64,000 nucleotides of DNA from Bradymonadia bacterium (GTDB lineage: Bacteria; Myxococcota_A; Bradymonadia; UBA7976; UBA1532): positions 448,001 to 512,000 of the forward strand of contig JBKAGE010000035.1 of NCBI GenBank assembly GCA_046290225.1, written 5' to 3'. Below, piece by piece: positions 1 through 64,000 of this stretch. The notes below the pieces were generated by a model. It had not been told where the DNA came from and made no database searches. It saw only the letters and a program-made list of their open reading frames with translations. The translations under genes were made by a program, and so were the position numbers. How positions within the stretch are numbered: position 1 is the stretch's first letter; every line of letters begins with the position of its first letter.

Positions 1-813
1 ACGAGCGAGGACCCCGGCCTGGTATTGAATGGCAGCCAGAGCGCCAGAGGATGCCAGTCCAGCTTCATGGTGGTCGTAGATGTCGAGCGCGCGATCGAGT
101 TGAGCCTTCGCGAGGCCCATCTGGCCGGTCGTCGAGTAAAGGTGGACCAGTGCAATACAGCGCTGGATGGCCTCGCTGACAGCCCCGACCTGCAATGCTG
201 TGTCAGCGGCTGTTTTCCATGACTTGATCGCCGCTTCGAAGTCCTGGTTCTGAAAATGGATGCGCCCCAGCTCAACCTCGGCCCACATGCGATCCAGACC
301 ACTGAGCCTGTCTCTCGAGTCGTTTAACAGGGACTCTGCTTCTGCGAATTTTCCGGCTCTGCGCAGGGCGATGATCGGCTTCAATTCAGGCACCTGGCTC
401 GGCGCGTGAGCCCAGATCACAGGCCAACGTCGAGCTTGATGCTCACGCTGACTTGCTTCTATCCAGCCATCGCCCTCCCAAGACTCTGGCACGCCCTCGG
501 TGAAGATCCATCGGTACTCTCCGAGCTGGATCTCTTTGAGCGCACCTGCCTCGCGTTCTCCATTGGGCCCCATGAACCATACCGATACAGAGATGGGGCC
601 TGTGCTCAGCTGACCATCCAGCCGGATACGGGGTGTGCGTTGGGCATCGTAGATGGGCAGATAAGCCACACCGCGTTTGACCAGTGTGCGTGCGCCGGCG
701 AGATGGGCCGGCAAAGCTCTTGAAGGCGCTGGAGGTGCAGAGGTGCGCTCAGAGTCGCAGCTGAGTAGAGCGACCGAGAAGAGCATGAGGATCAGATACG
801 AGACACCATACAT
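1..813 (-). CDS. Partial lipoprotein with TPR-like helical repeats (runs off the left edge)
   Basis: Not in ORF track. Manual translation from ATG 813 gives MYGVSYLILMLFSVALLSC (lipobox) and stays open to base 1, with TPR-like segments (ELGRIHFQNQDFEAAIKSWKTA). Confidence 0.7.
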   Translation of the reverse strand, partial: MYGVSYLILMLFSVALLSCDSERTSAPPAPSRALPAHLAGARTLVKRGVAYLPIYDAQRTPRIRLDGQLSTGPISVSVWFMGPNGEREAGALKEIQLGEYRWIFTEGVPESWEGDGWIEASQREHQARRWPVIWAHAPSQVPELKPIIALRRAGKFAEAESLLNDSRDRLSGLDRMWAEVELGRIHFQNQDFEAAIKSWKTAADTALQVGAVSEAIQRCIALVHLYSTTGQMGLAKAQLDRALDIYDHHEAGLASSGALAAIQYQAGVLAR

Positions 814-1066
814 ATCGGGAGGGCTACACTCCGAATCGAGCATCAAGCGGGTGACTGAGTATCGCCCTGATGCCGGCGCTTGTCACCTGTGGGGGGCCAG
901 CGCCTCGCAGAGATGCGGGGGTGCAGAGGCTGGCTGCTCTGGTGGCCACGGCTGGCTCAGCCAGGCCGATCGATTTGTCGTGAATGGCTACTCCAGTGAC
1001 CACTCTCTGGGGAGCAGATCTGCCTGCATCAGGGGATGCTTCAACGGATTTCAAAGGTTTTCAGGC

Positions 1067-1082
1067 TGGATCGACCCTTGCT
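1067..1082 (+). promoter_or_regulatory. Putative sigma54 -24/-12 promoter
   Basis: TGGATCGACCCTTGCT has GG and TTGC at canonical spacing, about 57 bp upstream of ATG 1139. Confidence 0.45.
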
Positions 1083-1138
1083 AACACCACCCGATCTCGA
1101 GCCGCCAGATGCGCGGCAGTGTGACGGGAGGCCTCATC

Positions 1139-4100
1139 ATGAGCCTGAGCAGAACATTTTTATCTCGGGGCGTGGCCCTGATCTTCATCGGGGCCCTCGC
1201 CGTTGGCTGTGCAGGCCAGGACCCCGACAACGACGACATCGACCGTGGCGTCGGTGGTGCTGGTGCCGGTGGTATGGCCGGCGAGGGTGGAGCCGGCGGT
1301 GCTGGCAACCGTGCCGGCGGTGGCCAGTTCGACTGCATCGACAACGATCGTGACGGTTACGGCCGTGGCCCTGGTTGTTTGGGCCCTGACTGCGACGATA
1401 ACGACAACCGCGTGAACCCCGTGGCCGTCGAGCAGTGCAACGGGGTGGACGACGACTGCAACGGGGTGACGGACGACAACCTCATCGCCCCTGATTGTGC
1501 CCAGCAGTTCGGTGTGTGTGCCGGTGCCCGCAAGACCTGTGGTGGCGCCGAGGGCTGGCTCGACTGCAGCGGCCCCGCGAGCTATGGCCCCCAGTACGAA
1601 GGTGGCTCCGAGAGCCTGTGTGATGGCCTCGACAACAACTGCGACGGCCGTACCGACGAGGGCTGCCCCTGCAACCCTGGCCAGTCCCGACCCTGTGGTC
1701 AGGCCGAAGGTGAGTGTCGTCAGGGCGTGCAGAACTGCAGCGACGGCGGCACCTGGGGCGCCTGCGAGAGCGAGGTTGGTCCCCAGAACGAGGTCTGTGA
1801 CGGCCGGGACAATGACTGTGACGGCAACATCGACGAAGAGGTCGGCGCCATGGCGCCCGACTGCGAGCGCACCGCCGGTGTCTGCGCCGGTGCCAGCGCC
1901 CGCTGCCTCGGCCAGCAGGGTTGGGGCGCGTGTGGTGCTCAGGAGTACGGTGAGACCTGGCGCGCCGAAGAAGGTCCTGGCGATTGCGATGGCCTCGACA
2001 ACGACTGCGACGGCAACACCGACGAGTCCTGCAACTGCCAGGATGGCGAGACCCAGCCCTGTGGCAGCAACATCGGCCTGTGCACCCCCGGCACTCAGAC
2101 CTGTGTGAACGGCGCCTTTGGTGAGTGCCGGAACGCTGTTGAGGCGGCCCCCGAGGTGTGCAACGGCGCCGACGATGACTGCGACAGCAACGTGGACGAG
2201 GGTGTCGAAGCCCCCGCCTGCGCCCTGAACCAGGGTGTCTGCGCGGGCGCTGTGCAGGCCTGCAATGGTGAGGCAGGCTTCGCTGAGTGTGATGCCGCCC
2301 GCTACCTGGCTCAGAGCCCCGCTTATGTCGAGGTGGAGACTGCCGAGCACTGTGACGGCCTCGACAATGACTGTGACGGTCTGCAGGACGAAGAGTGCGA
2401 GTGCGTCGACGGCGCCACGCAGGTGTGTGGCGTGAACGTGGGCGCCTGCACCCAGGGTGAGCAGGTCTGTGCCGGTGGCCGCTTCGGCGAGTGCTCCGGT
2501 GTGGCCCCTGTGGCCGAGACCTGTGACGCCGTGGACAACGACTGCGACGGCAACGTCGACGAAGAGATCGAGACCCCTGTGTGCCCCTTGGACCAGGGTG
2601 TTTGTGCCGGCGCCCGTCAGCGCTGCGTCGATGGCGCCTTCGGGGCCTGTGGCGAGCAGGAGTACGGCCCGCAGTACGAGGCCGACGAGGCCAGCTGCGA
2701 TGCCGTGGACAACGACTGTGATGGTGAGGTGGACGAGGGCTGCGGCTGTGTCGACGGCACCGTGCAGTCCTGTGGCAGCAACGAGGGCGCCTGCTCCCAG
2801 GGTACCCAGACCTGCGCCGGCGGTGAGTTCCAGCCCTGTGAGGGGGCCATCGATCCCGTGGACGAGCAATGCAACGGCCTCGACGACGACTGTGACGGCA
2901 ACACCGACGAGGATCTCGTCGGCCCCGCCTGTGCCCTGCAGGTGGGCGTCTGCGCCGGCAGCGTGCAGGTCTGTGGTGGCGAGGGTGGCTTCGCCGCCTG
3001 TGGTGCCGAGCAGTATGGCCCCCGCTACGTCGCCGAAGAGACCGACGCTGATTGTGACGGCGCCGACAACGACTGCGACGGCAACATCGACGAGTCCTGT
3101 GAGTGTGTCGTCGGCCAGCCCCAGCCCGCTTGTGGCACCAACGTCGGCGCCTGCGAGTCCGGGGTGCTGGTGTGCAACAACGGCGTCTTCGGTGAGTGCG
3201 AAGGCGAGGTGCCCCCGGTGGCCGAGCTTTGCGACGGCGTGGACAACGACTGTGATGGCAGCACCGACGAGGACATCCAGGCCCCTGCGTGCGCCCTGCA
3301 GGTGGGCGTCTGCGCAGGCAGCGTGCAGCAGTGCGCCGGTGATCTGGGCTTCGTCGAGTGCGTGAACGAAGAGTACGGCCCCAACTGGGTGGCCGAAGAG
3401 ACCGCCGACAACTGCGACGGCCTCGACAACGACTGCGATCTACTCGTCGACGAGGCCTGCGCGCCCCCGGCGGTGGTCATCAGCGAGATCTACTACGACG
3501 GCCCTGGTCGTGACGGCCCCAACGAGTTCATCGAGCTCGCTGGCCCGCCCGGGCAGCGCCTCAACGGCATGAAGCTCACCGCTTGGAACGGCAACAATGG
3601 TGAGGAGTACGCCGAGATCTCCCTCGACGGGCTGCGGATCCCCTTCAACGGCTTCCTGTTGCTCGTGGACGAGAACGCCAGCGAAATCATGACTGATCTC
3701 GCTGATGCCGTGCTGCCCAACGTCGATCTTCAGAACGGCCCTGACAGCCTCTGGCTCACGTGGAACGAGGACGAGTTGCTCGACGCCGTGGGCTATGGCG
3801 TCTTTGGCGAAGAGGACAACTTCCTCGGCGAGGGCACCCCGGCGCCTGCCGCCGTGGAGCAGAGCATCACCCGTGACGACAACCTCACCGACAGCGATGA
3901 CAATGGCGCCGACTTTGTCACCAGCGGCAACACCGCGGTGGGCGTGCCCACCCCTGGCGGTGCGCCGATCCCCCGGATGCACATCTCACTGCGCTGGGGC
4001 CTCGACGGCACCGACGTCGATCTGCACCTCATCCGTGAGGGTGGGCTGTTCTTCTCGGTACCCGACGACGCTTTCTACGCCAACCGGACCCCCGACTGGG

Positions 4101-4438
4101 GCGTGCTCGGTGACGCCTCGGACAACCCCCGCCTCGACCGAGACGACGTCGACGGCTTGGGGCCCGAATTCATGTTCTATCAGAACCCCGTGCCGGGCCG
4201 TTATCGGGTGGTGATCCACTACTGGGATGCCTTCATCGACGCCATGACCGCAGGGCCTGTGGACGCCACTGTGAAGGTCTTCATCGATGGTGAGCCGACC
4301 CTGACCCTGACGAACACGGTCACTGGTGAGCTGCCCTACTGGGGTGTGGCGGAGATCGCTGTGGGTGAGGATGGGATGATCATGGTTACAGAAGAGAACG
4401 TGATCAGCGCCGACATCTTGGAAGGCCCCCAGCCCTGA
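1139..4438 (+). CDS. Large Cys/Asp-rich surface lipoprotein: 12 MopE-like metal-binding repeats, lamin-tail-like domain, C-terminal YfaP/DUF2135-like domain
   Basis: Lipobox LAVGC; 12 x C(D/N)GxDNDCDGxxDE; VVISEIYYD...NEFIEL (LTD); DVDLHL...LDRDDVDGLGPE; RBS GGAGG before ATG 1139. Confidence 0.85.
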   Translation: MSLSRTFLSRGVALIFIGALAVGCAGQDPDNDDIDRGVGGAGAGGMAGEGGAGGAGNRAGGGQFDCIDNDRDGYGRGPGCLGPDCDDNDNRVNPVAVEQCNGVDDDCNGVTDDNLIAPDCAQQFGVCAGARKTCGGAEGWLDCSGPASYGPQYEGGSESLCDGLDNNCDGRTDEGCPCNPGQSRPCGQAEGECRQGVQNCSDGGTWGACESEVGPQNEVCDGRDNDCDGNIDEEVGAMAPDCERTAGVCAGASARCLGQQGWGACGAQEYGETWRAEEGPGDCDGLDNDCDGNTDESCNCQDGETQPCGSNIGLCTPGTQTCVNGAFGECRNAVEAAPEVCNGADDDCDSNVDEGVEAPACALNQGVCAGAVQACNGEAGFAECDAARYLAQSPAYVEVETAEHCDGLDNDCDGLQDEECECVDGATQVCGVNVGACTQGEQVCAGGRFGECSGVAPVAETCDAVDNDCDGNVDEEIETPVCPLDQGVCAGARQRCVDGAFGACGEQEYGPQYEADEASCDAVDNDCDGEVDEGCGCVDGTVQSCGSNEGACSQGTQTCAGGEFQPCEGAIDPVDEQCNGLDDDCDGNTDEDLVGPACALQVGVCAGSVQVCGGEGGFAACGAEQYGPRYVAEETDADCDGADNDCDGNIDESCECVVGQPQPACGTNVGACESGVLVCNNGVFGECEGEVPPVAELCDGVDNDCDGSTDEDIQAPACALQVGVCAGSVQQCAGDLGFVECVNEEYGPNWVAEETADNCDGLDNDCDLLVDEACAPPAVVISEIYYDGPGRDGPNEFIELAGPPGQRLNGMKLTAWNGNNGEEYAEISLDGLRIPFNGFLLLVDENASEIMTDLADAVLPNVDLQNGPDSLWLTWNEDELLDAVGYGVFGEEDNFLGEGTPAPAAVEQSITRDDNLTDSDDNGADFVTSGNTAVGVPTPGGAPIPRMHISLRWGLDGTDVDLHLIREGGLFFSVPDDAFYANRTPDWGVLGDASDNPRLDRDDVDGLGPEFMFYQNPVPGRYRVVIHYWDAFIDAMTAGPVDATVKVFIDGEPTLTLTNTVTGELPYWGVAEIAVGEDGMIMVTEENVISADILEGPQP

Positions 4439-4442
4439 GCCG

Positions 4443-5708
4443 TCAGAGCGACTTCAGCTGCTCCAAGAAGGCGCTCAAGCGCTGCGAGAGATCAGTCGCT
4501 CGACCATCGAGCGACTGGGCCATCGACAGCAACCCCTGAGCCGACGACTCACCCTGCCTCACCTGATCCGTAGCGCCCTCGAGCTGTCGCGTGGCGTTCT
4601 GATTGTTCATCACAGCCTCGTTGACATTGCGGGAGATCTCCTGGGTGGCAGCCCCCTGCTCTTCAACGGCGGCTGCGATGCCCGTCGAGATGTCACACAG
4701 CTTCTCGATGGTGCCACCAATGCTGTTGATCGCGGTGGCTGCCTGACCGGTTGATCCCTGTATGGCACCGATTTGCTGGGCGATCTCTTCAGTGGCCTTG
4801 GCCGTTTGGCTGGCGAGGTTCTTCACCTCGTCGGCGACGACCGCGAAGCCCTTACCGGCATCACCTGCACGGGCGGCCTCAATGGTGGCGTTGAGTGCCA
4901 GCAAGTTCGTCTGCTCGGCGATCTCCGAGATCAGATTCACCACTTCGCCGATCTTGTCGCTGGCCTGCACGAGGCCTTCGACGATTTGGTGGGTCTGATG
5001 TGCTTCCTCTACGGCGGCTTGCGCCATGGCGGAAGACTCGGAAACCTGACGGCTGATCTCGTTGATCGAAGAGGCCAGCTCTTCCGAGGCTGCGGCCACC
5101 ACCTCGACGTTCTGAGTGGCCTGACCAACCTCAGAAGCAGAGTGGGTGATCTCCGAGGAGCTGCGTTGAGCCTGGCCCACCATGTCTTCGACAGAGCTGC
5201 GAACCCCCTGAGAGGTGCTCGCCACATCATCGACCACCGACTGCACTTCACGTTCGAAGTCGTCGACGGCTTTCACCACATCGGTGGCGATGTTCCAGGT
5301 GAGCACCGCCCAGAAGTAACGGCCACCCTGATCACGGACCGCGTCGATGCGCAGATCCATCCATTGATCACCGAGCTGAATACGGGCCTCGTGGGGCAAC
5401 CTGCTCGGATCTGCGAGCAAGTTGCGCTGGTGTTGAGGGTGCTTGTGAAACACATCGATGGAGACGCCCACCATCTGTCGAGGGTCGACGCCTGATGGCA
5501 GGACATGTCGCAGCTTGGTCAGCTCACGCATGCTCGCTTCATTGATGAACTCGATCATCATCGTCTTTGGATCACATGCGATGATGGGTGTGTTCACGGC
5601 ATTGAGCAAGTGGCCGTATTTGCTCGCATCCTGAGTTTGGGCAGCCGCCTCATCAAACAATTCGATGCCTGACTCTTCAGAGCCGCCACGGCGCATGAAA
5701 CCGAACAT
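4443..5708 (-). CDS. Soluble PAS-domain methyl-accepting chemotaxis protein (Aer2-like PAS)
   Basis: [34 protein letters not shown] signalling hairpin; PAS motif [16 protein letters not shown]; no transmembrane segment; RBS GGAGG before ATG 5708. Confidence 0.9.
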
Positions 5709-5977
5709 GAATCCCTCCCAGAGCCTTTTTGGGCGCATCAACCCTGTGCGCTCAACTGACTCTTGAACGGCTGGCTTGAGCTTCGAGGTGAGATCTGGGT
5801 TCTTATTTGATATTGATGATTTTTGATTGTTGCGAATGGGAAACAATGTCTTGGCTCTACTGACCAAAACGAGTCAGTTTCGTGTGTAGAAACCGTAACG
5901 TATGCCGGTCTGATGTGCTGTGAGTCGCTTGATCGAGGGTGGGTCTCGGGCGAGCTCACCCTCGATGTATGACTTGC

Positions 5978-6925
5978 TCAATAGAGGAAGTCGTCGTCCC
6001 CGTCCGAGATGGTGATCCACACGATGGTGTCGGCGGTGATGGCAGGGTTGAGGTTGCTGTGGGCCGTCATCAGCGACTCGGCATGCATCGGGCCGTATGC
6101 GATCACATGGAGAATCTGCTTCACCCACGCATCTTCAGGCTCCACTCGGGCAGAGCTGGAGAGTACGCCGAGCAGCTTGTCGTTGAGTAGATCCTGGGCC
6201 CGCTCCACGGGGTAGGGCATGTCAGGCGGGAAGATGAAGGCTCGGGTGACGCTCACGCCCACCTTGAGGCCGTCGATCTCGGTGAGGAAGTCGGTGATTG
6301 AGCCGGGCTCCGGCCGATAGGCGATGTCGTTTTCGGTCTTGAGCAGCCGGGCCTCTTCACACCGAGCGAGGACTTCGAAGGCAAAGAGCTCGGAGAACTC
6401 GGAGCTGCCGCCGGCATTGCCCGCCTCAAGGATGTCCTGCCCACCATTGGTGAGCAGGTCGAAGTCGCCCTCGTCATAGGGGTCGTCCCCGAAGTCGATG
6501 CGGTTCACCACCACCAGGGGCTCGGGGCTCATGAGCACCTCGGGGGTGAGCACCCCACATGTGCCCTCGATCCGGCCGAAGCCGTCGAGAGGTACGCCGG
6601 GCACCTCCATATCGGGCAGGGCCATATCTGGCGCCGCATCGGGCAGATCCATGTCGGGCACGACACGATCGGGGATCATCATGTCAGGCATCACGCCCAC
6701 CATGGCATCGCGCTGGATCTGCATGTCGGGCCGAGGGCGCGCGGCATCAGGCATGGGGGCGTTGAAGTCCGGGCGATCAGTCGCAGCGTCGAGATCGCCG
6801 GGGTTGGCTGCTCTCGGCCCTGCATCTCTCTCGGTGGAGGATGAGGTCTCACCGTCGTCGCAGCCGGAGACACACACAGCACAGCACAGCATCAACAGGG
6901 CAGGGGAGAGGACCGTCATGGGCAT
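5978..6925 (-). CDS. Lipoprotein with PD-rich linker and an AAC4-like C-terminal domain
   Basis: Lipobox VSGC; motifs NAGGSS..SE, LLKTE..I.Y, GSITD, GVSVTRA. Confidence 0.7.
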   Translation of the reverse strand: MPMTVLSPALLMLCCAVCVSGCDDGETSSSTERDAGPRAANPGDLDAATDRPDFNAPMPDAARPRPDMQIQRDAMVGVMPDMMIPDRVVPDMDLPDAAPDMALPDMEVPGVPLDGFGRIEGTCGVLTPEVLMSPEPLVVVNRIDFGDDPYDEGDFDLLTNGGQDILEAGNAGGSSEFSELFAFEVLARCEEARLLKTENDIAYRPEPGSITDFLTEIDGLKVGVSVTRAFIFPPDMPYPVERAQDLLNDKLLGVLSSSARVEPEDAWVKQILHVIAYGPMHAESLMTAHSNLNPAITADTIVWITISDGDDDFLY

Positions 6926-7100
6926 GGTGGCCTTCCTCGAATGATCTGCGTCGTGTTCTACACTGCAGTGTTCAGCGGGGCAATCGCACGTATATGGACC
7001 ATACCGAAGCCACGAAAAGGCACATCTATGTGCGATTGCCCTGGAAGGTCGGACGACCATGAGTCACAACTGTGATCTCGCACATTCATGGAGCTGATAC

Positions 7101-7574
7101 GTGGCCAATCGACCCGGACGCAATGACCCCTGCCACTGTGGCAGTGGCTTGAAGTACAAGAAATGCCATCTCGCTGCCGACGAGGCTGCTGCCGCTGCGG
7201 CGCGGAAGGCGGTTCAGGTCGAGGCGGAGCCCGGGGCACCCTCCATCACTCAGGCTGCACCGATGAAGACCGTGGAAGATCCCACGGTGAAGACTGCGGT
7301 GCTCATCGGCGCAGCGTCGTTGGTGCTGGCCATCGTCGTGGGCATCATGACCGACGCTTCGACGGGCTTCACCATCGCCGGTGCCGGTGGCCTGATCGCA
7401 CTGCTCTATGCGGGCCTGCGCAACCCGCCTTCACCTCACGAGAACCCCGGGGATCCGGCGGCGCTCAACTTCGGCATGTCTGGCGATGGGCAGGACGACG
7501 ATCAGCAGGGGGCACAACAGCCCCAGGTCCGCCGGCGCCCTCAGGGCCCTCGGCCACCGGCTCGCCGTCGCTGA
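7101..7574 (+). CDS. SEC-C motif membrane protein
   Basis: PGRNDPCHCGSGLKYKKCH followed by two hydrophobic helices. Confidence 0.85.
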   Translation: MANRPGRNDPCHCGSGLKYKKCHLAADEAAAAAARKAVQVEAEPGAPSITQAAPMKTVEDPTVKTAVLIGAASLVLAIVVGIMTDASTGFTIAGAGGLIALLYAGLRNPPSPHENPGDPAALNFGMSGDGQDDDQQGAQQPQVRRRPQGPRPPARRR

Positions 7575-9096
7575 CCTGCTCTACAGCGAACATCCGCTGT
7601 ACGTCGTGCATGATCTCCGCATAGATCGCCGGCGGCAGATCACCCAGTGGGATCAAACTGCGATCGTCGGCCCGCCGTGGAGACGGAAAGTCGTTGTGGG
7701 TGATGGCACTGGGTTGATGCTGCAGGCAGTAGAGCCACTCGACGTCATCGGTGGCCTCGCTGGTGCGCACGACGACGTCGATGGCCCCCGAAGGCCCTGG
7801 CAGCGTGCGCACCCACCCCACGTGCCACCCCATTCGCAACACTGAAGTCCATGGCCCGCCTGCGAAGGCCTCAGGGCGCTCATGGATGTCTCGCCATCGA
7901 ATGCCGTCGAGCCCTCGGTAGACCCGTGATCGCTGCAGGTGGCTCGGGCATGTCTCCATGGGCCGGCCGAGCTGATCGAAGGGCGCTTGGAGGTCGTGAT
8001 ACTCGAAGTGCGCTTGCCACAACCCCACGATCTCAGCGTCAAGGCGGGCAGGGTGAGCGGGGCGTACCCATGTGTGCGGGGTGGTGAACAGCTCGTCATC
8101 TACATTGATGAGTGCGCCGTCCTCTCTGGGTCGGAACGTGCCGACAGGCTGGCCACGATCGTCGAGCGCGGTCCACACCATGTGCCGAGCAGGGCACGCT
8201 CTGAGGGGGTGGTGCAGCATATGGGCGGTGAACCCGCCGGCAGACCACACACGGCCGGAGAGGGTGGCATCTCGGAGTCGGGTACAGATGACTTCGAACG
8301 TGGCGCTCGCTTGATCGGACAACGCTTTGATCCGAGCGCGGTGGCCAGATGAGCCACGGGTGGTGGGGGCGGCGTCGACAGGCTCGCCTTCGAGCCACCA
8401 TCGTAAACCTTTGGGGCTCACGGGCATGGCCTCCACCAGAGGCGGACGCTCCGACAGCCGCCAACGCTGGTCTTGGATGTTGATGGTGGGGGTGGCGTGG
8501 TCGAGCAAGGTGCCGATGGCCACCCGTCGCGCCTGGGCCGCAGCCTCGAGGTGGCCCATGATCGCCTCTGCCAGGGACCTGCGCTGAGCGTCACGAAGTG
8601 TGGGGTAGAGGGCGCCGAGGGCAAAAATGGGCCCCCGTGCATCCGGGCGGGCGGTGATGGCAGCGCCCAGGGCGTCGATGGCGAAGGCGGCCAGTCGACC
8701 CCGCCGCCGTCGGGCCCAACGCAGGACCAGTGGGCAGAAATGGGTCAGCAAGAGTCCGGGGCTCGCCAACGCAGCACAAGGGATCAGCACGAACTTGTCC
8801 CTGACGTCGGCCCCTGCTTTCTGGAACCCTTCGAGCAGGGCTTTGACGAGCAGATCTGCGCCATCGGGCTCGAGCAGAGGCAGACAGCGCGCCAGCGGAT
8901 CACACACCTCGGCCTGGGCCTCCCGTGCCTGAGCGTCGAGCAGCCATGTCAGGACCATCTCCGGCATCAGAAAGCCCGAGCGCCACCCTGGTGTGGGCAA
9001 CGACTCGGGATCGAGCCAGTGTCTGATCTGCGCCTTTACGGGCGCTGCACTGGCTTCCATCACCAGCGCGTCGATGGTCTGTTGGGCGTCGAGCAT
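7465..9096 (-). CDS. DUF4132-domain protein
   Basis: HHPL...MVW...FRPREDG...VRPAHP...W..HF....L.APFDQLGR pattern; RBS GGAGG before ATG 9096. Confidence 0.75.
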   Translation of the reverse strand: MLDAQQTIDALVMEASAAPVKAQIRHWLDPESLPTPGWRSGFLMPEMVLTWLLDAQAREAQAEVCDPLARCLPLLEPDGADLLVKALLEGFQKAGADVRDKFVLIPCAALASPGLLLTHFCPLVLRWARRRRGRLAAFAIDALGAAITARPDARGPIFALGALYPTLRDAQRRSLAEAIMGHLEAAAQARRVAIGTLLDHATPTINIQDQRWRLSERPPLVEAMPVSPKGLRWWLEGEPVDAAPTTRGSSGHRARIKALSDQASATFEVICTRLRDATLSGRVWSAGGFTAHMLHHPLRACPARHMVWTALDDRGQPVGTFRPREDGALINVDDELFTTPHTWVRPAHPARLDAEIVGLWQAHFEYHDLQAPFDQLGRPMETCPSHLQRSRVYRGLDGIRWRDIHERPEAFAGGPWTSVLRMGWHVGWVRTLPGPSGAIDVVVRTSEATDDVEWLYCLQHQPSAITHNDFPSPRRADDRSLIPLGDLPPAIYAEIMHDVQRMFAVEQVSDGEPVAEGPEGAGGPGAVVPPADRRPAHRQTCRS

Positions 9097-9127
9097 GTGA
9101 TCCTCCATTCAGGCAGTGATGTGCCTT

Positions 9128-12100
9128 TCAGGTGACGTGTTGCGCGAGGGCGTCGAGTTGAGCCACGAACCGGCTCGCAGGGCGATGCTGGGCACGGCGA
9201 TGTACCACCGAGACTGTGCGCGCGATGGCCGCTCGATGACGATCGATGAAACCTGGCCCCCGATCGTTGTCGGCGATCAGGGTGGTGACGGCGTCGAGGG
9301 TGGCGAAGGCCACACCGGGGTGCCGTCTGAAGACGCCAGCCACCAGCCCCGCCTCGAGATCGGGCAGCGCCCCGCTGGGTGCGGCGAGCAGCGTGTCGGC
9401 GATCCAGCCCACCACCTCTTCAGGCCGCCGACGCGCTTCGTCGTCGAGGGCGAGCAACAGATGACTCTGCAGCAAGGTGAGATGGGCCGCGTCGAGCATG
9501 TGCACGACGGGGCCGAGGGTGCCTCGACCCGTGGCATGGTGCTCGATCCACCCGCTGAGGGCCTCGATCAAGGCAGGTTGATCGGGTGAAGCTGTCAGCT
9601 GGGCGGCGATGAGGGCCACGGCACCTTCCATGCCGTCCTGGCTCCAGCCTCTCTCGGGGCTGAGATCGCCTGCTGCGCGCTCCAGGGTGCCTGTGAGCTC
9701 ACCGGCCTGGGCAAAGGGCACCAGACAGTTGAGGTAGGCCGGCCGCGAGAAGTCCCATCGGGCCCATCCGTCTTCATCGAGGGCGTCGAACCGCTCGGCG
9801 ATGAAGGTGGCCAGCGCGCGTGGATGCTCGGGTGCGCCCAGATGCACGGCGAGGCCGCCGGTGAGCACATCGCTCTGCCGAATGTGACTCGCGAGGCTCA
9901 ACCAGTAGAAGCCCGGCCCGTCGGCATCGGCGATGAGGCACTCGGCGAGGTGTCGGGCCAACAACTCAAGGGTGCCCTCGTCGAGAACCCCATGTTGGGC
10001 ATGGCCGATGAGCCAACGTTGCAGATCGTGTCTGAAGGCGGTGCCGCGGCGACGATCTGCTTGAGCGAGGGCCAGGAGAATGCGCACTCGATCCTGGTCG
10101 ACCGCCATGGGCTGACCTGGTGGATCGAGCAACGACAGATGCATCGACTGCAGCGGGCTCGGGCCGTCGAGATGCCGATCGATCCAGCGACGCACCACCT
10201 CGAACCGTTGCTCCGGCTGCTCGGGCCAACGTCCCAAGGTCGACCAGGCGTGTAGCAAGTGGCTGCGGACCTCAGGATAGGGGGTGTGCATGAGCCAGTG
10301 ACTCAGCGGCTCGCCGAGGGCCTCGATGCAGAGCGTACGGTGAGCGGCGCCTTCCGAGCCCACCAGCTCGTCGACGCGACCGATCATCCACCGCAACAGC
10401 GCCGCGAGCCCACAGGCGTATCGCCCAGCGCCTCGACCGCTCGCTGGGGCGCCAGAGACCGTGCGGTCGGGCAGGCCGTCGAAGCCACCGTCAGCGAGGC
10501 GGGCGGCGGCGAATCGGGTGAGCGTCTCTGTGTCGAGCAACCCGCGACGCCAGGCGCCGTCGAGCAGACGGCTGCGCTCGCGGATCAACCGCTCACCTTC
10601 GAAGGGCAACGTGATCACGATCACTGCCATCCAGGGCACCGAGTCGGGGTTGCGGCTGTTGGCTTGCACCACCGTGGCCCAGAGATCGTCGAGCGTCTCG
10701 GGGCTCGGCCCCGTGAAGAGCGCCCCTCGGGCCATCTCTTTGAGCAGGGCCAATACGCTCCGTACAGGCCCGCGCTCCGGACGCGCGGCGCGCTCAAGCA
10801 GCAGCTGGCCCGCCACGCGCTCGAGGCGCTCTCGGTAGAGGTGGCTCACGGGCCAGTCCCAGACACCGCCACCCACCGCTCGGATGAGGTGCAGATATCG
10901 GGTGGAGGCCACCTGAGCCTGGGGTGATCCTTCCGGGCCCTCGGGCTGGCCGATCAGGCGCAGACGCTCCGCTGCTTGTTGTGTCAGGCCCGGCTGGGCA
11001 GACAAGATCCCGTGAAAACTCAACATCGTGAGTCGGTCGAGATCAGCGCTGAGGGCACCGTCATGATGGGTCCAGCGATCCACCATGCGTCGACACATCG
11101 ACACGGGGGCCAGCAGACAGATCAACAGCTGTCCTCGCGCCCTCAATGCAGGATCGAGGGCATCGAGCATTTGCACTGGCTGATCTGCGAGGCGTTCGAT
11201 GGCTTTCAAGAGGCGAGCGCCGTTGTGTCGGGCGCTCAACGGATCAGCGCCAGAGGGTCGAGGCTCGGGGAGTGCGGACAAGGCCGAGATACGCAGCGCG
11301 AGATCGGCACAGAGCACTGCATCTCCAGGGGCCAGGGCGTCATCGTCGAGCAACGCGTCGACCTGCTGGGCCACTGCACACCATGGAGGGCGCTCGAGCA
11401 CGAGCCCACCTGCAGACCAGCCGTCCACTCGAGCCACAGCCCGAAGCGCGTTGTGATCGAGGGGATCAGCTTGGGTGATGTCGTGCAGACCTCTGCGGCC
11501 TACCCGACCTGCGGGGGGTGGCTCTGCCTGACGTTGCATGTGCAACATCTCGTCGAGGACCGCAGTGATCTTCTGCTCAGGGCCCAAATCCGAAGGTTGA
11601 GCAGAGAGATCGATGAGATCGACACCGCGTTGACGCCAATAATCTCTTTGAGTGGCCGAAGTGCGCAGATGCAGCGACCACGCCATGGGTACATCGTCGC
11701 CCAGCCGTTGACGGACCCAGTCCTGGATCGCCCTGAAGGCCGGATCGTCGAGGCTGAAGCCCACGAAGAGCACCCGCGACTCCACGAAGCAGCGGGTGAT
11801 GAAGACCTGGATCAGGCGGTGCCGCTCGGTATAGGCCAGAAAATCATCCCCGGAGATCACGATGTCTGCGGGGTTGCGTGCGAGGCAGCCGTTCATCTTG
11901 ATGATGCGGGGTGGCTGTCGAGGGCGGGCCAGATCACGGCCTTCGGTGACCACCTGAGGCACGATGTGGGCTTGCTCGAAGGCGCGCTCGAGCAGAGTGT
12001 CGAAGTTGGTGGTGATGATCTCCTGGAAGTTGAGCTCCACCACCCGGTCGTGCACCGCCCCCGGGATGTACTCAGCGTCGGGGATCGCCCCCATCACGGC

Positions 12101-12391
12101 GTTCACCAGGGCGTTGCGACCACGGGCTGCACGGAAGTAGTCGGCGATGCGCAGCGCGTCCTGCTCTTGAGCCAGATCGTCTTCGAGGCCAGCGCGGAGC
12201 TTCTCCACCAGTGACCACCAGCCTGGCAGGCGCTGATGACCACCATCTTTGCGCTTGGCGTTCATCGACAGCCCTGCCCCAGCGAAGAGGACCACTCGCC
12301 CACGGGCGAGCTCGGCCCCCAGCTCTCTCAGAGAGGCGCGCCCCTGGGCGTCGACGAAGTCGAGCATGGGTGTCTTGGTGGGGGTCGTCAT
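9128..12391 (-). CDS. SIR2-like (SIR2_2) domain protein with ~800 aa helical C-terminus; candidate defence protein
   Basis: VVLFAGAGLS, IITTNFD, IIKMNGC, VLFVGFSLDDP. Confidence 0.85.
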   Translation of the reverse strand: MTTPTKTPMLDFVDAQGRASLRELGAELARGRVVLFAGAGLSMNAKRKDGGHQRLPGWWSLVEKLRAGLEDDLAQEQDALRIADYFRAARGRNALVNAVMGAIPDAEYIPGAVHDRVVELNFQEIITTNFDTLLERAFEQAHIVPQVVTEGRDLARPRQPPRIIKMNGCLARNPADIVISGDDFLAYTERHRLIQVFITRCFVESRVLFVGFSLDDPAFRAIQDWVRQRLGDDVPMAWSLHLRTSATQRDYWRQRGVDLIDLSAQPSDLGPEQKITAVLDEMLHMQRQAEPPPAGRVGRRGLHDITQADPLDHNALRAVARVDGWSAGGLVLERPPWCAVAQQVDALLDDDALAPGDAVLCADLALRISALSALPEPRPSGADPLSARHNGARLLKAIERLADQPVQMLDALDPALRARGQLLICLLAPVSMCRRMVDRWTHHDGALSADLDRLTMLSFHGILSAQPGLTQQAAERLRLIGQPEGPEGSPQAQVASTRYLHLIRAVGGGVWDWPVSHLYRERLERVAGQLLLERAARPERGPVRSVLALLKEMARGALFTGPSPETLDDLWATVVQANSRNPDSVPWMAVIVITLPFEGERLIRERSRLLDGAWRRGLLDTETLTRFAAARLADGGFDGLPDRTVSGAPASGRGAGRYACGLAALLRWMIGRVDELVGSEGAAHRTLCIEALGEPLSHWLMHTPYPEVRSHLLHAWSTLGRWPEQPEQRFEVVRRWIDRHLDGPSPLQSMHLSLLDPPGQPMAVDQDRVRILLALAQADRRRGTAFRHDLQRWLIGHAQHGVLDEGTLELLARHLAECLIADADGPGFYWLSLASHIRQSDVLTGGLAVHLGAPEHPRALATFIAERFDALDEDGWARWDFSRPAYLNCLVPFAQAGELTGTLERAAGDLSPERGWSQDGMEGAVALIAAQLTASPDQPALIEALSGWIEHHATGRGTLGPVVHMLDAAHLTLLQSHLLLALDDEARRRPEEVVGWIADTLLAAPSGALPDLEAGLVAGVFRRHPGVAFATLDAVTTLIADNDRGPGFIDRHRAAIARTVSVVHRRAQHRPASRFVAQLDALAQHVT

Positions 12392-12762
12392 GGCCGACCT
12401 CCCAGCACCGCCAGCAGCTGCCGGGCGTCTTCTGCAGCTTCACGCTTGGTCACGATGGCTGAGGGGCGGACCCCCGCCGTCATCATCCGGTGGATGTGAT
12501 CCGCACTGGCACCGTACTTGGTGTAGAACGCCACGGGGATCTGCGGATCAAAGGCCTGCAACCAGGCCAGTACCTGAGGCCCGGCAGGCTCCATCTCGAA
12601 GTCGAGCACCACACCATCAGGGCGAAAGTCGTCGAGGAGCGCCCGCAAAGTCTCTTCGCTCTCCACCCAGCACAGCGACTCCACAGCGTGGCCGTCCCGG
12701 CCCAGGTAGAGCGCCAGGCGCTCGCTGGTGTCCGGCTCGTCGTCAATCAACAAAATGCGCAC
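12388..12762 (-). CDS. Single-domain response regulator receiver
   Basis: ILLIDDE, VVLD, FYT, TK signature; 4-bp overlap with the SIR2 start. Confidence 0.85.
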   Translation of the reverse strand: MRILLIDDEPDTSERLALYLGRDGHAVESLCWVESEETLRALLDDFRPDGVVLDFEMEPAGPQVLAWLQAFDPQIPVAFYTKYGASADHIHRMMTAGVRPSAIVTKREAAEDARQLLAVLGGRP

Positions 12763-12929
12763 TCAGCCCTCCAGTTGTGAGTCAGAGGTCTTGTCCCGCT
12801 GCGCTGTGGGCCCGTCAAGTGCACCATTGGACCACAGCGTCGTGACACCTCAGGTCAAACCGATTTTTTGGGCTGAGATTTCCTGCACTGAGGTTTCATG
12901 CGCTGAAGAGTGATCGCTGGATGGCGGCC

Positions 12930-13526
12930 TCAGCGACCGTACGTGGCCACGAGGCGGCCCACGGCGAGGGCGTGCTGGCCCACCATGAACCGGGCCACCA
13001 CCGGTGATGTCCCTGCTTCGAGGGGCAGTGATGCCACGTCGAGGGCCCAGACGTAGAACTGGTAGCGGTGTGTCCGGCCCATGGGCGGGCAGGGGCCCCC
13101 GTACCCTTCACCGCCATAATCCATGCGACCTTGCACAGTGCCCAACGCCGTCGAGGCTTCAGCGTCGGTGCCGAAGCCCTCGGGCAAAGACAGAGTGCTC
13201 GGCGGCACGTTGGCCACCCACCAGTGATGAAAGCCCACGCCCGTGGGGGCGTCGGGATCGTACAGCATCACCAAATAAGACTGCGTGCCCTCGGGGCCCT
13301 CACTCCAGCTGATCTCGGGGCTCACGTTGCCACCAGTGCAGCCAAAACCGTTGAAGACCGTGGCCTCAGGCATGACGAGATCTTCAGCGAGGGTGTTTGA
13401 GGAGACCTCGAGCGTGAACGCTTGCCCGGTGACCGGGTCGAGATCGTCTGAGGCGTGGGTGCTTTGTGTGGGGGCAGCGCACCCTCCGAGGAAGGCGAGG
13501 GCGATAAAGGCAAAGAAACGGCGCAT
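12930..13526 (-). CDS. YbhB/YbcL family (PEBP/RKIP-like) lipoprotein
   Basis: YDPDAPTGVGFHHW, YGGPCPP..HRYQFYVWALD; lipobox LGGC. Confidence 0.92.
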   Translation of the reverse strand: MRRFFAFIALAFLGGCAAPTQSTHASDDLDPVTGQAFTLEVSSNTLAEDLVMPEATVFNGFGCTGGNVSPEISWSEGPEGTQSYLVMLYDPDAPTGVGFHHWWVANVPPSTLSLPEGFGTDAEASTALGTVQGRMDYGGEGYGGPCPPMGRTHRYQFYVWALDVASLPLEAGTSPVVARFMVGQHALAVGRLVATYGR

Positions 13527-13658
13527 GGTGCACTCCTGGTCGTTAGGGTTCGCGGTGTTGCGAAGTGCACTCAGAGTGACCGCTCACATCGACATCCCGC
13601 TTGTGCGGAACGCCCAAAAAGTATGCAATTTGGCTCAAAGCACGATGAGCAGGTGATC

Positions 13659-14558
13659 ATGACCTCAGAGCAACGCGTCATCCGCATGCCCGACGATCTG
13701 GGCGAAGACACACCCCACGCGTGGCGGGCGAGCGACGAGGGTGTAGTGGTCTCGTATCTGAACACCGCGGGGCTCAGCCGCCAGCGCGTGCTCGTGTGTG
13801 CGCCGATGCTGGTCTACGTGCGCAGTGGCCGAAAGCAGCTCGAGCGGGGCGGGCAGGTGTGTGTGGTCGAAGCAGGTCAGGTGGTGTTGCTGCGTCGTGG
13901 TGTGCACATGATGACCGAGATCCTCGATGAGTATGGGCCGTATGCGTCGACCATCATGTGCGTGCACATGGGGTTTCTGCAGGCATTCGATGCGCGAAAT
14001 CCCGGCATATTCGGTGTGGATGCTGCCAACGACGTCTGGCCGATCATCGAGCCAGAGCCCTACCTGAAAGTCCTACTCGACGCATTGCCGGCCCAACTCG
14101 ATGCGCTGCCTCACGATCGACTCGTCGACTTGAAGGTCGAAGAAGCCCTCTTCGCCATGAGCTCAGGGCCAGCTCGGGGTTTCTGGGCTCAAGCCGTCTC
14201 CGAGTCTCGGGGAGACGGAGACGCGAGGTTGAGAGATACGGTGACCCGCCACGCCATCGCTGGGACGACAGTGGCGGAGCTGGCCACCTTGAGTGGTCGG
14301 AGTGTCTCAAGCTTCAAACGCGACTTCGTGCGGTTGTATGGCGTTTCCCCAGGGCGTTGGCTGTTGCAGCGACGTCTCGAGCATGCGGCGACATTGCTTT
14401 CCTCTCATGCGTGCAATGTCACCGAAGCGTGTTGGCAGGCGGGGTTCTCCGACGTGTCGAGCTTCATCCGAGCGTTCAAGCGGCAGTACGCCCGCACCCC
14501 CAAGCAGTTTCAGATGCAGAGTGCAGCTGCGAACCCCGACACTGGCATAGGAGGATAA
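13659..14558 (+). CDS. AraC family transcriptional regulator
   Basis: LATLSGRSVSSFKRDF...GFSDVSSFIRAFKRQYARTP double HTH. Confidence 0.92.
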   Translation: MTSEQRVIRMPDDLGEDTPHAWRASDEGVVVSYLNTAGLSRQRVLVCAPMLVYVRSGRKQLERGGQVCVVEAGQVVLLRRGVHMMTEILDEYGPYASTIMCVHMGFLQAFDARNPGIFGVDAANDVWPIIEPEPYLKVLLDALPAQLDALPHDRLVDLKVEEALFAMSSGPARGFWAQAVSESRGDGDARLRDTVTRHAIAGTTVAELATLSGRSVSSFKRDFVRLYGVSPGRWLLQRRLEHAATLLSSHACNVTEACWQAGFSDVSSFIRAFKRQYARTPKQFQMQSAAANPDTGIGG

Positions 14559-14563
14559 ACTAC

Positions 14564-15631
14564 GTGCCCGCCACGACCACCGAGCTGTTGCAGCGTCGCC
14601 TCGACAAGGCCCTCGATCGTCACGTCACCGGTGCCACCGTTGCGGTTCACCATCATGGTGGCCACCTGTCGTGGTCAGGGGGAGCAGGGGATCTACAGCC
14701 CGACGCGCCGTTCTTCATCGCCAGCGTCACCAAGCTCATGACCACGGCGTTGATTCTGCAGCTGATTCACCGAGGCGAGCTCGACTTCGAAGATCGGCTC
14801 GTCGACATCCTCGATCTCGACCTCACCGGGCTCCACACCTTCAAGGGCGTCGACTACACCGGTGAGATCACCGTGGCGCGGCTGCTCAGTCAGACATCAG
14901 GGCTGGCAGACTACTTTCTAGGCAAGGCGTCAGGGGGCGGCCTGACCCTCGAACGCCAGGTTCGTCAGGGGCAGGACCAGCGGTGGGATCTCGCACAGGT
15001 GCTTCAGTGGGCCCGAGAGCAGGGTGGAAGGTTTGCACCAGGCACACCGGGGAAGGCGTTGTACTCCGACACCAACTTTCAGCTGCTCGGGGCCATCATC
15101 GAGCAGCGGACCGGGCAGACCTATGCCGAGGTTTTGAACGCTCAGATCATCGAGCCTCTGTCTCTGAAGCAGACCTGGCTCTACACCGATCCCGAGGATG
15201 ATCGGCCTGCTCCTCTGCGAGATGGCCCTGCCGCGCTGGTGATCCCCAAGGCCATGGTGTCATTCGGGCCAGATGGGGGCATCGTGTCGACCTCGCAGGA
15301 GCTGGTGGTGATGGTGCGGGCCTTCTTCGAGGGTGAGCTGTTTCCCGCAGAGATGTTGGTGCCCCTGCAGATCTACCGCCGGGTCATGTTCCCGCTGGAG
15401 TACGGCACGGGGTTCATGCGGTTTCAGCTGCCTCGGTGGATGACCGCGTTCCAGGCGAGCCCCGAGCTGCTCGGTCACGCAGGCTTGTCGGGGGCCTTTG
15501 CCTTTTGTGATCCCAAATATGGCCTGTATTTCGCGGGTACGGTGAACCAGATCGCCCGACCCCAGAGGGCTTTCAAGTTGCTGCTGAGGATCCACAACAC
15601 AGTCATGGGCCACCTCGCGCCGCGGCGATGA
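14564..15631 (+). CDS. Serine hydrolase, beta-lactamase (class C-like) family
   Basis: SVTK, YSDTN, GHAG motifs; RBS AGGAGG before GTG 14564. Confidence 0.9.
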   Translation: MPATTTELLQRRLDKALDRHVTGATVAVHHHGGHLSWSGGAGDLQPDAPFFIASVTKLMTTALILQLIHRGELDFEDRLVDILDLDLTGLHTFKGVDYTGEITVARLLSQTSGLADYFLGKASGGGLTLERQVRQGQDQRWDLAQVLQWAREQGGRFAPGTPGKALYSDTNFQLLGAIIEQRTGQTYAEVLNAQIIEPLSLKQTWLYTDPEDDRPAPLRDGPAALVIPKAMVSFGPDGGIVSTSQELVVMVRAFFEGELFPAEMLVPLQIYRRVMFPLEYGTGFMRFQLPRWMTAFQASPELLGHAGLSGAFAFCDPKYGLYFAGTVNQIARPQRAFKLLLRIHNTVMGHLAPRR

Positions 15632-16187
15632 ACACCAGCAGGCGATCCCGCACATCTTCAGGCCACTGAGCGATGGTGATCTCGAAGCCGTCAAAGTCGT
15701 GGGCAAAGAGCGCCCGCGAGGCGTTTTCGAACCCTGGCTGGTTGCCAACGAGATCGGACATGAAGCTGTAGGCGGCGTTCACCGCCTGTTTCTGTTGTTC
15801 GGTGTCCCCAGCGGCCTTGCGCGCAGCCTCGACGAGTCGACGCAACGTCGCCGAAGCCCCGCCCCGTTGTTGCGAGAGCCAGTCCCAATGCCGGGGCAAC
15901 AGCGAGACCTCTCGAGAGACCACCCCCAACTTGGGCCGGCCCCGGCCACGTTTTTGCGGAGGCTCTGGTGTCGCCTCGAGTACCGCGGGGTGATCCACGA
16001 GGCGGGCGATGACTTCAGCCTCGGTGCCACGGAGATCGAAGTCGATGGGGTGCCCGGTGACGGCATTGTAGATGGCCAGTCGATCAGGCGGGTCGTCGCT
16101 CAATCGGCGTCGGGCGGCGGAGACCACCTCGGTGACCTCGCCGTGGGCGATGAGGGTGTGATCAGCGAATGCAAAACACTGCAGCAT
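15603..16187 (-). CDS. DUF2239 family protein
   Basis: GRGRPKLGVVSREVSLLPRHWDWL..Q.GGASATLRRLVE. Confidence 0.88.
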   Translation of the reverse strand: MLQCFAFADHTLIAHGEVTEVVSAARRRLSDDPPDRLAIYNAVTGHPIDFDLRGTEAEVIARLVDHPAVLEATPEPPQKRGRGRPKLGVVSREVSLLPRHWDWLSQQRGGASATLRRLVEAARKAAGDTEQQKQAVNAAYSFMSDLVGNQPGFENASRALFAHDFDGFEITIAQWPEDVRDRLLVFIAAARGGP

Positions 16188-16202
16188 GGCGCGCTCCTTT
16201 AA

Positions 16203-16236
16203 ATTACCCGGGTAATAATAATAAACACCGGGTAAA
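16203..16236. promoter_or_regulatory. Palindromic operator upstream of the DUF2239 gene
   Basis: Perfect ATTACCCGGGTAAT at 16203-16216 plus partial copy CACCGGGTAAA at 16226-16236, in an AT-rich gap. Confidence 0.65.
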
Positions 16237-16252
16237 AATCAAGCGCAGATGA

Positions 16253-16996
16253 TCAATCGATGATCCAGGCCCGCTCGTGGGCGAGATCGACCATCAGGCA
16301 CCCTGGCGCTGTTGCAGAGAGTTCACCCAGCAGTTGTCCTTCGGTGTTCCAGGCTGCCGAGCGGCCACCAGCGACGAAGTTGTCACAGGGGCCCACGCTG
16401 TTCACGAAGACCACGGGCAGACCAGAATCAGAGGCTGTTTTTCGGTAGTGGGCGTGAGCGCCGTCGATGGCGCGACCGGGCTTGGCGACGCTGGCGCCAT
16501 ACACCGTGGCGCCGAGGTCGACGGCTTGACGCGCGTGTTCGGGCTGGACTGATTCGTAGCAAATGGCAGGTGCCAGTCGATGCCCATGATGCTCGATCAG
16601 CACAGGCCCAGGGCCTGGCACGAAATAGGGCAGTTCGTCTGTGTGAAGCAGCTGTTTGGCATAGGCCCGTCTGGGCCGCCCGCCCTGCAGGATGATCATG
16701 CTGATGGTCACCCCCTCGATACCCTCGAGGGGAGCACCCACGGCGGTGACGACATCGAGCTCGGCGCTCCGTTGCTCGATGAGATCGAAGTGCGTGTCAT
16801 CGAGCTTCATGGCCAGCTCGGCGGCATCCTCGGGCTCATAGCTGACGAGTGACAATTCGGGGCACAACACCAGATCAGCCCCCGCCTTGGCTGCACGCTC
16901 GATGACGTCGAGGTGCAGGGCGAGGTTGTGGTCGAGATCGCGGCGTACGGGGTGCAGCTGTGCGAGGCAGATCTTCAATGGTTTTCGCCCTGTCAC
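16253..16996 (-). CDS. Carbon-nitrogen hydrolase (nitrilase superfamily)
   Basis: E-K-C triad contexts LCPEL, YAKQ, ICYES. Confidence 0.92.
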   Translation of the reverse strand: MTGRKPLKICLAQLHPVRRDLDHNLALHLDVIERAAKAGADLVLCPELSLVSYEPEDAAELAMKLDDTHFDLIEQRSAELDVVTAVGAPLEGIEGVTISMIILQGGRPRRAYAKQLLHTDELPYFVPGPGPVLIEHHGHRLAPAICYESVQPEHARQAVDLGATVYGASVAKPGRAIDGAHAHYRKTASDSGLPVVFVNSVGPCDNFVAGGRSAAWNTEGQLLGELSATAPGCLMVDLAHERAWIID

Positions 16997-17156
16997 ATAG
17001 GTTTCTCTTTGGCGCTTGTGCCCTGGTAGGGCCCATGCTACGCAGAGAACACTTCGTCAGGCCAGGACCAGGTCTAGCCATCTGGGCGGCGTTGCGCCGT
17101 CCTGGAGAATGCTTGGTCATGCCACACGAGGAAGGCTATTTCAGGATGTCCCTGAT

Positions 17157-17240
17157 CCCCGTAGATCCCTACGGCCCGGGGCGTCCTGAGGCAACTTCGC
17201 CAATCGCTGTTACGCACCCGGGCCGTAGGGATCTACGGGG
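17157..17240. repeat. 24-bp perfect inverted repeat (REP doublet-like hairpin)
   Basis: CCCCGTAGATCCCTACGGCCCGGG at 17157-17180 and its reverse complement at 17217-17240. Confidence 0.8.
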
Positions 17241-17342
17241 GGGAATCCAGTGAGCCTTCCACGTCCCAGGTCTTGAAGTAGCGACCCCTGGTCGACGAAG
17301 CGACACCCGAGCATGCACATGCTCGGGTGTTTGTGTATGTGC

Positions 17343-19016
17343 CTACAGAAAGCTCACCTCGACGGCGAAGTTGAGCCGTCGATGGATCTTGCGAATGGGG
17401 GGTTCGCGAAACACCGGTTGAGACACGGTGAGCGTGATCGGATCGAAGACCAGGGCCATGTGGTCGGTGGGGTGCCAACGAAACCCTCCAGGCCTGAGTT
17501 CCAGGAACAAGCCCGTAGAGCCCTTGTCGTCGAAGGTGGCGTCGAACATCAGGATCGATGGCCCGATGGCCGCACTGATGGAGATGAAGTCGTCGAAGAG
17601 CAGCAGCTCGGCGCCAGCGCCGATGTTCAACACACCACCGTCGACCTCGTTGTCGAACTCCAGCGGCATCCAATAACTGCGATCGACGAGTCCGAAGGCC
17701 CGCCACTGCCCCCATCGGTAGCCTGAGCGGAATGTGTAGCCGAAGGCGACGTCGAGGACTGAAGCGTTGCGGGTGTCGTTGAGGCTGTTGACGTGACTGC
17801 CTGCAGAGAAAAACGTCCGCCCTCGCTCTGCCTGAGCAGGCGTGCTCCCGAGGCTGACGGCAAGGCATGCCACCGGAGCGAGCCACCGAGCGCGCCGGAG
17901 ACCCACCAGTAAAAGCAGCAGCCCGAGACCGATGAGCCCAGGCGTTGAGCTGGTGGGACTCACCTCACAGCCGAGGTAGGGGCCTGCAGGATCTTCCATG
18001 GCGATTTTGATCGCGGGGTAGCGGTCAGCGCAGAAGTTGTTCGCCGCCGTACAACACACCTCTGCCTGTCGCGCTTCGTCATCGGCTTCGATGGCTTCGC
18101 GGCACTCGGGTAGATACTCGATCCAACCGCAGCTCTCGGGGCGCGTCACCGAGTCGGGGCAGGCTGAGAGCCCTCTCTCCAAGGCATCCCAGCTGCCAGT
18201 GTGCAAGTAGTCGTCGAAGGCGCGCACCAGCTCCACCGTACGCAGTGTGGATTGCCGAGCGATGGGCTTCACGTCATCGCGGCTGCAATCGTCCAGCGCA
18301 CTCGAGTGGGCGAGGCCATCTCGATCCGATTCCAGATGTCCGTTGATGGCGTCGACGAAGTTGGTGACGTGCATGATGTATTCGTACCGATCACCTGCCC
18401 TGACCATATGAGCGTGTGCGTCTTGGAGGGCATGTGCTGCCCGGCCCAGGTGGTAGACGCTCAGCGCCACCGTGATCTCGAGTGGATCGTAGTGGTCAGC
18501 GTGAAAGGCGCGTTTACCGAGCTCGACGTCAAAATCAGGCGCCCCGCCGAGGTACATCGCCCCGAGGAGCAGCTCCTCGCGGATGACATCTTTGGTGCCC
18601 TCGATGGCGATGAGGTCGCCCATGAGGCCGTCGTCATAGGTGGCGCGCAGAGCATGAGCGTACTGACCGATCGGATCGGGATCTGCGTGCAGGCGACGCA
18701 AGGCCGACAGGTTGAGCGTAGAGTGTCCCTCAGTGTCTGGTGCACGCACGCCGACCACCATGCTCCCGACGACGTACAGCTCCTGGTCGGTGAGGCCTGG
18801 TGGCATCGCGCTGGCGACGGAGGCGATGAGACGGCGAGTGATCCGATCATTGGGGACTTTGACCCTCAACTCGCCGTCGAACCCTTCGAGAAACAACGCT
18901 GCGGCCTCGAAGGTCTGCGCCTCGTGACACGATTCGCTCACGCTGGTGTTCAAGGTATAGGCGCTGGCCGACGCCGAGTAGATCAGCCCGATGCAGAAGA
19001 GCAGTGCAGATCTCAT
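17343..19016 (-). CDS. Secreted His-rich putative Zn hydrolase domain, internal MYXO-CTERM-like motif, C-terminal beta-barrel-like domain
   Basis: Signal peptide ending ASA; SCHE; GRAAHALQDAHAH; GCEVS...GLGLLLLLVGLRRAR; amphipathic beta-strands at the C-terminus. Confidence 0.7.
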   Translation of the reverse strand: MRSALLFCIGLIYSASASAYTLNTSVSESCHEAQTFEAAALFLEGFDGELRVKVPNDRITRRLIASVASAMPPGLTDQELYVVGSMVVGVRAPDTEGHSTLNLSALRRLHADPDPIGQYAHALRATYDDGLMGDLIAIEGTKDVIREELLLGAMYLGGAPDFDVELGKRAFHADHYDPLEITVALSVYHLGRAAHALQDAHAHMVRAGDRYEYIMHVTNFVDAINGHLESDRDGLAHSSALDDCSRDDVKPIARQSTLRTVELVRAFDDYLHTGSWDALERGLSACPDSVTRPESCGWIEYLPECREAIEADDEARQAEVCCTAANNFCADRYPAIKIAMEDPAGPYLGCEVSPTSSTPGLIGLGLLLLLVGLRRARWLAPVACLAVSLGSTPAQAERGRTFFSAGSHVNSLNDTRNASVLDVAFGYTFRSGYRWGQWRAFGLVDRSYWMPLEFDNEVDGGVLNIGAGAELLLFDDFISISAAIGPSILMFDATFDDKGSTGLFLELRPGGFRWHPTDHMALVFDPITLTVSQPVFREPPIRKIHRRLNFAVEVSFL

Positions 19017-19576
19017 AGAAACTCCACGGCGAAGTTCACGCGGTACTGGATGTCGACGAGCGGGATGCCGGAAGGCTCCGGTACGATGAGGAGGCCGCTG
19101 AGGGGCGAAAACGACAACGCGAGATCATCAGCGACCTTGAACCGGTAGGTCACTGCTCTCACCTCCCAGAAGAACCCCAGCGCGCCGGGCTCATCGAGCT
19201 CGGTGCCTTGAACCAGCCATGCAAAACCCACGTTGGTGGAGCTGCGAATGCGGCCTTCGGCAGAGAGCACGCTGACGTCAGCGCCGAGGAGGGCTGTGCT
19301 CACGGCATCGGGCTTGTCGTCGAGCGTGCGGGTGTCGAAGACGTTGTACTCGGCGCCGACGCCAAGACCGAATCGGCCCCAGTGATGCAGCACCTTTCCG
19401 CCAGCACCAAAGGCGCGCAGAGAGGTTGAGTCGCCTGCTTCTGCGCTGATCAGCGAGGCGCCGATCTCGGGCTGTAGAATCCACTCTCTCTCAGGGACGC
19501 GGGGCGCTGCACATCCCGCCACACCCCACAGCGCCAGGAGGCAGAGGCATCGATAAATGCTGAACATCAGAACCAA
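19013..19576 (-). CDS. Lipoprotein with outer-membrane beta-barrel-like domain
   Basis: Lipobox VAGC; ends RVNFAVEFL, similar to the RLNFAVEVSFL end of the downstream gene; 4-bp overlap. Confidence 0.7.
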   Translation of the reverse strand: MVLMFSIYRCLCLLALWGVAGCAAPRVPEREWILQPEIGASLISAEAGDSTSLRAFGAGGKVLHHWGRFGLGVGAEYNVFDTRTLDDKPDAVSTALLGADVSVLSAEGRIRSSTNVGFAWLVQGTELDEPGALGFFWEVRAVTYRFKVADDLALSFSPLSGLLIVPEPSGIPLVDIQYRVNFAVEFL

Positions 19577-19707
19577 AAATATGAGGGTTGTTCATCAGGG
19601 ATAGATGAGCGATTGAGAATTCTCAATGGCGAGACGCGCCAAAACACCATCCGAGGGCGACAACATGGCCCTGATCCCGGCCTGCGAGGATCTGCTGCCA
19701 TGAGGCA

Positions 19708-19736
19708 TTGACAGCGGCACTGCAAACAAGTACCAC
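19708..19736 (+). promoter_or_regulatory. Putative sigma70 promoter of the kdsB operon
   Basis: TTGACA-17bp-TACCAC just upstream of the kdsB GTG. Confidence 0.45.
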
Positions 19737-19748
19737 CGCCAATCGATC

Positions 19749-22866
<3,118 letters not shown>

Positions 22867-22886
<20 letters not shown>

Positions 22887-23778
22887 GTTGCTCCGCCGGC
22901 GCATCAAGGTCTTTACCCGGCCTTTGAGGCACCGCCTCGCGTGGGGCGCCCTGAAGATGCTGGCCCTGGCCCTCGGGGTCTTGCCGCTGACCTGGGCTCA
23001 GGCCCTGGGGCGTGGCCTCGGCCGGTGCGTGGGGTTTTGTGTGCGCGCCGAGTCGCGGGCCATGGCGCAGCGGATCGCCGTGGCGGCTCTGGCGCATCGG
23101 CCCTCCGCAGGTGATTGCTGGGCAGATCTCGGCCAGAGGCTGGTGGAGCTGTTGGTGCACCCCAAGGTGTTGCCGCACGTCGACGTTGATCCAGCAGCAA
23201 AGCGTTGCCTCGACGAGGCCCTCGCAGAAGGCCGGGGCCTGGTGGTGGCCACAGGACACCTGGGCCATTGGGAGCTGATGGCGGCGGCCCTCGCCCGTGA
23301 AGGCTATACGGTGCACTCCACTGCGGCTCGCAGACGTACTGGCCCGGTGCATCGATGGCTCGAAGAGACCCGGGCGGCGCTGCAAGTGAGTACGCACACC
23401 CCCGGAGGCGGCGCTCGTGGGGTCATGCGTATTCTGAAAGCAGGCGGCGCCATGGGCATCTTCGTCGATCAGAATACGGGAGAGCGGGGCACGGAAGTGT
23501 CGTTTTTAGGCCACCTGGCGCCCACACCTCTGACCTGTGGTCGGCTGGTATGTCGCAGTGACACGGCATTGTGTGTGGTGTGGAACCTGCGACACGGTAA
23601 GGGCTACCGAGTCTACGCACTGCCCGTGGCGACTTCGGTGAATACGACCCCCGAGCGTGTGGCCCAGGAGACGAGCGACATCCTCGCGGCGCAGATCGCG
23701 AAATGCCCGGAACAGTGGGTCTGGCAACATGATCGATGGGGGCGGGTCATAGATGACCCCCCAGGGTCAAGAAAATAA
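22867..23778 (+). CDS. Lipid A late acyltransferase (LpxL/HtrB family)
   Basis: TGHLGHWE, FVDQ, PEQWVWQHDRW. Confidence 0.9.
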
Positions 23779-23803
23779 CAAGCACACTGCGTACCAATAT
23801 GGT

Positions 23804-23833
23804 TTGCCTGCTCGGCACGAATGCTGCTACTGT
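23804..23833 (+). promoter_or_regulatory. Overlapping putative sigma70 promoter and sigma54-like site upstream of lptA-lptB-rpoN
   Basis: TTGCCT-18bp-TACTGT, with CGGCACGAATGCTGC (23813-23827) inside the spacer. Confidence 0.4.
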
Positions 23834-23840
23834 TTCGAGC

Positions 23841-24437
23841 ATGCTTGAAATCGAGGCGCCCATCACCCCCACTCCAAAGGCGGGCTGGCCCATGTGTCAG
23901 GCCGCCGTCGGGGCTTCGCGCAGATCGTTGCGCGGGTCACTGCTGAGCGCAGTGATCCTGGGCGGTATCTGGTCCTCGACAGCCACAGCAGAGCCTGCGG
24001 CAGCACCCAATGCCAGGCCTGCCTCAGAGGCCATCCCTCTCGACATTCGCGCTGACAACCTGGTGTTGAACCAGAAGCAGGGCACCGCCCGCTTCACCGG
24101 ACACGTCGTGGCCCGACAAGGTGACTTCGAGTTGCGGTGTGGTCTCATCAAAGCCCGATACGATGACGAGGGTGTCCTGCAAACCATCGACGCCGAGGGT
24201 GAGGTCACCGTAAAGGGTGAAGGCCTCAAGGCCATGGCGCGTCAGGCAACGTATCGGCACGAAGAAGGCGTGCTCACCCTCACCGGCGAGCCCAGGCTGG
24301 AGCGCGCCGGAGCGTGGCTCACAGGCGCGCGCATCCGGTACTGGCCCGAGGGGGGCAAGGTGCAAATCGAGCAGGCTCGAGGTCAGTTCAAGGCCCCGCC
24401 TCTGGCTCGAACACTCAAAAAGAGGGCGAGCCGATGA
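23841..24437 (+). CDS. lptA: LPS transport periplasmic protein (LptA/OstA family); start uncertain
   Basis: PLDIRADNL...ARFTGHVVARQG...LTLTGEP jellyroll pattern; directly before lptB. Confidence 0.85.
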   Translation: MLEIEAPITPTPKAGWPMCQAAVGASRRSLRGSLLSAVILGGIWSSTATAEPAAAPNARPASEAIPLDIRADNLVLNQKQGTARFTGHVVARQGDFELRCGLIKARYDDEGVLQTIDAEGEVTVKGEGLKAMARQATYRHEEGVLTLTGEPRLERAGAWLTGARIRYWPEGGKVQIEQARGQFKAPPLARTLKKRASR

Positions 24438-25216
24438 GCGATCTGGGGCTGCGCGCCATCGGGTTGCACCGCACCTTGCGGCGGCATCCGTGGTCCAGGC
24501 CCCAGACGGTGGTGCGCGATCTCGATCTCGAGGTCCGCTCAGGCGAGATCGTCGGCTTGTTGGGGCCCAATGGCGCGGGCAAGACCACCACGTTCCGCAT
24601 GTTGGCCGGCTTGCTCAAGGCTCAGCGTGGTCGTGTAGAGCTCGCAGGCCGTGACATCACGCGGCTGCCGTTGTGGCGCCGGGCGCGGGCAGGCCTGGGA
24701 TATTTGCCACAGCGGCCGACCTTGTTGCCTGATCTCACCGCCCGTCAGAACGTGGCTTTGGGATTGGGGCGTCAGGGTCTGAGTCATTCCGAGCGAGGGC
24801 ATCAGGCCGAGGCTCTGCTCGAACGATTTTCATTGGGGCATGTGATGCATGCCCCTGGGGGCACCCTCAGCGGGGGGGAGCGACGGAGAGTGGAGATCAT
24901 CCGCGCTCTCGCCGCCCAGCCGCGGGTGCTCCTCGTCGACGAGCCCTTCGCGGGGCTCGATCCGAAAGCCGCCGACGAGGTCGTCGCGCAGCTTCGGGCA
25001 ATCACCGCCCACGGCACCGGAGTGCTGCTCACCGATCATCACGTCGGTCGCGCCTTCAACGCCTGTGAGCGGGCCTATGTGCTTCACAGCGGCGCGTTGC
25101 TGCTGGAAGGCGATCCCGAGACCATCGCCAGTGACGCCCGCGTGCGGCAGATCTGGCTCGGTGACGCGTTCGGATCTGCCTCCAGCGATGGCGCGCATCG
25201 CCCGCAGGGCCGCTGA
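24434..25216 (+). CDS. lptB: LPS export ABC transporter ATPase
   Basis: GPNGAGKTT, LSGGERRRVEI, DEPFAG, LLTDH; between lptA and rpoN. Confidence 0.93.
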   Translation: MSDLGLRAIGLHRTLRRHPWSRPQTVVRDLDLEVRSGEIVGLLGPNGAGKTTTFRMLAGLLKAQRGRVELAGRDITRLPLWRRARAGLGYLPQRPTLLPDLTARQNVALGLGRQGLSHSERGHQAEALLERFSLGHVMHAPGGTLSGGERRRVEIIRALAAQPRVLLVDEPFAGLDPKAADEVVAQLRAITAHGTGVLLTDHHVGRAFNACERAYVLHSGALLLEGDPETIASDARVRQIWLGDAFGSASSDGAHRPQGR

Positions 25217-25238
25217 GAGGGAGACTCAAGGGGAGATT

Positions 25239-26705
25239 ATGGCGCTCGAACTCCGACAGTCAGTGAGCATGAAGCAGACTCTGCAGTTGCGGATGACCCC
25301 GCAGTTGCAGCAGGCCATCAAGCTGCTCCAGCTCAACCGTATGGATCTGGTCAGCGCGGTGCGCAACGAGCTCCTCGAGAACCCCATGCTCGAAGAGCAG
25401 TCTGAGATCACCTCTGCCGAGGCGCATCTGCAGAGCAACGCCGAGATCAAGCACACCGCTGAGAAGCTCGACCAGAGCTCCACGGTGAGCGGCGCCGAGC
25501 AGACCACCGAGAAGGCCCAGAAGGAGATCGACTGGGAGGCCTATCTGGCCAACTACTCGTCGCCGACGCCAGGGGCAGGCCCTCAGCGGCTGCGAGACGA
25601 CGATCTCCCGGGCTACGAGGCCACGCTCACCAAGAGCACTACTCTCTTCGATCACCTGATGTGGCAGCTGCAGGTCTCCGATCTCGCCGAGCAGGAACGA
25701 GAGGTGGCCCTGGTGATCATCGGCAATGTTGATGACGATGGCTACATGAAGATGGTCACAGTCGAGCAGATCGCCGACGAGGTCGATCGAGATGTCGAGT
25801 ACGTCGAAGAGGTGCTCGGGCTGGTACAGGCCTTCGACCCTGTGGGTGTCGCAGCGCGAGATCTACGAGAGTGCCTGCTGATTCAGGCCCGCTTGCTCGA
25901 GGCCGGAGCCATCGTCGAAGATGTGATCGGCGATCACATGGACAACCTCGAGAAGAAGAACTACCTGGCCATCGCCCGAGAGATGGACATCGAACTCGAC
26001 GAGGTCATCGAGGCGGCGAAGATCATCAGCCAGATGGAGCCGAAGCCCGGGCGCCCCTTCGCCACGGACGAGTCGCAGTACATCACCCCCGACATCTACA
26101 TCAAAAAGGTCGACGGGGAGTACGTCACCATCCTCAACGAGGACGGCCTGCCCAAGCTGAAGGTGAGCAACTTCTATCGCAACGCCCTCGTGGGCAAGGG
26201 CAACAAGGACACAAAGAACTACGTCAAAGACAAGCTCAACGCCGCGCAGTGGCTCATCTCGAGCATCCAGCAGCGCCAGCGCACGATCGTGAAGGTGACC
26301 GACAGCATCTTGCGGTTCCAGCGCGACTTCTTCGAGAAGGGGGTCGAGCACCTCAAGCCCCTGATCCTACGCGACGTCGCTGAAGACATCGGCATGCACG
26401 AATCTACGGTGAGCCGCGTGACCAACGGCAAGTACGTGCACACCGAGCGGGGCATCTACGAGCTGAAGTACTTCTTCAACTCGTCGATCGGCTCGAACGA
26501 CGGATCTGGCGATCTGGCGAGCGAGGCGGTGAAGTCGAAGATCAAGGCCCTGGTGGCGGACGAGAACCCCAAGAAGCCTCTGAGCGATCAGAAGATCGTC
26601 GATCAGCTGGCAAAAGACGGGGTGAAGATCGCCCGCCGCACGGTGGCGAAGTACCGCGAGATGATGGGCATCCTCCCCAGCAGCAAGAGAAAGCGCTTGT
26701 TCTAA
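25239..26705 (+). CDS. rpoN: RNA polymerase sigma-54 factor
   Basis: MTPQLQQAIKLLQL, MHESTVSR, RpoN box ARRTVAKYRE. Confidence 0.99.
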   Translation: MALELRQSVSMKQTLQLRMTPQLQQAIKLLQLNRMDLVSAVRNELLENPMLEEQSEITSAEAHLQSNAEIKHTAEKLDQSSTVSGAEQTTEKAQKEIDWEAYLANYSSPTPGAGPQRLRDDDLPGYEATLTKSTTLFDHLMWQLQVSDLAEQEREVALVIIGNVDDDGYMKMVTVEQIADEVDRDVEYVEEVLGLVQAFDPVGVAARDLRECLLIQARLLEAGAIVEDVIGDHMDNLEKKNYLAIAREMDIELDEVIEAAKIISQMEPKPGRPFATDESQYITPDIYIKKVDGEYVTILNEDGLPKLKVSNFYRNALVGKGNKDTKNYVKDKLNAAQWLISSIQQRQRTIVKVTDSILRFQRDFFEKGVEHLKPLILRDVAEDIGMHESTVSRVTNGKYVHTERGIYELKYFFNSSIGSNDGSGDLASEAVKSKIKALVADENPKKPLSDQKIVDQLAKDGVKIARRTVAKYREMMGILPSSKRKRLF

Positions 26706-26711
26706 GTTTGC

Positions 26712-26885
26712 TACGGCGCTCCGGCGGCGTCAGCCGCCGTGACGCCGGCGATTTCCTGCCCAGCTACGACTTTTCGGTCCTCGACGCAGCGCTGGCAAAG
26801 GCCTTCGCTGCGCCTGCGGGTGAAAGCCCGCATCTGAACGAGAACTCACCGACCTCACGACGACTGCCGCCACCGCCGCGACGTA
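26712..26885. repeat. Structured hairpin element (MITE-like or ncRNA), copy 1
   Basis: Degenerate ~34-nt inverted arms around core TCCTCGACGCAGC...GCTGCGCCTGCGG. Confidence 0.5.
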
Positions 26886-27094
26886 CCCATCTGACAGGCA
26901 TGTTGGAACACTGCTCCGGCACATGTTTCTTTTTGTTTTAATGTTTCTTTTTGCTCCATGGCGGACAGCCCGTTTTGGGGCAAGGTGAAACGAACCGAAC
27001 CAGACTCACTGAAGTCATTTTTACTGATGCTGTGTGGTTTAAGTGTTTGTAATTTATGCGAAATGTTGCCCGTGTGTGTCTGTGTGGGGGAGTG

Positions 27095-27110
27095 TGGCAC
27101 GTTTGTTGGA
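27095..27110 (+). promoter_or_regulatory. Putative sigma54 promoter
   Basis: TGGCACGTTTGTTGGA: perfect -24 element, -12 is TTGG rather than TTGC; preceded by an AT-rich tract. Confidence 0.4.
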
Positions 27111-27157
27111 AAAGGAGGGACTTGGGTAGACGAACGGCCCACTCAACAAGGAGACAG

Positions 27158-27799
27158 ATGATGTGGAAGAAGTTGGTTGTGTTCTCGGCAGCGTCCCTGA
27201 TGGTACTCGGCTGCGATGCCATCGATGAGCAGGATGAAGCGTCCACTGACGAGGCGTTGAACGTGGGGGTGAGTGAGAGTGCTCTATTCGACCCCAATGA
27301 TTGGGACCGTGATGGCCTGACCAATGCTGAGGAGCGCCGACTGGGGACCAACCCTCGCCGGAACGATACTGATGGTGATCGAGTAGGCGATGGTCTTGAG
27401 GTGCTCAGGCTCGGAACTGATCCGCTCGATCGTGATACCGACGATGATCAGCTCAGTGATGGTGTGGAGTTTAGAACTACGGGCACAGATCCCCTCAAGT
27501 TCGACAGTGATGGTGATCGCATGGGTGATGGCAGAGAGGTGAACCGTCTCGGGACCGATCCGCTCGACCCAGACACGGATGGGGATCAGCTCGATGATGG
27601 TCGAGAGGTAAGGGAGACGCGTACTGATCCTCTGAAGCGAGACACCGACGGTGATCGTCTCGGGGATGGCCGTGAGGTGAATCGTATCGGCTCGAATCCT
27701 CTGGTGTACGACACCGATGGAGACGGTGTTTGTGATGGTGACGAGGTCAGAGCTGGGAGCGATCCGCTCGATCCGAACAGCACGCCTTGGAACCCCTGA
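27158..27799 (+). CDS. Lipoprotein with ~7 DxDxDG calcium-binding (bacterial thrombospondin type 3-like) repeats
   Basis: Lipobox VLGC; ~23-aa repeats DTDGDxxGDGxEVxxxGTDPL; RBS AGGAG. Confidence 0.85.
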   Translation: MMWKKLVVFSAASLMVLGCDAIDEQDEASTDEALNVGVSESALFDPNDWDRDGLTNAEERRLGTNPRRNDTDGDRVGDGLEVLRLGTDPLDRDTDDDQLSDGVEFRTTGTDPLKFDSDGDRMGDGREVNRLGTDPLDPDTDGDQLDDGREVRETRTDPLKRDTDGDRLGDGREVNRIGSNPLVYDTDGDGVCDGDEVRAGSDPLDPNSTPWNP

Positions 27800-27983
27800 G
27801 AGGTCTCAGGGCTCAACATGATCCAAGCCATACGCCCGCCTGAGTGCTCCTCCCGCACCTGATCCATCCCAGCTCCAGCCCCTCTTTTTCGATCCCCGCA
27901 CCCCTACAGCAGATCCTGTGATACCACTGAGGGCGAATGTGAAGGGCCACCGGTCCGCCAGCCCTCAGGAGACGCGTTCACCC

Positions 27984-28445
27984 ATGCGCATCACCGACTT
28001 TTTGAGCCCCGTCGCCGTCGAAGCCCACCTCAAAGCCTCCACCAAGCAAGGTGTGTTGCGCGAGCTCGTGGGCAGCATCTTGAAGGTCAACCCTGATCTC
28101 GATCCGAACTTGCTCGTCGAGACCCTTCAACAGCGCGAGAAGCTCCAGAGCACCGGCATCATCGAAGGCATCGCCATCCCCCACGGCAAGTCCGACAAGA
28201 TCGACGGGATCATCGCCTGTCTCGGTCGCAGCATCGATGGGGTCGACTTCAAGAGCCTCGATGGAGGCCCTACATATTTGTTCTTCACTTTGCTCGTGCC
28301 CACGTCGAGTCAAGGATTGCACTTGAAGGCCCTCGCTCGAGTAAGCAGGCTGTGCAAAGACCCGGCGACAGTGGAAGCGCTGTTGAGTGCCCCCGACGCC
28401 GAGTCGATGTACGCGATCATCGCTGCCGAAGACGAAAAGCTCTAG
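27984..28445 (+). CDS. ptsN: PTS EIIA(Ntr)-like protein
   Basis: REKLQSTG...IAIPHGK, HLKALARVSRL; rpoN context. Confidence 0.9.
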   Translation: MRITDFLSPVAVEAHLKASTKQGVLRELVGSILKVNPDLDPNLLVETLQQREKLQSTGIIEGIAIPHGKSDKIDGIIACLGRSIDGVDFKSLDGGPTYLFFTLLVPTSSQGLHLKALARVSRLCKDPATVEALLSAPDAESMYAIIAAEDEKL

Positions 28446-28493
28446 AGACACATGCGAGAGCCCACACCAGACCGAGCCCCCCGGAGGGGCGCA

Positions 28494-28648
28494 GGCTGTG
28501 GGGTTCGGTGGCTGTGACGTGAGGCGTAGTGGCTGAGTGGTGACCCACACCGCAGGGGTAGCCAGCAAAGGCTTTTGCCGGCTACCTCGAGGATTGGGGC
28601 GTTGCGCAGACGCTGCGGAGCGCGGCGCAGACGCCGGACCCCACAGCC
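28494..28648. repeat. Structured hairpin element (MITE-like), copy 2, opposite orientation
   Basis: Arms GGCTGTGGGGTTCGG / CCGGACCCCACAGCC; core CCGCAGGGGTAGC...GCTACCTCGAGGA is reverse-complement-similar to the copy 1 core. Confidence 0.55.
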
Positions 28649-28665
28649 GGAGCCCCGGAGGAAGA

Positions 28666-29634
28666 ATGGAAGCCACCGTCGGCGAAGTGTTACGGGCAGG
28701 CACCATCCGTCAATCGTTCACCGTCGTCGCCGGTGCCCATGGCCTCGATCGACAGGTCAGGTCGAAGAGCATCCAGCGGCTCGGTGTGGGCCTCACCGGC
28801 TACACCAAACACCTCGACGTGAATCGGATTCAGCTGATCGGGCAATCCGAGACCGGTTATCTCGCCACCCTCGCACCCCTCGATCGGCTCAAGCTGCTCA
28901 GCCATCTCATCGCCGTGGGGTTTCCTGCCGTGGTCATCACCACCGGGTTACAGGCACCCCCCGAGCTCATCGAGCTCGCCGAGATGCACGACTGCGTCAT
29001 CATCTCCACCGAGCTCGAGTCTGCCGATGCCATCGACATGCTCAACACCGTGCTCGCCGCGCGGCTGTCGCCGAGAGAGAGCATGCACGGATGCCTGCTC
29101 GACGTGTACGGCGTCGGGGTGCTCATCACGGGGAAGTCGGGCATCGGCAAGAGTGAGCTCGCCCTCGAGCTCGTGGAGCACGGCGCCCGCCTCGTCGCTG
29201 ATGACGTCGTCGTACTTCATCAGCTCACCGCCGGGGTGATCATCGGCGCCGCCACCGAGCTGAGCCGACACCACATGGAGATCCGCGGCATCGGGATCAT
29301 CAACGTCAAAGATCTCTTCGGCGCCGCTGCAGTGCGTGAGCGCAAGCGTGTGGAGATCATCGTCGAGTTGATGGACTGGGACCCTGAGGCAGAGTATGAC
29401 CGAATTGGGGTCGAGACCCGTCACATGCACATTGCCGGAGTGCCGATCCCACACCTGACGATTCCTGTCAGGCCCGGTCGATCATTGCGGCTCATCGTCG
29501 AGGTGGCTGCACGCAATCGGTTGCTTCAAGCCCAGGGCATACACTCTGCCCAGGCCTTTACCGAGCGGCTCACCCAGCTCTTGAGCAGGGGGGCGGCCCC
29601 GTTGGCAGATCATTCGGAGGCAGACTTTGAGTGA
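28666..29634 (+). CDS. hprK: HPr kinase/phosphorylase
   Basis: HGCLLDVYGVGVLITGKSGIGKSE, LVADD, MEIRGIGII, PVRPGR. Confidence 0.97.
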   Translation: MEATVGEVLRAGTIRQSFTVVAGAHGLDRQVRSKSIQRLGVGLTGYTKHLDVNRIQLIGQSETGYLATLAPLDRLKLLSHLIAVGFPAVVITTGLQAPPELIELAEMHDCVIISTELESADAIDMLNTVLAARLSPRESMHGCLLDVYGVGVLITGKSGIGKSELALELVEHGARLVADDVVVLHQLTAGVIIGAATELSRHHMEIRGIGIINVKDLFGAAAVRERKRVEIIVELMDWDPEAEYDRIGVETRHMHIAGVPIPHLTIPVRPGRSLRLIVEVAARNRLLQAQGIHSAQAFTERLTQLLSRGAAPLADHSEADFE

Positions 29635-30526
29635 GTCGACATCACCTTTGCAGCTCTATGTCGTCACCGGCCTCTCGGGATCAGGCATCTCCACGGCCAT
29701 CCACGCCCTTGAAGATCTGGGCTTCTTCTGTGTCGACAACCTGCCACCGCCTCTGATCCCCGACGTCATCCGGCTCGCCGCCGAGAATGGTCAGACCAAC
29801 CACCTCGTGCTCGGCATCGACGCCCGGGCGGTGCACGCACCTGAAGAGATTCACAATCTGCTCACCCTGCTCAATCAGACCACTGAAGAGCTCGGCGTCG
29901 ACCAGCACATCTTCTTTCTCGAGGCGTCACCTTCGGCATTGCAGAAGCGGTACAGCGTCTCCCGGCGGCCTCACCCCCTCGGCGCCGATACGCCGCTGAT
30001 CGACGCCATCAACGCCGAGCGGGTGATGATGCACCCGTTCAGAGAGGTGGCCCATCAGGTCCTCGACACCACCGCCCTGAATGTGCACGACTGCAAAAGG
30101 GCCGTGCAGGGCTTTGTCGGTGGGGGGCACGATCGGCTCGCGGTCTCCGTGATCAGCTTCGGCTTTCGCCATGGTGTACCCCATGAAGCCGACATCGTCT
30201 GGGACGTACGATTTTTGCCCAACCCGCATTTCAACCCCGAGCTCAGACCGCTCAGTGGTCGGGACGCAGGGGTGAGAGATTACGTGCTCGCCCAACCGGC
30301 CACGCAGAGGTTCCTTGGTGGGTTTCTGCCCTTGCTCGATGAGTCGCTGCCCTACTACCAGAGCGAGGGCAAGAGCTACCTGACCGTGGCCATCGGATGC
30401 ACCGGCGGGCGTCATCGCTCAGTGGCCCTCGCAGAGCACATCGGCGCTCACTTGAGCGATCACGGCACCCAGGCCCAGGTGCGTCATCGAGACATCGACA
30501 AGGGCGGAGAGAAGGTGCGCTCATGA
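29627..30526 (+). CDS. rapZ: RNase adapter RapZ/YvcJ P-loop protein
   Basis: TGLSGSG.S, FCVDNLP, SFGF, DVRFLPNP, IGCTGGRHRS. Confidence 0.96.
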   Translation: MSESTSPLQLYVVTGLSGSGISTAIHALEDLGFFCVDNLPPPLIPDVIRLAAENGQTNHLVLGIDARAVHAPEEIHNLLTLLNQTTEELGVDQHIFFLEASPSALQKRYSVSRRPHPLGADTPLIDAINAERVMMHPFREVAHQVLDTTALNVHDCKRAVQGFVGGGHDRLAVSVISFGFRHGVPHEADIVWDVRFLPNPHFNPELRPLSGRDAGVRDYVLAQPATQRFLGGFLPLLDESLPYYQSEGKSYLTVAIGCTGGRHRSVALAEHIGAHLSDHGTQAQVRHRDIDKGGEKVRS

Positions 30527-30930
30527 TCGGCGCTGTCATCTGCACCCATCACACCCTCGCCCAGGCCTTGCTCGAGGCCGCGTGCATGATCGTCGGCGAG
30601 TTCCCCGCCGTAGAAGCCGTGTCGGTGCTCCCTGGGGAGAGCATGGACGAGATCCGCGAGCGTCTGCAGTCTGCCATCGGCAACGTCGACCATGGAGATG
30701 GCGTGCTGGTCATGTGCGACATGTTCGGGGGCACCCCGTCGAACCTGAGCTTGTCTTTCCTCAAAGATGACGTCGAAGTGATCACGGGGGTGAATTTGCC
30801 CATGTTGATCAAGTTCTTTACGTGTCGCACCGAGCCTCTTGGTGAGGTGGCGCAGATGATCTGCGATCACACCCGAGAGAACGTGCTGGTGGCCGGCGCG
30901 CTGTTGCGCCGGCGGAGAGGAGGGGCATGA
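30523..30930 (+). CDS. PTS mannose-family EIIA
   Basis: VICTH, DMFGGTPSN, TGVNLPML. Confidence 0.93.
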   Translation: MIGAVICTHHTLAQALLEAACMIVGEFPAVEAVSVLPGESMDEIRERLQSAIGNVDHGDGVLVMCDMFGGTPSNLSLSFLKDDVEVITGVNLPMLIKFFTCRTEPLGEVAQMICDHTRENVLVAGALLRRRRGGA

Positions 30931-31412
30931 ATCCCTTCTATCGAATCGACAATCGACTGGTGCACGGCCAGATCATCGCCACGTGGATGCCCAAGTTGCG
31001 GCTCGAGCGTATCGTGATCATCTCCGACACCGTGCCCGACAACGACATGCAGATGTCGCTCTTCGGCATGTGCGTACCGCCACAGATCACCTTCGACGCC
31101 TTCAAGATCAAAGAGGGTGCTCAGTGGCTGACCACGCGACGGTACGGGCGCAGCAGCACCCTGGTGTTGATGGAGGGTCCTGAGCAGGCTGCGGGTTTGT
31201 TCAAGAACGGGCACCCGTTCCCCACCCTCAACATCGGCAACGTGCATCACACGCCCGGCAGCCGTGAGTTCACCAGTGCGGTGCATCTCAACGACGCCCA
31301 GCTCGAGAAGCTGAGCGCCCTGATGCGTCGGGGAGTGAAGGTGGAGATCCAGAGTCTGCCCACCGACAACCCCATCAACCTCAAACACGCCATGAGCTCT
31401 TCGCATCTGTGA
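30927..31412 (+). CDS. PTS mannose-family EIIB
   Basis: RIDNRLVHGQ, LNIGN. Confidence 0.93.
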   Translation: MNPFYRIDNRLVHGQIIATWMPKLRLERIVIISDTVPDNDMQMSLFGMCVPPQITFDAFKIKEGAQWLTTRRYGRSSTLVLMEGPEQAAGLFKNGHPFPTLNIGNVHHTPGSREFTSAVHLNDAQLEKLSALMRRGVKVEIQSLPTDNPINLKHAMSSSHL

Positions 31413-32158
31413 ACGTCTCTGCCCTGGCCATCGAGCTGGTCCTTATCACCCTCGCCGGGGCTTTTGTCTGCCTCGATCGTCGGGGGGCGTTCCAGCTCAT
31501 GATCTCACAGCCTCTGGTGGTGGTGCCCGTCATGGGCCTCGCCCTCGGAGATGTGGGCCTCGGGCTTTGGATCGGTGCGATTTTGCAGCTGTTGTGGGTT
31601 TCGAACCTGCAGGTGGGCACCAACGTACCCCCGAACGAAACCACTGCGGCGGTGGTCATCGGGGGCATGGCGCTGCTGTATCAGCGCCATTGTGTCGGGG
31701 TTCAGTGCACCCCCGTGGGTACAGATCAGGTGAACATGGCCCTCTCGGCCCTCGCCGTCTTGATCGGCGCACCGGTGTCGATGGTGGCACGATCCCTCGA
31801 CGTGCGCATCGATCGGGCCAACCTGAGCCTGGTGAGCCGCGCCGACGAGGCCGCCAAGGCCGGCGCCCCTCGGGTCATCACCTGGTTGTTGTTCTTGGGG
31901 CTGGCCCGCATCTTCTTGAGCGCCGTGGTGGTCATCGCCCCGGCCCTCATCGCCGGCTTCGCTGCCATCATGGTCATTGATCCGATCCTCTCGGGGCCGC
32001 TCCGCCGCGCCCTCGAGGTGGTGGGGCTCTACGTGATCCCTGCGCTGGGTTTCTCGGTGGCGTTGTCCACGCTGAGGCGCCGGCGGGCCCTCGTGGTGGC
32101 TGCGGCGTCCTTTGTGGTGGCCCTCACCGTGGTGATGCAACAAGGGGAGGGGGTTTGA
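31409..32158 (+). CDS. PTS mannose-family EIIC
   Basis: ISQPLV...GLWIGAILQLLW...GTNVPP; hydrophobic. Confidence 0.9.
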   Translation: MNVSALAIELVLITLAGAFVCLDRRGAFQLMISQPLVVVPVMGLALGDVGLGLWIGAILQLLWVSNLQVGTNVPPNETTAAVVIGGMALLYQRHCVGVQCTPVGTDQVNMALSALAVLIGAPVSMVARSLDVRIDRANLSLVSRADEAAKAGAPRVITWLLFLGLARIFLSAVVVIAPALIAGFAAIMVIDPILSGPLRRALEVVGLYVIPALGFSVALSTLRRRRALVVAAASFVVALTVVMQQGEGV

Positions 32159-32946
32159 TGAGCAAGACCCTCACCCGCACCACCTATCTACGCACGCTGT
32201 GGCGCAGCTTCTTCTTTCAGGCGGCGACGAATTACGAGCGTATGCAGAACCTGGGCTTCGCCTTCTGCATGATGCCGGCTCTGACACGGCTCTATGCTGG
32301 TGATGCCCTCAAGCAGGCCATGGCCCGGCACCTTGAGTTCTTCAACAGCCACCCGTACATGGCCGATGCACTCGTCGGGGCGTCGGTGCGTCTCGAGGTG
32401 GAGATCGCCGAGGGTCGGGCGGTGCCACAGCGGGTGCAGCAGTTCAAGAGCTGCACCATGGGGCCCCTCGCCGCCATCGGAGACGCCTTCTTCTGGGCCA
32501 GCCTCAAGCCCATGGCCGCCGCCATCGCCGTCGCTGGGGTGCTCGCAGGGCTGCAGTGGGCGCCGGTGATCTTCCTGCTCGTCTACAACGTCTTTCACCT
32601 CGGGCTCCGGGTCTATGGGCTATGGGCCGGGTTCCACGAGGGTGAGAACGTCATCCAGAAGATCAACCAGGTGGCCCTCGTGCGGTTCGCAGAATACAGC
32701 CACTACATCGCTGCGCTGTGCTTGGGCATCGGCGCAGCCATGCTCGCCAGTGGTGCGATCGGGGCCGGTGGCGCCTCGCATGTGATCACCGGATTCACCT
32801 TTGGGCCGTTGTTGCTCTCGGTCCTGGTGCTGATCTTCATGTTGTGCATTCGGCGCAAAATCCCCACGCTTGCTCTGCTCTATGGAGGCGCAGGGCTCAC
32901 CGTGGGGGTGATCGTGCTGTTGAACACCGTATTTCCGCTGCTCTGA
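32158..32946 (+). CDS. PTS mannose-family EIID
   Basis: NYERMQNLGF, HLEFFNSHP, MGPLAAIGDAFFW. Confidence 0.93.
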   Translation: MSKTLTRTTYLRTLWRSFFFQAATNYERMQNLGFAFCMMPALTRLYAGDALKQAMARHLEFFNSHPYMADALVGASVRLEVEIAEGRAVPQRVQQFKSCTMGPLAAIGDAFFWASLKPMAAAIAVAGVLAGLQWAPVIFLLVYNVFHLGLRVYGLWAGFHEGENVIQKINQVALVRFAEYSHYIAALCLGIGAAMLASGAIGAGGASHVITGFTFGPLLLSVLVLIFMLCIRRKIPTLALLYGGAGLTVGVIVLLNTVFPLL

Positions 32947-32968
32947 CCAGCTTGAAGGGGAGAACGCC

Positions 32969-33247
32969 GTGAGCCAGGGCATCAGCCGTGATTACGAAAT
33001 CATCAATCAGCTCGGACTCCACGCTCGTGCTGCGGCCAAGCTGGTTGGGGTTTCGTCGAAGTTCGCCTGCGAGGTCTTCATCCAGAAGGGGCAGGCGCAG
33101 GTGAGTGGTAAGTCGATCCTCGGGGTGATGACCCTCGCGGCGTCGAAGGGCACCACGGTGACGGTCACCTGCAATGGGGCCGACCAGGAGGCCGCCCTCG
33201 AGGCCATCGGGGCCCTCATCGCCGATCGCTTCGGGGAGGCCTCGTAG
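32969..33247 (+). CDS. ptsH: Phosphocarrier HPr
   Basis: GLHARAA (His15 context), GKSILG (Ser46 context). Confidence 0.96.
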   Translation: MSQGISRDYEIINQLGLHARAAAKLVGVSSKFACEVFIQKGQAQVSGKSILGVMTLAASKGTTVTVTCNGADQEAALEAIGALIADRFGEAS

Positions 33248-35085
33248 TGTCGGACCAGGGCACGCCAGTGCCGCGGCCACGGCTGACGTACACCCTCAAG
33301 GGCATCGCCGTCTCTCCGGGGTACGCCATCGGCCGCGCACATCGGATCGAGCATCGGCAGACCCACGTGCCGCAGTACCACGTGGAGGCCGAGTCCACCG
33401 CCGCGGAGCTGGTGCGCCTCGAGACCGCCATCGAGTCGTCAGACCAGCAGCTCGTCGACATCAAGCAGAAGCTGGGCACCACCGAGGGTGAAGACATTCA
33501 GATCCTCGACGCCCACCGTCTGATGTTACGTGACGAGATGCTCGTGGGCGAGACGCGGCGGCTGATCCAGGATCAGCACCTCAACTCCGAGTGGGCCCTC
33601 AAGAAGACCATCGAGCACATCAAGAGCATCTTCTCGGATCTCGAAGACGAATATCTGCGCTCGCGACAGGCCGACGTCGACTTCGTGGGTGATCGCATCA
33701 TGCGCAACTTGTCAGGCAGCGCCCATCCACGCCTGGGGCAGGTGCACCCCGACGCCATCATCATCGCCCACGATTTGTCGCCCGCTGACACTGCGTTCTT
33801 GCTCCACGCTCGGGTCCAGGGCTTCGCCATCGACGTGGGTGGGGCCACGAGCCACACCGCCATCATGGCCCGATCATTGAGGCTGCCTGCCGTGGTGGGC
33901 CTCGAGCAGATCACCGAGCACGTGGGCACCGGCGACATGCTGGTTCTCGATGGCTGCTCGGGGCGGTTGATGATCAACCCCACCGACGAAGAGTTGGACC
34001 AGTTCCGTCAGCTCAAGACCGCCTTCGACGCCCAGCGGGCCCGGGTCGACGCCATGGGCACCAAGCCTGCGGTGACCAAAGACGGCCGGAACGTCAAGAT
34101 CGCCGGCAACATCGAGCTGTGGGAAGAGACAGCCCTGGTGCAGAGCAGCGGCGCCGAAGGTGTGGGGCTCTACCGCACCGAGTACCTCTACATGAACCGG
34201 GAGACGCTCCCCGACGAGAACGAGCAGTACGAGCACTACCGCCGAGTCATCGAGCTGTGCCGCCCCCACACGGCGACGATCCGCACCCTCGACCTCGGCG
34301 GCGACAAGTTCATCAACCCGCTGCAGCTTGCCCGGGAGATGAACCCGGTCATGGGCTTGCGGGCGATCAGGCTCTGCCTCAAAGAGCAGGACATCTTCCG
34401 CACCCAGATTCGGGCGCTGCTCAGGGCGAGCGCCCACGGCAGCCTGCGCATCATGGTGCCCCTGGTGAGCGAGCTCGACGAGGTGCGCACGGTGAAGCGC
34501 ATCATCGCCGAGTGTCGACGCGAGGTGGCTGCCAAGAACCAGCGTATGGCCTCCGAGGTGCCCTTCGGCATCATGATCGAGGTGCCCAGCGCCGCGGTCA
34601 TGGCCGATCATCTCGCCCGTGAGGTCGACTTCTTCGCCATCGGCACCAACGATCTCGTGCAGTACACCCTGGCCATCGACCGCTCCAACGAGCACGTGGC
34701 CCACCTGTATCATCCGCTGCATCCGGCGGTGTTCCGGCTGCTCGACTTCGTGATTCAGGCAGGCAAATCCGGCGGCGTGCGGGTGAGCTTGTGTGGCGAG
34801 ATGGCCGGCGATCCGTTCTGCACGCCTGTGCTGTTGGGCCTCGGCCTCGACGAGATGTCGATGAACGCTGCGAGCATCCCCGTGGTGAAGACGGTGATCC
34901 GCATGTTGTCTCTCAAGGACTGCCGGGCTCTCGTGGAGGAGATCAAGCAGATGGAGACCACGGTGGAGATCGAGACCCGTGTCGCCGACTGGCTCGAGGA
35001 GCACCTCGATGATCGGATCCCCAAAGAGATCTTCGACCCGAAGAAGCACATGCTCACCATCACCCCTGCGCCGAAGCTGGGTTGA
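33247..35085 (+). CDS. ptsI: PEP-protein phosphotransferase (Enzyme I)
   Basis: SHTAIMAR, GVGLYRTE, IRTLDLGGDK, IGTNDL, LCGEMAG. Confidence 0.98.
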   Translation: MSDQGTPVPRPRLTYTLKGIAVSPGYAIGRAHRIEHRQTHVPQYHVEAESTAAELVRLETAIESSDQQLVDIKQKLGTTEGEDIQILDAHRLMLRDEMLVGETRRLIQDQHLNSEWALKKTIEHIKSIFSDLEDEYLRSRQADVDFVGDRIMRNLSGSAHPRLGQVHPDAIIIAHDLSPADTAFLLHARVQGFAIDVGGATSHTAIMARSLRLPAVVGLEQITEHVGTGDMLVLDGCSGRLMINPTDEELDQFRQLKTAFDAQRARVDAMGTKPAVTKDGRNVKIAGNIELWEETALVQSSGAEGVGLYRTEYLYMNRETLPDENEQYEHYRRVIELCRPHTATIRTLDLGGDKFINPLQLAREMNPVMGLRAIRLCLKEQDIFRTQIRALLRASAHGSLRIMVPLVSELDEVRTVKRIIAECRREVAAKNQRMASEVPFGIMIEVPSAAVMADHLAREVDFFAIGTNDLVQYTLAIDRSNEHVAHLYHPLHPAVFRLLDFVIQAGKSGGVRVSLCGEMAGDPFCTPVLLGLGLDEMSMNAASIPVVKTVIRMLSLKDCRALVEEIKQMETTVEIETRVADWLEEHLDDRIPKEIFDPKKHMLTITPAPKLG

Positions 35086-35095
35086 GAGATTGCCC

Positions 35096-35650
35096 ATGTT
35101 GATGACGCGCGCGCTGCTCTTGATGTGTGTATGGCTGCTGATGTCTGGCTGTGGCCATGCCCAGACGAAGAGCACTGCGCCTTCATGGCCCGAGCAAGCC
35201 GAGCTGGGCGTCACCCGGGCAGAGACCCTTCAAAACCTGCAGCCGAGCCAGGCAGAGCTCAACGCCGAGCTTCGTCTGGGCAGGCCCTACGAGATCAGCC
35301 TGCGTTGGCCTGAGGCCAAAGGGGTGGTGCGCTATCGCGTCTTCAAGAACAAAGAAGAAGTGGCCACCCTCAAGGTGACAGCAGAAGCACACCCTGGCTC
35401 ATGGTCGAGCACAGTGCAGGGCGCTTTCACGTGGTCCGTCATTGCAGAAGATGGTCAGGGCAAGCGCTCCGCGGCTCTCGTTGCCGAGACAGAGGCCTGG
35501 CCCAGCATCTTGAAGGCACTGAAAGCGGTGGATGAGCCCGGGCCACCTGTAGATACCATCACAGGCTCCGACTCGAACTTCGACGCCCTGGAGAAGGCCT
35601 TCGAGTCGGCGCCAGAGACCCCGTCATCTCAGCCACAGCCCACCCCTTGA
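35096..35650 (+). CDS. Lipoprotein with FN3-like beta domain
   Basis: Lipobox MSGC; domain clearly similar to the one in 36033..36965. Confidence 0.7.
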   Translation: MLMTRALLLMCVWLLMSGCGHAQTKSTAPSWPEQAELGVTRAETLQNLQPSQAELNAELRLGRPYEISLRWPEAKGVVRYRVFKNKEEVATLKVTAEAHPGSWSSTVQGAFTWSVIAEDGQGKRSAALVAETEAWPSILKALKAVDEPGPPVDTITGSDSNFDALEKAFESAPETPSSQPQPTP

Positions 35651-35728
35651 AGCCCTGATGCACATCACCGTGAATCCTCGATCTCCGTCGAGGCATTGAA
35701 TGCCATGTGCGCACGCCCTTCTAGGGGG

Positions 35729-35757
35729 TTGATCACGGGGGTTGGCGTCCTTATACT
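35729..35757 (+). promoter_or_regulatory. Putative sigma70 promoter
   Basis: TTGATC-17bp-TATACT. Confidence 0.6.
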
Positions 35758-35847
35758 TCGCCGCCGGTTTTTCAATGACCGTATATACAACCCCCTTCAG
35801 TGACCTCCCTTTGATTTCACTGCAGGCTTTTTCAAGGAGCAGAGACC

Positions 35848-36024
35848 ATGGGTAACCGTCCTGCAAAGCTCGCCATTCGTACCGACCGTGACGCTGGTAA
35901 GAACCGGGAGTGCCCCTCCTGCGGCAACCCCAAGATGGCCGTGGTGAAGTTCGTGCGCCACAGCAAGCCCAGCGGCTTCTTCTGGCTCTGCGACAAGTGC
36001 GGCTACGAAGAGTCCACCCGCTGA
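35848..36024 (+). CDS. Small basic zinc-ribbon protein (58 aa)
   Basis: Not in ORF track. RBS AAGGAG; MGNRPAKLAIRTDRDAGKNRECPSCGNPKMAVVKFVRHSKPSGFFWLCDKCGYEESTR has two CxxC pairs and GC3-rich codons. Confidence 0.8.
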   Translation: MGNRPAKLAIRTDRDAGKNRECPSCGNPKMAVVKFVRHSKPSGFFWLCDKCGYEESTR

Positions 36025-36032
36025 GTTCTGCC

Positions 36033-36965
36033 ATGCATGCCATGCCTTCATGGCTGCTCATGGCATGCGCATGCCTGTCTATGGCATGCGCGGCGTCGGC
36101 GCAGGGTCCCAGCCGTGATGCTGAGGCAGGGACACCTGTTGCCGTACAGATCCAACCTGATGTCGACGGGCCGCGATGGCCTGAAAAGACCCACCTCTCC
36201 CAGACAACGACCCAACTGCTCCGTGATGGTCGCCCTGTCGGCGAAGAGGCCATGAAGGCCCTTCGACTCGGAGATCCGTACGCAATCGATCTGCGATGGC
36301 CTCGGGCTCAGGGTGAGGTGGCGCTCTATCGCCTCTTCAAGAACACCGACGAGGTGGCCACCTTCAAGGTGAAGGGCGACGCTCACCCAGAGGCGTGGTC
36401 CGGCACGGTGCAGGGCCGCTTCATCTGGACGCTGGTGGCCGAGGACAGCCAAGGCCGACGTTCGTCGGGCATCACCACCGAGAGTGAGCCGATCCGCCCT
36501 CTGGCGCCGTCGGGTGGAGTCATCGCCCTGCGGAGCAAGGCGTCTACAGCCGACATGGCCGAGATCCTCGGTCGGATGAGCAACGAGCAGGTCACCGAGC
36601 CTGGTGCCGGGCTGCGGGCGCCTGCGGGCGCCTTGGGTGTGAAGGGCAAGAGAGGCCCTGAAATCGTCTTTGCACCACCAGAGATCATGGGTGGGGCTGA
36701 TAGTGCCATGGTTCAGCGTGTGACCAGGCCGTTCAAAGGGGCCCTGAAGTACTGTGTTCACAGGGCGAAGCTGCCAGCGGGCAAACATCGAGCAGATCTG
36801 AAGTGGATCGTGGCGCTCAACGGCTACATCATGGCCACCAAGCTGGAATCAGGCCCCAAGGCGTTGAGTCACTGCTTCGACAGGCAGAGCAAACGCATGC
36901 TCAAGTTCCCGCCCCCCAACGAGGTCTTCGTGATTCTTCAGCCGATGGAGATCACGGTCTACTGA
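36033..36965 (+). CDS. Lipoprotein with FN3-like domain and AgmX/PglI (TonB-C-like) C-terminus
   Basis: Signal with SMAC; VQRVTRPFKGALKYC...KWIVALNG...C...LKFPPP. Confidence 0.65.
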   Translation: MHAMPSWLLMACACLSMACAASAQGPSRDAEAGTPVAVQIQPDVDGPRWPEKTHLSQTTTQLLRDGRPVGEEAMKALRLGDPYAIDLRWPRAQGEVALYRLFKNTDEVATFKVKGDAHPEAWSGTVQGRFIWTLVAEDSQGRRSSGITTESEPIRPLAPSGGVIALRSKASTADMAEILGRMSNEQVTEPGAGLRAPAGALGVKGKRGPEIVFAPPEIMGGADSAMVQRVTRPFKGALKYCVHRAKLPAGKHRADLKWIVALNGYIMATKLESGPKALSHCFDRQSKRMLKFPPPNEVFVILQPMEITVY

Positions 36966-36969
36966 GCGA

Positions 36970-38313
36970 TCAGGCCACGGCCTCGGGCACCTCGACGACC
37001 AGGTCGTAGTCGGTGGCTTGGGTGACCACACCCTTCACGAACATGCCGGGCTTCAGATCGATGGGAGCGCTCAGGTAGGTTGTACCGTCGATCTCCGGAG
37101 CTTGCTGGGCCGTGCGGCCCACCCACAGCAGATCCGACTCTTCGCTCGGCCCTTCTACGAGCACCTCCACCTCACGGCCCACCATCTCGGCGTTGATCTC
37201 CCGGGCGATGTCGCGCTGCACGTACATCAGCTCGTCGAGGCGGGCCTCTTTGATCTCGTCGGGCACCTGGTCGGGCAAATCGTGCGACGGCGTGCCCTCT
37301 TCACGGCTGTAGGCGAAGGCTCCGAGACGGTCGAAGCGGGCCTCTTTGATGAAGTCGAGCAGCTGGCGGAAGTCGGCGTCGGTCTCTCCGGGATAGCCCA
37401 CGAGCATGGTGGTGCGGAGCACGAGGCCCGGCACCCGCTCGCGGAGCTCCATCACCCGGCGGCGGATCATGTCGCCGTTGGTGCCCCGGCGCATGCCCTT
37501 GAGCACCGAGTCGCTGATGTGCTGCAGGGGCATGTCGAGGTAGGGCACCACCTTCTTCGAGCGGGCCATGAGATCGACGAGGCCCTTGGGGAAGCTGCGG
37601 GGGTAGGCGTAGTAGAGCCTGATCCAGCGAATGCCGCCCACGGCCTCGAGGGCCTCGAGTAGGGCGGTGAGGTTGGTGCGGGGCTTCAGATCGTAGCCGT
37701 AGGCGGTGAGATCTTGAGCGATGAGGTTGAGCTCTTTGACCCCCGCCGCGGAGAGGCGAATGGCCTCTTGCACGATGGACTCGATGCTGCGGCTGCGCTG
37801 CGGACCCCGCAGGGTGGGGATGATGCAGAAGGCGCACTTGTTGGAGCAGCCCTCGGCCACCTTGAGGTAGGTGGTGTAGCCCGGCATGGAGTTCTGCCGA
37901 GGCGCCTCCCAGTCGAAGTCGAGGCGATCGGGGCTGCCCACGAGGATGCGATCTTCCGCCTGGCGCCCGAGGGCCTCGTTCACCCGGCCGAGATCGTTGG
38001 TGCCCACGAAGTAGTCCACCTCGGGCATCTCTCGGGCGAGATCTTCCGGGTAGCGCTGGGCGAGGCAGCCGGTGACGAGCAGCTGCTCCACCTTGCCTTG
38101 CTGCTTGAGCTCGACCATCTCCAAGATCGCGTCGATGCTCTCGACCTTGGCCGACTCCACGAAGGCGCAGGTGTTGACCACCACCACGTCGGCGTCGTCG
38201 GCGTTCGGTGTCAGGGTGTATGCGTCCCCTGGCAGCTTCGCGAGCATGGTCTCGGCGTCGACGCGGTTCTTCGGGCAGCCCAAAGACAGAATATGAACAC
38301 GCTTGGCGGTCAT
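36970..38313 (-). CDS. rimO: Ribosomal protein S12 methylthiotransferase
   Basis: SLGCPKNRVD, NTCAFV, radical SAM EGCSNKCAFC, APEIDG TRAM domain. Confidence 0.97.
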   Translation of the reverse strand: MTAKRVHILSLGCPKNRVDAETMLAKLPGDAYTLTPNADDADVVVVNTCAFVESAKVESIDAILEMVELKQQGKVEQLLVTGCLAQRYPEDLAREMPEVDYFVGTNDLGRVNEALGRQAEDRILVGSPDRLDFDWEAPRQNSMPGYTTYLKVAEGCSNKCAFCIIPTLRGPQRSRSIESIVQEAIRLSAAGVKELNLIAQDLTAYGYDLKPRTNLTALLEALEAVGGIRWIRLYYAYPRSFPKGLVDLMARSKKVVPYLDMPLQHISDSVLKGMRRGTNGDMIRRRVMELRERVPGLVLRTTMLVGYPGETDADFRQLLDFIKEARFDRLGAFAYSREEGTPSHDLPDQVPDEIKEARLDELMYVQRDIAREINAEMVGREVEVLVEGPSEESDLLWVGRTAQQAPEIDGTTYLSAPIDLKPGMFVKGVVTQATDYDLVVEVPEAVA

Positions 38314-38473
38314 GGCTCACCTCACAGGGGGTGGATTGGCCGGATGAAAAGCGCGGCACCTTATCAGATGCGATGGGCACAAGTCATGGGGCTTGAACTT
38401 CGACGCTGGGCAGGGTCAAGTAATCCCCGGGCAGGGAGTGCCCTGAAAATCACAATGACTGTGGAGGTTGGCG

Positions 38474-38902
38474 ATGAGCGAGAGCAACGAGAATCAAGCG
38501 TTCATGCAAGGGCTGATGACTGCGTTCAACAATCACGACAAGGCACAGCTCGGCAGGTTCTATACCGATGATTGTGTCTTCATCGATCCGCTCAATGGCA
38601 TGGATGGCACCGGTCCCAAAGGCCCGATGTTCGTCTCTGAGATGCTCGACACCTACTACAAGGGCTCTTCTGACCTGAGGCACGAGCTGGTCGACGTCTT
38701 CGTGGCCGGGGATCGCATCGGGGCCCACTTCAAGGGGATGGGCACCCACAATGGCGACATGTTGGGGGTGGCCGCTACGGGCAAGCGCTTCGAGGTGGAC
38801 ATCTACGCCCTGGTGAAGCTGCGTGATGGTCGCATCTGTGAGGTGAAGCAGATGGCCGATGTGCCCGGTATGTGGAAGCAGCTTGGGGCCTCACCGGGTT
38901 GA
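38474..38902 (+). CDS. SnoaL-like ester cyclase / NTF2-fold protein
   Basis: GDRI...GTHNGDMLGVAATGKRF; RBS GGAGG. Confidence 0.85.
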   Translation: MSESNENQAFMQGLMTAFNNHDKAQLGRFYTDDCVFIDPLNGMDGTGPKGPMFVSEMLDTYYKGSSDLRHELVDVFVAGDRIGAHFKGMGTHNGDMLGVAATGKRFEVDIYALVKLRDGRICEVKQMADVPGMWKQLGASPG

Positions 38903-39607
38903 TCAGCGCCCCTCGCCCTCGATGACCTTCACGCCGTTGGGCACCTTGAAGGTAAAGCCCGCGTCGGGCAGCCCCACGTTGGTCTTGAGATCTTGGAACA
39001 CCACCCGGTTGATGTTGCCCACAGGGTCGATCACCGTGCTCTCCCGGACTTGATAGGTCTTCGGGTCTACGGAGAGGGTGAGCGACTTGTAGTGACCCTG
39101 ATCCCGCTTGGGGGTCAGCTTCACGAGGTGGTCCTTGGCCGGATCTTTCGGCGTGAGCAATTCAGCGTTGAACTCGGTGGTCAGATCACCTTCGCCACTC
39201 ATGAAGGTCAGCGCCACGGGCAGCTGGGCCCGGGAGAGATCGCGCTTGAAGACCTGGGCCTCCTCGGGCTCATACACCCACAGCGTGTTGCCGTCGGCCA
39301 TGAAGACCTTGGGGATCGGCTTGCGGTAGTCCCATCGCATGCGCCGGGGCTTCTTGAAGAAGACCGTGCCTGAGGACTTCTGGGTGCGTTTGTGCACTTT
39401 GTAGGTGTAGTGCTGGGTGAAGCCCGCCTTGAGATCCTTCGAGTCTTTGTAGAACGACTGGATGCCCTGGAGCACTGACTCTGCCGTGGGGGTAGAGGGC
39501 GCCGCTGGGGCTTCTGGTGCTGCGGGTGTCTCGGGGCTCTGCCCCTGGGCAGTGAAGGCCAGGAGGCCGATGAGCAGGGGGGTCGCGGTGAGCAGGGTGC
39601 GCTGCAT
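38903..39607 (-). CDS. lolA: Outer membrane lipoprotein carrier
   Basis: AGFTQ...SGTVFFKKPRRMRWDY...ADGNTLWVYEP...FTFKVP. Confidence 0.9.
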   Translation of the reverse strand: MQRTLLTATPLLIGLLAFTAQGQSPETPAAPEAPAAPSTPTAESVLQGIQSFYKDSKDLKAGFTQHYTYKVHKRTQKSSGTVFFKKPRRMRWDYRKPIPKVFMADGNTLWVYEPEEAQVFKRDLSRAQLPVALTFMSGEGDLTTEFNAELLTPKDPAKDHLVKLTPKRDQGHYKSLTLSVDPKTYQVRESTVIDPVGNINRVVFQDLKTNVGLPDAGFTFKVPNGVKVIEGEGR

Positions 39608-39811
39608 GTTGGCCTCGATGTGTCGGTGTTGTGGTTCGATTAGCCCCTCAAGTCAGGGGCGTCAACCGCCGCAGACGGCTCGATCATGCCCTCACTTCAA
39701 CTCTGGTGGTGGGTAGATGCACCGTGACCCATACGCATCACGTCGAGGTGAGGCATCGAAGTCACACAAGAAGGTGCCATTACACATGCGCCACTGCTAA
39801 AGTCCCACACC

Positions 39812-41203
39812 ATGACTGAAGACCATCGACATCGCACAGTTGAAGTCAACATCGGCAACGCCACTGAGTTGATCCACGTCGACAAGTGCAAGCTGGTGGT
39901 GGTGGAGGGCGAATCCGACGATCAGGGCCAGGAGCTCATCGTCGACAAACCGATCGTGCGCATCGGCAGCAACGCCAAGAACGATCTGGTGCTCCACGAC
40001 AACACCGTCAGCCGGCACCACTGCGAAATCAGGCTCATCGGTGACGAGTATCTGCTCGTCGATCACACGTCGACGAACGGCACCTACGTGGGCGAGCTGC
40101 GCGTGCGCGAGGCGTTCTTGTACCCCAACTGCGAGGTGCTCATCGGGAACACCCTGGTGCGCTTCATGCCTCTCGTTGAGGAGATCCCCATCTACCCGAT
40201 CGATCGCAGCCGCTACGGCGTGATCATCGGCGCCGCCTCACGCATGCGGGAGATCTACGGCATCATCGACAAGGTGGCCCCGAGCGAGCTGTCGGTGGTG
40301 GTGGAAGGCGAGACGGGCACGGGCAAAGAGCTCGTGGCCCGGGCGATCCACGAGCGCTCTCGCCGCGCCCGAGGTCCGCTGGTCATCTTCGACTGCTCGG
40401 CGTTCCCGGAGAACCTGCTCGAGAGCGAGCTCTTCGGTCACGAGAAGGGCGCCTTCTCGGGGGCGATCCGCACCCACAAAGGGGTCTTCGAGCGGGCGGA
40501 TGGGGGCACGGTGTTCCTCGACGAGCTTGGGGAGATGTCGGTGAACCTGCAGCCGAAGCTGCTGCGGGCCCTCGAGAACGGTGAGATCAGGCGGGTGGGC
40601 GGCGAGCGCACCATCCGGGTCGACGTGCGGGTGGTGGCGGCGACGAACCGCAACCTGCAGCAGATGATCGAAGACGGGAAGTTCCGGCAAGATCTCTTCT
40701 ACCGCCTGGCCAAGGTGCGCTTCACGCTGCCCCCTCTCAAAGAGCGGATCGAAGATCTGCCCCTGCTCATCGATCACTTCCTCACCCAGCTGCGTCAGGG
40801 GAACGACGCCATCAGACCCCGTGGTTTCGACGACGAGGCCCTCGAGGTGGTCTCTCGCTACGACTGGCCCGGGAACGTGCGAGAGCTGAAGAACGTCGTG
40901 GAGCGCTCGGCCACCTTCTGCGAGCACGACCTGGTGGGGGTGGACGACCTGCCCATGGAGCTGCAGGCCCGCTTGGGTCATCGCAAGCAGCACACGCCGC
41001 ACGCGATCCCCATCGCCCGCGACATGAGCCTGAAAGAGGCGAAGGAGCAGATGGTCTCGCAGTTCGAGCGAGAGTTCCTGGTGGGCTTGCTCGAGAGGCA
41101 CCGTATGAACATCAGCCGGGTGGCCCGGGAGGCGGGCATCGACCGCCGCCACGTCTACCGCCTCATGAAGAAGTACGACATCCAGCTGCCTCGGGAGGAC
41201 TAG
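39812..41203 (+). CDS. FHA-domain sigma54-dependent activator (FHA-AAA+-HTH)
   Basis: VSRHH..STNGT (FHA), GETGTGKE, ESELFGHEKGAFSGA, FRQDLFYRL, WPGNVREL. Confidence 0.96.
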   Translation: MTEDHRHRTVEVNIGNATELIHVDKCKLVVVEGESDDQGQELIVDKPIVRIGSNAKNDLVLHDNTVSRHHCEIRLIGDEYLLVDHTSTNGTYVGELRVREAFLYPNCEVLIGNTLVRFMPLVEEIPIYPIDRSRYGVIIGAASRMREIYGIIDKVAPSELSVVVEGETGTGKELVARAIHERSRRARGPLVIFDCSAFPENLLESELFGHEKGAFSGAIRTHKGVFERADGGTVFLDELGEMSVNLQPKLLRALENGEIRRVGGERTIRVDVRVVAATNRNLQQMIEDGKFRQDLFYRLAKVRFTLPPLKERIEDLPLLIDHFLTQLRQGNDAIRPRGFDDEALEVVSRYDWPGNVRELKNVVERSATFCEHDLVGVDDLPMELQARLGHRKQHTPHAIPIARDMSLKEAKEQMVSQFEREFLVGLLERHRMNISRVAREAGIDRRHVYRLMKKYDIQLPRED

Positions 41204-41206
41204 CCT

Positions 41207-41956
41207 GTGCCGATGGTGCGCCACACGGGGTGGGTGCTGTTGATGCTGTGTGTCGGGGGCTGGGCCTTTGCTCAAGAGGCCCCCTCGAGTCAGCCTGTCA
41301 CCCCCTCCGAAGATGCTCCCACAGACGACGCCCCAGCTGAGGCTGTGCCGTCTGAAGATCCGCCCCATTTGCCGGCGATGACAGAGCCAGATCCGGTGGA
41401 CGAGTCTACGGGTGATGACTTGCCCGGGGTGGTGGACGAGCCTGAAGATCCTGCCCTGGCCAACCTGCCCCTGCCGAGGGCCCTGGGCATCGGCCTCACG
41501 GCCGTCCGCGAGCACGGCTACGGTGGCCTGGTGCGCTGGCGTGATGGCGCCTGGGCGGTGGAGGGGGCTGTGGCCCTGGCGCTCTACAGCCTCGACTCCG
41601 GTGAGGGCGATCCGTGTGACGAGACGGTGATCAACGCGCCCCTCCGCGTCACTGGAGCGGGCCTCTGGTATCTCACCGAGGCGGGCCGCAACAGCCAGCA
41701 CGCCCTCAAGCTCGGCGGGCTCTACGATGTAGAGTTCGGCGGTGGGGTACTCGGCGGATATCACGCGGAGTTCAGCCTCAGCCGCACGGTGGCTTTCACC
41801 TTCGGCATCGGCCTGCAGTGGATGCCCGACGCCCAGGATCAAGCCCGACAGGTGCTCCGCAAGACCTGCCGCGGGCAGGCCTTTGCTGATCCTGACACCT
41901 TCGACGTCGAGATTCGGCCGTATGTGGGGCTGGGGTTGACGCTGTTCGTGTTCTGA
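41207..41956 (+). CDS. Secreted protein, probable outer-membrane beta-barrel
   Basis: Signal peptide, acidic Pro-rich linker, alternating beta-strands ending PYVGLGLTLFVF. Confidence 0.7.
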   Translation: MPMVRHTGWVLLMLCVGGWAFAQEAPSSQPVTPSEDAPTDDAPAEAVPSEDPPHLPAMTEPDPVDESTGDDLPGVVDEPEDPALANLPLPRALGIGLTAVREHGYGGLVRWRDGAWAVEGAVALALYSLDSGEGDPCDETVINAPLRVTGAGLWYLTEAGRNSQHALKLGGLYDVEFGGGVLGGYHAEFSLSRTVAFTFGIGLQWMPDAQDQARQVLRKTCRGQAFADPDTFDVEIRPYVGLGLTLFVF

Positions 41957-42160
41957 CGAGCGGACGACCGTGCCTTCGGCACCGTCTGTAGCGGACGACC
42001 CAGCAAAAGCTTTCGCTTCGCTGCGTCTGTAGCGGACGCCTCGCCTTCGGCGTCCGCTACAGCTTTGCAAGGCGAAGCCGCAGCAGGCGTCCGCTACAGG
42101 CTGTCGCCGCCAGGCGATGACCGTCCGCTACAGGCGGCCCGCAGGGCGGCCGTCCGCTCA
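41957..42160. repeat. REP/BIME-like cluster of CTGTAGCGGACG units, copy A
   Basis: Forward units at 41958 (partial), 41986, 42027; inverted units at 42051, 42088, 42122, 42151 (partial); hairpin spacers. Confidence 0.85.
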
Positions 42161-44494
42161 CTCCATCGATACATCCAACAAGAACGCTCCACCCAGATCC
42201 CCTTCGTGGTCGACGACGAGGTAGTAGTCCCCAGGCTGCACCTGCACCTCGAGGCGCTCCGCCGAGCCCGCAGGCTGCGCCCCAGCACCACCCACACAGG
42301 TCCCGTCGACATCGGCACAGTCGGTAACGAGGTAGACAACGGGCTTGATGCTCCGTCGAGGATCAAGAGGCTGGCCCGGGGTCACCACGGCCTGCAGCAG
42401 GCCCGCCTCGGCCACAGTGAGCCTGAAGACCTGATCGACGCCCACGGTGAGTCGGCCCGGAGGGCAGGCGCTGCCGGAGACGTCGTTGGTGCGGGGGCGC
42501 TCGGTGGTGCCCACAAAGCGGCCAGGGATCGAGAGAGGGATCGCCTGTGCGCAAGACTCGCCGGAGATGAAAGGCGTCACACCTACGGCGAAGGGGCCGC
42601 CGGTGTCGCCGAGGCTGTCGACGACGGTGTACCACCCGCCAGCTCGGGGCACGTTGACGATGCGGGCCTCGGGGCGGCCTGCGGCGCCCGTGTCACGGCC
42701 TGCGAGGCATTGCTCGAGGGCTTCGCACTGCTCGGCCACCCAGAACTGGGCGTCGAAAGCATCGCTGAGGGGGGCGACGCCCACGACATAGCTGCCCGGG
42801 GCGTCGATCTCGAAGCGGAAGATCTGGTCAGGGCCCGGTGAGCCACCGAGGCATGTGCTCTGGGTGTAGTCGTTGGCCAGGGCGGTGGAGTCGCCGGAGA
42901 CCGCGGTGCTCAGGGCCACTGTGGGGGCGTTCAGGCAGGTCTCTCCGCCACAGGCGCCGCCTTCGTCGAGCTGGGCGTCGCAGTCGTTGTCGAGGCCGTC
43001 GCAGATCTCCACGGTGCCTTCGTCATTGCTGCCTCCAGCGTCGGTGCTACAGCGAGATCCACCGGCGCCGTTGCATTCGCGCAGGCCGGGGCCGCAGGCG
43101 CCGACACCATCGCACGGGGTGCCGATGCCGAAGCCTTCATCGGTGTTGCCATCGCAGTCTTCGTCGATGCCGGAGCATTGCTCAATCTCGCTGCGATCTG
43201 CAGACCCACTTGGCCCTGAGCTGCAGATCACATCTTCGGCGGGGCCGCACTCCAGCACGCCGGCGCCGCAGAGGCCCGGGCGATTGCATGCAGCGCCGAG
43301 ATCGAGGCCCTCGTCGGCGCTGCCGTCGCAGTCATCATCGGCGCCATTGCAGCGCTCCACACCGGCCTCGGAGGCGCTGCCGCCGGGATCCGTACTGCAT
43401 CGCAGCGCGCCGGCTTCGGTGCACTCGGTGACGCCGGCACCGCACTGACCTGCGCCCTCACAGGCCTCACCGACACCGAAGCCCTCGTCTGTGGTGCCGT
43501 CACAGTCGTCATCGAGGCCGTTGCACTGTTCTTCTGCCGCCTCGCTCTCCGAGCCCTCAGCGTCGGTGGTGCACCGGGTGTTGCCGGCGCCGTCGCACTC
43601 CAAGACGCCGAGGCCACAGGCGCCCACGCCGTCACATTGGGCCCCGACACCGAGGAACTCGTCAGCAGTGCCGTCACAGTCGTTGTCTTCGCCATCGCAG
43701 ACTTCGGGCTGCACCTCACCGTCCGGGCCGCCAGGCTCGGTGCTACACTGCATCCCGCCACCAGGACCACAGACCGTGACGCCCTGGCCGCAGGCCCCTA
43801 CACAGGGGATGTTGAGGGCAAAGCCCTCGTCGGTGAGGCCGTCGCAGTCTTCGTCCACGCCTGTACAGCGCTCCGCCCCTGCCTCTGGCGCGCTGCCCCC
43901 AGGCTCGGTGCTGCACACCGTGAGAAAGCCCCCCCGGCACTCGATCACGCCTGGGCCGCAGGTGCCGAGACCCTCACAGGGCTCGCCGACGTCGAAGCCG
44001 TCGTCGATGACGCCGTTGCAGTCGTCGTCGGCGCCGTTGCACGACTCCGGCTCTGGTGCGATCTCGCCCTCGCAGGGGCCCCACATGCCGTCGTTGTCGC
44101 AAATTTGTCGCCCGGCTCTGCATCGGCCCATGTTGCGGCCGCAGTCCTGTACCGAGCCCGGCTCACAGCGGGTGTCCGCATCGGGCAGGTCGAGATCTGG
44201 CAGCTCGGCGTCGGGTAGATCTTGATCCATGGCCATGTCGAGGCCTGCATCGAACACCTCGGCGTCGGCGATCTCAGCGTCTGCGAGCTCGGCGTCGCTG
44301 GCAGGCCGGGCGTCGGGGGTGGCGATGACTCGAGCGTCCGCGGGCTCGGCGTCAGGAGGCTCGGAGACACACTGCTCATCGACGCAAATCGTGCCCCGCG
44401 GACACGCGCAGGGATCAGCAGGGGTACCCTCTTCTGTAGAGCCCGCGCAGCCGAAGCTCGCGAGGCAGAGCGCCGAGACGAGGGCTTTGATCAC
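42158..44494 (-). CDS. Cys-rich lipoprotein with 7 MopE-like repeats and two C-terminal PPC-like beta domains
   Basis: Lipobox SFGC; CxGxDxDCDGxxDE x7; duplicated DQxFR...GxYYxVVD modules. Confidence 0.85.
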   Translation of the reverse strand: MIKALVSALCLASFGCAGSTEEGTPADPCACPRGTICVDEQCVSEPPDAEPADARVIATPDARPASDAELADAEIADAEVFDAGLDMAMDQDLPDAELPDLDLPDADTRCEPGSVQDCGRNMGRCRAGRQICDNDGMWGPCEGEIAPEPESCNGADDDCNGVIDDGFDVGEPCEGLGTCGPGVIECRGGFLTVCSTEPGGSAPEAGAERCTGVDEDCDGLTDEGFALNIPCVGACGQGVTVCGPGGGMQCSTEPGGPDGEVQPEVCDGEDNDCDGTADEFLGVGAQCDGVGACGLGVLECDGAGNTRCTTDAEGSESEAAEEQCNGLDDDCDGTTDEGFGVGEACEGAGQCGAGVTECTEAGALRCSTDPGGSASEAGVERCNGADDDCDGSADEGLDLGAACNRPGLCGAGVLECGPAEDVICSSGPSGSADRSEIEQCSGIDEDCDGNTDEGFGIGTPCDGVGACGPGLRECNGAGGSRCSTDAGGSNDEGTVEICDGLDNDCDAQLDEGGACGGETCLNAPTVALSTAVSGDSTALANDYTQSTCLGGSPGPDQIFRFEIDAPGSYVVGVAPLSDAFDAQFWVAEQCEALEQCLAGRDTGAAGRPEARIVNVPRAGGWYTVVDSLGDTGGPFAVGVTPFISGESCAQAIPLSIPGRFVGTTERPRTNDVSGSACPPGRLTVGVDQVFRLTVAEAGLLQAVVTPGQPLDPRRSIKPVVYLVTDCADVDGTCVGGAGAQPAGSAERLEVQVQPGDYYLVVDHEGDLGGAFLLDVSME

Positions 44495-44522
44495 GATGAC
44501 GCTCCTGGTGTCGATGAACGTG

Positions 44523-44551
44523 TTGACCGGCTCAGATCGAATTGATACTCT
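44523..44551 (+). promoter_or_regulatory. Putative tRNA promoter
   Basis: TTGACC-17bp-TACTCT followed by a GC-rich discriminator. Confidence 0.55.
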
Positions 44552-44588
44552 GCGCCGCCGTTGGTCAGCAAATCGCTGATTGATGTAG

Positions 44589-44664
44589 GCCGATATAGCT
44601 CAGTTGGTAGAGCAACTCATTCGTAATGAGTAGGTCGTCGGTTCAAGTCCGACTATCGGCTCCA
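44589..44664 (+). tRNA. tRNA-Thr(CGT)
   Basis: Acceptor stem GCCGATA/TATCGGC, anticodon arm ACTCA-TTCGTAA-TGAGT, GTTCAA T-loop, encoded CCA; 76 nt. Confidence 0.97.
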
Positions 44665-44755
44665 ATTTTTTCTTCCCTCACATTTTTTGATGGTGTGTTG
44701 CCTCGGCAGGCAAACGGCCACGACGTTTTCAACGTACGTGTTCGAGTGTAGTAGA

Positions 44756-45604
44756 GTGCGCCCCGTGTTGAAGATCCTGCCCATACTCGTGCTGTGCTTC
44801 GCTTCTGCCGCTCAGGCAGAGACCGGCCTCGGTCACGTGGTCATCGATCCGGGCCACGGCGGCGAGAACAAGGGCGCCCCTGCGCGGTTCATCAAGGGTG
44901 GGTTCGAAAAAAAGTACACCCTCGTCATCGCCGAGCACGTCGCTGGCATGCTCCGAGAAGCGGGGGTGCCCAAGGTCACCCTCACCCGCACCACCGACAC
45001 CGACATGAGCCTCGCCGATCGGGTGATGCTCGCCAACCGCGTCGAAGCCGACGTGCTGGTGAGCATCCACCTGAACTCCAGCGAGCGTGCCGGTGCTGCA
45101 GGCCACGAGGTCTACTTCCTGAGCCTGCGGGCCACCGACGAAGCCGCGGAGCGCCTTGCCCGATACGAGAGCCTCGAGACCGGCGAAGCCCTCGCCCCTG
45201 CGCCCCGCAGTGACGATCCCGTGAAGGCGATCCTCGACGACTTGACGCAGAGCCGCGCCCATCAAGATGCAGAGACTCTCGCCGGGGTCATCTCCGCCCA
45301 GCTCGCCAAACACAGCCCGTTCCCCAACCGTGGGGTAAAGCAGGCGCCCTTCATCGTCTTGATGGGGGCCCACATGCCCGCGGTGGTGGTCGAGGTGGGT
45401 TTCTTGAACCACTACAAAGAGGGCCGGTACGTCACCCGGGAGCCGGGGATGACCACTGTGGCCCGGGCCATCGCCGACGGAGTGCTCGATTACGGCCGCC
45501 GAGTGGCGAAGCACCGGCGCAGGCATACCACCAAAGCGTCCACTTCCAACGAGGCCACCACCCAGGAGCCCCGCTCCGAGGAGCCTGTTCATGTCTCTCA
45601 GTGA
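44756..45604 (+). CDS. N-acetylmuramoyl-L-alanine amidase (Amidase_3)
   Basis: VVIDPGHGG, EK, LVSIHLNS, PAVVVEVGFL. Confidence 0.95.
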   Translation: MRPVLKILPILVLCFASAAQAETGLGHVVIDPGHGGENKGAPARFIKGGFEKKYTLVIAEHVAGMLREAGVPKVTLTRTTDTDMSLADRVMLANRVEADVLVSIHLNSSERAGAAGHEVYFLSLRATDEAAERLARYESLETGEALAPAPRSDDPVKAILDDLTQSRAHQDAETLAGVISAQLAKHSPFPNRGVKQAPFIVLMGAHMPAVVVEVGFLNHYKEGRYVTREPGMTTVARAIADGVLDYGRRVAKHRRRHTTKASTSNEATTQEPRSEEPVHVSQ

Positions 45605-46313
45605 GCCCCGGCCTGATGGCCGGCAGCCCCACGCATTGCGCCCCATCGAGATCGAGCTGGGCATCCAGCGCTACGCCGCCGGCAGCGCCTTGATCAAGTG
45701 GGGCAACACCCACGTGCTCTGCTCCGCCACAGTGGAGGACAAGGTCCCGGGCCATCGCCTCGAGAGCGGCGGTGGCTGGATCAGCGCCGAGTATGCTTTG
45801 CTGCCGGGCAGCACCATGACCCGCGCCCGACGGGAGCGCGGCAAGGTGGGCGGCCGCACGGCGGAGATCCAGCGTTTGATCGCCCGCAGCCTGCGGGCCG
45901 CTGTGGATCTCGACGCTCTGGGCCCCCGCAGCATCTGGATCGACTGTGACGTGGTGCAGGCTGATGGAGGCACCCGCTGCGCCAGCATCACCGGTGGGTA
46001 CGTGGCGCTGTGTCTCGCCCTGCAGAAGCTCGTCGACGCAGGCAAGCTCGGCCCGGAGATCATGCCCGAGCCGCTGGCCGCTGTGAGCCTCGGGGTGCGC
46101 AATGGCCAGGTCATCGCAGATCTGAACTACATCGAAGACGCCAGCGCCGACGTCGATCTCAACTTCGTGAGCAGCGTCACCGGGGTGGTGGAGATTCAAG
46201 GCACCGCCGAGGGCCGCCCCTTCACCCGGGCCGAGCTCGACGGAATGATCGACGCCGGCACCGCTGCCTGTGAGCAGCTCTTCGAGATTCAACGGGCGGC
46301 CCTGCGCCGCTGA
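45591..46313 (+). CDS. rph: Ribonuclease PH
   Basis: RPDGR, AEYALLP, GGRTAEIQRLIARSLRA, QADGGTRCASITG, EIQGTAEG. Confidence 0.98.
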   Translation: MSLSEPRPDGRQPHALRPIEIELGIQRYAAGSALIKWGNTHVLCSATVEDKVPGHRLESGGGWISAEYALLPGSTMTRARRERGKVGGRTAEIQRLIARSLRAAVDLDALGPRSIWIDCDVVQADGGTRCASITGGYVALCLALQKLVDAGKLGPEIMPEPLAAVSLGVRNGQVIADLNYIEDASADVDLNFVSSVTGVVEIQGTAEGRPFTRAELDGMIDAGTAACEQLFEIQRAALRR

Positions 46314-46348
46314 ACATTGCCCATTCACGTGTCATTCAGAGTGTTGTC

Positions 46349-46972
46349 ATGAGCCGAACCTTCGTCGTCGCCACCGGCAATCCCCACAAGGTGGAAGAGC
46401 TCTCCGAGCTGATGCCTGGGGTGCCGCTGCAGCCCCTGAGCGACTTCCCCTCGGCCCCAGAGCCCGTGGAAGACGCCCCGGACTTCGCCGGAAACGCCAT
46501 CATCAAAGCCAAGAGCGCTCTGGCTCACACAGGCCTGCCGTCCCTGGCGGACGACAGCGGCATCTGCGTTGACTGCCTCGATGGCGCGCCGGGCATCTAC
46601 TCGGCCCGCTATGTCGAGGGCTCTGACGCGGATCGACGTCACGCCCTGCACAAGGCTGTGGGAGACGCTGAAGATCGCGGGGCCCAGTTCGTGTGTGTGA
46701 TCGCCATCGCCGGTTTGCCCGACGATTTGCCACTGCCCGAGGGTGTGGAGCGGCGCGACGGCTGCTACATCGCCACCGGGGTGGTGCACGGCGAGATCGT
46801 CCGGGGCGCCGAGCGTGGGGCCCATGGGTTTGGCTACGATCCGATCTTCGAGTTGCCCGAGCGTGGCCTCACTACGGCGGAGCTCTCGACGGAGGAGAAG
46901 CACGCCGTCAGCCACCGAGGTCGCGCGGTGCGTGTCATCGCCCCCCTGCTGAACGCCTGGGTAGGCCAGTAA
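46349..46972 (+). CDS. rdgB: Non-canonical purine NTP pyrophosphatase (Ham1 family)
   Basis: ATGNPHK, ADDSG, PGIYSARY, GFGYDPIF, SHRGRA; follows rph. Confidence 0.96.
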   Translation: MSRTFVVATGNPHKVEELSELMPGVPLQPLSDFPSAPEPVEDAPDFAGNAIIKAKSALAHTGLPSLADDSGICVDCLDGAPGIYSARYVEGSDADRRHALHKAVGDAEDRGAQFVCVIAIAGLPDDLPLPEGVERRDGCYIATGVVHGEIVRGAERGAHGFGYDPIFELPERGLTTAELSTEEKHAVSHRGRAVRVIAPLLNAWVGQ

Positions 46973-47036
46973 CCTGCGGCAAATCCTCTTGATTCTCGAT
47001 GCGCCTCTGCCCACACTTCTCGAGAGGGAGGATGAA

Positions 47037-47405
47037 ATGAAGCGTATCTTGTACGTCGAGGATACCCGGGACAATCGAGAGCTGGTCTGCCAGATGCTCG
47101 ACGACCTGTATCAAATCGAGACCGCCATCGACGGCGAAGAGGGCCTGCGCAAAGCGCAAGAGAGCCCTCCAGACCTGATGCTCATCGACATCAGCCTGCC
47201 CGTGATGGACGGCCTCACGCTCACCCGCCGCATCCGCGCTGACGCGCACTTGAACCAGATCCCCATCGTGGCCCTCACCGCCCACTGCATGGTGGGGGAT
47301 CGGGAGAAGGCCCTCGCTGCCGGGTGTGACGACTTCCTGTCGAAGCCCTTCCGCATGATGCAGCTGCGCGACATGGTGGCTGACCGCCTTGCCGCTGTTG
47401 AGTGA
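47037..47405 (+). CDS. Single-domain response regulator (DivK-like)
   Basis: ILYVED, LIDISLPVMDG, ALTAH, SKP. Confidence 0.92.
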   Translation: MKRILYVEDTRDNRELVCQMLDDLYQIETAIDGEEGLRKAQESPPDLMLIDISLPVMDGLTLTRRIRADAHLNQIPIVALTAHCMVGDREKALAAGCDDFLSKPFRMMQLRDMVADRLAAVE

Positions 47406-47431
47406 AACTGCTAGTACCCGCCTTCCATATC

Positions 47432-47630
47432 TGCCTGCGGTGCCCTCTCTGAGCAGAGGGTGAAAAGGGAAGCCGGTGTGAATCCGGCACGGTCCCGCCA
47501 CTGTGTAGAGCGATCCCGTCAGACGTGACCGTTCACGGTCGACCACTCCGTTGCCCTGCGGGGGAAGGTGTCTGAGGGTGCGCTGGTCGACGAGATCACG
47601 CAGCTCGAAGTCAGGAGACCTGCCCAGGCA
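47432..47630 (+). ncRNA. Cobalamin riboswitch
   Basis: CGGTG...AAAAGGGAAGCCGGTGTGAATCCGGCACGGTCCCGCCACTGTG...GGGAAG...B12 box AAGTCAGGAGACCTGCC; P1 TGCCTG/CAGGCA. Confidence 0.95.
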
Positions 47631-47798
47631 TCACCGCCCCCGATCTCGTGGGGCTGTTTGACGCTGTGCGCCTCGCGGAGGGTGCGTGGGTCCTGGCCTC
47701 GGCGACCGTCGAGTGTCTGCCCCTGCCCGCACGTGCACAGTTGAGATGGTCGACAACGGCCAAGTCGTCGACGCGCGGACGTCTGACGAGCAGGAGCG

Positions 47799-48752
47799 AT
47801 GAAGATGTCTCGATGGCAGAGTGAGCAGATGCGTTGGTCAACACTGGTGGTGTGTGCCCTGGCCTGTGGGCTGGTGTTCACCGGCTGTGATGATGATGAC
47901 GAAGGCGGCGACGGCATGGGCGGCGCCGTGGCCGGCGCTGGTGGCGAAGCAGGCATGGGCGGTGCAGTCGCCGGTGCCGGCGGTGAAGCGGGCATGGGCG
48001 GCGCTGTGGCTGGCGCTGGTGGTGAGGCGGGCATGGGCGGCGGTGAGCCTCCGGCCATGGGCCTCACCGGTGACTTCATCGACGCCTTCGGCGGTGGCCA
48101 CTGGATCACCGACGCCCTCTGGATTCAGACCTTCTACCCGGGGCAGTCCACCTTCAACATCAGCCAGATCGACGGCGACGCTCAGGTGATCATCGCCCAG
48201 AACGATCCCGCCAACGACTTCAGCCCCAGCCTCTGGAGCCGGTTCGACTGGGTTGAGGTCGACAGCACCACCTACTACTGCCAGACCACCTTCGACGCCG
48301 AAAGCGAAGAGGCTGCCCTCGCCGTGGTCCGGGCCGACGACGCTGATCCCGCCAACGCGGGCTGTGGCGGCTTCGGTTGGAGCGCCCTCAACGTGGGCAC
48401 CATGCCTTTCGTCGGTGGGTTCGACGACGACTTCGGCACATTCCACCTGATCACCAGCGCTTTCTGGAGCCAGGCCGGCGAGGGCTTCTCCAGCGTGTTC
48501 TTCACCGGCGAGATCAACCTCGAGGATCAGTACCTCGTGGCCCAGAACGGCCCCGCCAACGCGTTCAATGCCGAGCTGTGGAGTCGGTTCGACTGGGTCG
48601 AGGTCGACGGCACCACCTACTACTGCCAGTCGGCCTTCGACGCCGCCACCGCTGAAGACGCCGCCATGGTGCCTCGCCCCGACGACGCTGATCCGACGGC
48701 AGGGGGCTGTGGGGGCATGTTCCCCTGGAGCGCGCTGATCACCGTCGAGTGA
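47799..48752 (+). CDS. Riboswitch-controlled lipoprotein with Gly/Ala linker and two tandem copies of an unknown domain; start may be 47805
   Basis: Lipobox FTGC; 13-aa repeat x3; AQNxPANxFxxxLWSRFDWVEVDxTTYYCQxxFDA x2. Confidence 0.85.
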   Translation: MKMSRWQSEQMRWSTLVVCALACGLVFTGCDDDDEGGDGMGGAVAGAGGEAGMGGAVAGAGGEAGMGGAVAGAGGEAGMGGGEPPAMGLTGDFIDAFGGGHWITDALWIQTFYPGQSTFNISQIDGDAQVIIAQNDPANDFSPSLWSRFDWVEVDSTTYYCQTTFDAESEEAALAVVRADDADPANAGCGGFGWSALNVGTMPFVGGFDDDFGTFHLITSAFWSQAGEGFSSVFFTGEINLEDQYLVAQNGPANAFNAELWSRFDWVEVDGTTYYCQSAFDAATAEDAAMVPRPDDADPTAGGCGGMFPWSALITVE

Positions 48753-48756
48753 GGCG

Positions 48757-50805
48757 GTGAAGACCCTGGGCCCCATCGCCCTGGGCGTGTTGATGTCGTG
48801 GCCCGGTGAGGTGTGTGCGCAGAGCCCAGTTGACCCGAACACGCCCGAAACGCCTTTGGAGATCGAGATCGACGACACGGGTGACGACGGGGCGATCGTC
48901 GTCATCGGCGGCGCGACCTCGGGCCCTGGCCGTGCGCCCGGTGGCGCCATCGATCGTCGCACTGTTCAAGAAGATGCCGGTGCTGATCTGTCAGAGGTGT
49001 TGCACGAGCAGCCAGGGCTGAGGGTGACCCGCCTTGGAGGTCTCGGTGCGTTCTCCACGCTGAGCATCCGAGGGTCGACTGCAGAGCAGGTGGCCATCTT
49101 TCTCGACGGTGTGCCTCTGAACCAGGCCTCTGGCGGGCCCGTCGATCTATCCACGTTGCCCACGGCCATCGTCGGCGAGGTGGTGATTCATCGCCACGTG
49201 GCCCCCATCGGTTATGGCGTCAGCGCTCTCGGTGGCGTCGTAGACGTGAAGAGCCGCGTACCCAAGGGCCGCGACGTGGAGATGGTCGTCGGTGGTGGCA
49301 GCTTCGGTACCCACTCAGCCCAGGCGTGGCTCGCCGAGGGCGAGAGAGGCCGCGCGTGGGGCATCGCCCTCGATCATCGCGGCACCCAGGGGGACTTCGA
49401 GTACGTCGACGACCAGGGCACGCTGCTCGGCGCCGAAGGCGACGACGTGCGGCGGACCAGGGATCACAACCGATCGGCGCTCACCTCGGCCTTGATCAAC
49501 GGGCGGCTGCAGTGGGGTGAGCTCAGCATCAAGGCGCTCACCCTCTTGCAGAGCCGATCGGTGGAGTTGCCCGGGCTGGGTTCGATCCCTGCAGAGGAGG
49601 CCCGGTTGAAGAGCTGGCGAGGGTTGGTGGGCGCTCAGGGGGCGCTGTGGCTCGATCCGATGCTGGTCACCGTCTCGCCGTATCTGACCGTGTCTCGAAC
49701 CCAGCTGAAAGATCCGCTCTCCGAGGTGGGGCTGTCACCGGATGACACCCGCGACGACACCTTCGCCACGGGAGCCACCGCCGATCTCACCGCCGACGTG
49801 GCGTGGGGATCGTGGCAGCTCAGCCCCCAGGTGGTCTTCGCTGGGCGCTATGAGTCCTTCGAACCCGAGAGTGCGAACCCTGCACTCGGCCGTGGCCAGT
49901 CCACCCACAGAGTGCGGGGCTCAGGGGCTGCAGGCGTCACCCTCACTGACGAAGTGTGGTCCTGGGTGGCCGAAGGGCGTTACACCCAACTGCGCAGCAG
50001 TACCGCTCAGGGTGAAAGCGTGAGCGATGGTCAGTGGACCGGTCGGATCGGGGTGCGCCGTGAGCTCGGCGACGCTGATCATGGTCTGAGACTCTCTGTC
50101 GACGGCACTCGGGCGGTGCGGTTTCCCGATCTCTTCGAATTGTTCGGCAACACGGGCACTGTGCTCGGCAACCCCGAGTTGAAGCCCGAGCGCGGGTGGC
50201 AGGGCGATTTGGGGGCAGTGTATGCCCTCAGCAACAGCGCTCGGGATGCCTCGCTGCGCCTCGAAGCCCACGGGTTCGTCGGGCGGGTGGACGATCTCGT
50301 GCAGTTCGAGCGTAACAGCCAGGGCGTGCTCGTGGCCCGCAATGTCGACACTGCCAGCCTCGAGGGCGCCGAGATCGGACTGTGGACCCGATGGGGCCGT
50401 CATCGGGGCATCACCGTCCGTGGGGCCTTCACGTGGCTCGACGCGCGGAGCGAGAGCGTGCAGGTGGCCCGAGACGGCAAGCGCCTCCCCCTGCGGCCCG
50501 GGCGGCAAGTCTATGGTCGGTTGGGCTGGTTCGACGAGGGCGACGCTTTTTGGGCATGGGGGCTCTCTGCAGAGATCGAGCATGTCGGCGACAACGCCCT
50601 CGACTTCGCCAACCTGATCGCCGTGCCCGACCGCACGCTGTACGGTGCCGGCGCGTGGGTGACCGCCTTTCGAGGGCAGCTGCGGGGTGATCTCACCGTG
50701 CGCAACCTCACCGACACCCAGGTGGTCGATCTGGCGGGATACCCCTTGCCTGGGGTGAGCGTCATGGCTCAAATCACAGCCCGACCTCTGTTGGAGGCCC
50801 CATGA
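48757..50805 (+). CDS. TonB-dependent receptor, BtuB-like
   Basis: Plug LSIRGS..QVAIFLDGVPL, GNPELKPE, VRNLTD, GYPLPG; downstream of the riboswitch. Confidence 0.92.
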   Translation: MKTLGPIALGVLMSWPGEVCAQSPVDPNTPETPLEIEIDDTGDDGAIVVIGGATSGPGRAPGGAIDRRTVQEDAGADLSEVLHEQPGLRVTRLGGLGAFSTLSIRGSTAEQVAIFLDGVPLNQASGGPVDLSTLPTAIVGEVVIHRHVAPIGYGVSALGGVVDVKSRVPKGRDVEMVVGGGSFGTHSAQAWLAEGERGRAWGIALDHRGTQGDFEYVDDQGTLLGAEGDDVRRTRDHNRSALTSALINGRLQWGELSIKALTLLQSRSVELPGLGSIPAEEARLKSWRGLVGAQGALWLDPMLVTVSPYLTVSRTQLKDPLSEVGLSPDDTRDDTFATGATADLTADVAWGSWQLSPQVVFAGRYESFEPESANPALGRGQSTHRVRGSGAAGVTLTDEVWSWVAEGRYTQLRSSTAQGESVSDGQWTGRIGVRRELGDADHGLRLSVDGTRAVRFPDLFELFGNTGTVLGNPELKPERGWQGDLGAVYALSNSARDASLRLEAHGFVGRVDDLVQFERNSQGVLVARNVDTASLEGAEIGLWTRWGRHRGITVRGAFTWLDARSESVQVARDGKRLPLRPGRQVYGRLGWFDEGDAFWAWGLSAEIEHVGDNALDFANLIAVPDRTLYGAGAWVTAFRGQLRGDLTVRNLTDTQVVDLAGYPLPGVSVMAQITARPLLEAP

Positions 50806-52034
50806 GATATGCAGGTGTGCTGTGGCTGTGGGCAATGCTCGGGGCCTGTGATGATGCCCCCGTGGCCCAGGCTGATCTCACCCCTGACGAAGACGCCCAG
50901 TGCCAGCTGGCGACGGTGCTCTCCGACTACACCTCCACCCGGATCTCATTGCTCGATGCCGCCGGAGAGCTCTGTCGAGCAGGGGTGCTTCACTCTGGCA
51001 GCGCTCCTCTGGGGTTGTCGACGGCCCTCTCGGGTGACGTGGTCCTCGGTGGTCCGCACCCTGAGGATCACATCACCCTCGTTGACCGGTTCCCCAATGG
51101 GGTGATCACATGGCTCGATCCGGTGGACTTCTCGGTGCTGGGTCAGCTCAATGTCAACACAGGTTTCGCCGCGAACCCGCAAGATGTGGCCCATGTGAGC
51201 GCCTCTCGGGCGTATGTCAGCCGTTTGGAGACCAACCCCAGGCCCGGTGACATCCCCTTCGATGGCGGTGGCGATTTGTTGGTGGTGGATCTCTCCACCT
51301 CCACCATCGTCGATCGCGTCGATCTCACCCCGTGGGGCATCGATGATGACCAGGGTCCGCTGTGGCCTCGCCCGGGCGCCATGGTCCAGGCCCATGATCG
51401 GGTGTGGGTCACGCTGCAGCGTTTGTCCGAAGAGTTCGATCGAGGCGGATCGTCGATGTTGCTCGGGGTGAGCCCCACCACGGGGGAGGTCACGGACGAG
51501 GTCGATCTCGCACCTTTGAAGAATTGCACCGCCCTGACACGATCGCCTTCTGGTCGAGGCCTCTGGCTCGGCTGCACCGGGGTGTTCCTCGAAGGCCCCG
51601 AGGCTCAGCTGGCCCACAGCGGGGTGGCATACATCGATCTCGAAGATGGCCTCGCGCTCTGGCAAGCCTCGGCGGCACAGTTGGGAGGCCGTCACGTGGG
51701 CTTGTCCATCGCCGCCCTTGATGACAGTCGTGCCTACGTGACCGTGATCAGCCCTCTGGACGTGCAGCAACAGCCTGATGGGGTGTACCTCGTCGACCGG
51801 GCCGCGACGACGGGCCGCTTGATGCCCCTCGACGCCCCGCCCTATGCCCTCGGCGGGATGTGGCTCGACCCCGGCGCCATGCAGCTGTTGATCCCTGATG
51901 GAGATCCTGAGCGGCCGCGTATCTGGCGCTTCGACATCGAAGCCTCTGGCGATCTCACCGCCCTCGATGCTGTGGATCCTGATCCTGAGGTGGGGCTGCC
52001 ACCACGAGCCGTGGGATCCTATCGGTCAAGGTGA
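50802..52034 (+). CDS. Beta-propeller-like lipoprotein in the B12 operon
   Basis: Lipobox LGAC; NPQDVA...RAYVSR blade-like repeats; 4-bp overlap with the receptor gene. Confidence 0.75.
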   Translation: MRYAGVLWLWAMLGACDDAPVAQADLTPDEDAQCQLATVLSDYTSTRISLLDAAGELCRAGVLHSGSAPLGLSTALSGDVVLGGPHPEDHITLVDRFPNGVITWLDPVDFSVLGQLNVNTGFAANPQDVAHVSASRAYVSRLETNPRPGDIPFDGGGDLLVVDLSTSTIVDRVDLTPWGIDDDQGPLWPRPGAMVQAHDRVWVTLQRLSEEFDRGGSSMLLGVSPTTGEVTDEVDLAPLKNCTALTRSPSGRGLWLGCTGVFLEGPEAQLAHSGVAYIDLEDGLALWQASAAQLGGRHVGLSIAALDDSRAYVTVISPLDVQQQPDGVYLVDRAATTGRLMPLDAPPYALGGMWLDPGAMQLLIPDGDPERPRIWRFDIEASGDLTALDAVDPDPEVGLPPRAVGSYRSR

Positions 52035-52192
52035 AGACGCAATGTCTCTCCCGATCCGTGCACTGAACGTCATACTGAACAACTCCTGAACGTTCCCCCT
52101 CGTTATTCGAGATATCTTCAATCTTTTGAAACAGGGAATCTCTTTCTAAAACAGGTGGTTGTCGTTTTCGCAGTGCAAAATTGGCCGCTGGG

Positions 52193-52221
52193 TTGTTCAC
52201 TGAACTCAAGTTCAGTATCGT
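52193..52221 (+). promoter_or_regulatory. Putative promoter with palindromic operator (LexA-box-like) in its spacer
   Basis: TTGTTC-17bp-TATCGT; ACTGAAC-TCAA-GTTCAGT at 52199-52216. Confidence 0.6.
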
Positions 52222-52279
52222 GGTGTCCGTAGGTCAAACCACACGTTCAAAAACCCATGTTGTCGTGCAGGAGTGAGAC

Positions 52280-54073
52280 ATGACGATCAACCTCCCGAGC
52301 CCTCTCGTGGATGCCGTCTCGCGAGGTCAGTCAGTGCTCTTCGTGGGGGCGGGTTTTTCCCATGGAGTCACCGGCCTCAATTGGAATCAATTGCTCGAAC
52401 GTTTACGGGACAGGCTCCCTGACGGTCGGGGCTGGGCAGGCCTCGACGCCCTCGACAAGGCTCAGCTCTTCGTGCAGGCCCATGGCCGGCGCAGCCTCGA
52501 GCGTACCCTGGCGGGCATGCTCCCGGGGCCCACAGCGCTGAGGGGGTGCGTCACCGACGTGCACCGAGCCCTCATCAACATGCCGTTTCCGGTCATCGTG
52601 ACCACCAATTACGACGGCCTCGTCGAGGCCACCCTCACCGATCTCGACATCCCCTTTCGGGTCATCGTCGACAATGACGAGGTGGCCGAGGCGGCTTCGC
52701 TGCAAGACGATGTGCGCCTGGTGGTGAAGATGCACGGTGATCTGTTGCTCGGCGACACCATCGTGCTCACCCGAGACGACTACCTGAACTACGAGGTGAC
52801 CCGCCCAGCCATGGTCACGCTGCTCAACAGCCTTCTGTTGAGCAGGCCCTTTGTGTTCTACGGTTTCGGGCTGAGCGATCCCAACTTCCACCTGATCTAC
52901 CACGCGGTGATCCAGCGAAACGCTCGGGGTGGCCGGGCCTTTGCCCTCATGAAAGAGCCCAACGATCTCATGGCCCGCTATTGGGCCGGCCGTGGTGTGA
53001 CGCTGGTCTCGGGGCCTACCTACACCGCCCTCGAAGAGATGATCCGCACGCTGCACGACGAGGTGCGGCGGCTGCAGTCCGCAGAGTGGGATCTCCCCAC
53101 GGTGCTCCGGGCCCACTTCGGCGACGACAGCGACGAGGTGGTGCAGATGCTCGACGCGGTCCAGCGCCGTTTCAGCGAGCGCATTCGGCGCTTTGCCCCG
53201 CTGCTCAACCCTGATCCCAACACGGGGCGCCGGCCCCCGATGCCCGACGCCGCTCGAGAAGAGATCCTCGGGGCGTTTCGGGCGCTGAAGGCGCTGGTGA
53301 AGGCGGGCTGCCCGGTCTCACCGGCCACCTTGCATCATGCCGGTGATTTGCTGGCGCGTCTGGCCTTATACGAGCCTGCCCGAGAGGCTCTGGAGCTGGC
53401 CATGGCCCTCACGCGCCGTACAGGGCTCAAGGCCACCATTGCCCTGCGCAGCAGCCTGGGCCGGGTGCTCAGCCGCCTCGGGGCCTATGATCGGGCCCAG
53501 GTGTATTTGGAGCGGGCCCTTGAGGAGGGTGATCCCGATCGACCCTGGGATCGTCTCGCCGAGTTGTCGTGGCTGTGTCGCTGTGTGCAGGCCCGCATCG
53601 ACTATCTGCACCGTAGCCATCGGCCTGCTGCGGCAGCAGAGGTGCTCATGGCCTTCATCGATCGACACTCCGGCTGGCTGCCTTTGCTCGAGGGTGCCCC
53701 TCCAGAGGGCGACGAAGCGCACCACTGGGCAGCGTATTACGCCAACCATCGTATGGGCTGTTTGAGGGCCCTCGCTGCAGAAACGCTCTCGGTGCATCCC
53801 GAGGTCCATGCCCGGCTGGCCATCGAGTTCCTGGTCCGGGCCATCGCCATGGCGCCTCACAAGCGGGCGTCGTACGAGCGGGTGCGGCCGCTGCTGCTCG
53901 AGTCACGGCATCTGCCGCCCGATCGTCATCGGTGGACCCAGCTGATCGACGGCGCGCCCCCAGAGGTGCGCCTCGAGCTGAAGGCCTCAACCCCGAGCGT
54001 ACAGCTGAGATCGGGTCTGGGACTCGGCTTCGGTCACGATGCTGGGGCCCAGCCTCATCCGCAGCGGTCCTGA
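52280..54073 (+). CDS. SIR2-like (SIR2_2) domain protein with TPR-like C-terminus; candidate NADase
   Basis: VLFVGAGFS, IVTTNYD, VVKMHGD, FYGFGLSDPN; TPR-like SLGRVLSRLGAYDRAQVYLERAL; RBS AGGAG. Confidence 0.88.
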   Translation: MTINLPSPLVDAVSRGQSVLFVGAGFSHGVTGLNWNQLLERLRDRLPDGRGWAGLDALDKAQLFVQAHGRRSLERTLAGMLPGPTALRGCVTDVHRALINMPFPVIVTTNYDGLVEATLTDLDIPFRVIVDNDEVAEAASLQDDVRLVVKMHGDLLLGDTIVLTRDDYLNYEVTRPAMVTLLNSLLLSRPFVFYGFGLSDPNFHLIYHAVIQRNARGGRAFALMKEPNDLMARYWAGRGVTLVSGPTYTALEEMIRTLHDEVRRLQSAEWDLPTVLRAHFGDDSDEVVQMLDAVQRRFSERIRRFAPLLNPDPNTGRRPPMPDAAREEILGAFRALKALVKAGCPVSPATLHHAGDLLARLALYEPAREALELAMALTRRTGLKATIALRSSLGRVLSRLGAYDRAQVYLERALEEGDPDRPWDRLAELSWLCRCVQARIDYLHRSHRPAAAAEVLMAFIDRHSGWLPLLEGAPPEGDEAHHWAAYYANHRMGCLRALAAETLSVHPEVHARLAIEFLVRAIAMAPHKRASYERVRPLLLESRHLPPDRHRWTQLIDGAPPEVRLELKASTPSVQLRSGLGLGFGHDAGAQPHPQRS

Positions 54074-54817
54074 GAGCGGGGTGCGGGTCTCGATGATGTG
54101 CACCTGAGCGCCCCGGGCCTGGGCGATCTCGCACTGCAGCCGCCAGGCGTCGTTGCGGACCAGATCGAGGGCGTGATCCATCATGGCCCACGGGGCGCGG
54201 GGCACAGGGCCCGCGAGGCCCGGTGAGGGGATGAAGTGCACCAGCAGGGCCTCGGGCTCGAAGGCGTCGAGCATGGCCCGCACCGGCACTTTGTCCATCA
54301 ACCCACCATCAACGTGAGCGTGGCCGTCACGGGTCACGGGCTCGAAGAGCAACGGCAGGGCACAGCTGGCGTGCACTGCAGGCACGATAGGGCCCGTGAG
54401 ATCGATGTGGCGGCGCTTGAGATCGAGGTTGGTGCTCACCGTGAGCAGTGGGATCGGACAGTCCTCGAACCGCTTGATGGGCAGCTGTGCGTCGAGCAGC
54501 TCGGCGAATTTGCGTCCCTTGAGCAGCCCCGGGGGCCGGCGCATGCGGCGCCGTACGGGCCAGGGCACCGCTGGGTCCCAGAAGTCTTTCCGTCGGGTAG
54601 CGAGCAAGGGGCCGGCCCATTCTTCGGGCTGCATGCCTGTGGCCGCCATCGCCGCCACCATGGCCCCCGAAGACGCACCCCCCACAGCGATGGGGCGAAT
54701 GCCCGCTCGGTAGAGGGCCTTCATGAAGCCGGTGTGGGCGTAGAAGCCGAAATAGGCGCTGGAGAGCACCACCGCCACTCGGCGATCAGCGAGGGCGTCG
54801 ATGATGGGCGTCTTCAC
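53987..54817 (-). CDS. Patatin-like phospholipase
   Basis: LSSAYFG, GASSG nucleophile elbow, ASCALP, VDGG. Confidence 0.9.
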   Translation of the reverse strand: MKTPIIDALADRRVAVVLSSAYFGFYAHTGFMKALYRAGIRPIAVGGASSGAMVAAMAATGMQPEEWAGPLLATRRKDFWDPAVPWPVRRRMRRPPGLLKGRKFAELLDAQLPIKRFEDCPIPLLTVSTNLDLKRRHIDLTGPIVPAVHASCALPLLFEPVTRDGHAHVDGGLMDKVPVRAMLDAFEPEALLVHFIPSPGLAGPVPRAPWAMMDHALDLVRNDAWRLQCEIAQARGAQVHIIETRTPLSGPLRMRLGPSIVTEAESQTRSQLYARG

Positions 54818-54833
54818 GTCGAGGGCCTCAAGA

Positions 54834-56015
54834 TCATTGAGCGGGGGCTGAAGGTGCAGCTTTGCCTTTGGCGGCTTCGGCGAAGATGATCTCGAGCTCT
54901 TCGGGGGTCTTGCCGCCGACGAAGACCTTGCCATTCACCAGGAAGGTGGGGGTGCCCCGAACGCCGATTTTGTCACCGGCGGCGATGTCGGCCTTGATCT
55001 GCTCCACAGTGGCAGGATCGGCCATGCACTGCGTGATGGCCTCGGGGTCGAGCCCGATGGCCGCCACCTGAGCCTGCAACTTCTCAGGGGTGAGCCCCTT
55101 GGCGTTTTTGAAGAGCCAGTCGTGCAAGGGCCAGAACTGACCGGACTTCTGAGCACAGACTGCGGCCTTGGCGGCTTCGCAGGCGTGCTGGTGGAACTCC
55201 CGCTCGATGTTGGGGTTGCAGGCGTTGTCCATGGGGTAGTGCCTGAAGTAGATGCGCACGTTCTTGTAGTTGGCCTGGGCCTGCTTCAAGGCGTCGGTGA
55301 GGCGACCGCAGTAAGGGCACTCGAAGTCGCTGAACTCCACCACCACGACCTTGGCATCCTCGGGGCCCTTGCCCGGGGCGCCCTCGGTGGGCATCTCGAA
55401 CGACTTGTCGGGCTGAGCGGGCTGGGTCTGAAAGGCGGTCTTCGCCGCCTGAGCGGCGCCGGCGTACCAGGCCTGACCGCCGATGACGCCAGTGACCATC
55501 AAGCCTGCGGCGGCGAGAGTGGCCTTCGAGGTAAAGATCGTAGGGAACAGCCCCTTGAAGGCACCCCCAAAACCGTCGACATGGCTCGCCGCGGCGGCGA
55601 TGAGCATGCCGAGGTTCACCCCATAGAGACCCATGCACAGCGGGCACAGCTTCTCGAGCTGGGTGACGCTCACGTAGGCGAGAAAGATCGAGTAGCCCAC
55701 CGAGGCCAGCCCGCCGCCGACGAGCACGTTCTGCCAATGACGGCGGCCTTCTTCGTTGTCGTTGAAGCGGGCCAGAGCTGCGGCCACCATCATCACGACA
55801 TAGAAGACCCCGCCGATGCCGGCGATGGGGAACCCGAAGAGCGAGCTGTAGTCGCTTCGGGCTGCAGCTTCGCAGGAGAAGCCCTCAAGGGCCTGACAGA
55901 GGCCCGTGTCACCGACGCCGCCATAATTGGCCCCGATGTGAGCGCTCACCAACTCGATCGAAAGGTAGACCCCCGCCAGGCACAGGGCGGTCAGGGCAAA
56001 GAAAGCCAGTCTCAC
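54834..56015 (-). CDS. VKOR-DsbA (thioredoxin-fold) fusion
   Basis: Membrane domain with C..C pair and CPLC; EFSDFECPYC and GTPTF. Confidence 0.92.
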   Translation of the reverse strand: MRLAFFALTALCLAGVYLSIELVSAHIGANYGGVGDTGLCQALEGFSCEAAARSDYSSLFGFPIAGIGGVFYVVMMVAAALARFNDNEEGRRHWQNVLVGGGLASVGYSIFLAYVSVTQLEKLCPLCMGLYGVNLGMLIAAAASHVDGFGGAFKGLFPTIFTSKATLAAAGLMVTGVIGGQAWYAGAAQAAKTAFQTQPAQPDKSFEMPTEGAPGKGPEDAKVVVVEFSDFECPYCGRLTDALKQAQANYKNVRIYFRHYPMDNACNPNIEREFHQHACEAAKAAVCAQKSGQFWPLHDWLFKNAKGLTPEKLQAQVAAIGLDPEAITQCMADPATVEQIKADIAAGDKIGVRGTPTFLVNGKVFVGGKTPEELEIIFAEAAKGKAAPSAPAQ

Positions 56016-56129
56016 GACACGTTCCTCAGAGGGGTGGTTCGAAGAAGGGATGTCACACTGAATGGGAAGAGGATGCAAGGCGGTGGGTGGTCGATGCATC
56101 ACATCTGACCACCCGTAGGGGCACGCAGC

Positions 56130-58019
56130 TTACTCAGCGGCCTCGCAGAGGCCCGTCATGAGATCGCAGGTGCCACCTTCACCACAGTCGGCGTCATCGT
56201 CACAGGCGGGCAGGCAGACCTCCACCTCGGGCAGGCAGACGTAGCCCTCGCGGCACTCGTTGCTCGCGGCGCAGAGGTCGAGGCAGAGCGCGTTGCCGTC
56301 AGCGTCGACGGTGAAGCACTCCGAGCCGTCGGGGCAGCCCGTGAAGGCGTCGCACGCCGCGGTGCAGTAGCCGCCGGTGAAGTCGGTCACCGTGCCGTCT
56401 TCCAGGGTCTCTTGCAGACACGCATCCAGAGCACCGCCGGCGCCACAGTCAGCGTCAGCCTCGCAAGCGCCGCCGATCTCACCCGCTGCCGGGGGCTCGG
56501 GGTTCGGCTCGGGATCAGGGTCCGGGTCGGGATCGGGGTCCGGGGAGGGGGGCAGGCAGACGCTCAGGTCGCCAGCAGCCTCACAGGCATAGCCTTCGCG
56601 GCAGACATCCTGCTCGTCGCAGAGATCGAGACAGGCCGTGGCCCCATCCTGGGTGACCTGGAAGCACTCCGAGCCTGCGGGGCAGGGGTTGGCGTCAGAG
56701 CAGGCCACCTGCAAGCAGTAGCCGCCGACGAAGTCGGTCATCTCGCCCTGCTCGTCGATCTCAGGGATGCACACGTCGAACTCACCGGCGCCACAGTCGG
56801 CATCCACCGCACACGGGCCACCGACGACGCCGGGCTCGGGATCCGGGTCGGGGTCAGGATCGGGGTCCGGATCAGGGCCGGGATCTTCAGCAGGCAGACA
56901 GGCGTTGGCCTCGGCCACGCACTCGTAGCCGTCGCGACAGGCGTCCTGCGCATCGCAGAGGTCGAGACAGGCCGTGCCGCCGTCCTGGGTCACCACGAAG
57001 CACTCTGCCCCAGCAGGGCAGGGGTTTGCGTCGCTGCAGTTGAAGATGACGCAGTAACCGCCCACGAAGCCCGAGGGGCCATCAGGGCCTTCCTCGGGGA
57101 TGCAGGTGCCACCGGCGCCGCACGCGGCGTCGTCCATGCAGGAAGCGCCCACCACACCGGGGTTGGGATCAGGATCTGGATCGGGGCCCGGGTCTTGAGC
57201 AGGGGCACAGATGGAGAGGCCACCGAGATCGCTGCAGTCGTAGCCAGCGCGGCAAGGATCGCCACCGTCGCAGATGTCGAAGCAGGCGGTGTTGCCTGCT
57301 TCGTCGATCTGAATGCACTCGCTCCCAGCAGGGCAGGGATCAGCGCCGGCGCAGTTGAGCCGGGAGCAGTAACCACCTTCAAAGCCCGTGGGGCCTTCGG
57401 GGCTCTCTGCGGGGATACAGATGTCGTTGGGGCCGCCGAGACACTGCGCATCGTCAGCGCAGGCATCACCAATGGCGGGTCCACCCATGCCACCACCGGC
57501 ACCGGCCATACCGCCACCAGCGCCAGCCATACCGCCGCCAGCGCCGGCCATGCCACCGCCAGCGCCGGCCATACCGCCGCCCGCACCGGCCATACCGCCA
57601 CCGGCGCCGGCCATGCCACCACCGGCACCACCAATGGCACCACCGGCACCGGCCATGCCACCAGCGCCACCCATACCAGCCTCACCGCCAGCGCCACCGA
57701 TGGCACCACCAGCGCCAGCCATGCCACCGCCGTTGCCGCCCGTCACCAGGCCGCTGTCGGGCAGCTGCCGAGGCCGGCGGCCGTCACCACAGCTGTCGGA
57801 CTCCTGGGACAACTGGCCATTGGTGCACAAGCCATCGACACACACACCGTCGAGTGACTGATCACCGTTCTCGAGGGTACAACAGAGGCCTTCGACCTCG
57901 TTGGCGCGGCCCTGGTTGAGCACGCATACATCAGCGCTCTCGCTCTCGGACTCACACCCGGTGAGGGTGGCTGCCGCGAGCAATAGCCCCGCTGTGAGCA
58001 TTTTGTAGATGGGTCTCAT
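56130..58019 (-). CDS. Cys-rich lipoprotein with GGMAGAG repeats and four modules joined by (DP)n linkers
   Basis: Lipobox LTGC; four G..C..DA.C...F.GGYC modules; RBS GGGGAG. Confidence 0.85.
   Translation of the reverse strand: MRPIYKMLTAGLLLAAATLTGCESESESADVCVLNQGRANEVEGLCCTLENGDQSLDGVCVDGLCTNGQLSQESDSCGDGRRPRQLPDSGLVTGGNGGGMAGAGGAIGGAGGEAGMGGAGGMAGAGGAIGGAGGGMAGAGGGMAGAGGGMAGAGGGMAGAGGGMAGAGGGMAGAGGGMGGPAIGDACADDAQCLGGPNDICIPAESPEGPTGFEGGYCSRLNCAGADPCPAGSECIQIDEAGNTACFDICDGGDPCRAGYDCSDLGGLSICAPAQDPGPDPDPDPNPGVVGASCMDDAACGAGGTCIPEEGPDGPSGFVGGYCVIFNCSDANPCPAGAECFVVTQDGGTACLDLCDAQDACRDGYECVAEANACLPAEDPGPDPDPDPDPDPDPEPGVVGGPCAVDADCGAGEFDVCIPEIDEQGEMTDFVGGYCLQVACSDANPCPAGSECFQVTQDGATACLDLCDEQDVCREGYACEAAGDLSVCLPPSPDPDPDPDPDPEPNPEPPAAGEIGGACEADADCGAGGALDACLQETLEDGTVTDFTGGYCTAACDAFTGCPDGSECFTVDADGNALCLDLCAASNECREGYVCLPEVEVCLPACDDDADCGEGGTCDLMTGLCEAAE
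57484..57730 (-). repeat. Coding 21-bp imperfect tandem repeat (GGMAGAG)n
   Basis: Repeated GCCGGCCATACCGCC-like units. Confidence 0.8.
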
Positions 58020-58150
58020 ATTGACTCCCCTGGCGGTGTCATAAGAGCTGCTGTCTAGACGAAACCCACATAGAAATACAAGGGCAGGTTGTTTCCATGC
58101 CTGACTCAAAAGCGATTGACAGAGGCCAGGAGGCCCTTCACCGTTGCGCC

Positions 58151-58486
58151 ATGAAACTGCTCGTCTACATCTTGAAGGACTACCGCCGGGTGGAAGATCT
58201 CATCCTGGCCATGGTGGAGATGGGCATCACCGGCGCCACCTGTGTCGATGGTCGGGGCATGGGTCAGCTCATCGGTGAGATGCCCATCTTTGCCGCGCTG
58301 CGCGGGCTGTTTCCCGGATCCGCGGTGGACTCACACGTGGTCTTTGCCGCCGTGCCCGCCGACAAGGCCCACAGCGCCCTCGCCCTCATGACCCGCATCA
58401 CGGGAGACGCCACCGCCGCAGGCGCCGGCGTGGCTTTCATGGTGCCCCTGGAAGGGTGGGTGGGCATCGCCCCCGAGATCACCTGA
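58151..58486 (+). CDS. PII-like protein
   Basis: GITGAT..DGRGMG, GAGVAFMVP; about 111 aa. Confidence 0.8.
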   Translation: MKLLVYILKDYRRVEDLILAMVEMGITGATCVDGRGMGQLIGEMPIFAALRGLFPGSAVDSHVVFAAVPADKAHSALALMTRITGDATAAGAGVAFMVPLEGWVGIAPEIT

Positions 58487-58489
58487 TCC

Positions 58490-59800
58490 TCACCCCGCCT
58501 TGGGGATCCCTGCGGCAAGCACTTCTGCAATCTGAGCCACGGGCACCTTGCTCTGCCCGCCAGTGCTCAAATCCTTCACCTGAGCCAGCCCTTCGGCCAC
58601 CTCGTCTGGGCCGAGCACGATGGCAAAGGGGATCTTCATCTTGTTGGCATATGCGAGCTGCTTCTTGAGCTTTGGCGTGCCGAGGAACACCTCGGCGTTG
58701 ATGCCTTGATCCCGCAGCGTGCTCGCCAGGGTGTAGCTGTGGCTCACCATGCCGTCGTTGAAGTTGGTGATGAGCACCCGAGTGGGGCTGGGCCGCAGGG
58801 TCACCAGCTCCATCTCGATGAGGGCGGCGAGCAGTCGATCGACGCCGAGGCTGATGCCCACCGAGGGCATGGGCTGGTTGCCGTACATCGACATCAGGCC
58901 GTCGTAACGGCCACCGCTCATCACTGAGCCGATGTCTTCCATGCCCGTGAGGAAGGTCTCGTAGATGGTGCCGGTGTAGTAGTCCAGCCCTCGGGCGATG
59001 GACAAATCGACGGCCACCTGGTCGCTCAGGCCCTGTGCTTTGGCCAGGTCGAGGACCGTGGTGAGCTCCTCGACGCCCTTGAGCCCGGTCTCCACACCCT
59101 CGAAGAAGTCGCCGAGGGTCTCGGGATCACGGCTGAGGAAGTCGAAGACACTGTCGACGGCCTCTGCAGACAGCCCACACTCTTCAGCGAGCAGGCCGCG
59201 GACCTTGGCCTCGCCGATCTTGGGCAGCTTGTCGATGACGCGCAGCACTTCCAGGGCCGCCTCGCCCTGATCGAGGCCGAGCTTGTCGAAGAGCCCCGTG
59301 AGCAGCTTGCGGTTGTTGATGCGCAGCGTGAACTGTTCGACCCCGAGCGCCCGCAGCGTCGCCGCGCCCACGGCGAGGCACTCGGCGTCGGCCATCATCG
59401 AGTCGTTGCCCACGATGTCGACGTCGCACTGCATGAACTCGCGGTATCGCCCACGGCCCGGACTCTCCGCCCGCCACACCGGCGCGATCTGGTAGCGCTT
59501 GAAGGGCTTGGGCAGGTGGGGGTTCGCCGCAGCCACCCGGGCCAGGGGCACGGTGAGGTCGTAGCGCAGCGCCACGTCGCGATCGCCGTTGTCTTTGAAG
59601 CGGTACAGCAGCTTGTCGCCCTCGTCGCCGTACTTGCCCAGCAACACGCTGGAGTACTCCAGCGCCGGTGTCTGCAGCGGGCCGAAGCCGTACGACTCGA
59701 AGACCCGCGCTACAGCGTCGAGCATCTGCTGCTTGGGGCCCATGATGTCGGGCAGATAGTCGCGGAACCCCCGGAGCGTCTGGGGCTTGATCTTGCTCAT
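58490..59800 (-). CDS. hisS: Histidine--tRNA ligase
   Basis: RGFRD, LRYDLTVP, GRYREFMQCDVD, ARGLDYYTG, GGRYDGL. Confidence 0.98.
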   Translation of the reverse strand: MSKIKPQTLRGFRDYLPDIMGPKQQMLDAVARVFESYGFGPLQTPALEYSSVLLGKYGDEGDKLLYRFKDNGDRDVALRYDLTVPLARVAAANPHLPKPFKRYQIAPVWRAESPGRGRYREFMQCDVDIVGNDSMMADAECLAVGAATLRALGVEQFTLRINNRKLLTGLFDKLGLDQGEAALEVLRVIDKLPKIGEAKVRGLLAEECGLSAEAVDSVFDFLSRDPETLGDFFEGVETGLKGVEELTTVLDLAKAQGLSDQVAVDLSIARGLDYYTGTIYETFLTGMEDIGSVMSGGRYDGLMSMYGNQPMPSVGISLGVDRLLAALIEMELVTLRPSPTRVLITNFNDGMVSHSYTLASTLRDQGINAEVFLGTPKLKKQLAYANKMKIPFAIVLGPDEVAEGLAQVKDLSTGGQSKVPVAQIAEVLAAGIPKAG

Positions 59801-59811
59801 GGTGCGTCCTT

Positions 59812-60206
59812 TGTAGCGGACGGCCGCCCTTCGGGCCGCCTGTAGCGGACGGTCATCGCCTGGCGGCGACAGCCTGTAGCGGACGGCTCGCCTCCGGCGA
59901 AACCTGTGGCGGACGGCCCTTTGGGCCTGTAGCCGGAGTTTCTTTCGAAGCTTCGAGCTGAGGCAGCCGTGGTCTCGACTACCGCGAACGCCCTATGCGC
60001 CCTGCCCTACCACTTTCGGCGTCAGCAGCACAGTGTTTCGAGAAGCCCACCACCCACATCAGACTCTCTAGAAAGCTACAGCACAGGCTGCCGGAGGCAG
60101 ACTCGGCGTCCGCTACAGCTTTCGCCGAAGGCGAGGCGTCCGCTACAGACGGCGCGCAGCGCGGTCGTCCGCTACAGGCGGTGCCAAAGGCACGGCTGTC
60201 CGCTCA
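59812..60206. repeat. REP/BIME-like cluster of CTGTAGCGGACG units, copy B (inverted relative to A, with a central unique segment)
   Basis: Forward units at 59812, 59840, 59874, 59904, 59927 (degenerate); inverted units at 60107, 60137, 60166, 60198 (partial). Confidence 0.85.
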
Positions 60207-60211
60207 GACGT

Positions 60212-61243
60212 TCAAAGCGCGGCGCAGCGGCAGACGTAATCCTCGAGGCGGTCATGATTACAGTTGAGACGCTCGTCGTGCTGGCAGGTATCGTCTCGCT
60301 CGTTCCATGCGCCGACACAGAACGAGCCCCGGGCAGCGCAGAACTCTTCACAGCGGGTGCGGTTGCCTTCGCGCACCAGGATCTCGCAATAAGGCGTGCC
60401 ACCCTCGGCGTTGCCTTCGCCGCACACACAGGTGCTGCCGTTGCGGCCGGGGTTGCAGGTGAGCGCCGTGAAGACCGAGCACTCGGGGGGTTGTTGGCAG
60501 GTGCCGTCGGCCTGACAGGTGCCCATGCCCTCGCACGGGGTACCCACGGCGGCGTTCTCGATGGTGGGCCCCGTACCTTCGATGCAGCCGTCGATGGTCT
60601 GACAGGGGCCAAGCACACGGGCCACCTCTTCAGGCTCGCCGGGTACGCAGACCGAAGGATCCATCGGATCGCGACATTCACCGAGGGCGGCACAGTTGCC
60701 ATCACCTGCGGCGAGGGTGATTGCCCGACGCTCGCAGATCTCTTCTTCGCCTTCCTGACGCAAGGCGTAGACCGCCTCGGCCGCGCACATCACATCAGGG
60801 CACCGGGCGTCCGACTCGGCCACCTCGGCCATACCGGCAGGGCCACAGATGGCACAGAGCCCAAGGTAGTCACCGGGCTCGCAGGGGCCGTCGGGCACAC
60901 CGCCCATCCCCATTGGCGCACCGCCCATGCCAGGATCACCGCCAAAGCCTGGCGTGCCACCCATGGGATCACCACCAAAGCCTGGCATGCCGCCGGGCTG
61001 GCCACCGAAGCCCGGGTCGCCCCCCATCGGTTGACCGCCGAAGCCTGGTGAACCGCCTGCGGGCTGACCGCCAGCACCCGGCGGCTGGACCACGGGCACA
61101 TTGCCTTTGAGATCATCTTCGGTGGAGCCTGCGTCGGCGTCGATGGGCACCGCCGTAGCGCAGCCACCAAGCGTCATTGACGCGGTGAGCATTGCCCACA
61201 GTGTGACCGCATAAGCTCGGCGTTGGGAGAAGGGGTATGACAT
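60212..61243 (-). CDS. Cys-rich lipoprotein with Gly/Pro/Met linker
   Basis: Lipobox LGGC; GGxPxFGG repeats; Cys-rich C-terminus. Confidence 0.8.
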   Translation of the reverse strand: MSYPFSQRRAYAVTLWAMLTASMTLGGCATAVPIDADAGSTEDDLKGNVPVVQPPGAGGQPAGGSPGFGGQPMGGDPGFGGQPGGMPGFGGDPMGGTPGFGGDPGMGGAPMGMGGVPDGPCEPGDYLGLCAICGPAGMAEVAESDARCPDVMCAAEAVYALRQEGEEEICERRAITLAAGDGNCAALGECRDPMDPSVCVPGEPEEVARVLGPCQTIDGCIEGTGPTIENAAVGTPCEGMGTCQADGTCQQPPECSVFTALTCNPGRNGSTCVCGEGNAEGGTPYCEILVREGNRTRCEEFCAARGSFCVGAWNERDDTCQHDERLNCNHDRLEDYVCRCAAL

Positions 61244-61376
61244 CGGAAGCACAGTGTGGTGGGTCGGGGTGTCTCTTGCAAGTCTCTGGTCTGCAGAGTC
61301 GATCTCTGACACCATAATTTGCTTTTTGTCACAGCACTTTGTGTTCCACCTACATGACCGTATAGAGAGCGACCCC

Positions 61377-63350
61377 ATGTCGTCGACCCGTCCCATGACC
61401 CTCACCGAGAAGATCCTTTACGCTCACGCTGTGCGGCCGCCCACAGGGGGGCTCAAACCCGGCGACATCGTGCGCATCAAGGTCGACTGGACCATCGCCA
61501 GTGAGCTGGCCTGGAACGGTATGGACAAGACCTACCAGGCTCTGGGGCGGCCGAAGATTCACGATCCGAAGCGGTTTTATCTGGCCATCGATCACACCGT
61601 CGATCCGGTCACGCTCATCGAAGATCCCCGGGCTCAGAAGCTCACGGAGCTCTCTCGCGACTTCGCCAGAGAGAGCAAAATCGAGCACTTCTACGACGCC
61701 AACGAGACGATCCTGCACACCAAGTTCTATCGAGATCTCGTGCAGCCAGGTCAGGTGGTCCTCGGGGCCGACAGCCACACCTCGAGCCACGGCGGTCTCG
61801 GCGTCTTCGCCATCGGCCTCGGCGGCGCCGACATCACCGTGGCCATGGTCCTCGGTGAGTCGTGGATCGAGATCCCTGAAGCCATCTCCGTGAACTACAC
61901 CGGCCGGTTGCCTTTTGGCTTCAGCGGCAAAGACGTCATCTTGAAGACCCTCGGAGCCCTGGGTCGCAACACTGTGGCCTTCGAGCGCTCGGTGGAGTAC
62001 CGCGGTGAGGGGGTGAAGGACTTCAGCACCGACACCCGCTTCGCCATCGCCAACATGACCGCCGAGTTCGGCGGGCTCAACGGCATCTTCGAAGCCGACG
62101 AGCAGGTGGCCCGCTGGCTCGCCCGGCGCCCCGAGAGCCACCGCGGCGAGGCCCGGTTCTTCAAGGCCGACGAGGGGGCCCACTACGTCGAGCAGTTCAC
62201 CATCGACCTCGACACCCTCGAGCCTCAGGTGGCCAAGCCGTTCTCCCCCGACAACGTCTATGCCCTGAGCGAGGTGAAGGGCATGTCGCTCGACGGCGCC
62301 TTCATCGGCGCCTGCACCACCACCGAAGAAGAGCTCGTGCTCGGGGCCCTGGTGCTCGAGAAGATGCTCGCCGCGGGGCACACCCCCGTCGATTGCAAGA
62401 ACCGCCTCGTCATCCCCGGTGACTTGTCGATTCAGGCCAACCTGAAGGCCCACGGCCTGTGGTCGGTGTACGAGCAGGCGGGCTACCGGGTCGGCGTGCC
62501 TGGGTGCTCGATGTGTCTTGGAGTGGCCAGCGAGAAGGCGGCCCCTGGCGAGGTGTGGCTGAGCAGTCAGAACCGCAACTACGAGAACCGCATGGGCGCA
62601 GGCTCCCTCGCCCATCTGGCCTCAGGGGCCACCGTCGCCGCTTCGTCGCTGTCGATGAGCGTCTCTGATCCACGGCCCTGGCTCGAGCAGATCGATCAGG
62701 ATCGATACAACCAGATCCTGGGCCGTTCCGGCGCGGTGAACATCCCTGAGATCCGCAGCGCCGAGGCCACCCCGGTGGAGCCCCCTGTGGCTCAGTCATC
62801 GACGCAGGCCGAGGCCAGCGCCGAGGCGCCGGCCAGTGTTGCCGCGAAGATCCACCGGTTCGGTGATCACATCGACACCGACGCCATCATCCCCGGCGAA
62901 TTCTGTCACCTCACCGCCCTCGAAGATCTCGGCGCAAAGTGCTTCCACTACGTGGCGCCAGGCTTCGCTGATCGGGTGAAGGCCGGGCAGTCCGTGGTGG
63001 TGGCCGGTACGGGCTGGGGCACTGGCTCGAGCCGGGAGCAGGCTGTGTGGGCCCTCAAGGGGGCCGGCGTGCAGGTGGTGGTGGCCCGCAGCTTCGCCTT
63101 CATCCACAAGCGCAACCTCGTGAACGAGGCCCTGCCCTACCTCGTGCTCGACGACGACGCGTTCTATGAGAAGGCCGTCGACGGGGCCGACATCTCTGTC
63201 GATCTGGCTCAGGGGCAGGTCACTGTCGATGGGGCAACCTTCCAGGCTCAGCGCCCTTCGTCCATGGTGCAGTCCATGCAGAAGGCTGGCGGCATCGTGA
63301 GCGCCATCAAAGCCCACGGCGACGCGGTCTTCGAGCAGCTCACCGCTTGA
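61377..63350 (+). CDS. Aconitase-family dehydratase with fused large and small (LeuC+LeuD-like) domains
   Basis: MTLTEKIL, DH, GADSHT, IGACT, PGCSMC, SQNRN; then IDTDAIIP, WGTGSSRE, SFAFIHKRN. Confidence 0.92.
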   Translation: MSSTRPMTLTEKILYAHAVRPPTGGLKPGDIVRIKVDWTIASELAWNGMDKTYQALGRPKIHDPKRFYLAIDHTVDPVTLIEDPRAQKLTELSRDFARESKIEHFYDANETILHTKFYRDLVQPGQVVLGADSHTSSHGGLGVFAIGLGGADITVAMVLGESWIEIPEAISVNYTGRLPFGFSGKDVILKTLGALGRNTVAFERSVEYRGEGVKDFSTDTRFAIANMTAEFGGLNGIFEADEQVARWLARRPESHRGEARFFKADEGAHYVEQFTIDLDTLEPQVAKPFSPDNVYALSEVKGMSLDGAFIGACTTTEEELVLGALVLEKMLAAGHTPVDCKNRLVIPGDLSIQANLKAHGLWSVYEQAGYRVGVPGCSMCLGVASEKAAPGEVWLSSQNRNYENRMGAGSLAHLASGATVAASSLSMSVSDPRPWLEQIDQDRYNQILGRSGAVNIPEIRSAEATPVEPPVAQSSTQAEASAEAPASVAAKIHRFGDHIDTDAIIPGEFCHLTALEDLGAKCFHYVAPGFADRVKAGQSVVVAGTGWGTGSSREQAVWALKGAGVQVVVARSFAFIHKRNLVNEALPYLVLDDDAFYEKAVDGADISVDLAQGQVTVDGATFQAQRPSSMVQSMQKAGGIVSAIKAHGDAVFEQLTA

Positions 63351-63365
63351 ACTCTCGACGGAGGC

Positions 63366-64000
63366 TCATCGAGTAGCACGCTCACAGTCTTCCACTGCCT
63401 CGTCAGACATACCCCAACATCGGTAGCGCGGATTCAGGTCGTACCCGAGGTCGGCCCCCCATGCGTAGCAGTCGTCCATTCTGTCCATGGGTGCGCGCTC
63501 ACGTTTGCAGTCTGCCCACCACTGAGCATACTCGGCGATGGCGATGTCTTCACATGCGCGCTGATCTGCGAGAGCAGTCTCAATACACGCGTCAAATGCT
63601 GGCGTCAGGTCGATGGTCTCAGGCACAGAGTCCCAGTGAGGGCATTCGAGGCGGCAACTGTCGACCTTTGACCTAGAGACTTCGAGGCACTCTTCATATG
63701 TACTGCCAAACGCCAGGCATTCGAGACGAGCCACTCTGCCAATGACTCTGCACGCGTAATCACAGCGAATGGACAGGTCGAGCAATTCTTGTGTCTCAAT
63801 ATATTCGCAGTATTGAGAAATGCAGTCCTGCCTGAATTTTTCAACATCATCTTCACATTCACTCTGTGAGCTGCCAGAACGAATACAAGTATCGAAGTGT
63901 GCCTTTGACTTGGATGTGCAGTCTTGAGAGCACGATTGAGTGGTGACATTGGTATGTGAGGGGATTCTTTTGCGAAGCTGTCTTCTATTGATTGCAGAAG
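63366..64000 (-). CDS. Partial Cys-rich repeat protein in a lower-GC region (start lies beyond the right edge)
   Basis: The frame of ORF 63366..63785 has no stop up to the window end; repeated Cys-spaced helical units. Confidence 0.55.
   Translation of the reverse strand, partial: SAINRRQLRKRIPSHTNVTTQSCSQDCTSKSKAHFDTCIRSGSSQSECEDDVEKFRQDCISQYCEYIETQELLDLSIRCDYACRVIGRVARLECLAFGSTYEECLEVSRSKVDSCRLECPHWDSVPETIDLTPAFDACIETALADQRACEDIAIAEYAQWWADCKRERAPMDRMDDCYAWGADLGYDLNPRYRCWGMSDEAVEDCERATR

Follow-up and report, generated by a model that had tools for sequence, protein, structure and literature searches.

A Bradymonadia receiver and sirtuin very probably form one functional unit with a histidine kinase encoded elsewhere in the genome

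The stretch of DNA analysed here (64,000 nucleotides of a Bradymonadia bacterium, contig JBKAGE010000035.1, positions 448,001 to 512,000; hereafter the window) carries three co-directional open reading frames, all on the minus strand as an earlier note on this DNA had stated: a receiver gene (REC), a sirtuin gene and a gene with a DUF4132 domain. The genes and their features are the following.

12762-12388, minus strand: REC (P0001), 124 aa, a stand-alone receiver without an output domain (Pfam Response_reg, E 1e-10)
12601-12603, minus strand: codon of the REC phospho-acceptor D54
12391-9128, minus strand: sirtuin (P0002), 1087 aa, with SIR2_2 at residues 124-260 (E 1.1e-23) and then an alpha-solenoid tail
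11522..12340, minus strand: SIR2 domain of the sirtuin, residues about 18-290, with GAGLS and TTN(F/Y)D (N129) intact
11885..11899, minus strand: KMNGC motif of the sirtuin, with Asn167 at the catalytic-His position (DSR2 H171) and Cys169 after it
9131..11494, minus strand: helical tail of the sirtuin, residues 300-1087, a putative REC-docking or sensor region
9108-7465, minus strand: DUF4132 gene, 547 aa (542 aa from the second ATG), with PF13569 at 252-385 (E 2.3e-21)

The REC stop is joined to the sirtuin start by ATGA, the 4-bp overlap noted earlier, and GGAGG precedes both starts. The gap between the sirtuin and the DUF4132 gene measures 19 bp if counted to the first ATG and 34 bp if counted to the second, which has GGAGG upstream and matches the distance of about 30 bp given before. 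At its 3' end the DUF4132 gene runs 110 bp into a convergent SEC-C gene. Promoter and terminator scans at the locus gave results at chance level, and its GC content is unremarkable. Two DNA sequencing runs share a small part of this DNA as short contig pieces, and no RNA run was among those listed; one piece spans 9042-9222 without differences and is not independent support. Because the three genes run in the same direction at close spacing and each has a ribosome-binding motif, their co-transcription is plausible in the host.

This arrangement speaks for a REC-sirtuin-DUF4132 operon that is independent of a kinase and counts DUF4132 among its working members, a reading that we consider very improbable. 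PF13569 was absent from 9/9 other sirtuin-bearing genomes checked (G698, G705 and the nearest relatives stand outside this count; the closest sirtuin relatives are 68% identical to that of the host), tblastn for DUF4132 found no match at 14 loci, the host carries three other DUF4132-like genes, and a kinase is present in the host genome. A literature search on DUF4132 found nothing related. DUF4132 was rejected as a member of the unit on the domain counts and the tblastn result, and the operon reading is largely refuted. The homologue co-occurrence that the earlier note had named as a check thus split into two halves: REC directly precedes the sirtuin in 10/10 genomes with an assembled sirtuin start, so that the link between these two stands as a conserved pair, whereas the claim for DUF4132 as third member fell with 0/9 other carriers. 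The true third gene is the kinase, and annotation based on adjacency would have chosen the wrong one.

The receiver has the full phospho-acceptor set that had been read from it (D7, D8, D54, T81 and K106); of these, the Lys and all three Asp are invariant in 7 orthologues. It thus possesses the acidic pocket, phospho-Asp, Thr/Ser and Lys of a two-component receiver. Members of its family are 121-140 aa long, lack a wHTH and are restricted to kinase/sirtuin loci of this module.

No histidine kinase adjoins the pair in the window, as had been noted, but a cognate-type kinase of the host lies at G000:C5:70843-76461, on a contig apart from REC and the sirtuin. A reading without a kinase therefore fails: the host does have one, only displaced from the pair. 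It is an unusual cytoplasmic sensor of ~1,900 aa, in which a beta-propeller, helices, a second beta-propeller and a helical region precede HisKA-HATPase; the C-terminal domains are Pfam HisKA and HATPase_c, and the two propellers were seen in a structure model. The protein is membrane-free (highest 19-residue hydropathy <=1.59 in 12/12). H1654, N1770/N1774, D1802-G1804-G1806 and GLG are invariant in 4 orthologues, and the phospho-His and the ATP-binding N, G1 and G2 boxes of a two-component kinase are all present. The H-box reads HNL in 10/12, the H+1 residue being Asn in 10/12 and Glu in 2/12; kinase activity depends on an acidic H+1 residue in CrdS, although the same source states that this rule is not general. 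An ESM Atlas search with the kinase returned generic kinase matches only.

The kinase was found in 12/12 sirtuin-bearing genomes, with collinear kinase-REC-sirtuin in 8, and the sirtuin in 12/13 kinase-bearing genomes (G698 was counted as a sirtuin carrier by its tail, found with a lineage-specific profile). Among genomes retrieved by the kinase alone (n=7), 6/7 had the sirtuin and 5/7 the collinear run. The kinase gene adjoins the REC family in 12/13 genomes, the host being the sole exception, and four further pairs lie on equal-size contigs in a protein database (two kinase/sirtuin pairs, 112428 and 32223, and two REC/sirtuin pairs, 27677 and 31062). Judged from gene content and order, kinase, REC and sirtuin very probably constitute one functional unit. 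The phosphorelay link that the earlier note had suggested is much more plausible now because a dedicated kinase co-occurs in 12/12 carriers. Kinase-REC was also seen without an adjacent sirtuin, in G303, which has no sirtuin at all, and as a second copy in G042; because it persists in this form, the kinase may serve other outputs as well.

The 1087-aa protein was described beforehand as an N-terminal SIR2_2 domain with a long helical C-terminus, and this holds by Pfam match and by the AlphaFold model, in which the tail is all-helical (mean pLDDT 85.6); the helical tail is conserved across the sirtuin family. In structure comparison with the PDB, the closest solved relatives of the SIR2 domain are ThsA and DSR2. 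DSR2 (PDB 8wyd and related) likewise carries an N-terminal SIR2_2 on a long helical tail and was the top Foldseek match (1086 columns, E 6.6e-15), with superposition of just the SIR2 domain at about 3.2 A, but the whole-chain TM-score was just 0.27-0.30. The NCBIfam Dsr2 model scores the sirtuin at 118.6 against a cut-off of 1400 and over residues 21-265 only, and the PADLOC Dsr2 match is confined to residues 18-264, with no full-length family match. Profile comparison of the tail with Dsr2-like tails detected no homology (probability 0.9 and 3.5%), and an ESM Atlas search with the tail gave no usable match. A phage tail-tube protein triggers DSR2, which is encoded as a single gene; the sirtuin here travels with REC and the kinase. 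In ThsA of Thoeris, the SIR2 is joined to a SLOG domain and TIR genes serve as partners, whereas here the match to ThsA is limited to residues 21-242, the tail is all-helical and no TIR partner was present among the flanking ORFs scanned.

The Asn-His catalytic dyad of DSR2 (N133, H171) is incomplete in the sirtuin: N129 aligns with N133, and the position of H171 is occupied by Asn167. The catalytic His is absent in 27/28 clade members, with Asn at this position in 25/28 and Ser, Ala or His in the other 3, while 117/121 non-family SIR2 matches keep it. The NAD-binding motifs N129 and GAGxS are invariant in the family, the Cys after Asn-Gly is near-invariant (Asn-Gly-Cys in 32/36 rows), and the His-to-Asn change with its neighbouring Cys is maintained across family sequences just 25-40% identical. 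Asn-Gly-Cys therefore looks selected rather than decayed; the tolerance for Ser, Ala or His at the same position, however, is compatible with decay no less than with new chemistry. On these residues, the chemistry of the sirtuin is probably non-canonical.

The earlier note had taken the sirtuin for an effector and set it beside NAD+-depleting defence sirtuins. With Asn167 in place of the catalytic His, depletion of NAD+ in the manner of a canonical sirtuin is open to doubt. One could still suppose that the protein is a potent DSR2/ThsA-like NADase despite Asn167, licensed or guarded by kinase-REC, so that the infected cell exhausts its NAD+ in a classical abortive infection. Its overall plan is DSR2-like, the NAD-binding motifs are intact, the His is retained in one clade member and in genome G929, Asn is found at the same position in three PADLOC Dsr2-like proteins, and the SPARSA paper, in the part of it available, describes the His as gating water rather than having a chemical role. 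On the other hand, ThsA, SPARSA, Sir2-HerA and Kongming KomC, which share with our protein a SIR2_2 domain under the control of a partner or signal, all require the His. In the available portions of the respective sources, His-to-Ala abolishes activity in SPARSA and KomC, as does a point mutation of the same His in Sir2-HerA, and a His-to-Asn mutant of KomC is deposited as PDB 9xvc, presumably as a substrate trap; none of the papers listed in a literature search mentions H146N. With the His also kept in nearly all non-family matches, such an NADase is unlikely.

A different precedent is offered by SirTM, a class M sirtuin not known to have a solenoid tail. In SirTM, Gln137 replaces the catalytic His and the upstream Asn is kept, and the enzyme is an ADP-ribosyltransferase that modifies a small protein from its own operon, with macrodomain and GcvH-L partners (PMC4518038). 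The likeness lies in an amide residue at the catalytic-His position, Asn here and not Gln, and is one of analogy, not of descent: no SirTM chain was among the sirtuin's 14 PDB matches, and neither a macrodomain nor GcvH-L was found among the flanking ORFs scanned.

Known partners of anti-phage sirtuins are TIR signals for ThsA, Argonaute for SPARSA, HerA for Sir2-HerA and KomB for KomC, without a phosphorelay. The ternary conflict systems use beta-propeller sensors, with an NTPase as the switch. These systems of multicellular bacteria are sporadic multi-gene modules with receivers and SIR2 among their effectors, and in the available text of two accounts (PMC7159879, PMC8195603) the receivers occur without histidine kinases, whereas the conserved core here is such a kinase. 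In the defence system Ambrosia, a histidine-kinase-like protein and the receiver phospho-site D60 are needed for protection, and the receiver bears a wHTH, with proposed transcriptional control of a methylase and an HNH nuclease (bioRxiv 10.1101/2025.09.30.679545). Our module differs in its single-domain receiver, ~1,900-aa double-propeller kinase and sirtuin effector, and no cluster of the Ambrosia partners (XRE, methylase, HATPase, REC-wHTH, HNH nuclease) adjoins it. No description of a kinase-REC-sirtuin module was found in the literature searched.

The module occurs rarely and patchily, and is set among housekeeping genes. No full-length sirtuin match was present in 40 relatives; the kinase was detected in 1/401 genomes of the host phylum and in 8/300 genomes of one order, and a class-level search around G041 matched 2/251, namely G041 itself and one weak match (E 1.1e-4, 541-aa frame) left out of the carrier tally. 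Generic SIR2-pattern scans, which are no census, listed at least 4 family members among 80 genomic loci and, among 80 metagenomic loci listed, none matching beyond the SIR2 domain; the viral contigs searched held no relative. Among 72 flanking ORFs, PADLOC gave 4 specific-looking defence matches in 3 loci, none adjacent, and 20 further flanking ORFs belonged to housekeeping Pfam families or none. The neighbourhoods are thus mostly metabolic and not defence islands, while the patchy spread is as for accessory conflict systems.

Such surroundings are also consistent with signalling outside defence, in which a dead, NAD+/ADP-ribose-binding sirtuin scaffold would feed the redox or energy state into kinase-REC, or take up the signal of this relay for a decision on development or stress in bacteria with large genomes; the flow of information may then be from sirtuin to REC and not the reverse. 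The loss of the His beside invariant NAD-binding motifs would suit a scaffold, assembly size is 6.3-10.7 Mb in all 13 carriers, and the unit persists although split over the genome in the host (G000) or rearranged in G042, with kinase-REC duplicated or kept alone. However, the nearest solved relatives of the SIR2 domain are anti-phage proteins, the module, unlike core signalling, is lacking in most of the close kin searched, and the Asn-Gly-Cys motif does not look like decay. We regard this reading as rather doubtful, and a purpose in defence or conflict as slightly favoured.

The mechanism we propose, tentatively, runs from the kinase through phosphorylated REC to the sirtuin tail. The propellers and helical repeats of the kinase would sense a macromolecular cue inside the cell, most probably a protein or complex from an invader, and the kinase would control phosphorylation of REC D54. 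Since REC has no DNA-binding part, it is proposed to act by docking on the alpha-solenoid of the sirtuin and thereby to switch the SIR2 head. The output would be NAD+-dependent and distinct from the bulk hydrolysis of the ThsA/DSR2 type, possibly ADP-ribosyl transfer or a slow, gated NAD+ turnover as in the His-less SirTM sirtuins, and the end purpose would be a regulated counter-invader response. In its most specific form, which we consider quite unlikely to hold in every part, this would be a two-component immune receptor: the double-propeller kinase senses cytoplasmic invader proteins, and a sirtuin of DSR shape, in which Asn/Cys-based ADP-ribosyl transfer replaces NAD+ destruction, is switched directly by the CheY-like receiver. 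The metabolic neighbourhoods, kinase-REC without a sirtuin, the residues tolerated at the His position and the HNL H-box weigh against the mechanism proposed.

The family-wide His-to-Asn change with its adjacent Cys points to ADP-ribose binding or transfer in place of NAD+ destruction; Asn/Cys-based transfer, if true, would be a sirtuin chemistry without known precedent in the SIR2_2 family. In the anti-phage sirtuins known so far, the switch is a phage protein, a nucleotide signal, an Argonaute or an ATPase. With a conserved kinase-receiver-sirtuin unit, His-Asp phosphorylation would join this list as a switch that acts directly and reversibly on an NAD+ enzyme, which can be tested with three genes and a handful of point mutants, and, if the immune reading is true, a post-translational His-Asp relay would be wired straight to an immune enzyme.

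The earlier note had picked out three co-directional genes in the window, encoding a receiver, a SIR2 protein and a DUF4132 protein, and reading of the ORFs and domains bore these out:

12762-12388, minus strand: REC, a stand-alone receiver of 124 aa without an output domain (ORF)
12391-9128, minus strand: sirtuin of 1087 aa with SIR2_2 at residues 124-260 (ORF and domain match)
9108-7465, minus strand: DUF4132 protein of 547 aa (ORF and domain match)

The REC stop and the sirtuin start share an ATGA overlap, and GGAGG stands ahead of both starts; in the DUF4132 gene it stands before the second ATG, 34 bp past the sirtuin stop. REC has the residues D7, D8, D54, T81 and K106. The GC content of the locus (0.63-0.69) is similar to that of the remainder of the window, and the host genome (8.58 Mb) is 99% complete. 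The last 110 bp of the DUF4132 ORF (7465-7574) also belong to the 3' end of a convergent gene with a SEC-C motif. The window also holds a second SIR2_2 gene (52280-54073, plus strand; 597 aa) with a TPR tail and the catalytic His kept (KMHG); a third copy lies on C56, and SIR2 proteins near this length (frames of 526-751 aa) occur in 11 of 40 host relatives.

The conserved third gene is a giant kinase. DUF4132 was absent from four sirtuin loci in named genomes, three of Acidobacteriota (one titled Thermoanaerobaculia) and one of Aminicenantes; in three of them the receiver lies immediately upstream of the sirtuin with an ORF of ~1,900 aa alongside, and in the fourth a kinase-receiver contig and a sirtuin contig share 19 identical overlapping bases that give the same ATGA junction. 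The ~1,900-aa protein ends C-terminally in HisKA and HATPase_c, its residues 1-1,000 are predicted to form a propeller, helices and a second propeller (pLDDT 77.9), and none of 12 kinase sequences has a strongly hydrophobic segment. The H-box is odd, being HNL in 10/12 and HEL in 2/12; CrdS is reported to require an acidic H+1 residue for kinase activity, a requirement that the same source describes as absent in some kinase families (bioRxiv 10.64898/2026.02.27.708494). The host has one kinase orthologue, on contig C5 (70843-76461; L189:6844-12462), 382 bp from the contig end and with no receiver after it on that contig. Genes for secreted or lipoprotein-like products lie on either side of this orphan kinase, and near the contig end it is followed by a short run of GGCACG units in tandem.

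The kinase was found in 13 genomes (the host G000, G041-G044, G303, G698, G705, G707, G929, G956, G959 and G967), and 12 of these have the sirtuin, G303 having none in its assembly. Seven genomes were found via the kinase alone; the sirtuin is present in six of them and a collinear run in five. In a family of 24 genomes the kinase occurs in four and the sirtuin in three, all within those four, and in a family of 72 the sirtuin occurs in four, each with the kinase. Because the counts cover non-independent kin and many fragmentary assemblies, we give no p-value for the co-occurrence. Kinase, REC and sirtuin are collinear in eight genomes; in the host the kinase is apart from REC-sirtuin, and in G042 it is divergent from them, with two extra receivers and a second kinase. 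Four additional protein pairs sharing a contig size in the protein database are suggestive of further linkage. REC immediately precedes the sirtuin in all 10 genomes with an assembled sirtuin start, a count that leaves aside G698 and G705, where only the 3' part of the sirtuin is present, at contig starts. The observation in the earlier note is confirmed and its interpretation supported in part: the REC-sirtuin pair stood; DUF4132 as a member did not, PF13569 being found in 0/9 other sirtuin-bearing genomes tested. A REC-sirtuin-DUF4132 unit, as the gene order in the window presents it, is very improbable. The host carries three further DUF4132-like genes.

In G303 (L224) and G042 (L030) the kinase lies beside thiolase, enoyl-CoA hydratase and aldolase genes, and REC-sirtuin lies between them in G042 only, the pattern of a cassette that is gained or lost. 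In G042 the second kinase-REC copy, which has no sirtuin, is immediately preceded by the gene for a 1180-aa Ser/Thr kinase-AAA ATPase protein (L201:63-3605, G042:C25); this protein may serve as a different input or output.

The sirtuin has a DSR2-like build, yet it is no DSR2. Among 1.84 billion representatives searched, 17 proteins of 1,042-1,251 aa match it at E < 1e-100, far above generic SIR2 matches, and 22 full-length rows align end to end with 25-68% identity to the window sirtuin. A second subgroup, with two members from Aminicenantes-family genomes, has the same tail (profile comparison: probability 99.2%, 650 columns), and the 28 family rows group as a single clade (support 90) in a tree of 58 SIR2 domains built with FastTree. 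Profile comparison of the tail with 15 Dsr2-like proteins, four confirmed as such by PADLOC and the others chosen by length, gave no match (0.9% and 3.5%). In the AlphaFold model (pLDDT 85.6) the Rossmann head extends to about residue 290, and everything beyond it is helical; the top full-length Foldseek match is DSR2 at a TM-score of 0.27-0.30, and the NCBIfam Dsr2 model scores the sirtuin 118.6 against a cut-off of 1400. Among 40 host relatives there was no full-length match, every match stopping before residue 290.

Judged by alignment, the active site departs from the canonical form. GAGxS, T-x-N-x-D (N129), K165, G168 and C169 are invariant in 22/22 rows, and residue 167, which occupies the alignment column of DSR2 H171 and of the ThsA His, is Asn in 25, His in one, Ser in one and Ala in one of the 28-row clade. 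Non-family matches with a readable motif (12 rows lacking one were excluded) keep the His in 117/121, with HGC in 3. Mutation of the catalytic His is reported to abolish activity in Sir2-HerA (PMC11514289), SPARSA (PMC10781750), KomC (PMC13454610; the title of PDB 9xvc is KomC(H146N)) and FAM118 (PMC12700824), and SirTM sirtuins, reported to have Gln in its place, ADP-ribosylate a protein of their own operon (PMC4518038). Asn also stands there in three Dsr2-like proteins and G929 retains His, which argues against a simple 'dead' reading. A classical NADase seems improbable. In P0081, P0095 and P0101, a small PADLOC Dsr2-like clade, Asn replaced His independently. The sirtuin gene of G929 (L252:8521-12076), the one sampled genome with a His-keeping sirtuin, is in two frames of 520 and 694 aa, which could reflect either a genuine interruption of the gene or a fault in the assembly.

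The kinase occurs in 1/401 genomes of the host phylum, the host itself, and in 8/300 of one order; carrier genomes are 6.3-10.7 Mb. The flanks are mainly metabolic (aspartokinase, thiolase, enoyl-CoA hydratase, aldolase, sugar epimerases, deformylase). PADLOC, run on 72 heuristically chosen flanking ORFs, some wrong-frame, gave four specific-looking matches in three loci (PDC-M08B, PDC-S01, a type II methylase and its nuclease), none adjoining the module; the remaining matches are common domains such as kinase, ThiF, AAA ATPase, methyltransferase and SEC-C. The patchy distribution favours an accessory conflict role, whereas the absence of defence islands counts against it; a non-defence NAD-sensing module is, in our view, rather unlikely, though less so than a classical NADase. 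In G041 a vWA-CoxE and AAA ATPase pair (L029:13651-16336, minus strand), not seen at other loci, is convergent on the sirtuin gene.

In full-text literature (few subscription journals, supplements apart), searched also for His-less defence sirtuins, no paper described the sirtuin-kinase-receiver trio. The closest parallel in print is Ambrosia: there, transcription of a methylase and a nuclease is proposed to be under the control of a kinase-like protein and a REC-wHTH (bioRxiv 10.1101/2025.09.30.679545). According to two eLife conflict-system papers, receivers occur without kinases (PMC8195603, PMC7159879); the cRec domain, described in PMC9503650, is unrelated. By build the module resembles a regulated DSR-type system, and membership in DSR2, Thoeris, Ambrosia and SirTM failed for each.

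In place of a REC-SIR2-DUF4132 operon, the analysis found a conserved, rare module of kinase, receiver and sirtuin, the last with an unusual active site. Sequences and models show that kinase, REC and sirtuin travel together, and give their folds and residues. We tentatively propose, at somewhat under an even chance for the whole chain, that the kinase propellers would sense a cytoplasmic cue and the kinase set the phosphorylation of REC D54; REC, which has no output domain and whose translation is coupled to that of the sirtuin, would dock on the solenoid, and the SIR2 head would then use NAD+ by transfer or slow turnover, not bulk hydrolysis, and the module may serve in defence against invaders.
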